Positions 1 to 60,451 of a stretch of 60,451 nucleotides of DNA are shown in pieces. The translations under genes were made by a program, and so were the position numbers. How positions within the stretch are numbered: the first letter of the stretch is position 1; each line of letters begins with the position of its first letter. The notes under the pieces are model-generated. The model did not search any database. It saw nothing but the letters and a program-made list of their open reading frames with translations, and was not told the DNA's origin. Source of the DNA: Gammaproteobacteria bacterium (lineage in GTDB: Bacteria; Pseudomonadota; Gammaproteobacteria; GCA-002705445; GCA-002716945). Location of the stretch: NCBI GenBank assembly GCA_029246085.1, contig JAQWOB010000011.1, positions 1 to 60,451 of the forward strand, read 5' to 3'.

Positions 1-1
1 T

Positions 2-151
2 GGTGCTACCACCGAATTAAATTTAATTTGGTTAATTGCAGATATCATGAATGGTCTAATGGCTTTACCAAACCTGATTGCTCTTATACTACTGAGTCCA
101 ATTATTTTTACTACAACCAAAGAGTACTTGAGAAATAATGAAGATCGATAA
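2..151 (+). CDS. C-terminal fragment of a sodium:alanine (AGCS family) symporter; 5' end lies outside the window
   Basis: Frame is open from the window edge to TAA at 149-151. The translation ...[26 protein letters not shown]... resembles the conserved last TM region of AGCS transporters. It overlaps the nadC start by 14 nt. Confidence 0.55.
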
Positions 152-968
152 AGTAGATAAAAAATTACTAGAAAAACATATTAGCTCTGCCCTAAAAGAA
201 GACTATTTTAATAATGATGTTACTTCATCACTATTATTAAATACAAAAAAATGTACAGCAAAATTAATCTTCAAAGAACAAGGTATTCTCTGTGGGAAAC
301 AATGGGTAAATGAAGTATTCAAAAAAGTAGATTCAAAGATTAAAATAAAGTGGCATTTTAATGATGGAGATTCTGTTAATAAAGGAGAAGCTGCAGCAAC
401 TATTTCTGGGAGTATTACATCTATATTGATAGGCGAAAGAGTAGCTTTGAATTTCCTACAAACACTGTCAGGCGTTTCTAATTCAGTTAATAAATATCAA
501 GCTAAAATTTCAAATAAAAATATTCAACTATTATATACAAGAAAAGTTTTACCAGGATGGCGATATGCAATTAATTATGCTTGTCAGATAATGGGTTGCT
601 TCGCTCATAGAAAGAATCTTTCTGAGTCTGTATTAATTAAAGAAAATCATCTTAAGATCATTGATGACCTAGAAGATTTTGTAAGAAGAGCTAAAAAGCT
701 TAGAAAACCTATTATTGCTGAGGCAAAAACATCTCATGAGGCAAGTGTTTTAGAAAACTTAGATATAGATCGCATACTCTTGGATAATTTTTCCATAGCT
801 AATCTAAAGAAAGCATTAGCTACGATTAAAAAGACTCCTATAGAGGTTTCAGGAAATATTAGCCTTGTGAATATTAATAAATATGCCATGAAAGGGGTTT
901 CTTTTATCTCCATAGGGTCTATAACAAAAAATATTGATGTTATTGATATATCATTACTCATACAGTGA
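138..968 (+). CDS. nadC: Nicotinate-nucleotide pyrophosphorylase (quinolinate phosphoribosyltransferase)
   Basis: 276 aa with the family signatures [24 protein letters not shown] and LIKENH. Confidence 0.9.
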
Positions 969-1005
969 TTATGGTTAAACGTTAAGATTCTATATATAAT
1001 ATGGT

Positions 1006-1539
1006 ATGACTGAACCAACAAAGAAATATAATCAAAAAAACCATCTCATCATAATTTTTGTGAGTATTTTTGTGTTTTGGTTTATATTGTCAGGATTGAT
1101 AGCACCCTTCATGTTGTTTTTAGGTTTGGTTTCAACAGCTTTTGTGATCTATATAATGAATAGAATGGACTTGATTGATGAGGAAATTAGTTTTCATGAC
1201 TTTAGTGCTAAAGGCTTATTACTCTATATTCCATGGTTGTTTAAAGAAATTATAATTTCAAATATAAAAGTTTGTTTATATATAGTTATCCCGAATAGAA
1301 AAATTAATCCTCAAATTATTAAAATTAAATCATCTCAAATATCTGACCTAGGGCATGTTCTTTATGCTAACTCAATAACTCTAACTCCAGGAACAGTCAC
1401 AATTGATGTCGATAGAGATACATTTACAGTGCATACTCTGGATGATCAGTTCAAAGAGTCTCTGGAATCAAATGAAATGGGTAAAAAAATAAGATCTACA
1501 GAAAAAAACTATCTGCCAAGCGAGGGAAAAGATGTCTGA
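1006..1539 (+). CDS. mnhE: Mrp/Mnh antiporter subunit E
   Basis: 177 aa with two N-terminal TM helices and the MnhE-like motif ANSITLTPGTVTIDV. It is the first gene of a tightly overlapping mnh cluster. Confidence 0.8.
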   Translation: MTEPTKKYNQKNHLIIIFVSIFVFWFILSGLIAPFMLFLGLVSTAFVIYIMNRMDLIDEEISFHDFSAKGLLLYIPWLFKEIIISNIKVCLYIVIPNRKINPQIIKIKSSQISDLGHVLYANSITLTPGTVTIDVDRDTFTVHTLDDQFKESLESNEMGKKIRSTEKNYLPSEGKDV

Positions 1540-1798
1540 AATTAGTATATTAGCTATTCTTATATTATCTCTTGCTCTTGTCATTTCTATTTTTAGATTT
1601 ATTACGGCAAATGAGATTTATACAAAAATATTAACAGTCAACCTAATTGGAACTAAAATTGTTCTTCTTATCCTATTAGTCGGCACAGTTTCTATTGAGA
1701 AAGACTTTACTGATATTGCTATGGTGTATGCGCTAATTAATTTCATCTCTACTATAGTTATACTAAAATATTATGAAGATAAGGAAGTATCTAAGTGA
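1532..1798 (+). CDS. mnhF: Mrp/Mnh antiporter subunit F
   Basis: 88 aa, 3 TM helices. Position and size between the E and G subunits fit. It overlaps mnhE by 8 nt. Confidence 0.7.
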   Translation: MSEISILAILILSLALVISIFRFITANEIYTKILTVNLIGTKIVLLILLVGTVSIEKDFTDIAMVYALINFISTIVILKYYEDKEVSK

Positions 1799-2088
1799 GT
1801 ATAATAATTAGTATTTTATTAATAGTCGGAGTTATAGTAGCGTTAATAGGTACTATAGGTTGCTTTAGATTTGATAATTTTCTTGCCAGAACCCATGCAG
1901 CTTCAGTTGTAGATACATTTGCAACTTTACTGATAATATTAGGGCTAATGTTTCATTATGGATTCTCATTGTTTAGCTTAAAATTATTACTGATATTGGT
2001 ATTCTTATATATAACTGGCAGCACAGCTATTCATGCTTTAACTCAAGCATTTTTAAAACACTCTAAGACCAGTGGGGAAATAAAATAA
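1795..2088 (+). CDS. mnhG: Mrp/Mnh antiporter subunit G
   Basis: 97 aa with the MnhG-like motif GTIGCFRFDNFLARTHAAS. It has an ATGA-type 4-nt overlap with mnhF. Confidence 0.8.
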   Translation: MSIIISILLIVGVIVALIGTIGCFRFDNFLARTHAASVVDTFATLLIILGLMFHYGFSLFSLKLLLILVFLYITGSTAIHALTQAFLKHSKTSGEIK

Positions 2089-2105
2089 TTATTATATTCT
2101 TATAC

Positions 2106-2615
2106 TTGCTACTAACAATTCTCATAGCTATTGCTATCTACATAATGTTTGTTAAAAATTTATTTTCAGCAATTATGGCAACAACTATTTTCAGTCTTAT
2201 ATCTGCTCTTATTTTTTTATTATTAGACGGCGTAGATGTTTCTTTAACAGAAGCTGCTGTTGGTGCTGGAATATCTACGATTTTATTTTTAAGCACTTTG
2301 AAGCATACGGATGTTATGGTAAAGAAATCTAGAACCCCCTCTTTTCCATTAATAGTATTATTTTTATTACTGCTAGGTTTACTAAGTTTCGCAGTATCTG
2401 ATTTACCAGAATTTGGTAAATTTAACCAAACATCAAATTCACAAGTTAGTGAATATTATATTAATAAATCTAAAACAGAGATGGGTGTTCCTAATGTTGT
2501 AACATCTATTTTAGCTGGCTATAGAGGGTTTGATACACTTGGGGAAGTTGTTGTAATATTTATTGCTGGGATATCAGTCTTAGGAATATTAAGAAAAAGA
2601 AAGAGTAATTCATGA
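2106..2615 (+). CDS. DUF4040 / MrpA-C-terminal-like membrane subunit (equivalent to MbhD/MbhE)
   Basis: 169 aa. DVSLTEAAVGAGISTILFL matches the DUF4040 signature. The C-terminal YRGFDTLGEVVVIFIAG is MnhB-domain-like. The track start is TTG, so the true start is uncertain. Confidence 0.7.
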   Translation: MLLTILIAIAIYIMFVKNLFSAIMATTIFSLISALIFLLLDGVDVSLTEAAVGAGISTILFLSTLKHTDVMVKKSRTPSFPLIVLFLLLLGLLSFAVSDLPEFGKFNQTSNSQVSEYYINKSKTEMGVPNVVTSILAGYRGFDTLGEVVVIFIAGISVLGILRKRKSNS

Positions 2616-3034
2616 GACATCATACAATTCCCAGAATAGTCACTAAACTACTGATTCCTGTAATTTTATTATTTGGTTTATATGTACAATTCCATGGCGA
2701 CTTCTCAGCAGGCGGAGGATTTCAAGCAGGGGTAATATTTGCAGCAGGTTTTATTTTATATAATATTATTTTTGGATTAGATATTGGCAAATCAATCCTA
2801 AGTGTTAATACTTCAAAATCTTTAATGGCTTTAGGTGTCATTTTATATCTTATGGTTGGCTTCTTAGGTATCTTGCTTGGTGGTAATTTTTTAGAGTATA
2901 ACTATTTGTCAAATACACCAATAAATGGTCAGCTTCTAGGTATATTCCTGGTTGAACTAGGAGTAGGTTTAACTGTCAGCAATGTAATGGTTTTGGTATT
3001 TTATTCATTTAATGATATTAGCGAGGAAAAATAA
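2612..3034 (+). CDS. mnhB: Mrp/Mnh antiporter subunit B
   Basis: 140 aa with the MnhB-domain signature HGDFSAGGGFQAGVIFAAG. It overlaps the upstream gene by 4 nt. Confidence 0.8.
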   Translation: MRHHTIPRIVTKLLIPVILLFGLYVQFHGDFSAGGGFQAGVIFAAGFILYNIIFGLDIGKSILSVNTSKSLMALGVILYLMVGFLGILLGGNFLEYNYLSNTPINGQLLGIFLVELGVGLTVSNVMVLVFYSFNDISEEK

Positions 3035-3357
3035 TGCTATTCGTACTTAATATGATTTTATTTCTTCTAGGTTTATTTATAATAATCCGAGAATCAAATT
3101 TAATTAAAAAGGTGATTGGTTTAAATATATTTCAGTCTTCAGTATTTATCTTTTACTTAATTATAAGTAAAGTTGATGGCGGAGTCCCTCCAATTCTAAA
3201 TGACGATCAATTAATCTACTCTAATCCTTTGCCTCATGTCTTAATCCTTACAGCAATTGTTGTTGGTATTGCGACAACAAGCCTTGCTCTTGCTTTAATC
3301 ATTAAGGTTAAACAAAAGTATAATTCAATAGAAGAACATGAACTGGATAAGATATAA
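3034..3357 (+). CDS. mnhC: Mrp/Mnh antiporter subunit C (NuoK-like)
   Basis: 107 aa, 3 TM helices, with PLPHVLILTAIVVGIATTSLALALI typical of MnhC/NuoK. Confidence 0.85.
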   Translation: MLFVLNMILFLLGLFIIIRESNLIKKVIGLNIFQSSVFIFYLIISKVDGGVPPILNDDQLIYSNPLPHVLILTAIVVGIATTSLALALIIKVKQKYNSIEEHELDKI

Positions 3358-3360
3358 AAA

Positions 3361-4833
3361 ATGAACCAGTTACCAGTATTAATTATAGTATTACCTCTAT
3401 TAATTGCCCCAATACTATTACTTGTCAGAGATAACAGGCATGTCTATAATTTAAGCCTAGGCGTATCTTTCTTAAATATTTTGCTGATACTAATACTGTT
3501 CCAAGATGTTTATCAGAATGGAAATATACTATATGAACTTGGCTCATGGAAAGCACCTATTGGTATTAGATTAAACGCTGATTTACTATCATGTTACTTT
3601 CTTTTGCTTATCAATTTTATGGCTTTCATATGTTTGATAGCTGGAAATAAGACCATAAAATCACAAGTAGAAGACGATAATATACATTTATTTTATATTG
3701 CTTGGCTACTTTGCAATGTTGGATTTTCAGGTATCGTTCTCACAAATGATATATTTAACTTATTTGTTTTTTTAGAAATTTCTTCACTTGCTAGTTATTT
3801 TCTTATATCCCAAGGTAATTATAAAGCTTCCAGTCTTGCAGCTATACAGTATTTATTTATTGGAAGCATTGGTGCGGTATTTATATTATTTGCAATCGGC
3901 ATTTTATATGTAAATACAGGCACTCTGAATATGACGGATCTATCAAACAAGATAGGGAGTGGCAGTATCTCGCTTTCTATGTCTCTTTCCATAGCTATGT
4001 TTCTCATAGGCGTGGGCATTAAAACAGCTCTATTCCCACTGCATGGTTGGCTAATAAGAACATATTCGTATGCCCCATCTATAATAGTTTCATACTTTTC
4101 AGGGACATCTACTAAAATAGGTATCTATATTTTACTTAGAGTATTTTTAGATATATTCAACTCAATAAATCCATTAGAGTATTATAATCTTGCCCAGCTC
4201 ATTTTATTTTTATCACTCATAGGGGTTTTATTATCAACTTTATATGCTATCAAACAAAATGAAATTAAAAAAATGCTAGCCTATTCAAGTGTTGCTCAAT
4301 TAAGCTATATAATCATAGCAATAATGCTATTAACCCCAGATGGATTAACAGCATCTCTCATACATGTATTTAATCACTCAATCATCAAAACTGGGTTATT
4401 TTTAGTGGTTACTATTTTATTTATAAATAATAAAAACGTGAGTATAGATGACTTCTCAGGACTAGGAGAGAAATATCCATTACTCATGTCAGCTTTCGTA
4501 ATATTATTGCTTGGTTTAATAGGGTTACCGTTAACATCTGGATTCATAAGCAAATGGTATTTAATTTCAGCAATACTCCAATCTGATTATTGGTATACTA
4601 GTGGCGTTATACTGATCACCTCTTTCATGACATTCTTTTATGCTTGGCTATTAATTGAAAAGATTTATTTTTCTGCGAGGCTCAATCATGATGCTTCAGT
4701 AGCAACAAGTTATCAATTGCTATGTGTTTACTTTCTAGCTGCTTTAACGATATATCTTGGTGTTGATACATCATTAACTTTTGGCATTTCCGAACAAATA
4801 TCAAATAATTTTTATAGTACTATAAATCAATGA
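3361..4833 (+). CDS. Antiporter-like subunit 1 (MrpD/NuoN/NuoM family)
   Basis: 490 aa polytopic protein. TM5-like Glu (VFLEISSLASY), TM7-like Lys (GIKTALFPLHGW) and SGTSTKIGIY are present. The usual WLPDAY..APTPVSA motif is divergent (WLIRTYSYAPSIIVS). Confidence 0.85.
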   Translation: MNQLPVLIIVLPLLIAPILLLVRDNRHVYNLSLGVSFLNILLILILFQDVYQNGNILYELGSWKAPIGIRLNADLLSCYFLLLINFMAFICLIAGNKTIKSQVEDDNIHLFYIAWLLCNVGFSGIVLTNDIFNLFVFLEISSLASYFLISQGNYKASSLAAIQYLFIGSIGAVFILFAIGILYVNTGTLNMTDLSNKIGSGSISLSMSLSIAMFLIGVGIKTALFPLHGWLIRTYSYAPSIIVSYFSGTSTKIGIYILLRVFLDIFNSINPLEYYNLAQLILFLSLIGVLLSTLYAIKQNEIKKMLAYSSVAQLSYIIIAIMLLTPDGLTASLIHVFNHSIIKTGLFLVVTILFINNKNVSIDDFSGLGEKYPLLMSAFVILLLGLIGLPLTSGFISKWYLISAILQSDYWYTSGVILITSFMTFFYAWLLIEKIYFSARLNHDASVATSYQLLCVYFLAALTIYLGVDTSLTFGISEQISNNFYSTINQ

Positions 4834-6269
4834 GTATTTTATTATCACATATTCTGTTTCTAGCTCTTAGTATAGTGATTATTTATCTGCTTAGAAAAGA
4901 AGCCTTTACCGGTATGGTTTCTATATTTATAAGTCTCGCATCTCTTGTATATGCTTTGTATATAATTAGCATACAAGATATCTTGATTAATCAAAAAACT
5001 GATATATTTAATATTATTCCAGGAATCCCATTATCATTTAGCTTAGATTATTTAGGTGTAATCTTTCTAGTTATCTCAAATGGACTATGGCTCATGGTAT
5101 CTATTTTTTCAGAAAGATATCTAGAATTAAATAAGTACCAAAACAAACCAAAATTTTATATATTTTTTACACTATCAATGCTAGCTACCAATGGGATTAT
5201 CTATTCATCTAATTTATTAACTACTTTTGTTTTTTATGAAATATTGACAATTGCTACATATCCACTTGTAACATTCAAAGGTGACAAAAAATCAATTATA
5301 AATGGTAAGAAATATTTATACTATTTACTCGGAACATCTATAATATTTTTCTTGCCAGCAATAATATTCACCTATATATTGACTGGGACTTTAGACTATA
5401 AAGTTGGCGGTATATTCACTAGTTATAATAATACTGCCATATACATTCTTATTATTTTATATTTATTTGGAATTGCCAAATCTGCAGTCATGCCATTTCA
5501 TAAATGGTTACCATCTGCAATGGTTGCACCAACACCAGTGAGCGCACTACTTCATGCTGTGGCTGTAGTTAAATCTGGAGTATTCATAATGTTAAAGGTT
5601 TTTTTATTCATATTTGGAGTAGATGTATTGACGCAGAGTGGCGCAAATATAATTATTATACTCTTTGCATCGTTTACGATTATATCATCATCCTTTATCG
5701 CTCTAAACCAAGATAATATTAAATTACGCTTAGCATATTCAACTATTGGCCAATTATCATATATAGTTTTAGCTACGGCAATTCTGGCGCCATATTCTAT
5801 TTTAGCTGCTGTTCTTCATTTAATATTTCATGCTTTAGGAAAAATAATGCTATTCCTTTCTGCCGGTATTATTGCAACACAGACAGGCATTAAAAATGTT
5901 AGTGAAATGAATAACCTTTCTTCAAAATTACCCATTACCTGTCTACTGATGACTATCGGTGCAATTATCATGATTGGTTTACCTCCAACAATTGGATTTA
6001 TTAGCAAGTGGTATTTATTACTTGGTATTATGGAATCAGAAAATTTATACTTACTTATTATAATCATCTTGAGTACATTGCTTAATGCAAGTTATTATTT
6101 TCCGATGATTTATAAATCATATTTTGAAAAAGCAAAATTTGACTACAAAAGTCCTAGCTGTGAAGATATGCCTCTAGCCTTTCCGGTGATTATTGTTGGA
6201 TTTATAGCAGTAATTCTTTTTTTCAAAACTGATTTTATTATAAAATTTATTACAGAGAATATTATTTAA
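4830..6269 (+). CDS. Antiporter-like subunit 2 (MrpD/NuoM family)
   Basis: 479 aa with the canonical AKSAVMPFHKWLPSAMVAPTPVSALLHAVAVVKSG. It overlaps subunit 1 by 4 nt. Confidence 0.88.
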   Translation: MSILLSHILFLALSIVIIYLLRKEAFTGMVSIFISLASLVYALYIISIQDILINQKTDIFNIIPGIPLSFSLDYLGVIFLVISNGLWLMVSIFSERYLELNKYQNKPKFYIFFTLSMLATNGIIYSSNLLTTFVFYEILTIATYPLVTFKGDKKSIINGKKYLYYLLGTSIIFFLPAIIFTYILTGTLDYKVGGIFTSYNNTAIYILIILYLFGIAKSAVMPFHKWLPSAMVAPTPVSALLHAVAVVKSGVFIMLKVFLFIFGVDVLTQSGANIIIILFASFTIISSSFIALNQDNIKLRLAYSTIGQLSYIVLATAILAPYSILAAVLHLIFHALGKIMLFLSAGIIATQTGIKNVSEMNNLSSKLPITCLLMTIGAIIMIGLPPTIGFISKWYLLLGIMESENLYLLIIIILSTLLNASYYFPMIYKSYFEKAKFDYKSPSCEDMPLAFPVIIVGFIAVILFFKTDFIIKFITENII

Positions 6270-6270
6270 T

Positions 6271-6486
6271 ATGAATGATAGAAATAAAATAATTTATACG
6301 CTTATTTTACTGATAAATATAACTCCATATTTATATGTATTCTATAATTTTAAGAAAATTAATTTTAATATAGATGGTATAATTGGTTTCTACCCTATTT
6401 TTGGATTCTTAGCATGTATCAGCTTAATTATTATTGCAAAAATTCTAGCTGTTGTGCTAAAGAAAGGAGATACTTATTATGATTAG
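6271..6486 (+). CDS. Small two-TM membrane protein of the mrp-like cluster
   Basis: 71-aa ORF fitted exactly between two antiporter-like genes, 1 nt after one and overlapping the next by 8 nt. It is hydrophobic. No family was recognised. Confidence 0.45.
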   Translation: MNDRNKIIYTLILLINITPYLYVFYNFKKINFNIDGIIGFYPIFGFLACISLIIIAKILAVVLKKGDTYYD

Positions 6487-8146
6487 TAGTCTTATCAGTC
6501 ATCCAGCCTTTCCATTAGCTATAGGTTCTTTATTTATTTTTATCTTTAAAGAGAAAGCGAATCTAATATCAATCGGATCTATTTTAATATCATTATTTGT
6601 ACTTTTATTTATTACAGATAATATAGATTATGTATATAAGAGTGGTCTTGCTTCTCTTAATTATTTTTCATATTCAAAACTTGCATATCTTTTCTGTTTG
6701 GTTTTTCTAATCATGGGATTAATTGGTAAATTATTTTCAATTTATAGAGATAGTTATAAGGAAAAAGCAATGGTATTAATCTATATATCCTCAGCTATCT
6801 TTGTACTATTTTCTGGTGACTTTTTAACACTCTATATCTTCTGGGAAATTATGGCTATTGCATCTACTATGGTTATTTGGTCATCTAATTCAGATAAATC
6901 TCTATCTGCAGGCAATAGATATCTTCTAATGCATCTCTTGGGAGGCCTAATTTTATTACTTGGAATTATAGGGTTATATATAGATACAAATAATTTACAA
7001 ATAAGATTATTAAATTTGGATACTTGGTATAACTGGATGATTCTCGTTGGATTTTTATTGAATGCAGGTGCTCCTCCATTTTCTCAATGGATACCAGATG
7101 CATATCCAGAAGGTAGTTACTCTTCAACAGTATTTCTTTCAGCTTACACAACAAAAACTTCTGTTTTTATACTAATCGTTACTTTTGCTGGAAGCCATAT
7201 ACTAATGTTAATTGGAATATATATGATTATGTATGGAATTATCTATGCATTGCTTGAAAATGATATCAGAAGAATACTTTCATACAGCATAGTAAATCAA
7301 GTTGGCTTTATGATTGTTGGGATTGGAATAGGAACAGAGCTTTCTCTTAATGGGACAGCAGCTCATGCTTTTTCACATATTATATATAAAGGCTTACTGC
7401 TAATGTCAGCAGGAAGTGTTATTTACATGATTAATAAATATAAATGCACAGATGTTGGTGGCTTATATAAAACAATGCCTTTAACAGCAATCTGTGGGAT
7501 CATAGGTGCTTTAGCGATTTCAGCTTTTCCTTTAACATCCGGCTTTATTTCTAAATCAATGATAGTTGATGCCAGCATTCATGAAGGAATGCAGCTGGTA
7601 TGGTTAATGCTGTTAGTAGGGTCAGCCGGCGTATTTCTTCATGCAGGTATAAAATTTCCATGGTTTGTATTTTTTCATAGAGACAAAAAAATTATTACAA
7701 CAGATCCTCCAATATATATGAAATATGCGATGATTATAGCTTCAACAATATGCATTGTTATAGGAATCTGGCCACAATTGCTTTATGGTTTGCTGCCATA
7801 TCCTGTAGATTTTATTCCTTATACCGGAAACCATGTAGTTTCCCAATTGCACTTGTTATTCTTTTCGGCATTAGCATTTTTCATCAGCTTAAAATATTTA
7901 GAAAGGACTCTGACTTTGACCTTGGACATTGATTGGTTATATAGAGGCAAAATTAAATATATTAAGTTATTAACGAAATATATTTTTAGTATGATAAATA
8001 AAACTGAAAATATTTTCTCTTTTACTAGCTTGAGGAATAAATTTACTACACTAGAGGATTATCTTTTAAGGCAGACGACAATATCAGCGATGCTAATTTT
8101 AATTTTAATTATTTTTTCAGTGTCTCTTATAATGAATATTAGTTAG
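6479..8146 (+). CDS. Antiporter-like subunit 3 (MrpA/MrpD/NuoL family) with a C-terminal amphipathic helix and terminal TM
   Basis: 555 aa with WEIMAIAS (TM5 Glu), PPFSQWIPDAYPEG and SAYTTKTS. The C-terminal ~90 aa form a long charged/amphipathic stretch followed by one TM helix. Confidence 0.8.
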   Translation: MISSLISHPAFPLAIGSLFIFIFKEKANLISIGSILISLFVLLFITDNIDYVYKSGLASLNYFSYSKLAYLFCLVFLIMGLIGKLFSIYRDSYKEKAMVLIYISSAIFVLFSGDFLTLYIFWEIMAIASTMVIWSSNSDKSLSAGNRYLLMHLLGGLILLLGIIGLYIDTNNLQIRLLNLDTWYNWMILVGFLLNAGAPPFSQWIPDAYPEGSYSSTVFLSAYTTKTSVFILIVTFAGSHILMLIGIYMIMYGIIYALLENDIRRILSYSIVNQVGFMIVGIGIGTELSLNGTAAHAFSHIIYKGLLLMSAGSVIYMINKYKCTDVGGLYKTMPLTAICGIIGALAISAFPLTSGFISKSMIVDASIHEGMQLVWLMLLVGSAGVFLHAGIKFPWFVFFHRDKKIITTDPPIYMKYAMIIASTICIVIGIWPQLLYGLLPYPVDFIPYTGNHVVSQLHLLFFSALAFFISLKYLERTLTLTLDIDWLYRGKIKYIKLLTKYIFSMINKTENIFSFTSLRNKFTTLEDYLLRQTTISAMLILILIIFSVSLIMNIS

Positions 8147-9467
8147 TTCCACCGATAGTAATATTGTCTATCAATAATGAACCTGTTCTAATTCTATTTC
8201 TTAAATCAATATCATCACCAAGAGCAACAATGTTTTGGAACATTTGAGACAGATTAGAGGCCACAGTTATTTCTGTTACTGGATACTGTATTTCACCATT
8301 CTCAACTAAATATCCAAAGGCTCCTCTAGAATAATCACCAGTTAAAGTATTAGCTCCACTCCCCATCATATCTGTTATATATATGCCATTCTTTAGTGTA
8401 GAAATAATATCCGAAACTAGCGGCTCACTTGAGTTCATAGTTATGTTAGTTAAAACACCATTTCCAGTGCAATCCATTTTAAGCTTTCTGGACGAATAAG
8501 TATCTAATAAATAAGTTTTCAAAATCCCATTATCAACAATATTCTTATTTTCTGTTAAAACACCCTCAGAGTCATATGGTCGAGTTGCAGGGCCATTAAC
8601 CAACAATGGTTCTTCGCGTATATTTACAAAATCTGGGAATATTTTTTCGTTAACTTTATCTAATAGAAAACTCGATTTTTTATAAATAGCCGAGCCATTA
8701 ATAGCTGATAAAAAATTACTAATGATAGACGCAGACATTTCAGGTGAAAATAGAACAGGGCAAACTTGAGTTTTCAAAGTTCTAGCTCCAAGTCTAGACA
8801 GAACTCTTTCGGCAGCTTTTTTACCTATACTAGAACCTTCTTCTAATTTTTTAAAGTCTCTAGAAGACGAATACCAATAATCTCTTTCCATTAACTTATT
8901 TTCTTCTGCTAAAGCAATGCAAGATAAAGAATAATCTGTCGAATCATATGCACCATACGCTCCATTAGTATTTAAAATCATATGCGAGTTTTTAGAAAAT
9001 GAAAATGTTGACCCTTCAGAATTTGATATTCTTTTATCTGCTTTAAAAGCCTCTGCTTCACAATCTTTTGTCATTTCTATTACGTTTTCAACTTCTAAGT
9101 CTTTTGGGTAATATATTCCCAAGTTGTCCCATTGTTTTTCTGTAAAATTAGATTCAGGGAGACCTTGGCAATCATCAGCTTGTGTGTTTTGAGAAATATT
9201 TTCAGCTTTTTCAATGGTTTTTATAATATTTTCTGAAGATAAGTTATTCGTTGAAGCATTTCCTTTTTTAAAATTATTATAGACAGTTATATTTAAGGCC
9301 ATATCTTCATGGTATTCTATATTTTCTACTTCAGATGATCTAGATGTTACTGTATAACCATTTGATACGCTTAAATTAAACTCATGACTATACTTTTTAT
9401 TTAAATCTTTATAAATTCCTTCGAGTCTATCTTTATAGATAAGTATATTATTTCCATTAGAACTCAT
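8139..9467 (-). CDS. pmbA: Metalloprotease PmbA (TldE)
   Basis: 442 aa, PmbA/TldD fold family. It lies directly downstream of tldD with a 4-nt overlap. It ends GSLLIDNITIGG. Confidence 0.9.
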   Translation of the reverse strand: MSSNGNNILIYKDRLEGIYKDLNKKYSHEFNLSVSNGYTVTSRSSEVENIEYHEDMALNITVYNNFKKGNASTNNLSSENIIKTIEKAENISQNTQADDCQGLPESNFTEKQWDNLGIYYPKDLEVENVIEMTKDCEAEAFKADKRISNSEGSTFSFSKNSHMILNTNGAYGAYDSTDYSLSCIALAEENKLMERDYWYSSSRDFKKLEEGSSIGKKAAERVLSRLGARTLKTQVCPVLFSPEMSASIISNFLSAINGSAIYKKSSFLLDKVNEKIFPDFVNIREEPLLVNGPATRPYDSEGVLTENKNIVDNGILKTYLLDTYSSRKLKMDCTGNGVLTNITMNSSEPLVSDIISTLKNGIYITDMMGSGANTLTGDYSRGAFGYLVENGEIQYPVTEITVASNLSQMFQNIVALGDDIDLRNRIRTGSLLIDNITIGGTN

Positions 9468-10894
9468 ACCTGTGTTCCTCCAACAGTTATCTCATCTATT
9501 TTAAGAGTAGGCTGTCCTACTCCTACTGGAACACTTTGCCCGTCTTTTCCACATGTACCAACTCCATCATCTAATTTTAAATCATTTCCTACCATAGATA
9601 CTTTTTTTAAAACCTCTGGTCCATTACCAATCAGAGTCATGCCTTTAATTGGTTTGGTAACTTTTCCATTTTCAATTAAATATGCTTCTGATGCTGTGAA
9701 TACAAATTGTCCATTTGTTATGTCAACCTGGCCACCAGAAAAATTAACAGCATAAATTCCATCTTTAACAGATTCTATTATCTCATTTGGATTAAACTCA
9801 CCAGGCAACATAAAAGTATTTGTCATTCTTGGCATAGGCAAGCATGCGTAACTTTCTCTTCTCCCATTTCCTGTGGGACTAACATTCATAAGTTTGGCAT
9901 TGATTTTATCTTGCATATATCCTTTAAGGATTCCATTCTCAATCAGCGTATTACATTTTGTTTCACAACCTTCATCATCCACAGATAAAGACCCTCTTCT
10001 CTTTGAAATTGTGCCATCATCAACAATTGTGCATTGGCTAGAAGCAACTTGCTTTCCTATTAAGTCAGAAAAAGCTGAGGTTTTTTTTCTGTTAAAATCA
10101 CCTTCAAGTCCATGTCCAATAGCCTCATGTAGAAGCACTCCAGGCCATCCAGGCCCTAAGACAACTGTCATAGATCCTGCTTTTCCATCTTCGGCTTGAA
10201 GATTTACAGCTGCCTGTCTAATTGCTTCATCAGCAAATTCATAAGCAAATTTTGTATCAATTATTTCATCATAAGAATATCTGCCGCCGCCGCCAGAAGA
10301 ACCACGTTCTCTTCGGTCACCTACTTTCAAGATAACCATTATACTAAATCTAACTAAAGGCCTGTCATCAAAAGCCTTAATACCATCCGTATTTAGAATT
10401 AAAATTGAATCATATGTCCCAGCTAAGCTCACAATCACTTGCTCCACTCTGTCATCTTTATCTCGTACATATTTATCAATGTCTTTTAAAAATTTAACTT
10501 TTATATCATCTGTCTTAAAATCTAAAGGCGAGACTGAGTTATATAGTTTTCTTATATTTTGAGAATTACCAAGTTGTATTGCTCTGCTTTGGCCACTCTT
10601 CACTATGCACTTAGATGTGTTAGCTGCAGAAATTAAATTTTCATAGTTAAAGTTATTACTATATGCAAAACCAGATTTATCTCCTGCCACAGATCTAATT
10701 CCAACTCCACTATCTATGTTTGATGAACCGCTTTTAACGATACCGTCTTCTAATTGCCAACCTTCAGAATTAGTATATTGAAAATATAAATCTGCAAAGT
10801 CTATGTTTTTAGGACATGCTGCCGAAAGTATATTTTCAAGTTTTTCATTTGTTAAGTCATAATTATCTAAGACAAGATTCTGTATATAATTCAT
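9464..10894 (-). CDS. tldD: Metalloprotease TldD
   Basis: 476 aa with the TldD metal-binding motif HEAIGHGLEGDFNRK and a C-terminal QPTLKIDEITVGG. Confidence 0.95.
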   Translation of the reverse strand: MNYIQNLVLDNYDLTNEKLENILSAACPKNIDFADLYFQYTNSEGWQLEDGIVKSGSSNIDSGVGIRSVAGDKSGFAYSNNFNYENLISAANTSKCIVKSGQSRAIQLGNSQNIRKLYNSVSPLDFKTDDIKVKFLKDIDKYVRDKDDRVEQVIVSLAGTYDSILILNTDGIKAFDDRPLVRFSIMVILKVGDRRERGSSGGGGRYSYDEIIDTKFAYEFADEAIRQAAVNLQAEDGKAGSMTVVLGPGWPGVLLHEAIGHGLEGDFNRKKTSAFSDLIGKQVASSQCTIVDDGTISKRRGSLSVDDEGCETKCNTLIENGILKGYMQDKINAKLMNVSPTGNGRRESYACLPMPRMTNTFMLPGEFNPNEIIESVKDGIYAVNFSGGQVDITNGQFVFTASEAYLIENGKVTKPIKGMTLIGNGPEVLKKVSMVGNDLKLDDGVGTCGKDGQSVPVGVGQPTLKIDEITVGGTQV

Positions 10895-11712
10895 TTATTA
10901 CCCACTAAAGTTATATGTTTAAGTACAGGAAACTTCTCTCTTATTGAGGTTAACTGTTTATGGTTTATCTCAGATTCAATAAACCCACTACCAGACTCTA
11001 TTTTCGACATTATTTGTCCCCAAGGATTTACTATCATACTATTACCATGAGTTTGTCTTCCACTAATATGATAACCATCTTGGCATGATGTAACCATGTA
11101 ACAAAGATTTTCTATAGCTCTAGATTTAACCAATGGTTCCCAATGAACTTTGCCAGTTTGTTCGGTAAAGGCTGATGGCAGTACAATTATTTCAACATCC
11201 GAGGAATGTAATAATCTAAAAAGTTCTGGGAAGCGAAGATCATAACAAATTGCTAACCCAACAATCCCAACTGGCGTCTCTATAATCTTAAGATTCTTTC
11301 CATGTTCAAAAACTTCAGACTCATTATATGATTCATCAGAATTAGGTAATTGAACGTCAAATAAATGTATTTTATCATACCTGGCAACTATTTGACCTTT
11401 ATCATCAAAAACAAGAGTAGATGATGTTACTTTATTGGGATTTTTGGTCTTAAGAGGAATAGTGCCAGCTATAATCCAAATTTTGTATTTTACAGCGCTC
11501 TCTGCGATAAATTCTTGAATTGGCCCAGATCCCTCAACTTCAGCATTTGTTACAAAGGACACATCATTCTCTGGCATGAAAGCAAAATTCTCTGGTAAAA
11601 CAACCAATTTTGACTTCCCTTTAGAAATTTCTTCAAGATATTTAGATACTTCAAGAAGGTTAGCTTGAATATTTGGACCTGACGTTAATTGTATTGATGC
11701 TATGCTAGCCAT
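10891..11712 (-). CDS. Carbon-nitrogen hydrolase (nitrilase superfamily)
   Basis: 273 aa. The Glu-Lys-Cys triad contexts are VVLPENFAF, YDKIHLFD and LAICYDLRFPE. It sits between yhdP and tldD, an arrangement I recall from Pseudomonas. Confidence 0.85.
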   Translation of the reverse strand: MASIASIQLTSGPNIQANLLEVSKYLEEISKGKSKLVVLPENFAFMPENDVSFVTNAEVEGSGPIQEFIAESAVKYKIWIIAGTIPLKTKNPNKVTSSTLVFDDKGQIVARYDKIHLFDVQLPNSDESYNESEVFEHGKNLKIIETPVGIVGLAICYDLRFPELFRLLHSSDVEIIVLPSAFTEQTGKVHWEPLVKSRAIENLCYMVTSCQDGYHISGRQTHGNSMIVNPWGQIMSKIESGSGFIESEINHKQLTSIREKFPVLKHITLVGNK

Positions 11713-11744
11713 ATATTTCTCTTAGTTTGAATACTAAGAGTATA

Positions 11745-14700
11745 TTAATTTTCGATAGGTTTAAATGGTTCTATTACTTTTATCTCGGGCTCATCCCATG
11801 AACCTTTAATAGAGTATTCCACAGCTGCCAATTGATTAGTATTAATATCCATTTCTTTAAGGACTTTATCATAAAATATTGACGCGAGAGCACCAATTGG
11901 TCCACCCAACAAAGTGCCTGAAATTAGGCTCATCGATGACAAATCAGGTATATAAATTAGTTGCTGATTATGAGACCTATTATAGATATCTGAAACTCCA
12001 TTTATCCTCATTTCACCAAAAGTACCTTTAAGAAGTAAGTCTTTAGTCTTTGCCTTAGCTTTAGAAAAGCTAAATTCACCAGTCATCGTATCAAATGATA
12101 GCCCGCTAGAAAAAAAGTCACTAAAATCTAATGACAACCTTTTCTTTAATGATGAAATACTAAATAATCCAAGCAACTGACCTATAGCTCTTGTTTGCTT
12201 TGTAACTTGAAGAAACTCGCCATCTTTTAAATCGAGTTTAATTTTCCCATCAAAATCATTAAAAGAAAAATTCTCAGGAGATCCTTCCCACTGACCTATT
12301 AGTCTTGAGGATAAATTTCCTTCTTTAATAATTCCAGGATATCCTAAATATTTAAGAGAACTTCCAAAATTGTCACTTTGAAAATCTGCATCAAAAAAGG
12401 TAATTTTCTTATCAGATGATTTTATCCATTTCCCATTGCCTTTCATGCTCAAGTCATTATTTTTAAAATCAAACCTGTCTATCATCATGCCTTGATCAAT
12501 AGGAGATGTTACAATTTTTACATTATTAAAATAATAATCGTTAATTTTTGCTTTTTTAATACTTAAATCTAAGAATGAATATGCTTCAGGATTTGAATCA
12601 CCCTTAAATTTATTTAAATTAAAATAGTTGAGACGAGCAGTTAACCTATTTTCATTAGTTATTAGATCAGGAAAATTTATTAAACCTTCTATGCTAGGAG
12701 AGTAAACTGATATAGAAAGAGAGGTTTTTTGTCTTGAAACTTTCATCTTATATACATCATAAGATATGTTGATATATTTTTTAAAATTATTATTCAATAT
12801 ATATTTAATTTCTAAATTTTTAGATTCTGAAGAAATTTTATTCAATGGAGAAAGAATATTGAATTCCATGCCTTCCATATTACTATTTAATTTAAAATTT
12901 ATTGTCTTGTCAAAGGGCTGATAAGTTAACTTGAAATCAATAGGCGCAGATCCTTTAAAAGATTCTATTAACTTATTATTAGAAAAACTCTTTATAAAAT
13001 CAGATGTCAGAATACCTTTTGAATTGAAATTATATTTAATTTTATTGTTTATAATATCTGTATCTAATATCAAAGCATACTTATTATTATTTATATAATA
13101 TTGAGTTTCATAAGATTGAATATATTTATCAAAAAAACTAACTCTAAGTTTTTGAGAATTGATTACAATGCCATGCTGTTTATCATGAATTGCTAAATTA
13201 GAAAGATTTATAGCACCATAAGAATTTATTTTTTCTTTATTCTTTAAAAAACGATAATCAAGACTATATTTGGAACTGAGAGAAATATTTTTTGATTTTA
13301 TTAATTCAGTATATTTAATCGGTGAAATATTCATTAAGCTATCTAAATCACCTTTGATATTGATCTTATATGTTGAGTTATCATCAGAGAAGGACCCATA
13401 AATATTAGCTAGATGAGAATCATCTAATTGCAATTCTTCAGAGCTCAAAGATATCTTGTCATTAGAAATCTTATAAAATATTAACCCATTTAATCTAGAT
13501 AATTTAAATTTGTCATCACTATTAATGGAGACTTCAACTTCTTTCCCTTTAATTAATAACTTCCCAGATTTACTGCTACCCATTAAATTTCCAATAATTT
13601 TATTCATAGAAAAACTACTACTATTAATAAATTCTATTCCTTCAAAATCTATATCATACCTAAACCTCTTGCTATCATCTAAGTCTAGAAGTATAAGATT
13701 ACTCAAGTAACCATCGTGTATATTCTTAAGTATATTCTTGATAGTTTTCTTGGGAAAAACAGGTGCAAAATTAATTATATTTTTCATATCCTTTATATAT
13801 AATTTATCTATAGCTATATTTTCTAAATTAAACTCATCAAAGGTTACATGAATATCATTATCTTTATAAATACTATCTTCTGTTGAGAAGTTTAAGTTAC
13901 TAAACAATATGTGTCTTTTATTCTTTAACAACTGATATCCCAAGTCTGTATGTAAATTTTTTAGTGCTATCTTGTTTTTTGAAATTACATTGGATAATGA
14001 GATGTTTTTTATGTCCAATGAACCCTGAAGATTAAACAAAGAGTTATTTTTTATATCAGCCCAAAGAGTATAGTTGAGCTTAGAAGATAATATTTTTAAT
14101 TTATTTGAAAAAAAAGATAATCCTTGGGGATTTATATTAAGTCCTTGACTATAAAATTTACCATTAATCTTATAATTATCATCTAATGAAAATTTAGATG
14201 CGAAATGAATAACCTCATTATTATTTTTATGGTTGAAGGTTGTAAATAATTTAATATTATTATTCTCATAAAATAATACTAAGTTTATATTTTTTAAATT
14301 ATATTCATTACTTTTTTTCTGAGACTTTATATTTATACTGGAATCACTTATTCGAAACTTAATATCTCCTATATCCATAAATCCAGACTCTTTGCTTGCC
14401 TTTTTATTGTTTAATAAGTTATAACCTTTTAGAAATAATCCATCTTCACTATAAGTTAATGATATCTTGGATTCTACGAGGTTAAGGCCTGATATTTTAA
14501 ATTCAAAATCTGATAGGGATTCTAGCGTATTAATATTAACAATGAGTTTATTCCCATCAAGATATAATTCTTCTTTATTAAGCTCATATAAAGATATTTT
14601 ATTAAAAATTAGGTTTGGATAAATTCCATTCCACCTTATATTAAGACTATCAAAATTGAATCTAAGTTGTGATTCAGACTGTATGTATTCAACAATCTTT

Positions 14701-14813
14701 TCTTTATATAAATGCGAAACAACATTTGTATTTTCGGTTATTAGAATAATGAGAAATGAAAATGTCAACAGTGATGATAGCAAATATGTAAAAAATTTTA
14801 ATATTTTTGGCAT
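11745..14813 (-). CDS. yhdP: YhdP/AsmA-like large envelope protein (DUF3971 + AsmA_2 type)
   Basis: 1022 aa with an N-terminal TM anchor and a beta-rich, Asn/Lys/Ser-rich body. It ends YSIKGSWDEPEIKV. Its position next to tldD matches E. coli. It is shorter than E. coli YhdP. Confidence 0.7.
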   Translation of the reverse strand: MPKILKFFTYLLSSLLTFSFLIILITENTNVVSHLYKEKIVEYIQSESQLRFNFDSLNIRWNGIYPNLIFNKISLYELNKEELYLDGNKLIVNINTLESLSDFEFKISGLNLVESKISLTYSEDGLFLKGYNLLNNKKASKESGFMDIGDIKFRISDSSINIKSQKKSNEYNLKNINLVLFYENNNIKLFTTFNHKNNNEVIHFASKFSLDDNYKINGKFYSQGLNINPQGLSFFSNKLKILSSKLNYTLWADIKNNSLFNLQGSLDIKNISLSNVISKNKIALKNLHTDLGYQLLKNKRHILFSNLNFSTEDSIYKDNDIHVTFDEFNLENIAIDKLYIKDMKNIINFAPVFPKKTIKNILKNIHDGYLSNLILLDLDDSKRFRYDIDFEGIEFINSSSFSMNKIIGNLMGSSKSGKLLIKGKEVEVSINSDDKFKLSRLNGLIFYKISNDKISLSSEELQLDDSHLANIYGSFSDDNSTYKINIKGDLDSLMNISPIKYTELIKSKNISLSSKYSLDYRFLKNKEKINSYGAINLSNLAIHDKQHGIVINSQKLRVSFFDKYIQSYETQYYINNNKYALILDTDIINNKIKYNFNSKGILTSDFIKSFSNNKLIESFKGSAPIDFKLTYQPFDKTINFKLNSNMEGMEFNILSPLNKISSESKNLEIKYILNNNFKKYINISYDVYKMKVSRQKTSLSISVYSPSIEGLINFPDLITNENRLTARLNYFNLNKFKGDSNPEAYSFLDLSIKKAKINDYYFNNVKIVTSPIDQGMMIDRFDFKNNDLSMKGNGKWIKSSDKKITFFDADFQSDNFGSSLKYLGYPGIIKEGNLSSRLIGQWEGSPENFSFNDFDGKIKLDLKDGEFLQVTKQTRAIGQLLGLFSISSLKKRLSLDFSDFFSSGLSFDTMTGEFSFSKAKAKTKDLLLKGTFGEMRINGVSDIYNRSHNQQLIYIPDLSSMSLISGTLLGGPIGALASIFYDKVLKEMDINTNQLAAVEYSIKGSWDEPEIKVIEPFKPIEN

Positions 14814-14817
14814 AAAA

Positions 14818-15162
14818 TTATATATATGTATAACTATCTGTCTCTATACTCTCATCCCATAGTTTTTCAAGAGAATAAAAATCACGAGTTTCTGGGTGCA
14901 TCACATGTACTAAGAAATCTCCATAGTCTACAAGAATCCATTCTGATGAACTATAACCTTCTACACCTATTGGTTTCATTTTATTTTTTTTAAGCTTAGT
15001 TATCAAGTTATCTGCAATTGATTTTACATGCCTAGTAGAGCGTCCTGATACAATAAACATTAGGTCTGTGACTGATGACTTACCCTTTACATCCATCAAG
15101 GCAATATTCTCTCCCTTATTATCTTCTAGGATGCCTATAATAGACTTTTTAAGTGTTTTCAT
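14818..15162 (-). CDS. rsfS: Ribosomal silencing factor RsfS
   Basis: 114 aa with DLMFIVSGRSTRHVKSIADNL and WILVDYGDFLVHVM. It lies downstream of nadD as in other gammaproteobacteria. Confidence 0.9.
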   Translation of the reverse strand: MKTLKKSIIGILEDNKGENIALMDVKGKSSVTDLMFIVSGRSTRHVKSIADNLITKLKKNKMKPIGVEGYSSSEWILVDYGDFLVHVMHPETRDFYSLEKLWDESIETDSYTYI

Positions 15163-15165
15163 AAT

Positions 15166-15819
15166 TTAATAAATTTTATTTTTTAATAGCCATTCTTCTA
15201 ATTGAGGTGGCATAAATTTTGATACTGTTTCCTTGTTTCTCAACTTACTCCTTACTTCTGTCGATGATATCTTAACTGAAGAAGTCTTTTCTAAATATAT
15301 TTTACCATATGAACTACTATGAAATATAGCAGGATCTGTTGAAATAATTGACTTCAAACTACTTTCATTCGCTATAGATCTTTCCAAGGTGCCCATCATA
15401 TCACCTATCTTCCTATAAGAAACAATGATATTACATAAACCTATAATGTCATGAAATCTTTCCCATTTAGTTATATTCATCAGTAGATCTAACCCAATTA
15501 TTAAATACAAGTAATCATTTGGAAACTGTTTAAAAATTGATTCTACCGTATGAATCATATATGAAATACCTCCTCTTAATATTTCTCTATCATCTACTAA
15601 ATATTTTTCATTTGACAGGGCAATATTTAGCATCTCAATTCGTTTAACTCCAGAAGCAATAATATTTTTATGTGAATTAGAAATATTGGTAGGTATAAAA
15701 TGCACTAAATCTAGATTATGGGTTATGCATAATTCATCAATTGGGATAATATGACCATTATGAATAGGGTCAAAAGCTCCTCCATAAATTCCTACTCGTT
15801 TATGTTTGTTACTTTTAAT
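15166..15819 (-). CDS. nadD: Nicotinate-nucleotide adenylyltransferase; start codon uncertain (probable ATT)
   Basis: The track ORF starts at GTG 15705. The same frame stays open up to a stop at 15823-15825 and encodes the essential motif VGIYGGAFDPIHNGH upstream of that GTG. No ATG, GTG or TTG occurs in the extension. ATT at 15817-15819 gives 217 aa, compared with 213 aa for E. coli NadD. Confidence 0.75.
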   Translation of the reverse strand: MKSNKHKRVGIYGGAFDPIHNGHIIPIDELCITHNLDLVHFIPTNISNSHKNIIASGVKRIEMLNIALSNEKYLVDDREILRGGISYMIHTVESIFKQFPNDYLYLIIGLDLLMNITKWERFHDIIGLCNIIVSYRKIGDMMGTLERSIANESSLKSIISTDPAIFHSSSYGKIYLEKTSSVKISSTEVRSKLRNKETVSKFMPPQLEEWLLKNKIY

Positions 15820-17071
15820 TTCTTAACTTCCCTTGACTACTGACTATATATTTTAAATTTGTTAAACCTTCAAGTCCAACTGGACCTCTAACATGTAATT
15901 TATCAGTGCTTATTCCAATCTCTGCTCCTAATCCATACTCATAACCATCTGCGAATCTTGTTGATGTATTGATCATTACAGAGCTAGAATTCACTAGCCT
16001 TTTAAATTTCTCTATCACATCTTTATCTGATGCCACAATAGCATCTGTATGTAACGATCCATACTTACCAATATGTTTAATTGCATCATCAAGACTGTTG
16101 ACTATCTTTATAGCTATAATAGGAGATAAATATTCTTCAAACCAATCATTAGTTTTTGCAAGAATAATATTTTTTCTAATTTTTTTAAGATTTTTACAAC
16201 CGCGAATTTCTACACCTTTGTCACTATATTCATCGAGAATCTTAATGATGTATTTTTTTGAAAACTTTTTATGAATTAAAAGAGTTTCCATTGCATTGCA
16301 GACACCATATCTTTGCGTCTTTGAATTAAGACTAATCTTTACAGCTTTATTCACATCTGCAGTTTCATCTATATATACATGACAATTACCATCAAGATGT
16401 TTTATGGTTGGAATCTTAGAGCAAGAAACTATTTTCTCAATTAATCCTTTCCCCCCTCTAGGAATAATTACATCAATATACTCGCTCTTGGATAATAAAT
16501 GCGTAACAGCACTCCGATCAGTAGTTCCAACTAACTGAACCATATGTTGATGAATACCATTATCTTTTAAAGCTTTAGTTATACATATCATTAATGCTTT
16601 ATTACTATTTATAGATTCCGAACCACCTCTTAGAATCACACTATTTCCTGACTTAATACAAAGACCAGCAGAATCAATAGTCACATTTGGTCTTGATTCA
16701 TAAATCATTCCTATGACACCCAGAGGGACTCTCATCTGGCTCACTGTAATTCCATTACTTTGCCTAACACCCTTTGTGGTCTTATATAATGTATCTGGTA
16801 TTTTAATAATTTGGTGCAAACCATCTTGCATCGATAAAATACGCTCTTTACTTAAGATTAATCTATCAATCATGCTATCCTTTAATTTCTTTTTACCAGC
16901 ATTCCTTACATCTATAAGATTATTTTTAATAATATTATTAAAATTAATATCCAAATTATCAGACATAGACTTGAGAACAGAGTTTTTGATTTTAGAATCA
17001 TATTTTCCTGAACAGCTAGATGCTGACAAAGATTGTCCGCATAACTTATCTATTTGTTTCTTTACATCCAT
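15815..17071 (-). CDS. proA: Gamma-glutamyl phosphate reductase
   Basis: 418 aa aldehyde-dehydrogenase-like protein with MRVPLGVIGMIYESRPNVT and VCNAMETLLIH. Confidence 0.95.
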   Translation of the reverse strand: MDVKKQIDKLCGQSLSASSCSGKYDSKIKNSVLKSMSDNLDINFNNIIKNNLIDVRNAGKKKLKDSMIDRLILSKERILSMQDGLHQIIKIPDTLYKTTKGVRQSNGITVSQMRVPLGVIGMIYESRPNVTIDSAGLCIKSGNSVILRGGSESINSNKALMICITKALKDNGIHQHMVQLVGTTDRSAVTHLLSKSEYIDVIIPRGGKGLIEKIVSCSKIPTIKHLDGNCHVYIDETADVNKAVKISLNSKTQRYGVCNAMETLLIHKKFSKKYIIKILDEYSDKGVEIRGCKNLKKIRKNIILAKTNDWFEEYLSPIIAIKIVNSLDDAIKHIGKYGSLHTDAIVASDKDVIEKFKRLVNSSSVMINTSTRFADGYEYGLGAEIGISTDKLHVRGPVGLEGLTNLKYIVSSQGKLRN

Positions 17072-18067
17072 TTAACCTATCTCTTTCTTTATATTATTAA
17101 GGGGCTCATTAAGTATAAAGGAGGCCACAAGGATTTCAAGTTTGTGCCAAACATTAAAGTTACCAAATCCTGTTTTAATCCTTCTGTCAATTACATAAGA
17201 AAATTCTATTAGGCCTAACAAATTATCGCTATTAGATTGACGTGACAAATTACTATATAAGATTTTTTTATGATTAGGAACATATGGTTGCGGTGACAAA
17301 TTATTTAATAAATAATATATTTTCTTAATTTCACTATTTATTAAAAATAATATATATACCTCTGGTGACTTTACTGATTCTAAATAATTTAATATCTTTA
17401 TAGCCTTAGCCACATTTAGTTCTAATATTGCATCAATTAAATCATACTCTGTAAACTTATATTCCTTTTGAAGATAATTAAAATAAACAGATATATCTGA
17501 TATATTCAATAAGGACATTTTATATAATTCTTGTGAAATTGAAGATGTGTTTCCCTCATTCTTCTGTATTAACTTTTTAAAAAGTTCATCACTATAGGTA
17601 ATATTATTTTTTTTGAACTTTTGTTTTACCCAGTTATTAAGGTGTATCCCCTTAAGTTCTGATATCTCTATAATGCATCCTTCTGAATTTAACATAGATA
17701 AAAATTTACCTCTTTTGAAAGCAGGGGTCTGCGGCCCTAATTTAATAATTAAATTTAAATCTTTAGGTGCCTTATTAATTAATAGATAATCAAGTAATTT
17801 TTTTGGGATAGTATTAGATACTACATTCAAAATAAGAGATTTTTTTTCTTCAAAAAGAGAATAACTTTCAAAGTCATCTCTTATTTCATAAATATCAAAG
17901 TCAGAATCAACCACTAAATGTTTTATAGAAGAGCCGCTTTTTTTAAAAAAAGACTCTAGTCTAGACTGAATATCATTCTGTAAATGATAAGGTTTTCCTA
18001 AAATCAAATAAATAGATGATTCTGGTATTTCTGGGCTATCAAAGAATTGTTTGTAACTAATTTTCAT
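17072..18067 (-). CDS. holA: DNA polymerase III delta subunit
   Basis: Sequence and length are HolA-like. I chose the ATG at 18065-18067 (MKISYKQFF..., 331 aa). The longer track ORF (to 18193) would overlap the divergent gene. The stop abuts the proA start with no gap. Confidence 0.7.
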   Translation of the reverse strand: MKISYKQFFDSPEIPESSIYLILGKPYHLQNDIQSRLESFFKKSGSSIKHLVVDSDFDIYEIRDDFESYSLFEEKKSLILNVVSNTIPKKLLDYLLINKAPKDLNLIIKLGPQTPAFKRGKFLSMLNSEGCIIEISELKGIHLNNWVKQKFKKNNITYSDELFKKLIQKNEGNTSSISQELYKMSLLNISDISVYFNYLQKEYKFTEYDLIDAILELNVAKAIKILNYLESVKSPEVYILFLINSEIKKIYYLLNNLSPQPYVPNHKKILYSNLSRQSNSDNLLGLIEFSYVIDRRIKTGFGNFNVWHKLEILVASFILNEPLNNIKKEIG

Positions 18068-18100
18068 ATGATAAATTCTATGGATTCTATACAATATATC

Positions 18101-18991
18101 ATGGATATAAAAAAAGCTCATAATGAAATTGGCTACATTGGCCTTGGTATAATGGGGAAACCCATGGTTAGAAACCTCATTACAGCAAAGCATAAGATTG
18201 TGTTTTATGCCAGAAAAGCTAATGTAATTAAAGAAATATCTTCTATAGGTGGCAGATATGCAGATAATATTCCTGAAATATCTAAATCATGTAAAATTAT
18301 ATTTTTAAACCTACCTGACTCGAATGATGTTCATGAGGTAATCTTTAGTAAAACAGGTTTAGTTTCCAACTTATCCAAAGGATCTATAATAATTGATATG
18401 AGCACAATCTCACCCGAAGTTACGAAAAAAATGGCAAAAAAATTAGAAAAGAAAAGTTGCTATTTGATTGATGCCCCAGTATCGGGAGGTGAGATTGGCG
18501 CAATCAATGGAAACTTATCGATCATGGTTGGTGGCAAAAAAAATGTATTTAATAAAATTAAGCACCTCCTATCAGTATTAGGCAACAATATAACATATAT
18601 AGGACATAGTGGATCAGGACAAGTTACGAAAGCATGCAATCAAATCCTCGTAGCGGGAACAATGGTATCGGTTAGTGAAATATTATTGCTAGCAAAAAAA
18701 TTAAAATGTGATTTAAATTTAGTGAAAAAAGCTTTAATGGGAGGATTTGCAAATAGTAAAATTCTTGATTTACATGGCGAGAGAATGATAAACAATGATT
18801 ATGAGCCTGGTTTTAAAGCAGGACTTCATTTAAAAGACTTGAATATTGCATTGAATTTATCAGATAAAGTTGGATTAAACCTTAAGAGTGCAAAATATAG
18901 TCAGGAACTAATGAAAATTGCTAATCAGAACAATGACCAAGATAAAGACTCATCTATAATTAATAAAATTATCATTAAGAATAAGAAATAA
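18101..18991 (+). CDS. NAD(P)-dependent 3-hydroxyisobutyrate / tartronate-semialdehyde dehydrogenase family oxidoreductase
   Basis: Rossmann N-terminus IGYIGLGIMGKPMVRNL, plus DAPVSGG and the GSGQVTKACNQ signature. The start is set at the ATG nearest the GxGxxG motif. Confidence 0.85.
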   Translation: MDIKKAHNEIGYIGLGIMGKPMVRNLITAKHKIVFYARKANVIKEISSIGGRYADNIPEISKSCKIIFLNLPDSNDVHEVIFSKTGLVSNLSKGSIIIDMSTISPEVTKKMAKKLEKKSCYLIDAPVSGGEIGAINGNLSIMVGGKKNVFNKIKHLLSVLGNNITYIGHSGSGQVTKACNQILVAGTMVSVSEILLLAKKLKCDLNLVKKALMGGFANSKILDLHGERMINNDYEPGFKAGLHLKDLNIALNLSDKVGLNLKSAKYSQELMKIANQNNDQDKDSSIINKIIIKNKK

Positions 18992-19009
18992 AGTGTTTAA
19001 TATTTAAAC

Positions 19010-19423
19010 ATGAAATTATATAATATCTCTATGAATATTAAATATTTGCTGAAAGATAAGAGTATAAATCCCACAAAACAGCGTTTAGAAATTGCTGAGC
19101 TTGTTTTTGCTAAAGATCAACATTTTACCGCAGTCCAGCTCATAGAACAGGTTAGAGATAAGAAGTTACCTATATCACAAGCAACCATATACAATACACT
19201 GTGTCTTTTTGAATCAACTGGATTGTTAAAAACTATTGATTTACAAAATGACTGTAAATTTTATGATACAAATTTACACTCACATCATCATATATATAAC
19301 ACTAGCACTAATGTACTAACCGATATAAGTACTGAGAAGATAGAATTCTCAAAAATTCCAAGTATTCCAGCTCACTTAGAGCTAGAACAAACGGAAGTAT
19401 TGATTAAAGTTAAAAATAAATAA
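19010..19423 (+). CDS. irr: Fur-family transcriptional regulator, Irr-like (no CxxC pairs, HHH motif)
   Basis: 137 aa. The winged-helix part is PTKQRLEIAELVF...ISQATIYNTL. FYDTNLHSHHHIY sits where Fur has HHHDH..C..C. There are no CxxC zinc motifs. An alternative start is ATG 19031. Confidence 0.75.
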   Translation: MKLYNISMNIKYLLKDKSINPTKQRLEIAELVFAKDQHFTAVQLIEQVRDKKLPISQATIYNTLCLFESTGLLKTIDLQNDCKFYDTNLHSHHHIYNTSTNVLTDISTEKIEFSKIPSIPAHLELEQTEVLIKVKNK

Positions 19424-19427
19424 TACT

Positions 19428-20009
19428 TTACTCAAAATCATTTAATAATGCAGATTTTGTTTCACTACCTATCTTTATATCACTAGAATAACTATCATGC
19501 GTGGCACCAAAAACAATATTATCAGAAGATTTAAATTTCTCTATGCTATCACTATCAAGTTGAAACCTTAAAAAGTGGACAGCTGATGTTTTTGCATCTC
19601 TAGTTCTTTCGAGATCTTCATCTGAAACTGCAAATATTCTTTTAGAATTATCAATACATAAATAAATACTATTTTCTAAGTCATGTAATTTTTTTAACAT
19701 AACCCTACGCTCTTCTATATCTGGATACATAATAAGCATTGTTGCTTTTAAATTATCTCCATCAGGTATCAATGACGTATAGGCTGAAATTTCCTCATTA
19801 ATATCTGATTCTTTGGATATCTTCTCAATTCTCAACATCTCATGAACCTGATACTTTATCGTATCAAAATCTTCAAATAATAATAATATATTTTCCCCAA
19901 TCATGATTGATCGGTTTTTTTTATGAAGCAATAAGTCAGACTTAATCTGTTCTCTTCCTTTCTCATAATCCTCTAATGATAATAAATTTTTATTTGTTAA
20001 CTCTTTCAT
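19428..20009 (-). CDS. DUF3501 family protein
   Basis: 193 aa. Motifs I remember from DUF3501 are present: LSLEDYEKGR, HKKNR, YQVHEMLRIE, LIPDGDNLKAT and KTSAVHFLRF. It lies 12 nt downstream of the Fe-S protein gene. Confidence 0.7.
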   Translation of the reverse strand: MKELTNKNLLSLEDYEKGREQIKSDLLLHKKNRSIMIGENILLLFEDFDTIKYQVHEMLRIEKISKESDINEEISAYTSLIPDGDNLKATMLIMYPDIEERRVMLKKLHDLENSIYLCIDNSKRIFAVSDEDLERTRDAKTSAVHFLRFQLDSDSIEKFKSSDNIVFGATHDSYSSDIKIGSETKSALLNDFE

Positions 20010-20021
20010 TTTATAATCTCC

Positions 20022-21332
20022 TTATTGTAATCCGTAAGCCTTTCTCATTAATTCAATTGGATGGGTAGGTAATACCTTATTCCCCATTGCGTTAACCACA
20101 TGATGTGCCGCTAATGTACAATCACTAGTGAATTGAGTTGACTGTAATTTTGTATATTCTTTAACTATCGGCATCGCAATCTTTATTGCTATCTCATGAG
20201 TTTCTTTTTTTACACCATACGTCCCATCATGACCAGAACACCTTTCTAAAGCATCTATATTTGTATTAGGGACAAGCTCAAGTATCTTTTTAGTTACCTG
20301 CCCTATGTTTTGTACTCTCTGATGGCAGGCTACTTGATAAAAAACAGAACCCAAATCATTTTTAAAATCCCTCTTTAATGTGCCTTCATTATAAAGTTTT
20401 AATAAGTATTCAAATGGATCACATATCGCCTTAGATACTAATTGTACATCCCTGTTTTCTGGGAAAAGTAGTGGGAGTTCTTGTTTAAACATCAGAACGC
20501 ATGAGGGAACTGGAGCGATGATTCTATAACCATCCTTAGCATATTTTTTAAATTTTAAAAGATTATGTTGCATCATTTTTTCTACAGTCTTAAGATCTCC
20601 TAATTCTAATTTAGGCATGCCACAACACTTATCATCTTTAATTAACTCCACATGAACATTGTTATGCTTTAATACTTTTACCAAGTCATCAATTACACTT
20701 GGTTCATTATAGTTATGATAACAAGTTGTAAATATTGCCACCTTATTATCCAAATTCATTTCATTTGAAATATTCTTATACTTAGATTTTGCGGTATAAG
20801 ACGAAAACTTTGGGAGTTTAGCATTTCTATGAATGCGTAAAATTTTTTCTAAAATTATTCTAAATATTTTTATTTCATTAAAATAATTTATGATAGGAGC
20901 TATTATTTTACGAGACCCTAATTTCCCTAACATATCTGTAGAAGTTAGAATTTTATCTCTAATTGAAGTCTTTGACTTACTATGTTTAATAGCCTTCCCT
21001 CTTAACATTAAATGAGGGAAATCTATACCCCAGTCATGCGGAGGCACATATGGACATTTTGTCAGGTAACATAAATCACAAAGGTAACAATGATCTATAA
21101 CCTTATCAAATTGATCATATGTAACACCATCAACTTCAAAAGTTTTAGATTCATCTATTAAGTCAAATAATGTTGGAAAAGAATTACACAGACTTACGCA
21201 CCGTCTACATCCATGACAGTGATCAGAAACTCTTCGTAACTCTTTTTCAAATAGTTCTTCGTTTAGATAATCTTGATTCTTCCAATCAATGCTAAATCTT
21301 GTTGGTTTTTGTAACCCACCTTCCATATTCAT
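20022..21332 (-). CDS. HdrD/GlpC-like (Fe-S)-binding protein with two ferredoxin-type motifs and CCG (DUF224) domains
   Basis: 436 aa with CHGCRRCVSLCNSFP and CYLCDLCYLTKCPYVPP. It has a CCGMP motif and a second, degenerate Cys-rich domain (CSGHDG ... SDC). Confidence 0.85.
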   Translation of the reverse strand: MNMEGGLQKPTRFSIDWKNQDYLNEELFEKELRRVSDHCHGCRRCVSLCNSFPTLFDLIDESKTFEVDGVTYDQFDKVIDHCYLCDLCYLTKCPYVPPHDWGIDFPHLMLRGKAIKHSKSKTSIRDKILTSTDMLGKLGSRKIIAPIINYFNEIKIFRIILEKILRIHRNAKLPKFSSYTAKSKYKNISNEMNLDNKVAIFTTCYHNYNEPSVIDDLVKVLKHNNVHVELIKDDKCCGMPKLELGDLKTVEKMMQHNLLKFKKYAKDGYRIIAPVPSCVLMFKQELPLLFPENRDVQLVSKAICDPFEYLLKLYNEGTLKRDFKNDLGSVFYQVACHQRVQNIGQVTKKILELVPNTNIDALERCSGHDGTYGVKKETHEIAIKIAMPIVKEYTKLQSTQFTSDCTLAAHHVVNAMGNKVLPTHPIELMRKAYGLQ

Positions 21333-21361
21333 TCTCCGTGAAATATAAGTAAGTCCTGAAA

Positions 21362-21388
21362 TGTCCCCTCAATAATATCAAGGGGACA
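21362..21388 (-). terminator. GC-rich hairpin between the rubrerythrin and Fe-S protein genes (partial terminator or mRNA-stabilising stem)
   Basis: TGTCCCCT (21362-21369) pairs with AGGGGACA (21381-21388) across an 11-nt loop. On the sense (minus) strand it is followed by AUUUC. It starts 9 nt after the rubrerythrin stop. Confidence 0.4.
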
Positions 21389-21396
21389 AATATTAT

Positions 21397-21816
21397 TTAT
21401 GCCATTGCTTCCAATGCTTTGGTAAACCTATTTGCATGTGAACGCTCAGCTTTTGCTAGTGTCTCAAACCAGTCAGCTATCTCATCAAAACCTTCGTCTC
21501 GAGCAGCTTTAGCCATACCAGGATACATGTCAGTGTATTCATGAGTTTCTCCTGCAATTGCAGCTTTCAAATTCATTTCACTGCTCCCTATTGGTTCACC
21601 AGTAGCTGGATCACCACACTCTTTCTCCAAATACTCTAAATGACCATGTGCATGTCCGGTCTCACCTTCAGCAGTAGACCTAAATACAGATGCCACATCA
21701 TTTTGTCCTTCAACATCAGCTTTTGCTGCGAAGTAAAGATATCTTCTATTTGCTTGTGATTCACCAGCAAATGCATCTTTAAGATTTTGTTCTGTTTTTG
21801 AACCTTTTAAACCCAT
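21397..21816 (-). CDS. Rubrerythrin-family diiron protein without a rubredoxin domain
   Basis: 139 aa four-helix-bundle protein with duplicated E...ExxH ligands (GESQAN...[10 protein letters not shown]; GETHEY...KAERSH). A strong SD (AAGGAG) precedes it. It is visibly more GC-rich than its neighbours. Confidence 0.9.
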
Positions 21817-21879
21817 AATATTTCTCCTTATTATTTAATAAATAATCTAAAATAGTTATTAACCAAGATTAATAAATCT

Positions 21880-21898
21880 ATTTAGAATCATTCTAAAT
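21880..21898. promoter_or_regulatory. Candidate Irr operator (iron control element, ICE)
   Basis: Perfect 19-bp palindrome ATTTAGAATCATTCTAAAT. Its core TTTAGAA-TCA-TTCTAAA equals the ICE consensus TTTAGAA-N3-TTCTAAA. It lies 64 nt upstream of the rubrerythrin ATG in the rbr/pyrD divergent spacer. Confidence 0.6.
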
Positions 21899-21947
21899 TT
21901 TATAATAATAAGTGTCAATAGTAATATGTTAAACTAACAAACATAAC

Positions 21948-21960
21948 AATGATTATCATT
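21948..21960. promoter_or_regulatory. Fur-box-like palindrome
   Basis: AATGATTATCATT is a perfect 6-1-6 inverted repeat. It is identical to the core of the classical Fur box (AATGAT-A-ATCATT) except for the unpaired centre. It lies 15 nt upstream of the pyrD ATG. Confidence 0.4.
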
Positions 21961-21974
21961 CTCAATTGCAAATT

Positions 21975-23003
21975 ATGAAAATATCAAAAAGCCTTTTTAG
22001 ACTATATAGAAATACTATATTCATGTTACCTGCTGAAACAGCTCATTCTGTTAGCTTGGCATCTGCAGAATTTTTATATAAATCATGGCTCAAAAATATG
22101 TTTATCGCAGATAGAAAAAGCATGCCAAATAAATTAATGGGGTTAAGTTTTCCTAATAAGCTAGGCTTAGCGGCAGGCTTTGATAAAAATGGAGACTATC
22201 TCAACTTTGATAATAATATTGGCTTAGGTTTTATTGAATTAGGCACTGTTACACCAAAAGCTCAATATGGAAATAGTAAACCAAGAATTTTTAGGTCTAT
22301 CAAAGATACTGCGATAATCAATCATCTTGGCTTTAATAATAAAGGAGTTCAGCACTTAAAAAATAACTTACAACTAATTGAACGGAATCAGCCTATAGGC
22401 ATTAATATTGGGAAAAATAGTAGCACAACAATTGAATTAGCTCATGAAGATTATCAGTACTGTATGAAGGAAATATTTTCTTTGGCTGACTATATAACAT
22501 TAAATATTTCTTCTCCAAACACATCTAGATTGAGAGAATTGCATTCTGATAATTATTTAGATACATTTCTTCATGAAATAAAAAAAACACATTCTGAGTT
22601 AACTAAAAAATATAAAAAAAGAGTCCCTTTAGTATTAAAGATTTCTCCAGATATTAAGGATAATGATTTAGAAATATTATGCAGAAAAATGCTAGATTAT
22701 GAAATAGACGGTGTAATAGCTACTAATACAACTATAGATAAAAACCTTCTTACAGATAAAAGTTATCTTAATAATAAAGGAGGGGTTAGCGGCAAGCCTC
22801 TTTTTAAAAAATCAAATATCTTGATAAAGAATATAAAAAATTTGGTTAAAGATAATATTATTATAGTCGGTGCTGGTGGTATTACATCAAAAGAATCAGC
22901 AGTTGAAAAATTAAGCTCAGGAGCTGACCTACTTCAGTTATATACTGGATTAGTATATTTTGGATTAGATTTAATTAAAGAAATTACCAGGGAAACTAAA
23001 TAA
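21975..23003 (+). CDS. pyrD: Dihydroorotate dehydrogenase (quinone), class 2
   Basis: Carries GLAAGFDKNG, GFIELGTVTPKAQYGNSKPRIFR, NISSPNT and GVIATNTT. The start is taken at the first ATG; the track ORF starts 9 nt earlier at TTG. Confidence 0.9.
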   Translation: MKISKSLFRLYRNTIFMLPAETAHSVSLASAEFLYKSWLKNMFIADRKSMPNKLMGLSFPNKLGLAAGFDKNGDYLNFDNNIGLGFIELGTVTPKAQYGNSKPRIFRSIKDTAIINHLGFNNKGVQHLKNNLQLIERNQPIGINIGKNSSTTIELAHEDYQYCMKEIFSLADYITLNISSPNTSRLRELHSDNYLDTFLHEIKKTHSELTKKYKKRVPLVLKISPDIKDNDLEILCRKMLDYEIDGVIATNTTIDKNLLTDKSYLNNKGGVSGKPLFKKSNILIKNIKNLVKDNIIIVGAGGITSKESAVEKLSSGADLLQLYTGLVYFGLDLIKEITRETK

Positions 23004-23004
23004 A

Positions 23005-23307
23005 TTATTTAGGAGTCCATTTTCCGAAAGAATCTTGTGCTGACTGAGGATTAGTTGATGCTTCGGGACCACTAGAACTTGTTCCAGCTTTGCGTTGCTC
23101 CTCATAAACATACTTAATGAAATCAATTAGTTGGCTTAAAATATCATTTTGGTCCTTTTCAGGTATTCCAGATGTAGCAACAATAGAACCTACTACTGCA
23201 GAAAGATACTGCGCTGCTAAAATAGGGTCTTCATTTTCAGGCTCATAATCAACCAAAACCTTTTGAAGGCCTTTAATTAACTCTGGTTTTAAAACAATCT
23301 CTGCCAT
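23005..23307 (-). CDS. Hypothetical 100-aa protein with a low-complexity Ser/Pro/Gln-rich tail
   Basis: The ORF fills the whole gap between the convergent pyrD and the divergent MBL gene. The N-terminal ~70 aa look helical and the C-terminus (AGTSSSGPEASTNPQSAQ) looks disordered. No family was recognised with confidence. Confidence 0.5.
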   Translation of the reverse strand: MAEIVLKPELIKGLQKVLVDYEPENEDPILAAQYLSAVVGSIVATSGIPEKDQNDILSQLIDFIKYVYEEQRKAGTSSSGPEASTNPQSAQDSFGKWTPK

Positions 23308-23363
23308 AATATTAGATAAGGGTATTTTTATTTGATTAAAGTATTACATAATTGAGGATGATC

Positions 23364-24062
23364 ATGCAACCATTAAAACAATCATATGCGATTAAAACAT
23401 TTGATGTAGGCCCGATGCAAAATCTAATTTATCTGATAACTGACCTAGAAACCCGTCAAACAGCAATTATAGACCCTGCCTGGGATATATCTAGTGTAAA
23501 TAATTATATTAAGGACAATCAATTAGTTCTAAAAAAAATACTTTTAACCCATAGTCACCATGATCATATAAATTCTATTGACAAGATATTAGCTGTCCAT
23601 GATATTGAGATATTCTTGAATTATAAAGAAAAAATTTTTTGGGGAAAAGAGTATGATAATTTTGTGGTAAATCATGGAGGTGACATAATTGAACTTGGGT
23701 CAACAAAAATTAAATCAATACATACTCCTGGTCATACTCCAGGTTCCACATGTTATTATGTTGGAGATAAATTAATAGCCGGAGATACTCTTTTTGTATT
23801 TGGATGTGGAAGATGCGATCTGCATGGAGGAAATCCTGAAGAAATGTTTGAGACTTTAAAAAATCTTAAATCATCACTAGATAAAAATACAATAATATTG
23901 CCTGGACATGATTACTCGGTTAAAAAAGAATCCACTATAGAAGAACAAATAACTGGGAATCCTTTTATGCATTTTCAAGATATAAATAAGTTTATAGAAT
24001 ATAGAATGCATACTCATGATAAAATTAGAGTCTCACCATATGATTCAATATGCAAAACCTAA
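23364..24062 (+). CDS. MBL-fold metallo-hydrolase (GloB / ETHE1-like)
   Basis: Carries THSHHDH, HTPGHTPGS, GDTLFVFGCGRCD and PGHDY. The start is chosen at the ATG 7 nt after GAGGA; the track ORF starts at TTG 23352. Confidence 0.85.
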   Translation: MQPLKQSYAIKTFDVGPMQNLIYLITDLETRQTAIIDPAWDISSVNNYIKDNQLVLKKILLTHSHHDHINSIDKILAVHDIEIFLNYKEKIFWGKEYDNFVVNHGGDIIELGSTKIKSIHTPGHTPGSTCYYVGDKLIAGDTLFVFGCGRCDLHGGNPEEMFETLKNLKSSLDKNTIILPGHDYSVKKESTIEEQITGNPFMHFQDINKFIEYRMHTHDKIRVSPYDSICKT

Positions 24063-24063
24063 G

Positions 24064-24549
24064 TTACTGGTTATTTATTGATGATATTAGCTTATTAAAA
24101 ATCAATGTAGAAGCGGTAGACATCATACCTTTTTTAATATAATCCTCTCTATCGCTATTTCCCATTATATTATTTTCATCGAATGAATAATCTCTATATA
24201 AGATTATTTTATCTTCTACATCACTCTTCCCTGGCGCCTTCAACTGAAATTTAACGGTATATATCAACTCATACTCATTGACCCTGCCAGAAACATTAAT
24301 TGATAACTGTCTTCGATCAAATTCTTCAGACAATATATGTATCCCATGAAGATTAGCGTCTTTAGATCTTGATACTCCTATGTTAGAAGAAGCTAATGAT
24401 GAATTAATAACATTAACTAATTCACTATAATAATTAGATATCACAGATACAGATTTAACGGAAGACGGAACATTTATAGCTCCGCGCATAGAGTAGCCAC
24501 AAGAAGATAGTACGAGTAATATAGAAATAAGTATGATGTTGAATTTCAT
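24064..24549 (-). CDS. lptE: LPS-assembly lipoprotein LptE
   Basis: 161 aa with a lipoprotein signal and lipobox (LLVLSSCGY). It lies immediately downstream of leuS, the conserved proteobacterial arrangement. Confidence 0.75.
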   Translation of the reverse strand: MKFNIILISILLVLSSCGYSMRGAINVPSSVKSVSVISNYYSELVNVINSSLASSNIGVSRSKDANLHGIHILSEEFDRRQLSINVSGRVNEYELIYTVKFQLKAPGKSDVEDKIILYRDYSFDENNIMGNSDREDYIKKGMMSTASTLIFNKLISSINNQ

Positions 24550-24552
24550 TTT

Positions 24553-26988
24553 TTACACAACATAATTAATTAGTTTATTCTTTATGTAGATGATTTTTTT
24601 AATATCGTTATCTTTTAAATAACCATGAATTTTCTCATCTAGGTTTACCATCGCATTAACTTCATCTTCATTTTGATCAGTTTCAATAGTAACCTTTCCT
24701 CTAAGTTTACCATTGATTTGGACTATAATCTCTTTTTTAGATTCTAGTAATGCACTATTATCAATTTTTGGCCAAGTCTCATTGACTAGAGGTGAATTTT
24801 TATCAAGATTATTCCATAACTCTTGACAAATATGAGGAGTAATTGGAGATAGCATTTTAATAATAGTCTCAATACCTTCCAACAATACTTCATTATCAGA
24901 ATCTTTGTTTTGATTATATCTAATCATTTCATTTAATAATTCCATTGATGATGCGATTGCGGTATTAAAACTATTTCTTTCAAAAAGATCATATGTGAAT
25001 TTTTTAATTGTTTTATGTATTTTAGTTCTCATATCTTTAGATTTTTGTAAATCAGGACTTTTTATATTTTCGCGATTAAATATTTTAAAACTTAAAGACC
25101 ATAATCTTTTCAAAAACTTATGTGAACCTTCTATCCCTGAATCAGACCATTCTAGACTCTGTTCTGGAGGAGCAGAAAACATGATGAACAATCTAACCGT
25201 ATCAGCGCCATATTTATCAATAATATCATCTGGGTCAATTGTATTACCCTTTGATTTAGACATTTTAACTCCATCTTGTAAGACCATTCCTTGCGATAAT
25301 AGTGATAAAAAAGGTTCAGAGCTATCTACAATACCAATGTCCCTCATTAATTTATGAAAGAATCTCGCATATAATAAATGCAATATTGCATGTTCTATTC
25401 CACCTATATATTGATCAACTGGCAGCCACTGATTTTTTGATTGGTCCAATAAGCCATCTTTATAATCCGGGGATAAAAATCTCAGGTAGTACCATGATGA
25501 TTCAAAAAAAGTATCAAAAGTATCTGTTTCCCTTACTGCATCTTTACCTGTGTATGGGCACTTAATATATTTCCAAGTTGGATGATTTTCTAATGGATTG
25601 CCATCTTGTGAAAAATCAATATCATCAGGTAACGTAACAGGCAAATCATCTTCTGGTACAGGATAAACCGTTCCATCCTTATGATAGAATACAGGAATTG
25701 GACAGCCCCAATATCTTTGCCTAGAAATACCCCAGTCTCTCAATCTATAATTTACCTTTGGCGCACCTGAATCTATTTTTTCTAAATCTTTCAAGATATT
25801 TTTTTTGGCTAACTTTGAGTCAAGATCTGTATATTTCCCTGAATTAATTAAAGTTCCTTCGCCTACAAAAATATCATCATCAGAATCCATTCCACTCTCT
25901 TTAGAAAGTATGACTTGAGTTATAGGCAGATTATATTTTACTGCAAACTCATTATCTCTAACATCATGACCTGGAACACACATCACACATCCAGTTCCAT
26001 AATCAGATAAAATATAATTAGCTGCCCAGATAGGAACTATAGTTCCATCCAAAGGATTTATCGCAGTCAAACCAGTATCAACACCTTCTTTCTCAATTGC
26101 GCTTATTGTCTCTTCTGACAATTTCAAACTTTTACACTTATCAATAAATTTTGCTAAGACAGGGTTATCTTTTTTCTGATTTTTTAATATAATATGGTCT
26201 GGTGATATTGCTAAAAAATTTACACCAAAAATTGTATCGACTCTAGTTGTATATACTTCTAAAATACTGTCACTATTTGCTATTTTAAATTTAACTAATG
26301 TTCCCTCAGACCTACCAATCCAGTTTTTTTGCATCATTTTTACAGAGGTTGGCCAGCCATTTAAATCTTCTAAATCTTCTAGTAATTCATCTGAATATTC
26401 AGTTATTTTCAAAAACCATTGCGGTATCTCTTTTCTTTCAACAATTGCTCCTGATCTCCAACCTTTTCCATCAACTACCTGCTCATTTGCTAGAACGGTT
26501 TTATCAACTGGGTCCCAGTTTACTTTTGATTTCTTTTTATAGACTAAATTCTTCTCTAATAATTTTATAAAAAACCACTGTTCCCATTCGTAATATTTTG
26601 GATCTGCTGTAGATATTTCATTATCCCAGTCATATGCATAGCCGAGTCTCTTGAGTTGCTCTCGCATATGGTTAATATTCTTTTTTGTCCATTCATGAGG
26701 ATGTATTTTATTTGCTATCGCTGCATTTTCTGCAGGTAACCCAAAAGCATCCCAGCCCATTGGTTGAAATACATTTTTCCCAAGCATTCTTTGTGCTCTA
26801 GAGATTACATCTCCAATTGTATAATTTCTAACATGTCCAATATGCAATTTTCCACTGGGATATGGAAACATGCTTAGGCAATAAAATTTATGATCAGTAG
26901 AACTAAAATCTGTTTTAAAGGAATTATTCTTTTCCCAAAATTTTTGTATATTAATCTCAATATCTTTTGGATTATAATCTTTATTCAT
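24553..26988 (-). CDS. leuS: Leucine--tRNA ligase
   Basis: 811 aa with the HIGH motif (PYPSGKLHIGHVRNY) and the KMSKS motif (VKMSKSKGN). Confidence 0.97.
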   Translation of the reverse strand: MNKDYNPKDIEINIQKFWEKNNSFKTDFSSTDHKFYCLSMFPYPSGKLHIGHVRNYTIGDVISRAQRMLGKNVFQPMGWDAFGLPAENAAIANKIHPHEWTKKNINHMREQLKRLGYAYDWDNEISTADPKYYEWEQWFFIKLLEKNLVYKKKSKVNWDPVDKTVLANEQVVDGKGWRSGAIVERKEIPQWFLKITEYSDELLEDLEDLNGWPTSVKMMQKNWIGRSEGTLVKFKIANSDSILEVYTTRVDTIFGVNFLAISPDHIILKNQKKDNPVLAKFIDKCKSLKLSEETISAIEKEGVDTGLTAINPLDGTIVPIWAANYILSDYGTGCVMCVPGHDVRDNEFAVKYNLPITQVILSKESGMDSDDDIFVGEGTLINSGKYTDLDSKLAKKNILKDLEKIDSGAPKVNYRLRDWGISRQRYWGCPIPVFYHKDGTVYPVPEDDLPVTLPDDIDFSQDGNPLENHPTWKYIKCPYTGKDAVRETDTFDTFFESSWYYLRFLSPDYKDGLLDQSKNQWLPVDQYIGGIEHAILHLLYARFFHKLMRDIGIVDSSEPFLSLLSQGMVLQDGVKMSKSKGNTIDPDDIIDKYGADTVRLFIMFSAPPEQSLEWSDSGIEGSHKFLKRLWSLSFKIFNRENIKSPDLQKSKDMRTKIHKTIKKFTYDLFERNSFNTAIASSMELLNEMIRYNQNKDSDNEVLLEGIETIIKMLSPITPHICQELWNNLDKNSPLVNETWPKIDNSALLESKKEIIVQINGKLRGKVTIETDQNEDEVNAMVNLDEKIHGYLKDNDIKKIIYIKNKLINYVV

Positions 26989-28405
26989 ATTTTCTATAAC
27001 GCTTCCAATAAAATAACATAATAGAGAATATTAACATCAAAACCGGGTAATCACCAAAGCGCATATAAGGGCTAATCCCTTTTGATGGGTATACCTCCCC
27101 GCTAATTAAGCCCTCAGTATCCAAGCTTATCTCTTTAAGAATTAATCCATTTTTATCAATAATTGCAGATATGCCTGTATTTGCAGCTCTTATAATTGGA
27201 TGAGCTGTTTCTAATGCTCGTACTTGTGCAATTTGCAGATGTTGATGTGGAGCAAATGTATTCCCAAACCATGAGTCATTACTAATATTAATAATGATGC
27301 TGTAATCTCTAGTCATCTTGATTAGCGATGAATATGCAACCTCATAACATATCAGTGGATGTATGGTAATATCATTAACCAAGAATGGTTTTTGATTTAA
27401 ATTTCCATGAGAGAGATTTGACATAGGTATATTTAATTTCTTTGCTATATAACTAAAAAATTTTTTGAGAGGTGTATATTCCCCAAATGGAACCAAATGT
27501 CTTTTATTATAAAATTTCTCATTTTTATTTAAAACCAACATACTATTATAGATTTTATTCTGACTAGCTTCATAATGAAATATACCTGAAATAATATTAG
27601 TATCATCAAATTCAAGCATAGAATTATAAAAATTTTTATCTCTCTCATATATTATAGGGATTGCAGTTTCTGGCAAGATAATGGTTTTATTAGTGATATT
27701 ATCTGAGAGTAGTGATAAATATTTTTGTTTAATAAAATTTATTTTATCATTATCATATTTAATTCCTGCATTAATATTAGGCTGCAGTATGCTAACTTTC
27801 AAAGAATCTTTTTTATCTATCGACCACATAGGATTATAAAAATATAAAATATTAAAAAATATTATGAGTATAAATATATTTTTTAAGTTAGCCTTACATA
27901 GTTTACTTTTAAAAAACAAAGCAATTCCTATAGACATAGTGCATATTAAAAAACTCACAAAATAACTTCCCGCGATAGGATATATCATATTAAATATAGT
28001 GCCCTCTTGACTATGACCTGCTATCAACCAAGGGAAACCTCCAAATATAATAGATCTTAATAATTCTAGAGAAACCCATACTGATGGAATAATTAATAAT
28101 GTAGCAAATGATTTATCTTTATAATTTTTATTTAAAAAAAAACCTAGTGGGGCGATAAATAATGATAAAAATATAATAAAAGAAATTGTCATTAAAAAGG
28201 ATAATCCTAAGTTTCCTCCGCCATAATTATATATACTGCTATATATCCATGAGACTCCTGAGGCAAAAATTGAGATTCCATAAATACAAGATAAAACTAT
28301 AGCTTGTTTCCTTTTATAGAATAACAATGTATAGAAAAATATTGATAGTGAAAAAAATATTCCAAGCTTGAAATTTATGGGCGAAAAAGAAGAAGTATAT
28401 AACAA
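26981..28405 (-). CDS. lnt: Apolipoprotein N-acyltransferase
   Basis: 474 aa with a polytopic N-terminus and a CN-hydrolase domain (ILPETAIP, ICYEVAY). It lies between corC and leuS as in E. coli. Confidence 0.9.
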   Translation of the reverse strand: MLYTSSFSPINFKLGIFFSLSIFFYTLLFYKRKQAIVLSCIYGISIFASGVSWIYSSIYNYGGGNLGLSFLMTISFIIFLSLFIAPLGFFLNKNYKDKSFATLLIIPSVWVSLELLRSIIFGGFPWLIAGHSQEGTIFNMIYPIAGSYFVSFLICTMSIGIALFFKSKLCKANLKNIFILIIFFNILYFYNPMWSIDKKDSLKVSILQPNINAGIKYDNDKINFIKQKYLSLLSDNITNKTIILPETAIPIIYERDKNFYNSMLEFDDTNIISGIFHYEASQNKIYNSMLVLNKNEKFYNKRHLVPFGEYTPLKKFFSYIAKKLNIPMSNLSHGNLNQKPFLVNDITIHPLICYEVAYSSLIKMTRDYSIIINISNDSWFGNTFAPHQHLQIAQVRALETAHPIIRAANTGISAIIDKNGLILKEISLDTEGLISGEVYPSKGISPYMRFGDYPVLMLIFSIMLFYWKRYRKYE

Positions 28406-28458
28406 TCCAGAAAGAATAATCAGTATGTATTTATTAGTTTTTATAAGTTTCTCTTAAT

Positions 28459-29274
28459 CTATATTTTTTTACTTAGCTTTATTCGTTTAATAGTTCTAGA
28501 GTCAGCAGACAATACCTTAAATAATAAATTTGAGATTACAATAATCTCACCCTTTAAGGGCACTCTTTCGAATTTATTTACTAAATAACCACCAATTGTT
28601 TCAACATCATCCTTAAACTCAGTTAAGAAGTATGAGTTAAACTCATCTAGCGTAGTTAATCCATCTACAATATAATCATCATGACTTTGAGCAATAATTT
28701 TTGATTCAGTTCTTTTATCATGCTCATCATCAATTTCACCAACTATTTCTTCAATAACATCTTCAATTGTAACAAGTCCTGAAACTCCACCATGTTCATC
28801 AATGACGATTGCAATATGATTCCTACTTGACTTAAATTCATTCAATAAAATATTTAGTCTTTTGCTTTCTGGGACAAAAACTGCTGGCCTAAGTAGTTCA
28901 TGTAAATTTATGTCATCATTATCATCTTTAATTGATTTTTTAAGTAAGTCTTTTGCCAGTAAGACTCCTATTATTTCATCACGGTTATCATCAATAACTG
29001 GAAACCTTGAATGACCAGATGTAGCTACTTTTTTGACAATTTCATCTATTTGATCAGTTATATCTATTACAGTCATATGTGGCCTTGGTATCATAATATC
29101 TCTTACTTGTACTTCAGATACTTTAAAAACACCCTCAATCATTTTTAAAGATTCATTATCAAGGACACCATTATGAACCGTATCTTTCAACACTTCCAAA
29201 AGATCAGTTTTAGTCTTAGGAGAATCTTTAAAAAGACTAAGCAGTCTAGCTAACAATTTATTTTTAATTTGCAT
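28459..29274 (-). CDS. corC: Mg/Co efflux-associated protein CorC (CBS pair + CorC_HlyC domain)
   Basis: 271 aa with MIPRPHM, LVTIEDVIEEIVGEIDDEHD and a C-terminal transporter-associated domain. Confidence 0.9.
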   Translation of the reverse strand: MQIKNKLLARLLSLFKDSPKTKTDLLEVLKDTVHNGVLDNESLKMIEGVFKVSEVQVRDIMIPRPHMTVIDITDQIDEIVKKVATSGHSRFPVIDDNRDEIIGVLLAKDLLKKSIKDDNDDINLHELLRPAVFVPESKRLNILLNEFKSSRNHIAIVIDEHGGVSGLVTIEDVIEEIVGEIDDEHDKRTESKIIAQSHDDYIVDGLTTLDEFNSYFLTEFKDDVETIGGYLVNKFERVPLKGEIIVISNLLFKVLSADSRTIKRIKLSKKI

Positions 29275-29734
29275 AGTATGGGTCAGGACATCCTAATATA
29301 TTCATTAATTCTTTTTCTTTATCTTCCATTATAACTCGAGATTTATCTAAGTCATGCGTATAACCTTGCAAATGAAGCATAGAATGAATTATCATATGTG
29401 CCCACCTATTATCTTTTTCTATACTATACATGTCAGACTCTTCATTGATAATCTCCGGGCATACCATGATATCTCCTAATATATACTCTCCTGTTATAAT
29501 ATGAGAGTTATTTGGGAAAGATAAAACATTTGTTGGTTTATTTTTTTTAAAAAATATTTTATTTAATTTCATTATTTCATTCTTATTAGCTATTCTAATA
29601 ATAACTAATGAGTCCTTCTCTTCGTTAAATGCAATTTTCGCCCACTTATTTATTTTTAAATTAGTTGGCACATAACCTAATGATTTATCTTTTACAATTC
29701 TTACTGATAATGGGCTATTTTTTTCTTTTATCAT
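29264..29734 (-). CDS. ybeY: Endoribonuclease YbeY
   Basis: 156 aa with the metal-binding motif HSMLHLQGYTHD. It overlaps corC by 11 nt. Confidence 0.9.
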   Translation of the reverse strand: MIKEKNSPLSVRIVKDKSLGYVPTNLKINKWAKIAFNEEKDSLVIIRIANKNEIMKLNKIFFKKNKPTNVLSFPNNSHIITGEYILGDIMVCPEIINEESDMYSIEKDNRWAHMIIHSMLHLQGYTHDLDKSRVIMEDKEKELMNILGCPDPYYAN

Positions 29735-30686
29735 ATTCCCTAATTATATCTTTAACAATTTTATGTCTCATAACATCATTGGGTTTAAAATTTGTAATAT
29801 GAACCCCATCAATATTAGGCATAAATTCCAGGCAATCTTTCAACCCAGATCTAGAATCTCTTGGTAAATCTATCTGGCTTGTATCGCCAGTTACAACAGC
29901 TTTTGACCCAAAACCAATCCTTGTTAAAAACATTTCCATCTGAGCAATAGTAGTATTTTGACCTTCGTCTAATATTATAAATGCATCATTTAAGGTTCTA
30001 CCTCTCATATATGCAAGTGGAGCTATTTCAATAATTTTCTTTTCGATAAGTCTTGTAACTCTTTCAACTCCCACTGTTTCATCAAGAGCATCATATATTG
30101 GTTGTAAATATGGGTTTACTTTCTCAGACAAATCTCCAGGTAAAAAACCAAGTTTTTCCCCTGCTTCAATTGCAGGTCTCACTAAAAATATTTTTTTAAT
30201 TAAATCCTTCTCTAAAAAATATATTGCACATGCAACTGCGAGATATGTTTTACCAGTTCCTGCAGCACCTATGCCGAATGTTAAATCATTTTTCATTATG
30301 GCCTGCACATACTCTTGTTGTGACTTTGATTTAGGCCTAATAGTTATTTTCTTACATTTAAGAGAAACAGCATCTGGATCTGAAATAATCTTATCAGTCA
30401 TATTTTCAGTATTATCGCTAGTATTGTTCATATACATATGGAGTTGCTTAGAAGTTAATTCTTCTTCAGCTGAAAGAACATATAATTTCTCAATCAAACT
30501 TGAAGTTAAAGGCACATTTTGCTTATCACCTTTTATTATAAATGAATTTCCTCTGTTTGAAATTTCAACATGCATATATGATTCAATCTGTCTAAGGTTT
30601 TCATCAAGTAGCCCACATAAGTTTGATAACCTCTCATTATCCTGAGGTTGTAATAATAAATTCTGGCTTGTATTTTTTTCTGTCAA
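29715..30686 (-). CDS. ybeZ: PhoH-like ATPase (YbeZ)
   Basis: 323 aa with Walker A GAAGTGKTYLAV and FIILDEGQNT. It overlaps ybeY by 20 nt. Confidence 0.9.
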   Translation of the reverse strand: MTEKNTSQNLLLQPQDNERLSNLCGLLDENLRQIESYMHVEISNRGNSFIIKGDKQNVPLTSSLIEKLYVLSAEEELTSKQLHMYMNNTSDNTENMTDKIISDPDAVSLKCKKITIRPKSKSQQEYVQAIMKNDLTFGIGAAGTGKTYLAVACAIYFLEKDLIKKIFLVRPAIEAGEKLGFLPGDLSEKVNPYLQPIYDALDETVGVERVTRLIEKKIIEIAPLAYMRGRTLNDAFIILDEGQNTTIAQMEMFLTRIGFGSKAVVTGDTSQIDLPRDSRSGLKDCLEFMPNIDGVHITNFKPNDVMRHKIVKDIIREYDKRKK

Positions 30687-30721
30687 ATTCTTATAAGTCT
30701 CCTGTCTGCTAATTTTAATTT

Positions 30722-32059
30722 TTATGAAATATTTAAATAAGTTCCATGTAATGTATTCGTCCTCATTTCATCTATTCGTACATCTACAAACTTACTAATT
30801 AATTCCCGGTCACCCGAAAAGTTTATGACCTTATTATTATCAGTCCTCCCAAAAACTTCGGTACTTCTTTTTAGTGAAACTCCTTCTACAAGAACTCTTT
30901 CTGTTTTTCCTACCATTTTTTCTGAATAACTCAGGGACTGATTCTTAATTAAATCTTTCAATTCTTTCAACCTATCTGATTTAACTTTATCTGACAAACT
31001 ATCAAATTCTTGCGCAGCAGGTGTTCCTGGCCTTGGGCTATAAATAAAGCTATACGCATCACTAAAATTTAATTCTGAAATAAAATCTAAAGTTTTTTGA
31101 AATTCATAATTAGATTCACCAGGATAACCTACTATAAAATCTGAAGACAAATGTATATCTGGCCTAATTTCCCTAACTTTTCTAATAATACTCTTATACT
31201 CAAGAACCGTATGTTTTCTTTTCATTTTAGAAAGAATTAAATCTGAGCCTGATTGTATTGGTAGGTGTAGATTATTTGCGAGTTTAGGGTTTTTATATTC
31301 ACTTATCAAGTCTTGAGAAAAATCTATTGGATGAGAAGTTGTATAACGAATTCTATCTATGCCATCTATGTGGGAAATATATCGAATCAAATCTGAAAGA
31401 CCAACAGGATTACCATCATAATCATTTGATTTATATGCATTAACATTCTGTCCAAGCAATACAATTTCTCTTGCTCCCTGCGTTGATAACTGCATGGCTT
31501 CATTAATAATATCATCAAATCTTCTATTGAATTCTTCGCCTCTTGTATATGGTACAACACAAAAAGTACAATATTTACTACAGCCTTCCATAATAGAAAG
31601 ATAAGCTGAAGGTGCTTTTTTATCTGAGGTAGGTAAATAGTCAAATTTTTCTATTTCAGGAAAACTAACATCTACAGCAGTTTTAACATCTAACAAAGAC
31701 AGTTCTTTGATCATTTTAGGAATTCTATGAATTGTTTGCGGGCCAAAAATAATATCCACTGAGGGCGCTCTTGACTTAATACTCTTACCTTCTTGAGACG
31801 CAACACAGCCACCAACAGCTATTAATATATCTGGCTTATTATCTTTTATCTTTTTCCATCTTCCTAACTGATGAAAAACTTTTTCTTGAGCTTTCTCTCG
31901 AATTGAGCATGTATTTAAAAGCAATAAATCAGCATCTTGAGGATCATTAGTCTCAACCATTTTTAAATTAACTTTTAGAACATCAGTGAGCTTGTCTGAA
32001 TCATATACATTCATCTGACAACCATGAGTCTTTATAAAGAATTTTTTATTTTCCAGCAT
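30722..32059 (-). CDS. miaB: tRNA-2-methylthio-N6-dimethylallyladenosine synthase
   Basis: 445 aa with the N-terminal UPF0004 domain (THGCQMN) and the radical SAM motif CSKYCTFCVVP. Confidence 0.95.
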   Translation of the reverse strand: MLENKKFFIKTHGCQMNVYDSDKLTDVLKVNLKMVETNDPQDADLLLLNTCSIREKAQEKVFHQLGRWKKIKDNKPDILIAVGGCVASQEGKSIKSRAPSVDIIFGPQTIHRIPKMIKELSLLDVKTAVDVSFPEIEKFDYLPTSDKKAPSAYLSIMEGCSKYCTFCVVPYTRGEEFNRRFDDIINEAMQLSTQGAREIVLLGQNVNAYKSNDYDGNPVGLSDLIRYISHIDGIDRIRYTTSHPIDFSQDLISEYKNPKLANNLHLPIQSGSDLILSKMKRKHTVLEYKSIIRKVREIRPDIHLSSDFIVGYPGESNYEFQKTLDFISELNFSDAYSFIYSPRPGTPAAQEFDSLSDKVKSDRLKELKDLIKNQSLSYSEKMVGKTERVLVEGVSLKRSTEVFGRTDNNKVINFSGDRELISKFVDVRIDEMRTNTLHGTYLNIS

Positions 32060-32064
32060 TTACT

Positions 32065-32502
32065 CTAGAAGGGTACATCGTCATCATGTTGAGCAGCAGA
32101 GCCAGAACTTTGATTAAAATCATCCCTGCCCTGAGATTGATTATTAAATTGAGAGCTATCGCTAGAGTCAGATTTAGAACCTACAAAAGTAAAATTATCA
32201 GAAATAATATCAGTAGAATATTTCTCTATACCATCTTTGTCTTGCCATTTACGAGTTTGTAATCTACCTTCAACATATAGTTGTTGACCTTTTTTAACAT
32301 ATTGTCCTATTGTTTCAGCAGGTTTATTGAAGAATACTACTCGATGCCACTCTGTTTTATCTTCGTAAGCCCCAGATTCTTGATTCTTAAATTTTCTATT
32401 TGTTGCTAATGACAGATTCAGGACCGCATTGCCACTAGGCATTACCTTAACTTCTGGATCAGCGCCAACTCTACCTAATAATATTACTTTATTTACTGAC
32501 AT
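32065..32502 (-). CDS. ssb: Single-stranded DNA-binding protein
   Basis: 145 aa with an OB fold (VNKVILLGRVGADPE) and the acidic tail DDDVPF. Confidence 0.95.
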   Translation of the reverse strand: MSVNKVILLGRVGADPEVKVMPSGNAVLNLSLATNRKFKNQESGAYEDKTEWHRVVFFNKPAETIGQYVKKGQQLYVEGRLQTRKWQDKDGIEKYSTDIISDNFTFVGSKSDSSDSSQFNNQSQGRDDFNQSSGSAAQHDDDVPF

Positions 32503-32904
32503 AAACTCTCTTCTGTATGATTTTCTATATGGATTTAACTATAACTTAAATATTATCTTACGAATAGGAATAATTCCACTCAAAGATTGGGTTTTGTAAA
32601 TTATTTGCCTATTCTAGAATCTATTTCAACTTATTATGGGCATACAGTAACCAATAGCAAAAAGAAGGGCTTGAGCTAGGAAATTAAGCATCATAGACCT
32701 ATCTTTGACCAAGTGACTCAAGGCAATATAGCTTAAATCCCTATGTACCAAAAACATATATTAAAGGAGGTGTATGTTAAGATTTGAGCGAAGAACTCCG
32801 GTGAGAATGCATGAGCTGCTAAACTATTTCATTAATGCAATATTCATATTTTCTCCTAGGTAAATGATTTAATTAGTAGCATTTGATGATATGATTTCTC
32901 TAGC

Positions 32905-35757
32905 ATGAAAAAGAATATTTTTGTCAAGGGTGCGCGAACCCATAATCTAAAAAATATAAATGTAGAGATACCCAGAAACAAGCTCGTTACAATTACAGGT
33001 TTGTCAGGTTCTGGAAAATCCTCGCTTGCATTTGATACAATATTTGCTGAAGGTCAAAGACGCTATATGGAATCTTTGTCATCTTATGCTAGACAATTCC
33101 TGTCAATCATGGATAAACCTGATGTTGATGTCATAGAGGGTTTGTCTCCAGCTATATCAATTGAACAAAAATCATCATCGCATAACCCAAGATCAACAGT
33201 AGGAACTGTGACAGAAATATATGACTACCTTAGGCTTCTTTATGCCAGAGTTGGGACTCCAAGATGTCCTGAGCATTCAAATGAATTAGCAGCCATGTCT
33301 CTTTCTGATATGACTACTAAAATCTTGTCAGATTACCATGAAAAAAATATTGCTATACTTGCTCCTATAGTGAAAAAACAAAAAGGAGAGCATGTAAAAT
33401 TAATTCAATCTTTTGCTCAACAAGGATATAGGAGAGTACGAGTAAATAATGAAATTGTAGAAATTTCAGATATATCAAAACATCTGCTTCAACATCTAAT
33501 TACTCCTAAGAAAAAAAATGATATTGAATTAGTAGTGGATAGGTTAAGTGTAAATAATGATAATAAATTACGAATAACTGAATCTTTAGAAACTGCATCA
33601 GATATTTCAAATGGAATTGTTCATATCCTAGATATGGTCGAAGATCAAGTACAAGATATTTTTTCAACTAAATATTCTTGCCCACATTGTGGTTACTCGA
33701 TTAGTGAATTAGAACCTAAGTTATTTTCATTTAATAGTCCAGCTGGGGCCTGCGTAGCGTGTGATGGTTTAGGAGTTAGAGAATATTTTGATCCTCATAA
33801 AATTATAGTTAACCAGGAATTAAGCTTAATTAATGGGGCAATATATGGATGGGATGATAAAAGCGCTTATTACAGTCTACTACTAAAAAGTTTATCTGCT
33901 CATTATAAAGTTAATTTGGATTTAGAGTATAGAAAATTACCTGATAGTTTTAAAGATATTTTATTTTATGGAAGTAAGAAAGAAGTTATTAAAATGAAAT
34001 ATGTAAGAGGTTATCGTAAAAGAGATCAAAGTGATTTTATTATTAAAGAAGAGATATGGGATGGGATTGTTAAAAAATATGAAAAACAATATGAAAATGG
34101 CTCATATTCAACTAGAGAAAGATTATCAAAATATTTAAGTACTAATAAATGTAGCGAATGCGGGAACACAAGACTTAATGAGAAAAGTAGAAATATATTT
34201 ATATCAGACAAAGCTATTAGTGATATAACTGCATTTACAACAGAGGAATGCTTTAACTTTTTCAGTAACTTAAAACTAAAGGGGATGAAGAAAGAAATAT
34301 CTATCAAAATTGTTGCTGAAATTACTAGTAGACTTAGTTTCCTGGTTAATGTTGGTCTAAATTATTTATCCTTAGATAGAAGCGCGGAAACACTCTCTGG
34401 AGGTGAAGCCCAAAGAATAAGGCTGGCAAGTCAGATTGGGTCTGGACTTGTAGGGGTAATGTATATACTTGATGAGCCATCAATTGGTTTACATCAAAAA
34501 GATAATGATAAATTACTCCAAACACTGACTCATTTAAGGGAACTAGGAAATACTGTAATCGTTGTAGAACATGATGAAGATACAATCCTGGCCTCAGATT
34601 ATATTGTTGATGTTGGCCCAGGTGCTGGTGACTTAGGAGGGGAAATCGTATATGCTGGAAAACCTGAGGGAATAAAGAAGATAAAAGATTCATATACAGG
34701 GCAATATTTATCAGGTAAGAAAAAAATAGATGTTCCAAAAGATAGATTAAAAATAAATCCTAAGAAAGTATTATCTATTCATAATGCAGTAACCAATAAT
34801 CTTAAAAATTTAACAGTTAATATCCCTATAGGCCTTATGACATGTATAACCGGTATCTCTGGTTCTGGTAAATCAAGTTTAATAAACAATGTTTTGTTTA
34901 ATTATGTATATAATAATTTTTTAGAAAAAGATAATTCTCAAACGGGCTGTGACAAAATTAGTGGTTTGGAACATATAGATAAAATAATAGAAATTGATCA
35001 AAGCCCTATAGGAAGAACTCCTAGGTCTAATCCAGCAACATATACAGGCATATTTACATATATACGAGAATTACTTACACAAACACAAGAGGCACGATCA
35101 AGAGGTTATAAAGCTGGAAGATTTAGTTTTAATGTCAAAGGCGGAAGATGTGAAACATGTGAGGGAGATGGTGTGATAAAAGTAGAGATGCACTTTTTAT
35201 CCGATGTATATGTTAAATGTGATAAATGTAATGGCAAAAGATATAATCCTGAAACTCTAGATATTTTATTTAAAACAAAAAATATAAGTGATATCTTAAA
35301 TTTTACAGTTCATGAAGCTTTGGAATTCTTTGAAAATATACCAGTTATAAGCAGAAAATTGGAAATTATTAATGAAGTCGGACTTTCATATATAAGGCTT
35401 GGACAAAATGCTACTACTCTCTCAGGTGGTGAAGCACAAAGAATAAAACTAGCTAAAGAATTAATTAAAAGAGATACGGGCCAAACTCTTTATTTGTTAG
35501 ATGAACCCACAACTGGATTACATTTTCATGATGTAGCAAAATTACTAAAGGTTTTAAATAAACTTAAAGAGCGTGGTAATACATTAATAATAATCGAGCA
35601 TAACTTGGAAGTTATTAAAACTGCTGACTGGATAATTGACCTTGGCCCAGAAGGCGGAATCGGTGGCGGACATATTGTTTCAGAGGGCACGCCAGAGTTT
35701 GTTGCAAAAAACAAAAAATCTTATACTGGAAAATTTTTAAAAGATAAGCTTAATTAG
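32905..35757 (+). CDS. uvrA: Excinuclease ABC subunit A
   Basis: 950 aa with two ABC ATPase modules ([26 protein letters not shown] twice) and zinc modules ([13 protein letters not shown]). Confidence 0.97.
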
Positions 35758-36121
35758 TAGGAGCTGACTTTTCAGTTAACTCAACATATGCTTGTGGAGA
35801 TGCATCACCAAGAGTACAACCAGACTTAAGAATCCTTAAGTATCCACCTGGACGATTTTTAAATCTAGGCCCTAAATCTTCAAATAGTTTTTTAACCAAT
35901 TTTTTACTTCTAATTTTTGAATATGCTAATCTACGTCTGATTAATGAATCAGTTTTAGCAAGAGTTATTAATGGTTCAGCAAACCTTCTCAGTTCCTTAG
36001 CTTTAGGTACTGAAGTTTCAATTCTCTCAAATTCAAATAATGATAAACACATATTTTTAAACATAGCTTTTCTATGTGAAGAATTTCTATTTAACTGTCT
36101 ACCGCTTTTTCTATGTCTCAT
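35750..36121 (-). CDS. rplQ: 50S ribosomal protein L17
   Basis: [20 protein letters not shown]... The start is set at the internal ATG, which forms an ATGA overlap with the rpoA stop. The 3' end overlaps the convergent uvrA by 8 nt. Confidence 0.9.
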
Positions 36122-37104
36122 GTTCTTTTTTCCATACTTTTTGGTGGCCAATCTTCTAATTTAATGCCTAGCGACAAACTATGTGTAGCCAAAACATCTT
36201 TGATTTCTGTAAGTGATTTTTTTCCTAAATTAGGGGTTTTTAATAATTCATTTTCACTTCTTTGAACTAAATCACCTATATAATAAATATTCTCTGCTTT
36301 TAAACAATTTGCAGATCTCACTGTTAATTCTAAATCATCAACAGGTCTTAGTAATACAGGATCAATCTGAGGAGCATCTAAATCCTCAACAGCTTCCTCT
36401 TTAACTTCTAGAATCGTAAATACTGATAATTGGTCTCTTAGGATTGACCCTGCTTGTCTGATAGCATCCTCAGGCTCAATTGTCTCATTAGTTTTTAAAT
36501 CTATTATAAGTTTATCTAAATCTGTTCTTTGTTTAACCCTTGCGGTATCAACATTATAAGTAACCTGGACTACTGGGCTAAATGAAGCATCTAATTGCAT
36601 TTTTCCTATCCCAAGATCTTCTGATTCATTAAATTTTCTTTTTTGCGCAGCTAAATATCCCCTACCTTTTGAAATTGTCATATGTATGATAATTTCTGTT
36701 TTATTATTAGTGATATTGGCTATACAAAAATCTGGGTTTTTAATCTCTAAGTCAGCATTTGCAGTAATGTCAGATGCTAATACTGGACCCATTCCTTTCT
36801 TCCTCAAGGTCACTTCCAAAGTATCTTTTTCATGCAACACTAAAGCAAGTTTTTTGATGTTTAGCAATATTTCTAGAACATCCTCCTGAACTCCCTCTAT
36901 TGTACTGTATTCATGAAGTATATTTTCAATAGAAACCTCTGTTACAGCACTTCCTGGTAATGATGACAATAAGACTCTTCTGAGCGCATTACCTAAAGTA
37001 TGACCAAAGCCTCTTTCTAGTGGCTCTATAGTTATCTTTGCATGAGATGGGTTTAACATCTCTATGTCTACTAATTTTGGTTTTAGAAAGTCATTATTAT
37101 TCAT
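36118..37104 (-). CDS. rpoA: DNA-directed RNA polymerase subunit alpha
   Basis: 328 aa with [15 protein letters not shown] and the C-terminal domain [22 protein letters not shown]. Confidence 0.97.
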
Positions 37105-37111
37105 GTATCAC

Positions 37112-37735
37112 CTATTTTGAGTATAATTCGACAATTAACGATTCATTTATTTCAGAAGGCAATTCTTTACGCTCTGGTGTTCTTATAAATGTGCCTTTGA
37201 GATTTTTTACATCTACTTCAATCCAATCATTAAATCCTCGAGTCTCTGCAAGACTCATGGCTGATTTAATTCGTAGTTGATCTTTTTTATTATTCCTAAC
37301 AGAAACCTTGTCTTTCGGATTCAGCTGGTATGAGGCGATATTCACTATCGAATCATTAACTTGAATATTTTTATGGTTCACTAGCTGTCTTGATTCGGCT
37401 CTTGTTGACCCAAAACCTAATCTATATACAACATTGTCTAGCCTTGACTCCAGCATATTGAGTAAATTTTCTCCTGTTGAACCTTTTTTACTAGCAGCTT
37501 TTTTATAATAATTTCTAAATTGCTTTTCTAGCACACCGTAGATTCTCTTAACTTTCTGCTTCTCTCTCAACTGTAGAGAGTAGTCAGAAGTTTTAGGTCT
37601 CCTTGAGTCAGCCTTTTGTCCAGGCTTCTTTTCAAGATTACATTTTGTTTCTAAAGATCTTGAACCTGATTTCAAAAATAAATCAGTCCCTTCTCTTCTC
37701 ATTAATTTACATTTAGATCCAGTAAATTTAGCCAT
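37112..37735 (-). CDS. rpsD: 30S ribosomal protein S4
   Basis: 207 aa, beginning [16 protein letters not shown], with [11 protein letters not shown]. Confidence 0.95.
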
Positions 37736-37741
37736 AATTTT

Positions 37742-38131
37742 TTATACTCTCCTCTTTTTAGGTGGTCTACATCCATTATGTGGAAGAGGTGTTATGTCTG
37801 TAATATTGGTAATTTTATATCCAGAGCTATTTAAAGCTCTAACCGCAGAATCTCTTCCTGGGCCAGGACCTTTAACTAAAACCTCTAAGCTTTTTACTCC
37901 AAACTCTGCAGCTTTTATTCCAGCTTTTTCTGCAGCTATCTGAGCTGCAAATGGAGTACTTTTTCTTGAACCTCTAAACCCAGAACCGCCAGATGTTGCC
38001 CATGACAATGTATTGCCCTGCTTATCAGTTATTGTGATGATTGTATTATTGAAAGAAGCATATATATGTGCCACTCCTTCATTAACAACTCTCTTTTCTT
38101 TCTTCTTCTTTGGTTTAGTAGTAGTTACCAT
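37742..38131 (-). CDS. rpsK: 30S ribosomal protein S11
   Basis: 129 aa with [18 protein letters not shown] and ending [13 protein letters not shown]. Confidence 0.95.
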
Positions 38132-38132
38132 A

Positions 38133-38492
38133 TTATTTAGCCTTTATAAGTTTTCTTGGTCCTTTTCTAGTTCTGCTGTTATTTTTTGTTTTCTGTCCAC
38201 GCAAAGGTAATCCCTTACGATGTCTAATTCCTCTGTATGAACCAATATCCATAAGGCGCTTTATATTTATCGAAGTTTCTCTTCTTAAGTCACCCTCAAG
38301 CTGATACTTTTCAACATGATTTCTTAAGATTTCTAGATCACTATCATCTAGCTCATGTACCTTCTTATTCCTGCTAACACCGGAGTCTGCACAAATCTTA
38401 TTTGCTCTGGTTGGCCCTATTCCATAAATAGAGGTCAAAGCAATCCATATATGCTTTCCATTTGGTAAATTTATTCCTGCAATTCTAGCCAT
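38133..38492 (-). CDS. rpsM: 30S ribosomal protein S13
   Basis: 119 aa, beginning [10 protein letters not shown], with [20 protein letters not shown]. Confidence 0.95.
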
Positions 38493-38545
38493 TTATTTCT
38501 CTCGAACGATGATTTTATATTTCATTTGTGTTTAATACAACCTAT

Positions 38546-38659
38546 TTAACCCTGTCTTTGTTTATGTCTCGGATCTTTACAGATAATTCTGACAACCCTT
38601 TTTCTTCTAATTACGCGACAATTCCTACATAATTTCTTTACAGATGCTCTTACTTTCAT
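38546..38659 (-). CDS. rpmJ: 50S ribosomal protein L36 (absent from the supplied ORF track)
   Basis: My own translation of the minus strand gives [37 protein letters not shown] (37 aa). This is nearly identical to the N- and C-termini of E. coli L36. It starts 2 nt after the secY stop. Confidence 0.9.
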
Positions 38660-38661
38660 TT

Positions 38662-40011
38662 TTACCTCATTCCTCCGCCAATACCTTTTAGATTAGCTTT
38701 CTTCATCATTCCCTCATATTGATGTGACAATAAGTGGGACTGTATTTGAGCCATTAAATCCATTACCACTATTACTACGATTAATAATGATGTTCCACCA
38801 AAATAGAACGGTACATTAAAATATAAAATTAGAAACTCAGGTAATAGACATACTGTGGTTATGTATATGGCGCCAATAGTCGTTAATTTAGTAGTTATAT
38901 CATCAATATATTCTGCTGTTTGCTCCCCTGGTCTAATGCCCGGGATAAAAGCTCCTGTTTTTTTAAGATTATCCGCTGTCTCTCTAGCATTAAAGACAAG
39001 TGCGGTGTAAAAATAACAAAAGAATATAATCGCGAATGAGTAAAGTAATATATATAACGGTTGTCCTGGAGATAATGATAAAGCGATAGTTTGCACTATA
39101 CCTCCCTCATTGCCTATTCCACCCCAACTCGCAATAGTTGCTGGAAATAATATTATTGCTGAAGCAAAAATTGGTGGTATGACTCCAGCCATATTGATCT
39201 TCAATGGTAAATGTGAACTTTGTGCAGCGTACATTTTTCTACCCTGCATTTTTCTCGCATAATTTATTGGAATTTTTCTTTGTCCACGCTCAACATATAT
39301 CACTACAGCCGTAATTAATATTACTAATAAAAATATAAGAATTACCGTAAAACCTTGTAACTCTCCATTGCTTGCTAGCTCAACTGTATTGCCAATAGCT
39401 GATGGTAAGCCGGCAACTATACCCGCAAATATAAGTATTGATATACCATTGCCAATTCCTCTTTCCGTAATTTGTTCTCCTAACCATACAAGGAACATTG
39501 TTCCAGTAACTAAGGTTATAACGGCTATGCCAACAAAAGTGAAACCTGGGTCAAGAACCAATATAGTACTGCCCGTATTTTGATTTTGAAGAGCAGATGA
39601 AACACCAAACGACTGCATAATTGCAAGTACTAAAGTAAAGTATCTAGTATATTTGGTAATTTTTTTTCTTCCTCTTTCCCCTTCTTTTCTCAACTGCACT
39701 AATGGCGCATAAACATGGGTCATCATCTGAATAATAATCGATGCTGAAATATATGGCATTACTCCTAGCGCAAATAGTGACATTCTAGATAGGGAGCCAC
39801 CGGAAAACATATTAAACATATCCAAGATGCTACCCCTTTGCTGCTCAAATAAAAATTTCATAACGGAAGGGTCAATGCCCGGCAATGTAATAAAACTTCC
39901 TAGTCTAAACACCATCAAAGCAAGTACAACAAAGATAATTCTTTGTCTTAACTCAACTGATTTTGTTAAACCACCAAGTCCACCTGTCATATTATTTCCT
40001 GATCTAGACAT
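38662..40011 (-). CDS. secY: Preprotein translocase subunit SecY
   Basis: 449 aa, 10 TM helices, with [18 protein letters not shown] and [10 protein letters not shown]. Confidence 0.97.
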
Positions 40012-40017
40012 ATTTCC

Positions 40018-40440
40018 TTACTTCTTTGTGAATTCCATTACAGATTTAGTACACGCCATATCTTTTAAAGTTTTCTTCTCTTTAATGGTACAGGGTCCTA
40101 TTATTTTTACTTTTTGAATCTTTGTTTTGATTAGTTTATATTTTCTTAATAATTCTATTGTTATCTCATCTTCTTTAATTTTCACTAAATGATCGTATTT
40201 AACCTCGGTAGAAAGAAGATTGACGCGAGATGAAAACCCAACTTTTGGAAGTCTTCTTTGTAAAGGCATTTGTCCACCCTCAAAACCTATACGGATTGTT
40301 CCGCCTGTTCTTGCTTTTTGACCCTTATGTCCTCTACCGCAAGTTTTCCCGGTACCTGACCCGCCACCTCTACCAACTCTTTTTCTATTAGATTTGCTAT
40401 CGCTATTAGGTTTTATTTCATTTAATAAACTACTCATCAT
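40018..40440 (-). CDS. rplO: 50S ribosomal protein L15
   Basis: 140 aa with [24 protein letters not shown]. Confidence 0.93.
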
Positions 40441-40448
40441 TTTACCTA

Positions 40449-40640
40449 CTAATTACTAATTTCTACCATATGTCTTACAACTCTAATCATTCCTCGGATT
40501 GCTGGAGTATCTTCAAGTGTAACTTCATGATTAATTCTTCTTAATCCCAAACCTTTAATTGATGCTACTTGTTTTTTTGTGCTGCCAATCAAACTTCTTG
40601 TTTGCTTAACTGTTACTGTGTTTTTATCTTGCTTAGCCAT
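40449..40640 (-). CDS. rpmD: 50S ribosomal protein L30
   Basis: 63 aa with [11 protein letters not shown] and [11 protein letters not shown]. Confidence 0.9.
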
Positions 40641-40642
40641 TA

Positions 40643-41134
40643 TTATAACTCACTTGTTTTTTTTCCACGTTTTGCTGCTACATATGCAGGATAAAACATA
40701 GACTCTAAACCCTTAACCGTTGCCTTTACAACATTAATAGGGTTAGTTGAACCAATACTCTTCGCTAAAACATTATGGATACCAGTAGCTTCAAATACAG
40801 CTCTCATGGCTCCACCTGCAATTACTCCTGTACCTTCTCCAGCTGGTTTCATGAAAATTTTAGCTGCACCATGCGAATGTGTGACTTCATGATGCAAAGT
40901 TCCATTTTTAAGAGCAACACTAACCATGCTATTTTTAGCTTTGTCCATTGCCTTTTGTATAGCCATTGGTACTTCTTTTGCTTTCCCATAACCATAACCA
41001 ATTCTACCATTGCCATCTCCAACAACTGTTAGCGCAGTAAAACTAAATTGTCTCCCACCTTTAACGACTTTAGCTGTACGGTTTACGGCAACTAATTTTT
41101 CTATATAATCTGATTTTTTATCATCGTATGCCAT
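40643..41134 (-). CDS. rpsE: 30S ribosomal protein S5
   Basis: 163 aa with [27 protein letters not shown]. Confidence 0.95.
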
Positions 41135-41499
41135 TATATCTTCACTCCATTTTCACGCATAGAATCAGCTAAAGCTTTAATTTTTCCATGATATCTATAG
41201 CCTGATCTATCAAATGCTATCTTTCCAATTTTCTCTTTTTTAATATAATCTGCCATCAGTTTACCAATCATTTTTGAAGACTCAATATTATTAGATTTAA
41301 TTTTTCCTTTAAGATCTTTTTGATTTGTAGATATAGTTGTAAGCACTTTACTTCCATTAGAAGTTAGAAGTTGCAAATATATATGTTTAACTGATCTATA
41401 AACGCTCAGCCTATATTCACTAGATACACTAATCCTAGCTCTTGACTTACGAGCACGTCTTAATCGCGAATCTCTGCTATTCTTATTTACACGGATCAT
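41134..41499 (-). CDS. rplR: 50S ribosomal protein L18
   Basis: 121 aa with [15 protein letters not shown] and [17 protein letters not shown]. Confidence 0.93.
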
Positions 41500-42023
41500 T
41501 TTTTCTTAGCCTCTTTTTTAATAACTTCTTCATCTTCATATCTAATGCCTTTTCCTTTATAAGGTTCAGGAGGTCTATATGCTCTTATTTCTGCAGCAGC
41601 TTGTCCAACCCTTTGTTTATCAACACCGGTAATAACTATCTCTGTTTGAGTAGGTGTTTCAATTTTCAAACCTTCTGGCACTGGATAGACAACAGGGTGA
41701 GAGAATCCTACGGTTAACTCTAAATTTTTTAAATCAGCTTTTGCCCTATAACCAACCCCAATCATTTTTAATTTCTTAACCCAGTTACTGGTGACGCCAT
41801 GGACCATATTAGCAAGCAAAGTTCTTGTAGTTCCAGATAACGCTATGCAATCTGCGTCTTCAGTTTTAACTTGAGCAAAACCATCTTTTACATCCACAGT
41901 AATATTAGAATGTTTCTCAAAAGAGAGTTTCCCCATTGGGCCCTCAATATTAATTAAATTTTCATTAATCATAAATTTAATACTTTCGGGTATTTGAATT
42001 GGCTTACTTGCTATTTTAGACAT
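41496..42023 (-). CDS. rplF: 50S ribosomal protein L6
   Basis: 175 aa, beginning MSKIASKPIQIP, with GVGYRA and PPEPYKGKGIRY. Confidence 0.95.
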   Translation of the reverse strand: MSKIASKPIQIPESIKFMINENLINIEGPMGKLSFEKHSNITVDVKDGFAQVKTEDADCIALSGTTRTLLANMVHGVTSNWVKKLKMIGVGYRAKADLKNLELTVGFSHPVVYPVPEGLKIETPTQTEIVITGVDKQRVGQAAAEIRAYRPPEPYKGKGIRYEDEEVIKKEAKKK

Positions 42024-42032
42024 TTTTTATAC

Positions 42033-42425
42033 TTATGAGACAATACAAATTATCTCACCTCCATAATTCTTTTCACGAGCTTCTTTATCGGTCATCACTC
42101 CATGCGATGTTGAGACAATACATATTCCTAACCCATTTCTTACATTTGGCACTTGTTTTGCAGGCTTAAAAATACGAAGACTAGGTTTACTAATTCTTTC
42201 AATATTTTCTATAACTGGTTTACCTTCATAATATTTTAATAATACTGTTAATTCTTTTTTGAGATCACCAGATACCTCGGTGGAATCAATATAACCCTCA
42301 CTCTCAAGAACCTTGCAAATAGATAATTTCATTTTTGAAAACGGCATAGTTACAGCTTCTTTTTCTGCGCTCTGCCCATTTCTTATTCTCGTTAGCAAAT
42401 CTGCTATTGTATCGCTCATGCTCAT
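42033..42425 (-). CDS. rpsH: 30S ribosomal protein S8
   Basis: MSMSDTIADLLTRIRNGQ..., 130 aa from the internal ATG, the same length as E. coli S8. The track ORF starts 12 nt earlier at TTG. Confidence 0.93.
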   Translation of the reverse strand: MSMSDTIADLLTRIRNGQSAEKEAVTMPFSKMKLSICKVLESEGYIDSTEVSGDLKKELTVLLKYYEGKPVIENIERISKPSLRIFKPAKQVPNVRNGLGICIVSTSHGVMTDKEAREKNYGGEIICIVS

Positions 42426-42430
42426 AATTT

Positions 42431-42736
42431 TTACCAACTCGCCTTAGTTAAACCGGGTATATCGCCCCTCATTGCAGCTTTTCTTAGCTTAGATCTTCCT
42501 AATCCAAATTTTCTATAAACTCCTCTTGGTCTTCCAGTCAAGGAACATCTATTTCTTTGTCTAATAGCTGCTGAGTTAATAGGCAATTTTTGTAGTTTTT
42601 TTCTAAGCAATAATAGCTCTTCCATCTCTAGGTTAGGATTTTTTAACTGCTCCTTAAGAGCATCTCTTTTAGTTGCATACTTTAATACGCATACTGCGCG
42701 TTTTTTTTCTCTTTGAATTATTGAAAGTTTAGCCAT
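42431..42736 (-). CDS. rpsN: 30S ribosomal protein S14
   Basis: 101 aa with [21 protein letters not shown] and ending GLTKASW. Confidence 0.95.
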
Positions 42737-42738
42737 AA

Positions 42739-43275
42739 TTATTTAAATGGAAAATTAAATTGCTTAAAAAGCTCCATTGCCTCCTGATTATTTTTAGCGC
42801 TAGTAGTGATTGTAATATCTAACCCTTTAATTCTATCTATCCTATCGAAATCTATTTCTGGAAAAATAATATGCTCCTTTACCCCTAATGTATAGTTACC
42901 TCTACCATCAAATGAATTAGGATTTAAACCTCTAAAGTCACGTGTTCTTGGTAGTGAAATTTTAATAAGTTTTTCAAAAAAATCATACATTTTTTCATTT
43001 CTAAGCGTGACTTTGCATCCAATTGGCATACCTTCTCTTAATTTAAAGTTAGCAATTGATTTTTTTGCATATGTTAAAACAGCTTTTTGTCCACTTATCT
43101 GAGTTAATTCAGCTTGAGCTGATTCTAGTACTTTTTTATCACTCACTGCAGAACCTAGTCCCATATTCAAGGTAATTTTGGTTAATTTAGGAACATTCAT
43201 TGGAGACTTAACCTTTAATACTTCCATTAAGGCTGGCACAATGTTATCTCTGTAAAATTCATTATATGTGTTCAT
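42739..43275 (-). CDS. rplE: 50S ribosomal protein L5
   Basis: 178 aa with [13 protein letters not shown] and [10 protein letters not shown]. Confidence 0.95.
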
Positions 43276-43276
43276 A

Positions 43277-43594
43277 CTAAATATCTATAACCTCTTTACT
43301 AGATTTATATATCCTTACTTTTTTGCCATTTTCCAATGTTTTCATTCCAACACGATCACCTTTTTTAGAAATCGGATTTAAAATCATCACATTTGAGATT
43401 TGAATCGGCATTTCCTTTTCAATGATCCCTCCGCTCTCTTGTTTATTAGGGTTTGGCTTCACATGTTTCTTTGCTAAATTAATATTTGCAATTAACAGTT
43501 TATTGGGCTCAATAACTTTAAGAATCTCACCTTTTTTACCTTTATCTTTTCCTGCAATTACAATTACTGAATCGCCTTTCTTTAACTTATTCAT
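43277..43594 (-). CDS. rplX: 50S ribosomal protein L24
   Basis: 105 aa with the KOW motif [18 protein letters not shown]. Confidence 0.93.
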
Positions 43595-43959
43595 AATACC
43601 TCTGGAGCTAACGATACAATTTTCATAAACGTTAACGCTCTTAATTCTCTTGTAACAGGTCCAAATATACGTGTTCCAAGTGGTTCTAATTTAGCACTTA
43701 ACAAAACGCATGCATTGCTATCAAATCTTATAGCTGAACCATCAGGTCTTTTAATCGCCTTTTTAGTTCTCACTACTACCGCGTTATATACCTCGCCTTT
43801 CTTAACCTTGCCTTTAGGAATCGCATCCTTTATAGAGACTTTTATAACATCGCCAATAGATGCATATCTTCTATGCGAGCCACCCAATACTTTTATACAC
43901 ATTAATTTCTTTGCGCCGCTATTGTCTGCCGAGACTAATGTAGTTTGCATTTGTATCAT
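43591..43959 (-). CDS. rplN: 50S ribosomal protein L14
   Basis: 122 aa, beginning [18 protein letters not shown] and ending SLAPEVL. Confidence 0.96.
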
Positions 43960-43968
43960 TTTATTTCT

Positions 43969-44211
43969 CTAATCTTCCTTGACCAAGGTCCAAAATTTTG
44001 TTTTTGAGATTGGTCTTGTTTGTTGTATACGAACTTGCTGTCCAATTACACATTCATTATTTTCATCATGAATATGAAACTTACTTGTCCTCTTAATAAA
44101 TTTTCCATTTACTGGATGCTTTATTTGCCTTTCAACTATTACGGTTGCAGACTTATCCATTTTATTACTAAATACTTTAGCTAATATTATTTTTACTTTT
44201 TTATTTTCCAT
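43969..44211 (-). CDS. rpsQ: 30S ribosomal protein S17
   Basis: Carries [24 protein letters not shown] and SKTKFWTLV. The start is chosen at the internal ATG (MENKK...), which aligns with the E. coli S17 N-terminus. The track ORF extends to 44226. Either start overlaps rpmC. Confidence 0.88.
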
Positions 44212-44398
44212 CTGCTTTTTTCTCATTTAATATAGTTTTAATTCTAGCTATGCTTTTTTTATTTATAGAAAATAAGTGAGGCTTGGGATTTAATCCTGTT
44301 CCTCTCTGTATACGCAATGTGAATCTTTCCTTAACTAGACCATCTAGCTCTTGTAAAAGTTCAGCGTTAGTTTTATTCCTATACTCTTCAGTTTTCAT
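44201..44398 (-). CDS. rpmC: 50S ribosomal protein L29
   Basis: 65 aa with [19 protein letters not shown] and [14 protein letters not shown]. Confidence 0.9.
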
Positions 44399-44811
44399 TA
44401 CATTATCGCCCTAGTTATAAAAGTAGTTATAACAGGTAATTTTGCTGAAGCTAGTCTAAATGCTTCTCTTGCTACCTCTTCTGTTACTCCTTCCATCTCA
44501 TATAATACTTTACCGGGCTGTACTTTAGCTGCCCAATATTCTACGTTTCCTTTCCCTTTGCCCATTCTAACTTCAACAGGTTTTTTAGTTATAGGAACAT
44601 CTGGGAATATACGTATCCAAATTTTTCCACCACGTTTTATATATCTTGTCATTGCTCTTCTAGCAGCTTCTATTTGTCTAGCCGTCACTCTTCCACGTGT
44701 AATAGCTTTAAGACCAAATTCTCCAAAACTTACTTTAGCACCAGATGTTGCAAACCCTCTTAGTTTGCCTTTTTGCTGTTTTCTATACTTAGTTTTTTTT
44801 GGTTGTAACAT
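44398..44811 (-). CDS. rplP: 50S ribosomal protein L16
   Basis: 137 aa, beginning [15 protein letters not shown], with [28 protein letters not shown]. Confidence 0.96.
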
Positions 44812-44814
44812 AAT

Positions 44815-45504
44815 TTATTTACCACTAACAGTATTCTTATTCATTTTCTTATCAGATTCTTTGGTATTATCCGAATCATCTGCATGATGTATCCATACTT
44901 TAATCCCAATAATGCCATACGTTGTCATTGCTTCTGCAACACCATAATCAATATTTGCCTTGAGTGTATGCAAAGGTACTCGTCCTTCTCTATACCATTC
45001 ACTTCTTGCAATCTCTGCACCATTTAATCTTCCACCAACATTAACTTTAATCCCTAATGCCCCAAGTCGAATGGTATTTGTTACCGCTCTTTTCATTGCC
45101 CTTCTATACATTATTCTTCTCTCTAATTGCTGAGCAATTCCTTCGGCAACTAAGTGAGCATCAAGCTCTGGTTTTCTAATCTCTTTAACATTTAGTTTGA
45201 TCTTATTCTTTGGTAATCCCATAATTAACGATATCTTGTTTCTATACTTATCTATATCTTCCCCTTTTTTCCCAATAACTATTCCAGGTCTAGATGAATA
45301 TACAGTTACAACAGCTTCTTTGGTTGGTCTTTCAATTAAAATTCTACTAACAGATGCATGCTTTAGTGTAGCTCTCAAATAATCTCTAACCTTAATATCC
45401 TCTAATAAGAATTTGGGGAATTCTTTAGCATTGGCATACCATTTGGAGTTCCAATCAGTTGAAATTCCTAATCTATATCCATGTGGATGTACTTTCTGTC
45501 CCAT
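44815..45504 (-). CDS. rpsC: 30S ribosomal protein S3
   Basis: 229 aa, beginning [13 protein letters not shown], with a KH domain and [23 protein letters not shown]. Confidence 0.96.
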
Positions 45505-45506
45505 AA

Positions 45507-45848
45507 TTAAACCTCTTTACCATCTGAAACAATTACCGTTATGTGGCTGCTTCTTTTTAAAATTTCGTTTACTCTTCCCCGAGCTCTTGGCATATGTCTT
45601 TTTTGTGTAGGGCCTTCATCTACTAAAATATTCTTAACTATTAAATCATCAATATCATGAGAATTATTATTCTCAGCATTAGCTACAGCTGATTCCAATA
45701 CTTTTAAAATCATTCTAGATGCTTTCTTATTATTAAAAGTTAGAAATTCAATTGCTTTATCTACTTTTAAACCTCTAACAACATTAGCTACAAGTCTAGC
45801 TTTCTGAGCAGAGATTCTTTGATATTTTAATATTGCACGTGTATTCAT
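45507..45848 (-). CDS. rplV: 50S ribosomal protein L22
   Basis: [26 protein letters not shown]..., 113 aa from the internal ATG. The longer track ORF would overlap rpsS. Confidence 0.92.
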
Positions 45849-45852
45849 AATC

Positions 45853-46131
45853 TTACGTAGCCTTAGCTTTTCTATCTCCCGAATGTCCTTTAAATAATCT
45901 TGTTGGTGAAAATTCACCTAATTTATGACCAACCATGTTTTCCGTAACATATACGGGCACATGTTGTTTTCCATTATGAACTCCAATCGTTAGACCAACC
46001 ATATCTGGGGATATAACAGATCTTCTTGACCATGTCTTAATAGGCTTTTTATCATTATTCTCCACAGCTTTATCAACTTTAGCTTGTAAATGATAATCAA
46101 TAAAAGGCCCTTTTTTAAGTGATCTTGCCAT
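45853..46131 (-). CDS. rpsS: 30S ribosomal protein S19
   Basis: 92 aa, beginning [15 protein letters not shown], with [11 protein letters not shown]. Confidence 0.96.
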
Positions 46132-46133
46132 AA

Positions 46134-46970
46134 TTATTTCCTTTTCTTGTTAGATCTGCGTCTAACTATCATGTTATCTGTTCTTTTATTAGATCTTGTT
46201 TTATAACCCTTAGTAGGTGTTCCCCATGGAGAAACAGGATGTCTACCACCCGATGTTTTCCCTTCACCACCACCATGTGGATGATCAATAGGATTCATCG
46301 CTACTCCCCTAACAGTAGGTCTAACTCCAAGCCATCTTTTAGCACCGGCTTTACCGAGTGATTGTAAATTAAATTCACTATTACCAACTTCACCAATAGT
46401 AGCCTTACATTTAGAAAATATTTTTCTCATTTCACCAGATCTTAATTTGATAGTGACATATTCTCCTTCAATAGCTGCTATTTGAGCAGAAGTTCCAGCA
46501 CTTCTTGCAATTTGAGCACCTTTTTCAGGCTTCATTTCAATACAATGAACCTGCGTACCAACTGGTATATTTTTCATTGGTAGCGAATTTCCAATTGCTA
46601 TTGGTGATGCTTCACCAGATATTATTGGATCTCCAGGCTTAATATTCTTAGGAGCGATAATATATCTACGCTCTCCATCTATGTATAACAGTAATGCTAT
46701 ATGAGCATTTCTATTTGGATCATACTCAAGTCTTTCAACTTTTGCTGCAATATTATCTTTATCGCGTTTAAAATCAATTATGCGGTAACTTCTTTTATGC
46801 CCGCCACCGATGTGCCTAGTAGTTATCCTACCTTTATTGTTTCTGCCACCAGTCTTACTAAGTTTAGCTATTAATGCTTCGCACGGCTTACCTTTATGAA
46901 GCTCAGGGCTGCTAATTTTAACTTTATGTCTTACTCCCGGAGAAGTTGGTTTTGATCTTATTAATGCCAT
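46134..46970 (-). CDS. rplB: 50S ribosomal protein L2
   Basis: 278 aa with [15 protein letters not shown] and [12 protein letters not shown]. Confidence 0.97.
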
Positions 46971-47272
46971 TACTTAGCCTCTAATTCTCCATAGCTTATG
47001 TCATAACCTTCTTTAAGTTTAACGTATGCTTTTTTCCAATCTTTAGTTTTACCGAATTTTCTTCCAACTCTTTTAAGTTTTCCTGGTACATTTAATAAAC
47101 GTACTTGCTCTACCTTAACTTCAAACATTTTTTCAACAGCTTTTTTTACTTCTAATTTATTAGCATCTTTTAGTACTGAAAATACATGTTGCTTTTCTAA
47201 ATCAGCCTTTGCTGTTGCTTTTTCAGAAATACGTGGTGATACAATTATATTCATGAGTCTTTCGTTATTCAT
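46970..47272 (-). CDS. rplW: 50S ribosomal protein L23
   Basis: 100 aa with PRISEKAT and [19 protein letters not shown]. Confidence 0.93.
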
Positions 47273-47847
47273 GATGTCATACCTTGTACTTTATCAAGTA
47301 TCGTCGAGTCAATAATCACATTATCATATCTCATTAAATTATAAGGGTTCATTCCGAGTGGGCTCACTATTTCTACATTCTTAAGATTTCTTCCAGCCAA
47401 GAAAACATTTATTTTTCCTTCATGAACTATAAGTAACGTATTTGTTATTTTTAGTTTTGTTAACTCTGCTACAAATGCTTTAGTCTTTGGTTCCGTAACA
47501 TTAAAGTCTTCCACACAAAATAAACGTTCTTTTCTATTTAACTCAGAAAAAATGCAATTCATTGCGTTTTTATACATTTTTTTATTAATCTTTTTATTAT
47601 AATCTTTTGGTGATGCAGCAAATGTTACTCCACCTTTTCTCCAGATTGGACCTCTTGTTGTTCCAGCCCTTGCTCTACCAGAACCTTTTTGGGGTCTAGG
47701 TTTTGCGCCACCACCACTTACTGCTGATCTATTTTTCTGTGCTTTTGTGCCAGAACGCTGATTTGACATATAGTCAGTCGCAACCTGATGAACAAGTGAC
47801 TCATTAAACTCTTTACTAAATATCTTATTTAAATCTATTGCAGCCAT
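47269..47847 (-). CDS. rplD: 50S ribosomal protein L4
   Basis: 192 aa with RPQKGSGRARAGTTRGPIWRKGGVTF. Confidence 0.95.
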   Translation of the reverse strand: MAAIDLNKIFSKEFNESLVHQVATDYMSNQRSGTKAQKNRSAVSGGGAKPRPQKGSGRARAGTTRGPIWRKGGVTFAASPKDYNKKINKKMYKNAMNCIFSELNRKERLFCVEDFNVTEPKTKAFVAELTKLKITNTLLIVHEGKINVFLAGRNLKNVEIVSPLGMNPYNLMRYDNVIIDSTILDKVQGMTS

Positions 47848-47851
47848 TTTA

Positions 47852-48610
47852 TTATTCTTTAGTTCCTTCTTCTGCTTTTACATTTTCAGCAGGTTTTGAT
47901 TCTTTACTTGGAGCTGCTGCTTTAACTTCTTCTACAACAGTTTCTTCGATTGTTAATATTTCTCTAGGAGTATATTTTTTTCTAGTTGGTTTGATAATTA
48001 CGTTTGAACCATCATGCCCAGGTATTGATCCTTTTACTAATATCGTATTATCATCTAAAAGGATTTTAACTATTACTAGATTTTGAATTGTATTTCTAAC
48101 ATTACCTAGCTGACCAGCCATTTTTTTACCTTTGAATACACGTCCAGGATCTTGACATTGCCCTGTAGCACCATGAGCACGATGTGATAATGAATTACCA
48201 TGCGTAGCATCTTGAGTTGCAAAATGATGACGTTTTACTCCACCTTGAAAACCTTTACCAAGTGTAGTACCGGTTATGTCAACATGTTCTCCAACTTTAA
48301 ATAAACTTAAATCTATTGATTTCCCAATTTCTAAACCTTCCATCTCTTTGTCATTCAGTCTAAATTCCATTAAGCCTTTACCAGGAGATACTGCGGCTTT
48401 CTTGTAATGCCCAAGAACAGCCTTATTTACTTTAGATTCTTTCTTTTGGCCATAAGACACTTGCACAGCTTTGTAGCCATCTTTTTCTAATGTCTTAATT
48501 TGTGTGATTTGAGTAGGAGAAACACTGATTGCAGTAACTGGGACAGATATACCTGTGCTATCAAATATTCTAGTCATTCCGGTCTTTTGGCCTATAATAC
48601 CCATACTCAT
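47852..48610 (-). CDS. rplC: 50S ribosomal protein L3 with a ~41-aa C-terminal extension
   Basis: 252 aa with GIIGQKTGMTRIF and FATQDATHGNSLSHRAHGATG. The E. coli-like end (..IIKPTRK) is followed by an extra Glu/Lys/Ala/Pro-rich tail. Confidence 0.95.
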   Translation of the reverse strand: MSMGIIGQKTGMTRIFDSTGISVPVTAISVSPTQITQIKTLEKDGYKAVQVSYGQKKESKVNKAVLGHYKKAAVSPGKGLMEFRLNDKEMEGLEIGKSIDLSLFKVGEHVDITGTTLGKGFQGGVKRHHFATQDATHGNSLSHRAHGATGQCQDPGRVFKGKKMAGQLGNVRNTIQNLVIVKILLDDNTILVKGSIPGHDGSNVIIKPTRKKYTPREILTIEETVVEEVKAAAPSKESKPAENVKAEEGTKE

Positions 48611-48719
48611 TTTATTATCCTCAAAATGATAAAGTTAGTTATAATACTGTTTTATACGTAAAATGTGCTGAATCTTAACATATATTCAGTTTTTTATGTA
48701 TGATTTTTAGCGAAAAATG

Positions 48720-49184
48720 TTAATTTAATTCTATTTTAACATCAACGCCAGCAGCAAGGTCTAATTTCATTAAAGCATCTACAGTTTTATCTGTAGGCTC
48801 AACGATATCCATCAATCTTTTATGTGTTCTAATCTCATATTGATCACGAGCATCCTTATCTACATGAGGGGATACTAATATAGTAAACCTCTCTTTTCTG
48901 GTAGGTAACGGAATAGGCCCTAATACTCGAGCTCCTGTTCTTTTTGCTGTTTCAACAATTTCTTTTGCCGATAAATCTATAAGTTTATGGTCAAATGTTT
49001 TTAATCTTATTCTGATAGTCTGAGTATTTTTCTTTTTTGTTGCAGTGCTTTTTTTTGCAGTTGCTTTAGTAGCTGTGTCTTTTTTTGCAGTTGCTTTAGT
49101 AGCTGTGTCTTTTTTTGCAGTTGCTTTAGTAGCTGTGTCTTTTTTTGCAGTTGCTTTAGTAGCTGTGTCTTTTTTTGTAACCAT
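48720..49184 (-). CDS. rpsJ: 30S ribosomal protein S10 with a 51-aa repeat-containing N-terminal extension
   Basis: The C-terminal 103 aa are canonical S10 ([14 protein letters not shown]...[13 protein letters not shown]...[10 protein letters not shown]). The only in-frame start is the ATG at 49182-49184, which overlaps the fusA stop (TAATG). The extension is MVT([10 protein letters not shown])x4 [11 protein letters not shown]. Confidence 0.9.
49051..49170. repeat. Four perfect tandem copies of a 30-bp unit inside the 5' end of rpsJ
   Basis: The unit ttttttgcagttgctttagtagctgtgtct occurs at 49051, 49081, 49111 and 49141 with 100% identity. Degenerate partial copies flank it on both sides. 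The unit length is a multiple of 3 and is in frame ([10 protein letters not shown]). Confidence 0.97.
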
Positions 49185-51283
49185 TATGATGCCTGTTGTA
49201 TTAAAGCTTCAGCTACACTTGATGGTAGTTCAGCATATTTAGTAAATTCCATTGTATACGTTGCTCTTCCTTGAGACATTGACCTTAATGATGTCGAGTA
49301 TCCAAACATCTCTGATAATGGTACTTCTGCTTTTACTATGTTACCCATTGCAGTATCTTCCATTCCAAGAACAATCCCTCTTCGTCTATTTAAATCTCCT
49401 GTAACATCTCCCAGATAATCCTTAGGGGTTACTGCTTCGACAGACATAACTGGTTCAAGTATAACTGGTCTAGCTTTTTTAGCACCTTCTTTAAATGCTT
49501 GTGATCCAGCTACTTTAAATGCTACTTCACTTGAATCAACATCATGAAAAGAGCCATCATATAAAGTTACTTTGACATCAACAACTGGAAATCCACCAAT
49601 CACTCCATTTTCCATTTGCTCGATAATTCCTTTTTCAACAGGGTTAATAAATTCTCTAGGTATTGCTCCACCCACAATAGCATTCACAAATTCAAAGCCA
49701 GTACCTGACTCTTGAGGTTCAAGTTTAAGCCATACATGACCGTACTGTCCTCTACCACCACTTTGTTTAATATATTTAGCTTCCTGCTCAATAGGTGTTC
49801 TAATTGTTTCTCTATATGCAACTTGTGGCTTTCCAACATTTGCTTCAACAGAAAATTCTCTTTTCATTCTATCAACAATTATTTCAAGATGAAGTTCTCC
49901 CATTCCAGAAATTATTGTTTGATTTGATTCTTGGTCTGTCGCTACTTTAAATGATGGATCTTCTTGTGCTAACTTGCCTAGTGCTAACCCCATTTTTTCT
50001 TGGTCAGCTTTTGTTTTAGGTTCTACTGCAATAGATATTACAGGCTCAGGAAATTCCATTCTTTCTAGTGTAATTATTGAATCTGGAGTACATAATGTAT
50101 GTCCAGTAGTTACTGTTTTTAATCCTACAGCTGCAGCTATATCACCAGCTCTTACTTCTTTAACATCTTCTTTGGAATTGGCATGCATTAACAATATTCT
50201 ACCAATTCTTTCTTTCTTCATTGTTGTTGCGTTATAGACTGAATCTCCGGCTTTAAGCACACCTGAATAAACTCTGAAAAATGTTAATGAACCCACGAAT
50301 GGGTCAGTTGCTATCTTAAATGCTAATGATGAAAATGGCTCATCATCTGATGATTTTCTCTCAGCAGGGGTTTCGTCTTTATCATCTAAAACTCCTGTTA
50401 TAGCAGGCACATCAATTGGTGCTGGCATATAATTTATAACATTATCTAACATTGTTTGTACGCCCTTATTTTTAAAAGCAGTACCGCACTGCGCTAAAAC
50501 TATTTCATTAGCTAAAGTTCTAATTCTTAATCCTTCTATAATTTTTTCAACTGGTAAGTCACCATTAGTAAGATACTCGTCCATAAGTTCTTCGCTTGCT
50601 TCAGCTGCAGTCTCTAATAGTTGTTCTCTTAATTTATTTGATTGATCTTGTAAGTCTGATGGGATATCTAAAGTTTCAAACTTCATTCCCATATTTTCCT
50701 CTTCCCAAATTATTGCTTTCATTGTTAGTAAATCGACAATACCTCTGAATTGATCTTCTGATCCTATTGGAACTTGTAAAGTGACAGGTGTTGAACCAAG
50801 TCTTGTTTTTATTTGCTCTACAACTCTGAAATAATCTGCTCCTGCTCTATCCATTTTATTTACAAATACCATTCTTGGTACATTATATTTATTAGCTTGT
50901 CTCCAAACAGTTTCTGATTGAGGTTCGACCCCACCTACCGCACAAAATACTGCAACAGCACCATCTAGTACTCGTAGTGATCTTTCAACTTCAATTGTGA
51001 AATCAACATGTCCGGGAGTATCAATGATATTAATTCTATGTTCCGGGAACTGGCCAAGACTGCCTTTCCAAAAACATGTAGTTGCAGCTGACGTTATAGT
51101 GATACCTCTTTCTTGCTCTTGCTCCATCCAGTCCATTGTTGCAGCACCATCATGCACTTCACCAATTTTATGAGATACACCTGTATAATATAATATTCTT
51201 TCTGTGGTAGTTGTCTTGCCAGCATCAATATGGGCCATAATACCAATATTTCTATAATTTTCTATGGGAGTCTTTCTAGCCAT
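49184..51283 (-). CDS. fusA: Elongation factor G
   Basis: 699 aa with [20 protein letters not shown] and DTPGHVDF. The stop overlaps the rpsJ start by 1 nt. Confidence 0.98.
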
Positions 51284-51286
51284 TTG

Positions 51287-51757
51287 TTACCACCTATAAT
51301 GCGCAAATGCTTTATTAGCTTCTGCCATTTTATGAACATCTTCTCTTTTCTTAACGGCGGAACCTTTACCTTCACAGGCATCTAATAATTCTGATGCTAA
51401 TTTATTCTTCATTGATTTATCATTTCTTTTTAATGCAGCATCTAAAATCCATCGCATAGCTAAAGACAATCTTCGTCTTGGGTTAACTTCTACTGGGACT
51501 TGATAGTTTGATCCGCCAACTCTTCTTGATTTAACTTCAACAGATGGACTTACGTTTTGTAGAGCTTTTTCCATCATTGATAATGGGTCCGCTTTATTCT
51601 TTGCACTCATAATTTCTAGAGCTGCATAAATTATTTTTTCAGCTGTTCTTTTTTTACCATCAGACATAATCATATTTGTAAATCTTGAAACTACAGTACT
51701 ATTGAAAATAGGATCTGGTTTTAGATATTTTTTAAATATAGTTTTTTTTCTAGGCAT
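51287..51757 (-). CDS. rpsG: 30S ribosomal protein S7
   Basis: 156 aa, beginning MPRKK, with [19 protein letters not shown] and ending AFAHYRW. Confidence 0.96.
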
Positions 51758-51766
51758 AATTTTTAT

Positions 51767-52141
51767 TTAAGCTTTTGGCTTTTTTGTTCCATATTTTGAT
51801 CTTCCTTGTCTGCGGTTTTCTACCCCTTGAGTATCTAGGCTTCCTCTTACAACATGATATCGAACACCCGGCAAATCTTTTACTCTTCCACCACGTATAA
51901 CTACAACTGAATGTTCCTGTAGATTATGACCTTCTCCACCAATATATGACGTTACTTCCTGACCATTTGTTAATTTAACCCTAGCTACCTTTCTTAGGGC
52001 AGAGTTTGGTTTTTTTGGGGTTGTCGTATACACGCGAGTACATACTCCTCTTCTCTGAGGACATGCTTCTAACGCAGGAACAGCTGTTTTATAAACTTTA
52101 TCCCTTCTTGGTTTTCTAACAAGTTGATTAATTGTAGTCAT
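51767..52141 (-). CDS. rpsL: 30S ribosomal protein S12
   Basis: [13 protein letters not shown]..., 124 aa from the internal ATG. The longer track ORF begins at a TTG that is part of the predicted -35 box. Confidence 0.95.
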
Positions 52142-52166
52142 AATATATCTTATATTTAATTCAAAA

Positions 52167-52195
52167 ATTCTATTCGCACAGCATATAGCTGTCAA
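52167..52195 (-). promoter_or_regulatory. Near-consensus sigma-70 promoter upstream of rpsL
   Basis: On the minus strand: TTGACA (52195-52190), a 17-nt spacer, then TAGAAT (52172-52167). It lies about 25 nt upstream of the rpsL ATG, in the 120-nt rpoC-rpsL spacer. Confidence 0.6.
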
Positions 52196-52261
52196 GCAGA
52201 TATTGCAACAAACATCTCATTAAACCTTGATTTTTAACCAATGATTTAATGAAATAATCGT

Positions 52262-55200
52262 TTAAACAGGATCTACTGGTGTTTCCTCATCAATAACTGC
52301 ATTCTTATTTTCCGTATAAGCGGTCATTTCTTCTGCTAGCTCTTTTTCAATTAGAGCAGTTTGGTCATCCTTGGTTTTTTCATTTCTCTTAGTTGATAAA
52401 CTCGTACCACATGGTATTAATCTTCCAACAACCACATTCTCTTTTAGTCCTCTCAAGAAATCCTTTTTACCATTTACAGCTGCATCCGTTAAGACTCTAG
52501 TAGTCTCCTGGAATGAGGCTGCTGATATAAATGAATTAGTTACGAGTGAAGCCTTGGTAATACCAAGCAATACAGGTCTAAAAGTTGGCAATAGAGCATT
52601 AGGATTTGAAGACTTAAGCTCGTCTATAACTTCTAACATAGCTGTTTTTTCCATTTGTTCTCCAACTATCAAGTCAGCATCTCCAATTGATTCTATTTCA
52701 ACCTTCTTCAGCATTTGCTTTAATATTACTTCAATATGTTTATCGTTAATAGCCACACCTTGAAGACGATAAACATCCTGAACCTCTTTCACGATATGTT
52801 CCGCTAACTCTGTAACACCTCTATATCTTAAAATATCATGTGGATCTAAAGCTCCTTCTGAGATGATTTCACCTTTCTCAACTTTTGCTCCCTCAAATAC
52901 ATTCAAGAGTTTTGTTTTTGCTAGCATTTGAACATGTTTATCTTCAATACCATCTTTATTTGTATAAGTTACTTCCAATCTTCTCTTGCCTTTGGTTTCT
53001 TTGCCAAATGAAACAATACCCGTCATTTCAGCAAGCTCAGCCTTATCTTTTGGAATTCTTGCTTCAAATAAATCAGCAACTCTAGGTAAGCCACCCGTTA
53101 TATCTCTTGTTCCCGATGTTTCTCTTGGAGTTCTAGCAATCGTATCGCCTATTCCAATAGCCATCCCATCTGTCAAAGATACATTAGACTTCGATGGTAA
53201 TATGAAATGAGCTGGTAAACTTGAGTTTGTTATATTCAAATCCATTCCTTTGCTATCAACCAATGTAACCATGGGTTTTAAATTTTTATCAAATGAAACA
53301 CTTGATTGATCTTTAATAAGTATTGAAGATATGCCTGTCATATCATCAGTAATTTTTTCTACACTGACTCCTTCAACAAAATCTACGAATTTAACAATAC
53401 CAGCTGTTTCTGTGATAATTGGAGTTGTGTATGGGTCCCACGTGGCAGTTGTCTGCCCCATTTCCACTTTATCTCCATCATTAATAGTAATAACGGAACC
53501 ATACGGAATTTTATATCTTTCTTTTTCTCTTCCACTGCCATCTAGAATCCCTAATTCTCCAGATCTAGAAACTACAACATTATGTTTTTCTGTATTAGCA
53601 ACCACATTAAGATTGTGATATTTTGCTGTTCCTGAAGATTTAACCTCAATACTGTTAGCTGCCACAGATCTTGATGCGGCTCCTCCAATATGGAATGTTC
53701 TCATTGTTAACTGAGTACCAGGCTCACCAATAGATTGAGCAGCTACAACACCAACTGCTTCGCCAGAAGATACCTGTCTACCTTTCGCTAAGTCTCTTCC
53801 ATAACATTTACCGCATATTCCATGTCTGGTCTCGCAGGTAATCGCTGATCTAACCCAAACTTCATCGACTGCATTTTGTTCAAGTAAAACTACATTTTTT
53901 TCATCGATAAGAGTGTCCTTTGGAAGAATTACTGTTTTAGAATTTGCAGCACTCAAGTCTCTTAATAAAGTTCTTCCTAATACTCTTTCCCTTAATGGTT
54001 GGACAATATCCCCACCCTCGATAAGTGGCTTCATGAGAATACCAGATTCGGTACCACAATCATCCTCTACTACAACTAAATCCTGAGATACATCTACAAG
54101 TCTTCTTGTCAAATATCCAGAGTTAGCAGTTTTAAGTGCAGTATCAGCAAGTCCTTTTCTTGCTCCATGAGTAGAAATAAAGTACTGCATGACATTTAAC
54201 CCTTCTCTAAAGTTTGCAGTAATAGGTGTTTCAATAATTGATCCATCAGGTTTCGCCATTAAACCTCTCATTCCTGAGAGTTGTCTAATTTGTGCTGCGG
54301 ATCCCCTAGCACCAGAATCTGCCATCATATAAATAGAATTAAATGACTTATGCTCTACTGTTTTCCCACCTTTTATCTTTGATTTCTCTACTCCTAATTC
54401 TTTCATCATCGCTTGTGAAACCTGGTCATTTGTATGCGACCAAATATCAACAACTTTATTATATCTCTCACCAGATGTAAGAAGACCTGAGTTGTATTGT
54501 TTTTCAATATCTTTAACTTCTTTCTCAGCAGAAATAACCATTTTCTCTTTCTGTTGTGGTATAACCATGTCATCAGCCCCAACTGATACTCCTGAAATTG
54601 TAGAATATTTAAAACCTGTATACATAATTTGATCAGCTAACAATACCGTTGCTTTAAGACCTGCAAGACGATATGAAGCATCAAATAATGCCGATATAGC
54701 TCTCTTATCTAGATCTTTATTTATATATGTAAATGGTATATCTTTAGGAAGTATTTCAGCTAAAACTGCCCTACCCACAGTAGTGGACACAATTTTTGGT
54801 ACAGCTGGCAAATCATCATCTTCACTTTCTTTAATCTCAATTCTCACTCGTATTTTAGCTTGCAAACTAACAATTTTTTGCTGATAAGCTCTATGAACTT
54901 CTTCCACATCACTAAAAATCATCCCCTCGCCCATGGCATTAGGTTTTTCTCTAGACATATAATAAATACCCAGAACAATATCTTGAGAAGGAACAATTAT
55001 TGGACTTCCATTAGAAGGCGATAGAATATTATTACTTGACAACATGAGCACTCTAGTTTCAACTTGTGCTTCTAAAGACAGAGGCACATGAACAGCCATT
55101 TGATCACCATCAAAATCAGCATTGAATGCTGCACATACTAATGGATGAAGTTGTATTGCTTTTCCTTCTATCAAAATAGGCTCGAATGCTTGGATGCCTA

Positions 55201-56494
55201 ATCTATGAAGTGTTGGCGCTCTATTTAACATTACCGGATACTCCTTGATAATTTCATCCAGAATATCCCAAACTTCTTCTCCCTCTTGCTCAACAACTTT
55301 TTTAGCAGCTTTAATTGTGGTTGTAATACCACGCAAATGTAATTTACCAAATATATGTGGTTTAAATAATTCTAAAGCCATTTTTTTTGGTATACCGCAT
55401 TGATGCAACCTTAAAGTTGGTCCAACAACAATTACAGACCTACCAGAATAATCTACCCTTTTGCCTAAAAGGTTTTGCCTAAATCTTCCACCTTTGCCTT
55501 TAATCATATCTGCAAGTGACTTAAGCGGTCTTTTATTTGTACCTGTGATTGCACGACCTCTTCTACCATTATCAAGAAGGGCATCTACTGATTCTTGCAA
55601 CATTCTTTTTTCATTACGTACAATTATTTCTGGAGCCTTAAGTTCTAATAATCTTTTTAATCTATTATTTCTATTTATAACTCTTCTATATAAATCATTT
55701 AAATCAGAGGTTGCGAACCTTCCACCTTCTAATGGTACTAAAGGTCTCAAGTCTGGTGGTAATACTGGTAGTACGCTGAGTATCATCCACTCTGGTTTAT
55801 TTCCAGATTTAATAAATGACTCAATCAATTTTAAACGTTTTACATTTCTTTTATTTTTGGCTTGAGACTTCGTATGAGCAATCTCATCTTTTAAATCTTC
55901 AAATGTTTTCTTGAGCTCAATTTCTTGCAATAATTCCATTATAGCTTCAGCGCCCATTCCTACTTTTAAATCCGTACCATATTCACCTATAGCTTGCTGA
56001 TAAGCATCTTCAGATAACAACTGTCCTCTTTCCAAAGGTGTCAAACCCCCATCTATTACGATATATGCTTCAAAGTAGAGAGCTTTTTCAATTTCTCTTA
56101 AAGTCATATCTAGCATTAATCCAATTCTTGACGGTAATGATCTTAAATACCAGATATGAGCAACTGGTGATGCTAATTCAATGTGCCCCATTCTGTCTCT
56201 TCTGACTTTAGACAAGGTAACTTCAACGCCACATTTTTCACAGATAACCCCTCTATGTTTTAACCTCTTATACTTGCCGCATAGACATTCATAATCTTTT
56301 ATAGGGCCAAAAATTTTCGCACAGAATAAGCCATCTCTTTCTGGTTTAAATGTTCTATAGTTAATTGTTTCAGGCTTACGGACTTCTCCATAAGACCAAG
56401 ATCTCATGAGATCAGGTGAAGCTAAGGAGATTTTAATATGATCAAAATTATCTTCTTTAGTAGTTTTTTTAAACAAATTTAACATGTCTTTCAT
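52262..56494 (-). CDS. rpoC: DNA-directed RNA polymerase subunit beta'
   Basis: 1410 aa with the zinc motif [23 protein letters not shown] and the catalytic [12 protein letters not shown]. Confidence 0.98.
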
Positions 56495-56504
56495 AATAAA
56501 CTCC

Positions 56505-59500
56505 TTAAGTTTCTTTGTTCTCTAAATCAAGGTCAATATTGATACCTAGAGACCTTATTTCTTTTAATAGCACATTAAACGATTCCGGAACATGTGCTTC
56601 TGAAGTAAAGTCACCGTCTACAATATTCTTGTATATACGATTCCTTCCGGCAACATCATCAGATTTAACGGTTAACATTTCCTGTAAAGTATGGGTTGCA
56701 CCATATGCCTGCAATGCCCAAACTTCCATTTCTCCAAATCGTTGTCCACCAAACTGTGCTTTACCACCCAACGGTTGCTGAGTAACTAAACTATATGGCC
56801 CTGTAGAACGAGCATGCATTTTATCATCAACTAAATGGTTTAGTTTAATAATATACATATAACCAATGGTTACTGGTCTATCAAACATTTCTCCAGTCCT
56901 TCCATCAAATAATTCAGCTTGACCACTTACAGGTAAATCAGCAAGCTCTAGCATTGCTTTAATTTCTTGCTCTGATGCTCCATCAAAAACTGGTGTCGCC
57001 ATTGGAACACCTAATCTTAAATTATCTGCTAGTATATCTATCTCATTATCAGAAAAACTTTTTAGATCATGCTTTTCAAATCCTGGGCATGTAGAATAAA
57101 CTTCTCCTAGATAGCTTCTAAGTTTTTTTGGATTAGCCTTATCATCTGCCATTTCAGCAATCTTAAATCCTATGCCTTTCGCTGCCCAGCCTAAGTGGGT
57201 TTCAAGAACCTGTCCAACATTCATTCTTGAAGGAACGCCTAATGGGTTTAATACCACATCAACTGGTCTACCATCTGCAGTATGAGGCATATCTTCAACT
57301 GGAACTATTTGTGAAATCACACCCTTATTTCCATGTCTTCCAGCCATTTTATCGCCTGGCTGCAATGTTCTTTTCACCGCCAAATAAACTTTAACTTTTT
57401 TCTGTATTCCAGGACCCAAGTCATCATGTTGTGATATTTTTTGAGTAATATTCTCTAAGTCTTCAGAAAATTTTTCTGCTAATTTATCAAATTGGCTAGA
57501 AATAGCTGCAAGAGAAATATTTCCAGATTCTGTTTTTAAAGTAAATTTAAATAACTCTGAATTATCAATTTCTTCGAGCATCACAGATGTAACTTTTGTT
57601 CCTGATTTAATATTACCCGGAGCTTTTGTCACCTGTTTGTTTGATATAAGTTTTCTTACCCTTGAGTAAAGATTTTCTTGATTAATTCTAAGCTCATCTT
57701 CTAAGTTTTTTCTAGCTGCCTTGATAGCTTCCACTTGTATCTCAAGCGCTCTTTTATCTTTATCAATACCTTCTCTAGTGAATACTCTAACGTCTATCAC
57801 AGTTCCATCCATTCCAGATGGGACTTTCAATGAAGTATCTTTAACGTCAGATGCTTTTTCACCAAATATTGCTCTCAATAACTTTTCTTCTGGAGTAAGC
57901 TGACTTTCTCCTTTCGGTGTAACTTTACCAACTAATATATCACTTGCTTTAACTTCAGCTCCAACATAAACAATTCCAGATTCATCCAGTTTACCAAGCA
58001 AACTTTCGCTTACATTAGGAATATCTGACGTAATCTCTTCAGAACCAAGCTTAGTGTCTCTCGCTACACATTCAAGTTCCTCAATATGTATCGACGTAAA
58101 CCTATCTTCCTCAACAACTCTTTCTGATACTAGAATAGAATCTTCGAAGTTATATCCATTCCAAGTCATAAATGCAATGAGGATATTCTGACCAAGAGCT
58201 AATTCTCCTAAATCTGTAGATGGACCATCAGCGATAACATCATTTTTTTCTATAATATCACCGGTGCTTACGAGTGGTTTTTGGTTAATACAAGTGTTTT
58301 GATTTGTTCTCGTATATTTAGTTAATGTATAAATATCTACTCCAGTATCATCCGCATCTAATACTTCTAGTTCATTTACATTAACAATTATTCTTGATGC
58401 ATCAACATAATCTACCACTCCACCTCTTTTGGCAGTAAATGAAGCACCTGAATCAATAGCAACAGTTTTTTCAATACCTGTTCCAACAATTGGCTTTTCT
58501 GGCTTAAGTATAGGTACAGCTTGTCTTTGCATGTTAGATCCCATAAGTGCTCTATTCGCATCATCATGCTCTAGAAACGGTATTAATGCAGCTGCAACAG
58601 ATACAACCTGTTTAGGCGATACATCCATTAACTGTACTTTTTCTGGAGAAGAAATTATAAACTCATTGTTATTTCTACAAGAAATTAAATCTCCCATCAT
58701 TTTATTATTTTTATCTAATTCAGTATTTGCCTGAGCAATTATATATTTGCTTTCTTCAATAGCAGATAACCACTGTATGTCATTCTTAACTTTATTTTTT
58801 TCTACTACCCTGTATGGGGTTTCTAAAAACCCATAATTATTAGTTCTTGAAAAAGTTGCAAGCGAGTTGATTAGTCCAATATTTGGACCTTCTGGAGTTT
58901 CTATAGGACAAACCCTGCCATAATGGGTAGGATGTACATCTCTCACTTCAAATCCAGCTCTCTCACGTGTTAAACCACCAGGTCCTAACGCAGATATTCT
59001 TCTTTTATGTGTAATTTCAGCAAGAGGATTATTTTGGTCCATAAATTGTGACAACTGACTTGTTCCAAAGAATTCTTTGAGTGTTGCAGTGATAGGTTTT
59101 GAATTAACAAGATCTTTTGGTTGAAGTCTATCAGCCATTTCCATTGTACTCATTCTCTCTTTCACAGCTTTTTCAACTCTAACTAAACCAATTCTAAATA
59201 CATTTTCAACCATCTCTCCAACACATTTCACTCTTCTATTTCCTAGATGATCAATATCATCAACAGAGTCATATCCGTTTCTAATATTAACTAATGTTCT
59301 TAAAACTTCGATTATATCTTCATTTGATAATATGCCTTCGCCTTCTGTTTCAGTTCTACCAACCCGGGTATTAAATTTCATTCTACCTACTGCAGATAAA
59401 TCATATCTGTCGGTTGATTGGAATAAATTTGTAAACAACATAGATGCTGCATCTTTGGTTGGAGGCTCGCCTGGTCTCATCATTCTATAAATCTCTATGA

Positions 59501-60451
59501 GAGCTGTTTCTTGATCAGTTGTAGGATCAACATCCAATGTATTACATATGAATGGCCCTCTATCAAGTTCATTAGTATGAAGTATCTCAAATTTATTCAA
59601 TCCAGTATCTATTATAGTGGCAACTAGTTCTTGTGTAATTTGCTGGTTGCAAGATAAGATTACCTCACCAGTTTTTTTATCTATGACGTCACTAGAAATT
59701 CTTTTACCCCATAGGAATTCATTTGGCACAGGGAAACTTTTCATTTTGGCTTTTTTAGCTGCCTCAATATGCTGTATATTAATTCTCTTACCTTTTGCTA
59801 CAATAACTTTTTTACCATGCAGTATATCAAAAGCAGCAATACTTCCCTTAAGGTCATCTAATTTCTGTTCAATAAAAAATTGTTCTTTCTCAATAGTAAC
59901 CTTATTGCTATCATAGAATAAATCTATGATTTGCTTTGTGTCATAACCTAGAGCTCTTAATATAATTGTTGACGCTATCTTTCTTCTTCTATCAATCCTT
60001 GCAAAGATAATATCTTTTTGATCAAACTCAAAATCTAACCAAGATCCACGGTATGGTATTACTCTTGCTGAAAATAATAACTTACCAGACGAATGTGTTT
60101 TGCCACGATCATGGTCAAAAAATACACCAGGCGATCTATGTAATTGAGATACAACAACTCTTTCGGTACCATTTATAATAAATGTCCCAAACTTAGTCAT
60201 TATAGGCATGTCACCTAGGAAGACTTCTTTATTTTCAAATATTTCTAATTTTCCAGGAGATTTAGGGTCAATATTTACCGATAATTTTAAATCTACTTTA
60301 ATAGGAACAGAGTAACTTTTACCAGTTATTCTACACTCTTCTTCACTATACTCTTCTTTACCTAGTGTGAATTTACTATATTCTAATTTACAGTTATTAG
60401 CATAATCGTATATAGGAAATACAGATTTAAAAACATCATTCAATGCAGAGT
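56505..60451 (-). CDS. rpoB: DNA-directed RNA polymerase subunit beta; N-terminus lies outside the window
   Basis: The frame stays open to the window edge. The track start at 60443 is an internal TTG, and the preceding codons read ..SA, continuing the protein. The sequence matches RpoB from about residue 55 onward (VFPI...; [13 protein letters not shown]). Confidence 0.97.

Follow-up and report, generated by a model that had tools for sequence, protein, structure and literature searches.

The window analyzed here is a 60,451-nt stretch of DNA from an uncultured marine gammaproteobacterium of low GC content (30%); the nearest genome to the locus, with 98% identity and full synteny, is an uncultured Gammaproteobacteria MAG. 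The list of open reading frames places three genes at 19428-21816, all on the minus strand, which encode a rubrerythrin (RBR, gene rbr), an iron-sulfur protein known as RFO, and a DUF3501 protein. A previous sequence-only reading had described three co-directional genes separated by 64 nt (rbr-RFO) and 12 nt (RFO-DUF3501), and both the layout and the gene identities are borne out, the former by the ORF coordinates and the latter by Pfam (PF02915, PF02754, and PF12007). An Rfam scan of the window returned no matches. The features of the locus, from the promoter downward, are as follows.

21890..21918, minus strand: best sigma-70-like rbr promoter (consensus match, 11/12)
21881..21897, no strand assigned: ICE/Irr-box palindrome, candidate operator (exact consensus match)
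21397..21816, minus strand: rbr, rubredoxin-less "aerobic-type" rubrerythrin, predicted di-iron peroxidase component (139 aa, PF02915)
21362..21388, minus strand: candidate leaky terminator or mRNA-stability stem-loop, 12 bp (centroid fold)
20022..21332, minus strand: RFO, 2x[4Fe-4S]+CCG protein (436 aa, PF02754)
19428..20009, minus strand: DUF3501 protein, proposed RFO partner or adaptor subunit (193 aa, PF12007)
19010..19423, plus strand: Irr-like Fur-family regulator (PF01475)

Relation to a known rubrerythrin system

The trio has a published history. Cardenas, Quatrini and Holmes in 2016 named its components "aerobic-type RBR", "RFO", and DUF3501, found all three together in 185 of 4461 genomes, and already proposed RFO as an electron donor (PMC5114695), so the earlier suggestion that this is an undescribed system has to be given up. 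The trio has also been noted in protist mitochondria, those of Andalucia godoyi among them (Gray et al. 2020, PMC7050145), beside OxyR (Zamkovaya et al. 2020, PMC7852563), and in a 2025 structural preprint on the Rbr of B. pseudomallei (PMC12154734). The window encodes what the 2016 study describes: an RBR that has no rubredoxin domain, a co-localized PF12007 gene, and a CCG-domain RFO that is related to GlpC but distinct from it. The three protein families and the gene order are shared, and the window RBR has about 85% identity with members from beta- and gammaproteobacteria. Judged by these likenesses, the window trio is a member of the known aerobic-type rubrerythrin system and appears to differ from it in nothing essential; the local specifics are the low-GC uncultured marine gammaproteobacterial host, the adjacent Irr-like regulator, and a perfect match to the ICE operator.

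A genome scan with an alignment of 12 closer DUF3501 sequences provided 68 informative loci, those with 2.2 kb or more of sequence upstream, and in 64 of them the order rbr-RFO-DUF3501 is kept, with all three genes on one strand. This arrangement is far beyond chance, and it supports the adjacency in beta- and gammaproteobacteria of which the sequence-only reading spoke and which it had wanted checked across gene neighborhoods. Median identity to the window proteins is 85% for RBR, 49% for RFO, and 44% for DUF3501, the window RFO being about 49% identical to the RFOs of the 64 other trios. A SAR11 origin of the window, at which its 30% GC, the Irr gene, and the Pelagibacter literature might hint, is rejected, since the nearest genome is the gammaproteobacterial MAG and the best 80 loci of the scan include none from Pelagibacter. 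In S. solfataricus, H2O2 induces rbr together with the glpC-like gene beside it (PMC2739297), which, when taken with the synteny, the 185-genome co-occurrence, and the co-inheritance by mitochondria, argues for a functional link among the three proteins. An OxyR-like gene lies within 5 kb of the trio in 10 of 66 loci (one attains the OxyR equivalog cutoff), and this points to a peroxide context.

Properties of the three proteins

The sole real domain match of RBR in Pfam is to PF02915 (E 4.7e-29), and the rubredoxin domain is absent. This absence is the reason that the protein falls below the cutoff of the NCBIfam rubrerythrin model NF045767 (130.5 bits, cutoff 200), of which positions 4-143 of 194 are covered. 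There is likewise no CxxC pair in RBR, whereas a classical rubrerythrin has a C-terminal FeCys4 rubredoxin-like domain. All seven di-iron ligands are present (E19, E52, H55, E90, E93, E124, and H127), and across 68 orthologues 80 of the 139 residues, ligands included, are at least 97% conserved; the one Cys, C67, is not conserved. A PDB search matched B. pseudomallei Rbr (BpRbr; 9onm/4di0, E 1e-73) and sulerythrin (1j30, E 6e-51), both of which have crystal structures, and the window RBR is nearly identical to the former and close to the latter. Ferriperoxin from Hydrogenobacter thermophilus, a member of the same RBR lineage, is an NADPH/FNR-dependent peroxidase that is essential for aerobic growth (PMC3317640). 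These matches, the conserved ligands, and the activity of ferriperoxin support a peroxidase role for RBR.

Ferriperoxin and sulerythrin (Sulfolobus tokodaii) share the lineage and di-iron ligands of the window RBR, and both are proven peroxidases. Unlike the situation proposed here, their activity came from surrogate donors (FNR, NADPH) or from the isolated protein, with the RFO and DUF3501 partners left aside, and the literature searched holds no report of a partner-dependent peroxide reductase activity for any member of the system. The sequence-only reading knew of no experimental characterization, which is right for RFO and DUF3501, for which our literature search found no experiments, and wrong for RBR, given the work on ferriperoxin, sulerythrin, and BpRbr. 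By analogy with classical rubrerythrin (Desulfovibrio, Pyrococcus), RBR would be a four-helix-bundle di-iron peroxidase that is re-reduced by one-electron steps via an iron-based relay. The classical relay comprises the fused FeCys4 rubredoxin domain, a soluble rubredoxin, and a flavoprotein (NADH:rubredoxin oxidoreductase); the candidate relay here is instead a multi-cluster CCG protein with an orphan-fold subunit. That the CCG protein may replace the missing rubredoxin domain, as the sequence-only reading supposed and PMC5114695 had proposed, is a reasonable suggestion.

RFO matches the CCG domain PF02754 (E 9.4e-15) and, weakly, 4Fe-4S dicluster domains in Pfam. Two Fe-S motifs can be read from its sequence, C39xxC42xxC45xxxC49 and C82xxC85xxC88xxxxC93; the two CxxCxxCxxxC motifs reported previously are correct in number, but the final spacer of the second is four residues long, not three. 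CCG domain 1 contributes C204, C236, C237, and C278 and the degenerate CCG domain 2 contributes C336, C365, and C405, and all 15 of these Cys are invariant or near-invariant among 68 sequences (conserved in at least 97%). The second CCG domain has lost its CC pair and CxxC, with CSG...CTLA in place of the CCG...CETC of E. coli GlpC, and the protein carries a family-specific invariant insertion, CPYVPPHxW..DFPH. Neither a flavin nor an NAD nor a transmembrane domain was found in RFO by Pfam, NCBIfam, or hydropathy, the maximum 19-residue value (KD19) being 1.34, below transmembrane level.

Sequence and profile searches of the PDB with RFO gave no match. Its fold analogues are LutA, EtfD, and HdrB (TM about 0.6 for HdrB), and only the soluble module of EtfD aligns structurally with it (9ojn, 409 columns). 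In EtfD, this homologous module works purely as an Fe-S wire, one adapted to aerobic conditions (PMC13083937), and links a protein partner with another redox pool. RFO shares the 2x[4Fe-4S]+CCG architecture and the fold of the EtfD/HdrD/GlpC/LutA family. Unlike EtfD and HdrDE, it has no membrane or heme b domain, the five-helix membrane domain with heme b being what marks the EtfD type; unlike GlpC and LutA, it has no GlpAB or LutBC partners. HdrD and HdrB have two CX31-39CCX35-36CXXC motifs with five Cys each (noncubane [4Fe-4S]), whereas RFO has 4+3 CCG Cys, and no Hdr partner gene (HdrE or HdrA/C) lies near it in the window or among recurrent neighbors. As far as sequence and structure model indicate, RFO is related to HdrB but stands outside the HdrD/HdrB family. 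Because it combines 15 conserved Cys with the fold of LutA, EtfD, and HdrB and has no flavin, NAD, or transmembrane domain, it looks like an Fe-S wire of the aerobic type and not like a thiol reductase.

The DUF3501 gene is on the same strand, 1.4 kb downstream of rbr, and its product matches PF12007 over its full length (E 4e-60) and the PDB entry 3FJV (E 3.7e-44). A Foldseek search with its AF2 model (pLDDT 94.8) returned only this own-family structure, all others having a TM of at most 0.31, and therefore offers no functional analogy. The protein has no conserved Cys and no recognizable cofactor site, and its only conserved His are H145 and H171. Since DUF3501 is an orphan fold with neither of these, we propose an adaptor role for it by elimination. 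RBR and DUF3501 occur without RFO in two of our loci (L014 and L045) and in 25 genomes, Thermoproteales included, in the earlier survey (PMC5114695), and DUF3501 must therefore have an RFO-independent role as well.

Gene coupling and control of the operon

Just 3' of the rbr stop codon lies a stem-loop with a 12-bp stem, UGUCCCCUUGAU-auu-AUUGAGGGGACA, whose centroid fold has an energy of -16.5 kcal/mol, with a z-score of only -1.44 for the 81-nt segment. It lacks a T-run, and a simple terminator scan passed over it for that reason. Across the loci, 57 of 71 have an equivalent perfect stem (6 bp or longer, median 11 bp) behind rbr, compared with 8 of 70 behind RFO, and 18 of the 57 rbr stem-loops also have a T-run behind them. 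We regard the element as a candidate leaky terminator or mRNA-stability structure that would uncouple rbr from the two downstream genes. Its recurrence suggests a stoichiometric split in which RBR, behind the conserved stem-loop, would be expressed apart from RFO-DUF3501.

The two downstream genes are closely tied to each other. The median gap between them across loci is 15 nt, vs 90 nt between rbr and RFO, and in the window the Shine-Dalgarno sequence of DUF3501 (AGGAG, 7 nt ahead of the ATG) overlaps the stop codon of RFO. Natural fusion proteins, with RFO N-terminal and DUF3501 C-terminal, exist in Nitrosomonas (>100 clusters). Fusion and tight gene coupling show the predicted RFO and DUF3501 proteins to behave as one unit. 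A structure model built from the natural fusion sequences had a pTM of 0.63 and a disordered linker, and it established no fixed interface.

The Irr-like gene is convergent with DUF3501, with 4 nt separating the stop codons, and homologues of its product mostly begin at M8 (19031). The protein matches PF01475 (E 3e-18). Among NCBIfam models it scores highest with IrrA, at 112 bits against a cutoff of 150, followed by Irr, at 108 bits against a cutoff of 170; PerR and Fur rank lower. Its homologues are named "Fur family iron response transcriptional regulator" in the source databases. Five orthologues all keep an HHH motif, and none of them has a CxxC. An HxH/HHH heme motif and the lack of a structural Cys4 zinc site are hallmarks of Irr, a global iron/heme regulator in other bacteria.

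The palindrome TTTAGAATCATTCTAAA at 21881-21897 is the sole perfect match in 60 kb to the ICE consensus, TTTAGAA-N3-TTCTAAA (PMC1698941), and none of 100 shuffles of the sequence produced one, a result that bears out, as a candidate site, the operator to which the sequence-only reading had alluded. With 0-1 mismatch, the palindrome recurs upstream of rbr in four sister genomes (L001-L004), paired there likewise with the Irr-like gene, and a similar palindrome stands ahead of rbr in many beta/gamma genomes. The rbr promoter (TTGACA, 17 nt, TAGAAT) has its -10 hexamer, 21895..21890, inside the palindrome. Promoter-like matches in this region are at shuffle expectation and the rbr promoter is a consensus match only; the informative part of the prediction is the overlap of the hexamer with the ICE site. 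The palindrome could also be read as an OxyR site, as TAGA-N5-TCTA fits the T-N11-A rule, but this is unlikely because the OxyR-adjacent loci mostly lack it. Regulation across loci seems to alternate between OxyR adjacency and an ICE-like operator.

Like the Irr/ICE regulon of Alphaproteobacteria (Bradyrhizobium, Rhizobium, Rhodobacter), the locus has the exact operator consensus and a Fur-family HHH protein without CxxC. As in the Irr control predicted earlier for rubrerythrin of Pelagibacter (P. ubique; PMC1698941), the target is a rubrerythrin gene, and the site here overlaps the promoter in repressor geometry. Unlike the alphaproteobacterial cases, the host is a gammaproteobacterium and the regulator scores under the NCBIfam Irr cutoffs. 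Irr and ICE were confined to Alphaproteobacteria in the findings of Rodionov 2006; judged from that one study, an occurrence outside this class may be unreported, and the pairing of an ICE site with an Irr-like gene at rbr in a gammaproteobacterium is possibly new. Pelagibacter rbr mRNA rises 1.57-fold under iron limitation (PMC2864753), the opposite of what classical Irr repression predicts.

Proposed mechanism and competing explanations

We propose, with confidence only slightly above even, that RBR reduces peroxide, that a lower-copy RFO-DUF3501 re-reduces RBR, and that the Irr-like protein acts as repressor of the operon. RBR would be the abundant catalytic component, a domain-swapped di-iron dimer whose reduced site would convert H2O2 and organic hydroperoxides to water and alcohol, a chemistry that has been shown in relatives. 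RFO-DUF3501, one physical unit at lower level, would take over from the lost rubredoxin domain as a dedicated reductase of rubrerythrin. We infer an electron path from the CCG-domain cluster(s) of RFO through its two [4Fe-4S] clusters to RBR, with DUF3501 as a cofactor-less adaptor of novel fold that would dock RBR onto RFO. The donor would be, in order of preference, the respiratory quinol pool by peripheral membrane contact, a reduced flavoprotein such as ETF, or a low-molecular-weight thiol; the quinol idea is weakened because RFO lacks a membrane anchor and a heme b domain. Transcription would be repressed by the Irr-like regulator on the ICE operator over the -10 hexamer and derepressed upon inactivation of the regulator, for which we infer a signal of the kind used by known Irr proteins, namely heme, iron sufficiency, or oxidants.

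The peroxidase reaction can proceed chemically without helper proteins, because ferriperoxin runs in vitro on FNR and NADPH alone (PMC3317640). Generic cellular reductants of the FNR or ferredoxin type might feed RBR, with RFO-DUF3501 serving for maintenance and not as routine donor, by loading the correct metal or by reductively reactivating damaged or over-oxidized RBR, an explanation that we consider unlikely. The metal site of BpRbr is pre-formed and promiscuous for Fe, Mn, and Co (PMC12154734), which makes a specificity factor plausible, and the genomes that pair RBR and DUF3501 without RFO are also in its favor. The stem-loop, which implies far less RFO and DUF3501 than RBR, would suit a repair or assembly factor, but low stoichiometry fits a catalytic reductase equally. 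RFO, with its 15 conserved Cys and multiple clusters, would, moreover, be costly as a chaperone, and DUF3501, in which H145 and H171 are the only conserved His, has neither conserved Cys nor an obvious metallochaperone-type His/Asp/Glu cluster.

The choice of donor gives rise to a variant of the favored model in which RFO is a reversed HdrD that oxidizes a low-molecular-weight thiol or protein dithiol at its CCG cluster and passes the electrons to RBR. It corresponds to the thiol/disulfide suggestion of the sequence-only reading. The thermodynamics would be favorable, and CCG domains are the catalytic disulfide-reducing sites of HdrD and of HdrB, a fold analogue of RFO. We nevertheless find the variant improbable: HdrB has 5+5 CCG Cys but RFO only 4+3, the CC pair and CxxC being gone from the second domain of RFO, the CCG clusters of aerobic relatives (EtfD) are solvent-shielded wires without thiol chemistry, and no thiol-metabolism gene recurs beside the operon among the neighbors of our loci. 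Several lineages that carry the trio, such as Sulfolobales and Aquificae, are also not known to contain glutathione.

Control by an Irr-type iron regulator would be accounted for if RBR were a ferroxidase or iron buffer in ferritin-lacking streamlined cells, from which RFO-DUF3501 would release iron reductively. Irr regulons classically include the iron-storage and iron-export genes bfr and mbfA, RBR belongs to the ferritin-like superfamily, and in the annotation of Smith et al. 2010 the rbr of Pelagibacter encodes a putative ferroxidase in a genome without ferritin. However, a dimer of a 139-aa protein offers no cavity for storage, the characterized members of the lineage are peroxidases and show a clear oxidative-stress phenotype, the peroxide sensor OxyR is the neighboring regulator in 10 other loci, and the Sulfolobus cluster is induced by H2O2; we give this explanation little weight. 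Finally, RFO might be no more than GlpC, the subunit that anchors anaerobic glycerol-3-phosphate dehydrogenase in the membrane, and its adjacency to rbr incidental. This notion can be dismissed: although GlpC is the best NCBIfam match of RFO, several pipelines annotate it so, and JGI calls its homologues "glycerol-3-phosphate dehydrogenase subunit C", it falls under both GlpC cutoffs (227 bits vs 278; 163 vs 280 for the second model), is 27% identical to E. coli GlpC, has the degenerate second CCG motif, lacks glpA and glpB in the window and among recurrent neighbors in other loci, and is syntenic with the other two genes of the trio in 64 of 68 genomes.

How a rubredoxin-less rubrerythrin is re-reduced in vivo is a question that the field has already acknowledged, and the window poses no new one. 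The analysis does set bounds on any answer: the RFO-DUF3501 unit, the apparently separate expression of RBR, the wire-like character of RFO, and the alternation of OxyR adjacency with an ICE-like operator. A broader and more doubtful proposal, which we offer tentatively, is that RFO-DUF3501 links a quinol/ETF-type pool to rubrerythrin and that Irr-type/ICE-like (TTAGA-N5-TCTAA) control reaches well beyond Alphaproteobacteria. If this is true, the trio would be a respiratory branch that ends in H2O2 reduction, a peroxide-directed functional analogue of alternative oxidase; such a branch would have been inherited by early mitochondria, and DUF3501 would be a docking subunit of new fold. The system is spread over aerobic Proteobacteria, thermoacidophilic archaea, abundant marine plankton, and protist mitochondria. 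Confirmation of the Irr/ICE link in gamma- and betaproteobacteria would revise the view of an Alphaproteobacteria-specific regulon, and it would tie the peroxide defense of streamlined ocean bacteria to their heme and iron status.

The three genes and their prior description

The three-gene description in the sequence-only reading is accurate, with open reading frames (ORFs), gaps, and Pfam domains all in agreement. The genes encode a rubredoxin-less rubrerythrin (RBR), an Fe-S protein with two [4Fe-4S] motifs and CCG domains (RFO), and a DUF3501 protein:

21816..21397, minus strand: rbr, encoding RBR, 139 aa (Rubrerythrin PF02915, E 4.7e-29)
21332..20022, minus strand: RFO, 436 aa (CCG PF02754, 9.4e-15, plus weak 4Fe-4S dicluster matches)
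20009..19428, minus strand: DUF3501 protein, 193 aa (PF12007, 4e-60)

The ORF listing gives intergenic gaps of 64 nt (rbr-RFO) and 12 nt (RFO-DUF3501). Pfam detects no rubredoxin domain in the window RBR, and because that domain is absent the protein scores 130 bits against the NCBIfam classical rubrerythrin model, under its cutoff of 200. RFO does carry two ferredoxin motifs, as had been read from the sequence, although the second is CxxCxxCxxxxC rather than CxxCxxCxxxC.

The closest genome locus, L001 in our numbered census of DUF3501 loci, belongs to an uncultured marine Gammaproteobacteria MAG with 98% identity and complete synteny. The order pyrD / rbr-RFO-DUF3501 / irr-like (convergent) / HIBADH-like is common to three sister genomes (L002-L004). 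The rest of the window, which has a GC content of ∼30%, is ordinary core chromosome (nadC, Mrp antiporter, pmbA/tldD, proA, holA, leuS, lnt, miaB, uvrA, ribosomal proteins, rpoBC), and the trio operon is not on an island. A putative gene of 100 aa (23005-23307, minus strand) lies between pyrD and an MBL-fold hydrolase gene and has no match in Pfam or NCBIfam.

The suggestion that this is an undescribed system proved wrong: exactly this trio was described by Cardenas, Quatrini and Holmes in 2016, who named the Fe-S protein RFO, found all three together in 185 of 4461 genomes and RBR with DUF3501 alone in 25, and already noted DUF3501-RFO fusions in Nitrosomonas (PMC5114695). The proposal that the HdrD-like protein donates electrons to RBR is reasonable but not new, as the same authors already put RFO forward as a stand-in for the lost rubredoxin domain (PMC5114695). 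The trio also occurs in protist mitochondria (Gray et al. 2020, PMC7050145). It adjoins OxyR in Sideroxydans (Zamkovaya et al. 2020, PMC7852563), and H2O2 co-induces rbr and an adjoining glpC-like gene in S. solfataricus (Maaty et al. 2009, PMC2739297). For ferriperoxin, which belongs to the same RBR lineage, Sato et al. (2012) showed peroxidase activity that depends on NADPH and FNR, and aerobic growth requires the protein (PMC3317640). A 2025 preprint on B. pseudomallei Rbr still offers the operon partners as electron-transfer partner only as a hypothesis (PMC12154734). Our literature search found no experiments on RFO or DUF3501. The system is thus known and named, with predicted roles for RFO and DUF3501, and the trio here is a new member of this partly characterized system.

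Conservation and anatomy of the operon

One genome per species was scanned with a DUF3501 alignment and the best 80 loci were kept, of which the 68 with at least 2.2 kb of upstream sequence were used to count synteny. The gene-neighborhood check of DUF3501 against rubrerythrin and the CCG protein bore out their association, with the order rbr, RFO, DUF3501 on one strand in 64/68 loci; of the other four, two lack only RFO and two retain just DUF3501. In L014 and L045, rbr and DUF3501 are present with no RFO within 5 kb, while L019 and L024 have only DUF3501, flanked by rppH and proB. This conserved rppH/proB site harbors DUF3501, with or without rbr, in some Burkholderiales-type genomes, and the lack of RFO within 5 kb there means that DUF3501 has a role for which a neighboring RFO is not strictly required. 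Median identities to the window proteins, own clade excluded, are 85% for RBR, 49% for RFO, and 44% for DUF3501.

Spacing within the operon is uneven, with a median gap across loci of 90 nt for rbr-RFO vs 15 nt for RFO-DUF3501, and in the window the DUF3501 Shine-Dalgarno sequence overlaps the stop codon of RFO. The longer gap holds a stem-loop:

21362-21388, minus strand: stem-loop with a 12-bp stem, directly past the rbr stop codon

With the requirement of a perfect stem of at least 6 bp within 70 nt past the stop codon, a stem (median 11 bp) occurs 3' of rbr in 57/71 loci, compared with 8/70 after RFO and 40/73 after DUF3501, the operon end. A T-run follows 18 of the 57 post-rbr stems, and the stem sequences vary among loci, so it is structure and not sequence that is conserved. 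This element looks like a candidate internal attenuator or stabilizer, which would yield more RBR than RFO and DUF3501, and its conservation may be new. The Nitrosomonas fusions, which we checked directly, comprise >100 clusters of 656-668 aa with RFO N-terminal and DUF3501 C-terminal; Nit79A3_2480 is one example. Taken together, the gaps, the post-rbr stem, the Shine-Dalgarno overlap, and the fusions indicate that RBR would be abundant and RFO-DUF3501 a lower-copy, physically coupled unit.

A putative electron path to RBR

The window RBR matches crystallized B. pseudomallei Rbr at E 1e-73 and sulerythrin at 6e-51. Conservation is at least 97% at 80 of its 139 residues, a constraint that is unusually strong for a small enzyme and fits a surface largely given to a domain-swapped dimer and partners. 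The DUF3501 model is confident (pLDDT 94.8), and the sole fold match is 3FJV, an unannotated crystal structure from the same family, all other matches having TM ≤0.31. No Cys is conserved in DUF3501, and the residues that are conserved are mainly charged or polar, such as R19, R33, E46, Q54, E57, Y77, H145, and H171.

Across 68 RFO sequences, 15 Cys are invariant or near-invariant, located in the two 4Fe-4S motifs, in CCG domain 1 (four), and in a degenerate CCG domain 2 (three). RFO has no transmembrane segment, and Pfam and NCBIfam detect no flavin or NAD domain. GlpC is its nearest NCBIfam family, yet annotation as GlpC is refuted, with 227 bits against a cutoff of 278 and 27% identity to E. 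coli GlpC, in which the second CCG motif is intact. Two family-specific invariant stretches are both absent from E. coli GlpC and may serve in partner docking or cluster tuning: EG.L..P.R....W at the N-terminus (residues 4-17), and CPYVPPHxW..DFPH at residues 93-107 (window about 21012-21056), immediately past the second 4Fe-4S motif.

A model of a natural RFO-DUF3501 fusion (pLDDT 81, pTM 0.63, with a disordered 22-residue linker) has an RFO part that resembles LutA, the soluble module of mycobacterial EtfD (409 aligned columns), and HdrB. EtfD holds a linear [3Fe-4S] and a noncubane [4Fe-4S] cluster in its two CCG domains; together with the cubane clusters of EtfD, these make up a wire, shielded from solvent, that carries electrons from ETF to the quinone pool (PMC13083937). 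By this precedent, RFO is more likely to be an electron wire than to perform HdrD-type thiol chemistry.

The best-supported reading is that the trio is a three-component peroxide reductase. RBR would catalyze peroxide reduction, as shown in its relatives; RFO and DUF3501 form a single unit, as their fusion and gene coupling show, and this unit would re-reduce RBR through the Fe-S wire, with DUF3501 as the putative docking subunit. As electron donor we would favor a quinol over a flavoprotein such as ETF, and either of these over a thiol. Several observations count against this reading: ferriperoxin is active in vitro with FNR alone, RFO lacks a membrane anchor and is itself missing from some genomes that encode RBR and DUF3501, and Pelagibacter rbr mRNA rises 1.57-fold under iron limitation, opposite to classical Irr repression. 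RFO-DUF3501 could instead be a maintenance or metallation module, which we consider unlikely. A thiol-driven variant of the three-component reductase, set against the EtfD precedent, is rather less probable. An iron-buffering role for the trio is the least probable of these alternatives.

The upstream palindrome and the Irr-like gene

Two features suggest Irr-type control of the operon, Irr being a Fur-family iron/heme regulator with the operator ICE (TTTAGAA-N3-TTCTAAA):

21881-21897: ICE palindrome TTTAGAATCATTCTAAA, exact match to the consensus (PMC1698941)
19010-19423, plus strand: irr-like Fur-family gene, convergent neighbor of DUF3501

The exact ICE match occurs once in the window and encloses the -10 hexamer of TTGACA-17-TAGAAT, which is the best promoter-like site. 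This is a repressor geometry, and the palindrome is a candidate operator. It falls in a 149-nt divergent intergenic region (21817-21965) shared by rbr and pyrD, the latter encoding a quinone-dependent dihydroorotate dehydrogenase, so the operator could also affect pyrD transcription; the divergent layout is kept in L001-L004. For the Irr-like protein, IrrA and Irr are the top NCBIfam matches, both under cutoffs; the HHH motif is invariant, CxxC is absent, and homologues carry the database name "iron response regulator". Rodionov et al. (2006) predicted rubrerythrin as the minimal Irr regulon of Pelagibacter and did not find Irr and ICE outside Alphaproteobacteria (PMC1698941). Here an Irr-like regulator and a perfect ICE operator are paired in four species-level genomes of one marine gammaproteobacterial clade (L001-L004), a pairing that may be new in Gammaproteobacteria.

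The irr-like gene starts 18-39 nt past a HIBADH-like (2-hydroxy-3-oxopropionate reductase) gene on the same strand (18047-19423, plus strand); this pairing is kept in L001-L004, and a shared transcript is probable. As listed, with its start at TTG (18047), the HIBADH-like ORF overlaps holA; since its NAD-binding domain starts only at residue 27, the real start codon probably lies downstream. No hairpin separates the stop codons of the convergent irr-like and DUF3501 genes, which are 4 nt apart (19423-19428). Overlap of the two transcripts is probable and could let the regulator and its target operon interfere with each other by antisense.

A search of the 250 nt upstream of rbr recovered TTAGA-N5-TCTAA in 19/66 regions, vs 0 in a 620 kb background of the same loci, and the shorter TAGA-N5-TCTA in 28/66, vs 4 background matches. 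Carriers of TTAGA-N5-TCTAA include Thioalkalivibrio, Woeseiaceae, and Thiomargarita. The ICE-like consensus, tTTAGA(a/c)tnA(g/t)TCTAAa, lies 20-116 nt 5' of the rbr start in about 26/66 genomes. Loci with the palindrome include beta-, gamma-, and alphaproteobacterial MAGs with GC of 27-68% (L005, L006, L011, L018, L021, L022, L029, L031, L037, L038, L040, L043, L045-L047, L049, L052, L058, L071, and L077, among others), and beyond L001-L004 none has a Fur-family gene at a distance of up to 5 kb. Over the same distance, 10/66 loci have an OxyR-like gene, one of them reaching the OxyR equivalog cutoff, and the palindrome is almost never present at these OxyR-adjacent loci. The widespread ICE-like palindrome upstream of rbr may be new, and this distribution suggests that the operon is placed under either a peroxide sensor or an ICE-type operator.

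Follow-up and report, generated by a model that had tools for sequence, protein, structure and literature searches.

A perfect 19-bp palindrome upstream of a rubrerythrin operon in a marine gammaproteobacterial contig is most probably the operator of an Irr-like repressor encoded close by. As judged from sequence, this repressor would block the operon rbr-RFO-DUF3501 from the -10/+1 region of its promoter, a reading to which we assign a probability of about 0.65. The palindrome lies in a contig of 60,451 nucleotides, analysed here over its whole length and referred to as the window. It matches the iron control element (ICE), overlaps the predicted rbr promoter and is conserved in related loci; the neighbouring regulator resembles Irr in family, and like wiring is present in an alpha-type genome. 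Why would such an element be found here? Irr and the ICE are described as essentially alphaproteobacterial (PMC1698941; PMC7762939), which makes the finding unexpected, and the literature searched held no paper that links Irr to SAR86 or describes a gammaproteobacterial Irr.

The palindrome was confirmed by direct read at the position given for it by a sequence-only reading of the same DNA (Table 1). Its 17-bp core (21881-21897) is the sole perfect match to TTTAGAA-N3-TTCTAAA in the 60-kb window, and it agrees at 17 of 17 positions with TTTRGAAYNRTTCYAAA, the refined palindromic ICE consensus of Rodionov et al. 2006 (PMC1698941). A perfect match to the consensus arose in none of 100 dinucleotide-preserving shuffles, and the base composition (~30% GC) leads to an estimate of ~0.005 such sites per window by chance. 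ICE-like sites with two mismatches or fewer number seven in the window against 2.4 expected, a weak enrichment that 3 of 100 shuffles also reach; a regulatory role was shown for none of the other six.

The palindrome sits in the spacer between rbr on the minus strand and pyrD on the plus strand. Its distance from the rbr ATG (at 21816) is 64 nt, in agreement with the sequence-only reading. The length of 149 bp which that reading gave for the spacer holds if pyrD starts at TTG 21966 and becomes 158 bp with ATG 21975, the start favoured by the relatives and by the NCBIfam match. The best Fur-box-like site of the window (16/19, at 21945-21963) is located in the same spacer, 47 bp from the palindrome.

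Table 1. Coordinates of the features discussed, in order of position within the window.
Feature	Position	Strand	Basis
Irr-like Fur-family regulator, 137 aa	19010..19423	+	best NCBIfam matches IrrA, Irr
DUF3501 protein, third gene of the rubrerythrin module	19428..20009	-	PF12007, 203 bits
RFO, GlpC/HdrD-like CCG-domain Fe-S protein, 436 aa	20022..21332	-	PF02754 (CCG)
GC-rich stem-loop directly after the rbr stop	21362..21388	-	12-bp stem in RNA fold
rbr, aerobic-type rubrerythrin without rubredoxin domain, 139 aa	21397..21816	-	PF02915, 102 bits
ICE-type operator (predicted), 19-bp perfect palindrome ATTTAGAATCATTCTAAAT	21880..21898	.	direct read; 7-1-7 core TTAGAAT-C-ATTCTAA
-10 hexamer TAGAAT of the predicted rbr operon promoter, within the palindrome	21890..21895	-	promoter scan
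-35 hexamer TTGACA of the predicted rbr operon promoter	21913..21918	-	promoter scan; invariant in 11 loci

A promoter scan of the rbr strand returned TTGACA-N17-TAGAAT (11/12) as the best sigma-70-like match in the spacer. The ICE-type site overlaps the -10 hexamer of this predicted promoter and is thus positioned in the promoter of an iron/oxidative-stress gene. The 17-nt distance between the two hexamers is constant in all loci compared, though the sequence that fills it varies. Transcription of rbr is expected to start ~7 nt past the -10 hexamer, near 21883, which falls in the promoter-distal half-site. Because the palindrome covers both the -10 hexamer and this expected start, a bound dimer would occlude the -10/+1 region.

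Does the conservation of the site exceed that of its surroundings? When 11 distinct orthologous sequences, drawn from loci whose regulators are as little as 64% identical, were compared from a fixed anchor without gaps, all 6 positions of the -35 hexamer and 17 of the 19 in the palindrome proved invariant, the two variable positions of the palindrome being the centre base and one outermost base. Only 3 of 14 positions are invariant in the promoter spacer outside the palindrome, 2 of 25 in the upstream stretch and 1 of 35 downstream. The site also passed the check proposed for it by the sequence-only reading, namely that it be kept in orthologous rbr upstream regions: an ICE with 0-1 mismatch is present in 11/11 loci that reach this region, including L001-L007, where it occupies the same place, and L135, L136 and L138, where it is perfect. 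No further site with one mismatch or fewer to the ICE was detected in ~120 kb of flanking DNA of L001-L007. In every locus examined, the irr-like regulator gene and the ICE site were found together. Since the distal half-site is invariant downstream of the -10 hexamer, its conservation is not explicable by promoter function. By these comparisons the palindrome is a real element with operator-like behaviour: it is conserved well beyond its surroundings and overlaps the -10 box in the predicted rbr promoter.

The target had been named as a rubrerythrin operon, and it proved to be rbr-RFO-DUF3501. On its product, Rbr, the model NF045767 scores 130 bits, over the di-iron domain only. Rbr is ~95% identical across the relatives, and purifying selection accounts for this high identity, as third codon positions are just 50-60% identical. 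RFO is a name taken from PMC5114695 for the CCG-domain Fe-S oxidoreductase; the GlpC model gives this protein 227 bits, which is under its cut-off. Rbr matches PF02915 only, and the three genes, with PF02754 and PF12007 in the second and third, are contiguous on one strand, as defines the aerobic-type rubrerythrin module. DUF3501 co-occurs with aerobic-type rbr, and Alpha-, Beta- and Gammaproteobacteria have all been described as carrying the RBR-RFO-DUF3501 module (Cardenas et al. 2016, PMC5114695). The hairpin that follows rbr was present in 8/8 loci examined, with differing stem sequences, and is probably a partial terminator or a stabiliser of the mRNA. Its recurrence suggests partial termination or stabilisation, by which rbr would be expressed above RFO and DUF3501.

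What kind of regulator is encoded next to this operon? A Fur-family gene with Irr-like features had been placed 2.4 kb from the palindrome; the gene indeed ends 2.46 kb away, and its product has IrrA and Irr as best matches and carries an HHH motif. The gene is convergent with DUF3501, lies 4 nt from its stop codon and follows a garR-like dehydrogenase gene. In most relatives the start corresponds to the Met at 19031, giving a protein of 130 aa. The Fur-family fold is recognised by PF01475 with 66.6 bits (cut-off 23.1). The NCBIfam scores are 112.1 bits for IrrA (NF045678, cut-off 150) and 108.4 bits for Irr (NF045677, cut-off 170), both below the equivalog thresholds, and the PerR models score lower than the Irr models (PerRA 83.6 against a cut-off of 200, PerRB 62.9 against 250). 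As a calibration, the rhizobial-type protein P0254 passes the Irr models at 196/183 bits, and AT-rich, SAR11-type alphaproteobacterial Irr proteins with fabA synteny and adjacent ICE sites also fail the cut-offs, at 136-143 bits.

The HHH motif consists of H92-H93-H94 in 'HSHHHIY', of which the first and third do not vary among 140 family members; an HxH haem-binding motif is conserved in Irr (PMC7762939). No Cys-Pro haem regulatory motif is present in the regulator sequence. A His3Asp2 site is formed by H38, D86, H92, H94 and D105, all invariant or nearly so in the 140 members, and these residues align with what we take to be H37, D85, H91, H93 and D104 of PerR. The Cys4 zinc site is absent: N and T stand at the positions of PerR C96 and C99, presuming that the PerR and Fur anchor sequences used in the alignment are correct, and there is no C-terminal CxxC. 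A sequence search of the PDB returned Leptospira PerR (5NL9) as the closest solved structure and no Irr crystal structure for comparison; a 2020 review likewise states that no Irr structure exists (PMC7762939). Automatic pipelines already annotate proteins of this kind as "Fur family iron response transcriptional regulator". On this evidence the regulator belongs to the Irr/PerR-like branch and is nearest to Irr, and its sequence cannot name what it senses.

We favour a mechanism of promoter occlusion. The Irr-like dimer would bind the 7-1-7 inverted repeat and, seated on the -10 hexamer and the expected start, would prevent RNA polymerase from using a strong sigma-70 promoter, so that the rbr-RFO-DUF3501 operon, an iron-rich peroxide-scavenging module, would be shut off. 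If the regulator behaves like the Irr proteins characterised so far, its apo form would occupy DNA during a shortage of iron or haem, thereby sparing iron, and haem at the HHH motif would release the operator. Binding of the regulator to the palindrome, repression by that binding and the identity of the signal are what we infer. HRM-type degradation of the regulator is unlikely, as it lacks the Cys-Pro motif. The geometry has experimental precedent: the 5' end of R. sphaeroides mbfA maps within the Irr-box, consistent with repression, and B. japonicum Irr represses bfr and the rubrerythrin-like blr7895 (PMC3413700). Several points count against an Irr-like repressor. The regulator scores under the Irr and IrrA cut-offs, though alphaproteobacterial Irr proteins with fabA synteny fail them too; its closest structure is a PerR; His3Asp2 is equally a PerR site; and one ICE target is seen in ~60 kb of genome.

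In alphaproteobacteria, irr is divergent from fabA-fabB-fabI. We encountered this arrangement in L013, L014 and L092; the irr-like gene of the window does not have it. L092 (33% GC, fabA|irr synteny) carries an ICE before rbr-RFO, in the form of one perfect and two 1-mismatch boxes, and its Rbr is 84% identical to that of the window. This wiring agrees with the minimal regulon, Irr to rubrerythrin, that was predicted for Pelagibacter ubique (Rodionov et al. 2006, PMC1698941). L013 and L014, both AT-rich and alpha-type, have ICE-like palindromes between irr and katG. Perfect ICE sites in environmental sequences recovered known Irr targets: among the 120 matches listed, the downstream gene was sufS in 4 loci, mbfA-like in 3, rbr in 2 and irr-like in 2, and bfr and katG also occurred. 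A T-N-A centre, which makes the 7-1-7 repeat, was present in 49/121 environmental ICE sites among the matches listed, against 11 expected. Two of the regulators preceded by an ICE box among the matches listed score best as PerR or PerRB. Boxes of the ICE type before PerR/PerRB-like genes mean that the motif is common to the Irr/PerR-like branch and that the operator does not identify the signal. The sequence-only reading had called the palindrome an iron control element; its behaviour as an operator stands, and the iron or haem signal implied by that name is a candidate beside peroxide.

Could the same protein, acting on the same operator by the same occlusion, be a peroxide sensor of the PerR type? 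Iron and haem would then matter only indirectly: Fe(II) bound at His3Asp2 would react with H2O2, a ligand histidine would be oxidised, the repressor would come off and the rubrerythrin module would be induced. All five residues of the PerR regulatory site, as we assume it from our anchor sequence, have their counterparts in the regulator and are kept, or nearly so, throughout the family; the best solved structure, 5NL9, is a PerR that likewise lacks Cys4, and PerRA is the third-best NCBIfam match (84 bits). Bona fide Irr (P0254) keeps the same His and Asp, so these residues do not discriminate, and the Irr/IrrA models outscore PerRA/PerRB by ~25-50 bits. The B. subtilis Per box is TTATAAT-N-ATTATAA. 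The site in the window, one base per half-site away from it, fails the Per box and fits the ICE exactly; still, ICE-type boxes stand directly upstream of PerR/PerRB-like genes, and katG and rbr adjoin irr as targets in alpha-type relatives. The target is itself a peroxidase module (PMC5114695). In Pelagibacter, rbr mRNA rises 1.57-fold under iron limitation (PMC2864753), contrary to simple repression by Irr at low iron. Weighing these points, we regard a PerR-type sensor as the less likely of the two readings.

It is very unlikely that the palindrome is bound by another Fur-family protein (Fur, Zur or a paralogue) and that the Irr-like neighbour is linked to it by chance. A 7-1-7 layout is common to operators of the Fur family in general, and the Fur-box-like site nearby suggests that another Fur-family protein probably acts in the spacer too. 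Nevertheless, no locus separates the regulator gene from the module and the site, however deep the divergence; the palindrome conforms to the ICE consensus rather than to the Fur box; and independent alpha-type loci place irr beside an rbr or katG preceded by an ICE. Hardly credible is the notion that the palindrome is no operator and is conserved for its -10 hexamer or for a DNA or RNA structure: TAGAAT does form part of it and AT-rich genomes yield many imperfect palindromes (hence the seven sites noted above), but the -10 box accounts for 6 invariant bases where the palindrome has 17/19, the distal half-site ATTCTAAAT is invariant downstream of the -10, where promoters are unconstrained, shuffling never produced the perfect match, and genomes unrelated to this one carry the same motif at promoters of rbr, katG and irr.

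Is the host truly a gammaproteobacterium? The backbone of the window reads miaB-phoH-ybeY-corC-lnt-leuS-lptE-[module]-holA-proA-nadD...yhdP-x-tldD, which we take to be the gammaproteobacterial order from the maps of E. coli and Pseudomonas. The label 'Gammaproteobacteria' is carried by seven related loci and by cluster-mates of LeuS, EF-G, UvrA, RpoC, RpoA, SecY, TldD, MiaB and PyrD; two evident mis-binnings occur among the labels of the housekeeping cluster-mates. Gene order and housekeeping labels thus bear out the earlier description of the backbone as gammaproteobacterial. They also rule out that the window derives from SAR11, an alphaproteobacterium, since the housekeeping proteins and related records are labelled Gammaproteobacteria and the gene order is that of this class. 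From the marine source, the GC content of ~30% and the class label, we infer a "SAR86-like" host.

How did the module get there? In every relative, holA and lptE flank a block of eight genes (garR-like/irr/DUF3501/RFO/rbr/pyrD/hyp/MBL), and its synteny is identical even where HolA is ~36%, LeuS ~61% and Irr ~64% identical. Among 1.84 billion representatives, the regulator clade collapses to one full-length member, and the next full-length relatives outside the clade are 35-45% identical; all outside-clade relatives of full length that were examined are Irr-like by NCBIfam. A profile of this outgroup retrieves at least 7978 proteins, and the organism-named matches (n=6) are all Gammaproteobacteria or Chromatiales. 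Outgroup Irr-like proteins occur in the typical gammaproteobacterial context ileS-lspA-fkpB-ispH-pil. A neighbour-joining tree of 142 Irr-like proteins is bush-like, with the window clade isolated, apart from the PerR and Fur anchors and with no reliable sister group in that tree. Among GC-rich loci with Irr-like genes in Chromatiales-type gammaproteobacteria, read over 20 kb per genome, three had no ICE site within 3 mismatches, and one more of Chromatiales type (L012, 20 kb read) had two 3-mismatch ICE-like sites only.

That the block was recently acquired from SAR11 or a different alphaproteobacterium is ruled out by the synteny, which persists despite such divergence of HolA and LeuS; the regulator, which shares no more than ~45% identity with full-length proteins from outside its clade, argues against it as well. 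These comparisons indicate that Irr-like proteins are common in Gammaproteobacteria, which leaves the idea of an alphaproteobacterial import unsupported. The sequence-only reading had taken regulator, operator and target together for an alphaproteobacterial-looking trio. It is countered by the synteny, by the 35-45% identity of the regulator to its next relatives, by a nearest group labelled Gammaproteobacteria or Chromatiales and by Irr scores below the cut-offs. As far as sequence comparison can tell, the module has long been present in this gammaproteobacterial lineage, passed on vertically, and is no recent import.

All parts of the system are of known kinds and leave the known mechanism unchanged; the novelty is taxonomic and evolutionary. 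What appears new, on comparison of sequences, is the class of the host, the tie of an operator and a regulator to RBR-RFO-DUF3501, and the signs, from a very large pool of Irr-like proteins labelled as gammaproteobacterial, that such proteins occur widely in this class. A conserved trio of regulator, operator and target is thereby placed in an abundant, uncultured marine gammaproteobacterial lineage, and the widespread, uncharacterised RBR-RFO-DUF3501 module obtains its first specific regulatory hypothesis. With one site and one operon, the system would allow a clean question of haem versus peroxide in Irr/PerR-like sensors, and rbr of this lineage is a candidate transcript by which ocean metatranscriptomes could be read for iron or oxidative stress, in parallel to SAR11.

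Tentatively, and as a possibility that we consider less than even, Irr-like regulators and ICE-type operators may not have originated in alphaproteobacteria and may instead represent an old Fur branch between PerR and Irr, widespread in proteobacteria and perhaps beyond. Its ancestral job would have been to gate iron-rich enzymes that detoxify peroxide, the targets being the aerobic rubrerythrin module, KatG and cytochrome c peroxidase. If so, rhizobia would have arrived at their global haem-sensing Irr later, by enlarging a small regulon, and SAR11-type alphaproteobacteria and this SAR86-like gammaproteobacterial lineage, the two most abundant streamlined lineages of ocean heterotrophs, would both retain the minimal ancestral circuit.

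How does the window compare with known systems? The RBR-RFO-DUF3501 module of PMC5114695 comprises the same three genes as the operon studied here; its regulation is not treated in that paper ('regulat' occurs 0 times), whereas a specific operator and a regulator can be provisionally assigned to the module of the window. Leptospira PerRA/PerRB (5NL9) share with the window His3Asp2, the lack of a structural zinc site, an AT-rich 7-1-7 operator and peroxide-detoxifying targets. PerR as a family differs, with a lower NCBIfam score than Irr (84 versus 112 bits), and the operator of the window has the ICE sequence and no Per box.

The Irr/ICE system of alphaproteobacteria (Bradyrhizobium, Rhizobium, Rhodobacter and others) resembles that of the window in its Fur-family regulator without Cys4 and with HxH/HHH, in the 17-bp palindromic operator TTTRGAAYNRTTCYAAA, in the overlap of this operator with the promoter or start site where genes are repressed, and in targets that are rubrerythrin-like or have to do with peroxide or iron (PMC1698941, PMC3413700, PMC7762939). 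Unlike this system, the window has a gammaproteobacterial host, a protein that is ~35-43% identical and under the equivalog cut-offs, neither fabA-irr synteny nor Cys-Pro, and one target seen in ~60 kb. Closest in design is the minimal regulon of Pelagibacter: judged from sequence, each is a streamlined, AT-rich marine bacterium in which one Irr-type regulator is paired with one rubrerythrin operon under ICE control. In the alpha type, irr lies beside fabA and rbr has three ICE-like boxes, while in the window irr is convergent with the last gene of the operon and the box is single. As the alpha and window regulators are only ~35% identical, the two have their wiring in common without recent transfer.

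Is the iron control element (ICE), an operator of the Irr type, the only Fur-family site in the divergent spacer between the rubrerythrin gene rbr and pyrD? The same spacer holds the top Fur-box match of the entire window. This site lies directly 3' of the putative pyrD promoter, and the distance to the predicted rbr start, relative to which it is upstream, is ~70 nt. The pyrD promoter is likely the extended -10 element, which the inspected loci retain as TGTTAAACT or TGATAAACT. Among the related loci compared for the Fur-box-like site (L003, L004-L007, L135 and L138), counterparts are similar in L003 and L135, weaker in L004-L007 and lacking in L138. The site may serve dual control by Fur and an Irr-like regulator, or Fur control of pyrD; the latter would be odd, PyrD being an iron-free enzyme.

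Features in the window and in the compared loci
Feature	Locus	Position	Strand	Context
Eight-gene block	window	18047-24062		flanked by holA and lptE
GC-rich stem-loop, 12-bp stem	window	21362-21388	minus	directly 3' of rbr stop codon; genome 30% GC
Extended -10 element TGnTAAACT	window	21927-21935	plus	conserved; back to back with rbr -35 box
Fur-box-like site GAGAATGATAATCATTGTT	window	21945-21963	minus	16/19 versus GATAATGATAATCATTATC
100-aa ORF	window	23005-23307	minus	between pyrD and MBL-fold gene
Three ICE-like boxes	L092	1866-1948		before rbr-RFO; alpha-type (fabA/irr) AT-rich locus
One ICE-like palindrome	L013	1287-1303		before katG; alpha-type (fabA/irr) AT-rich locus
One ICE-like palindrome	L014	6448-6464		before katG; alpha-type (fabA/irr) AT-rich locus
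Perfect ICE-type palindrome	L126	4331-4347		directly 5' of Fur-family gene
Perfect ICE-type palindrome	L094	6701-6717		directly 5' of Fur-family gene
Perfect ICE TTTAGAATCATTCTAAA	L077	5157-5173		ends 9 nt 5' of sufS-like gene start; contig 30% GC

Does an ICE box necessarily point to Irr? For the Fur-family genes that follow the palindromes of the environmental contigs L126 and L094, the top-scoring families are Leptospira-type PerRB (159 bits) and a PerR (100 bits), respectively, and the box is therefore not exclusive to Irr. The position of both palindromes before their own Fur-family genes suggests autoregulation. In L077, the sufS-like gene could be a further ICE target in an AT-rich marine lineage. 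Of the alpha-type loci, in which fabA lies beside irr, L014 carries its palindrome overlapping or directly 3' of a putative -10 box. Two families of small proteins without obvious function, encoded on marine contigs of 35-47% GC, were also observed directly 3' of perfect ICE palindromes: one of 168 aa (L084, L099, L101, L119) and one of 96 aa (L023, L053, L058).

Rbr itself (21397-21816) is ~95% identical in protein sequence between the window and its orthologues in the related loci L001-L007, compared to ~61% for LeuS and ~36% for HolA from the same relatives, and it shares 84% identity with Rbr of the alpha-type locus L092. Because identity falls to 50-60% at third codon positions, recent transfer is ruled out as the source of this similarity, which instead reflects extreme purifying selection. 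The 163-aa rbr called by the source gene caller in L135 and L136 (7368-7859) spans the promoter and its ICE; set against the orthologues of 139 aa, this points to an overcalled start codon. The hairpin behind rbr occupies the same place in 8/8 loci with differing stem sequences; in L004 and L006 a U-run comes next. The hairpin's probable role is partial termination or stabilisation, which would uncouple rbr levels from those of RFO and DUF3501.

The 100-aa protein encoded beyond pyrD has no match in Pfam or NCBIfam, yet every relative encodes it at this position with 58-99% identity. It belongs to a block comprising garR-like, irr-like, DUF3501, RFO, rbr, pyrD, the 100-aa ORF and an MBL-fold hydrolase gene, an arrangement fixed in all relatives between holA and lptE, two genes that are direct neighbours in E. 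coli and Pseudomonas.
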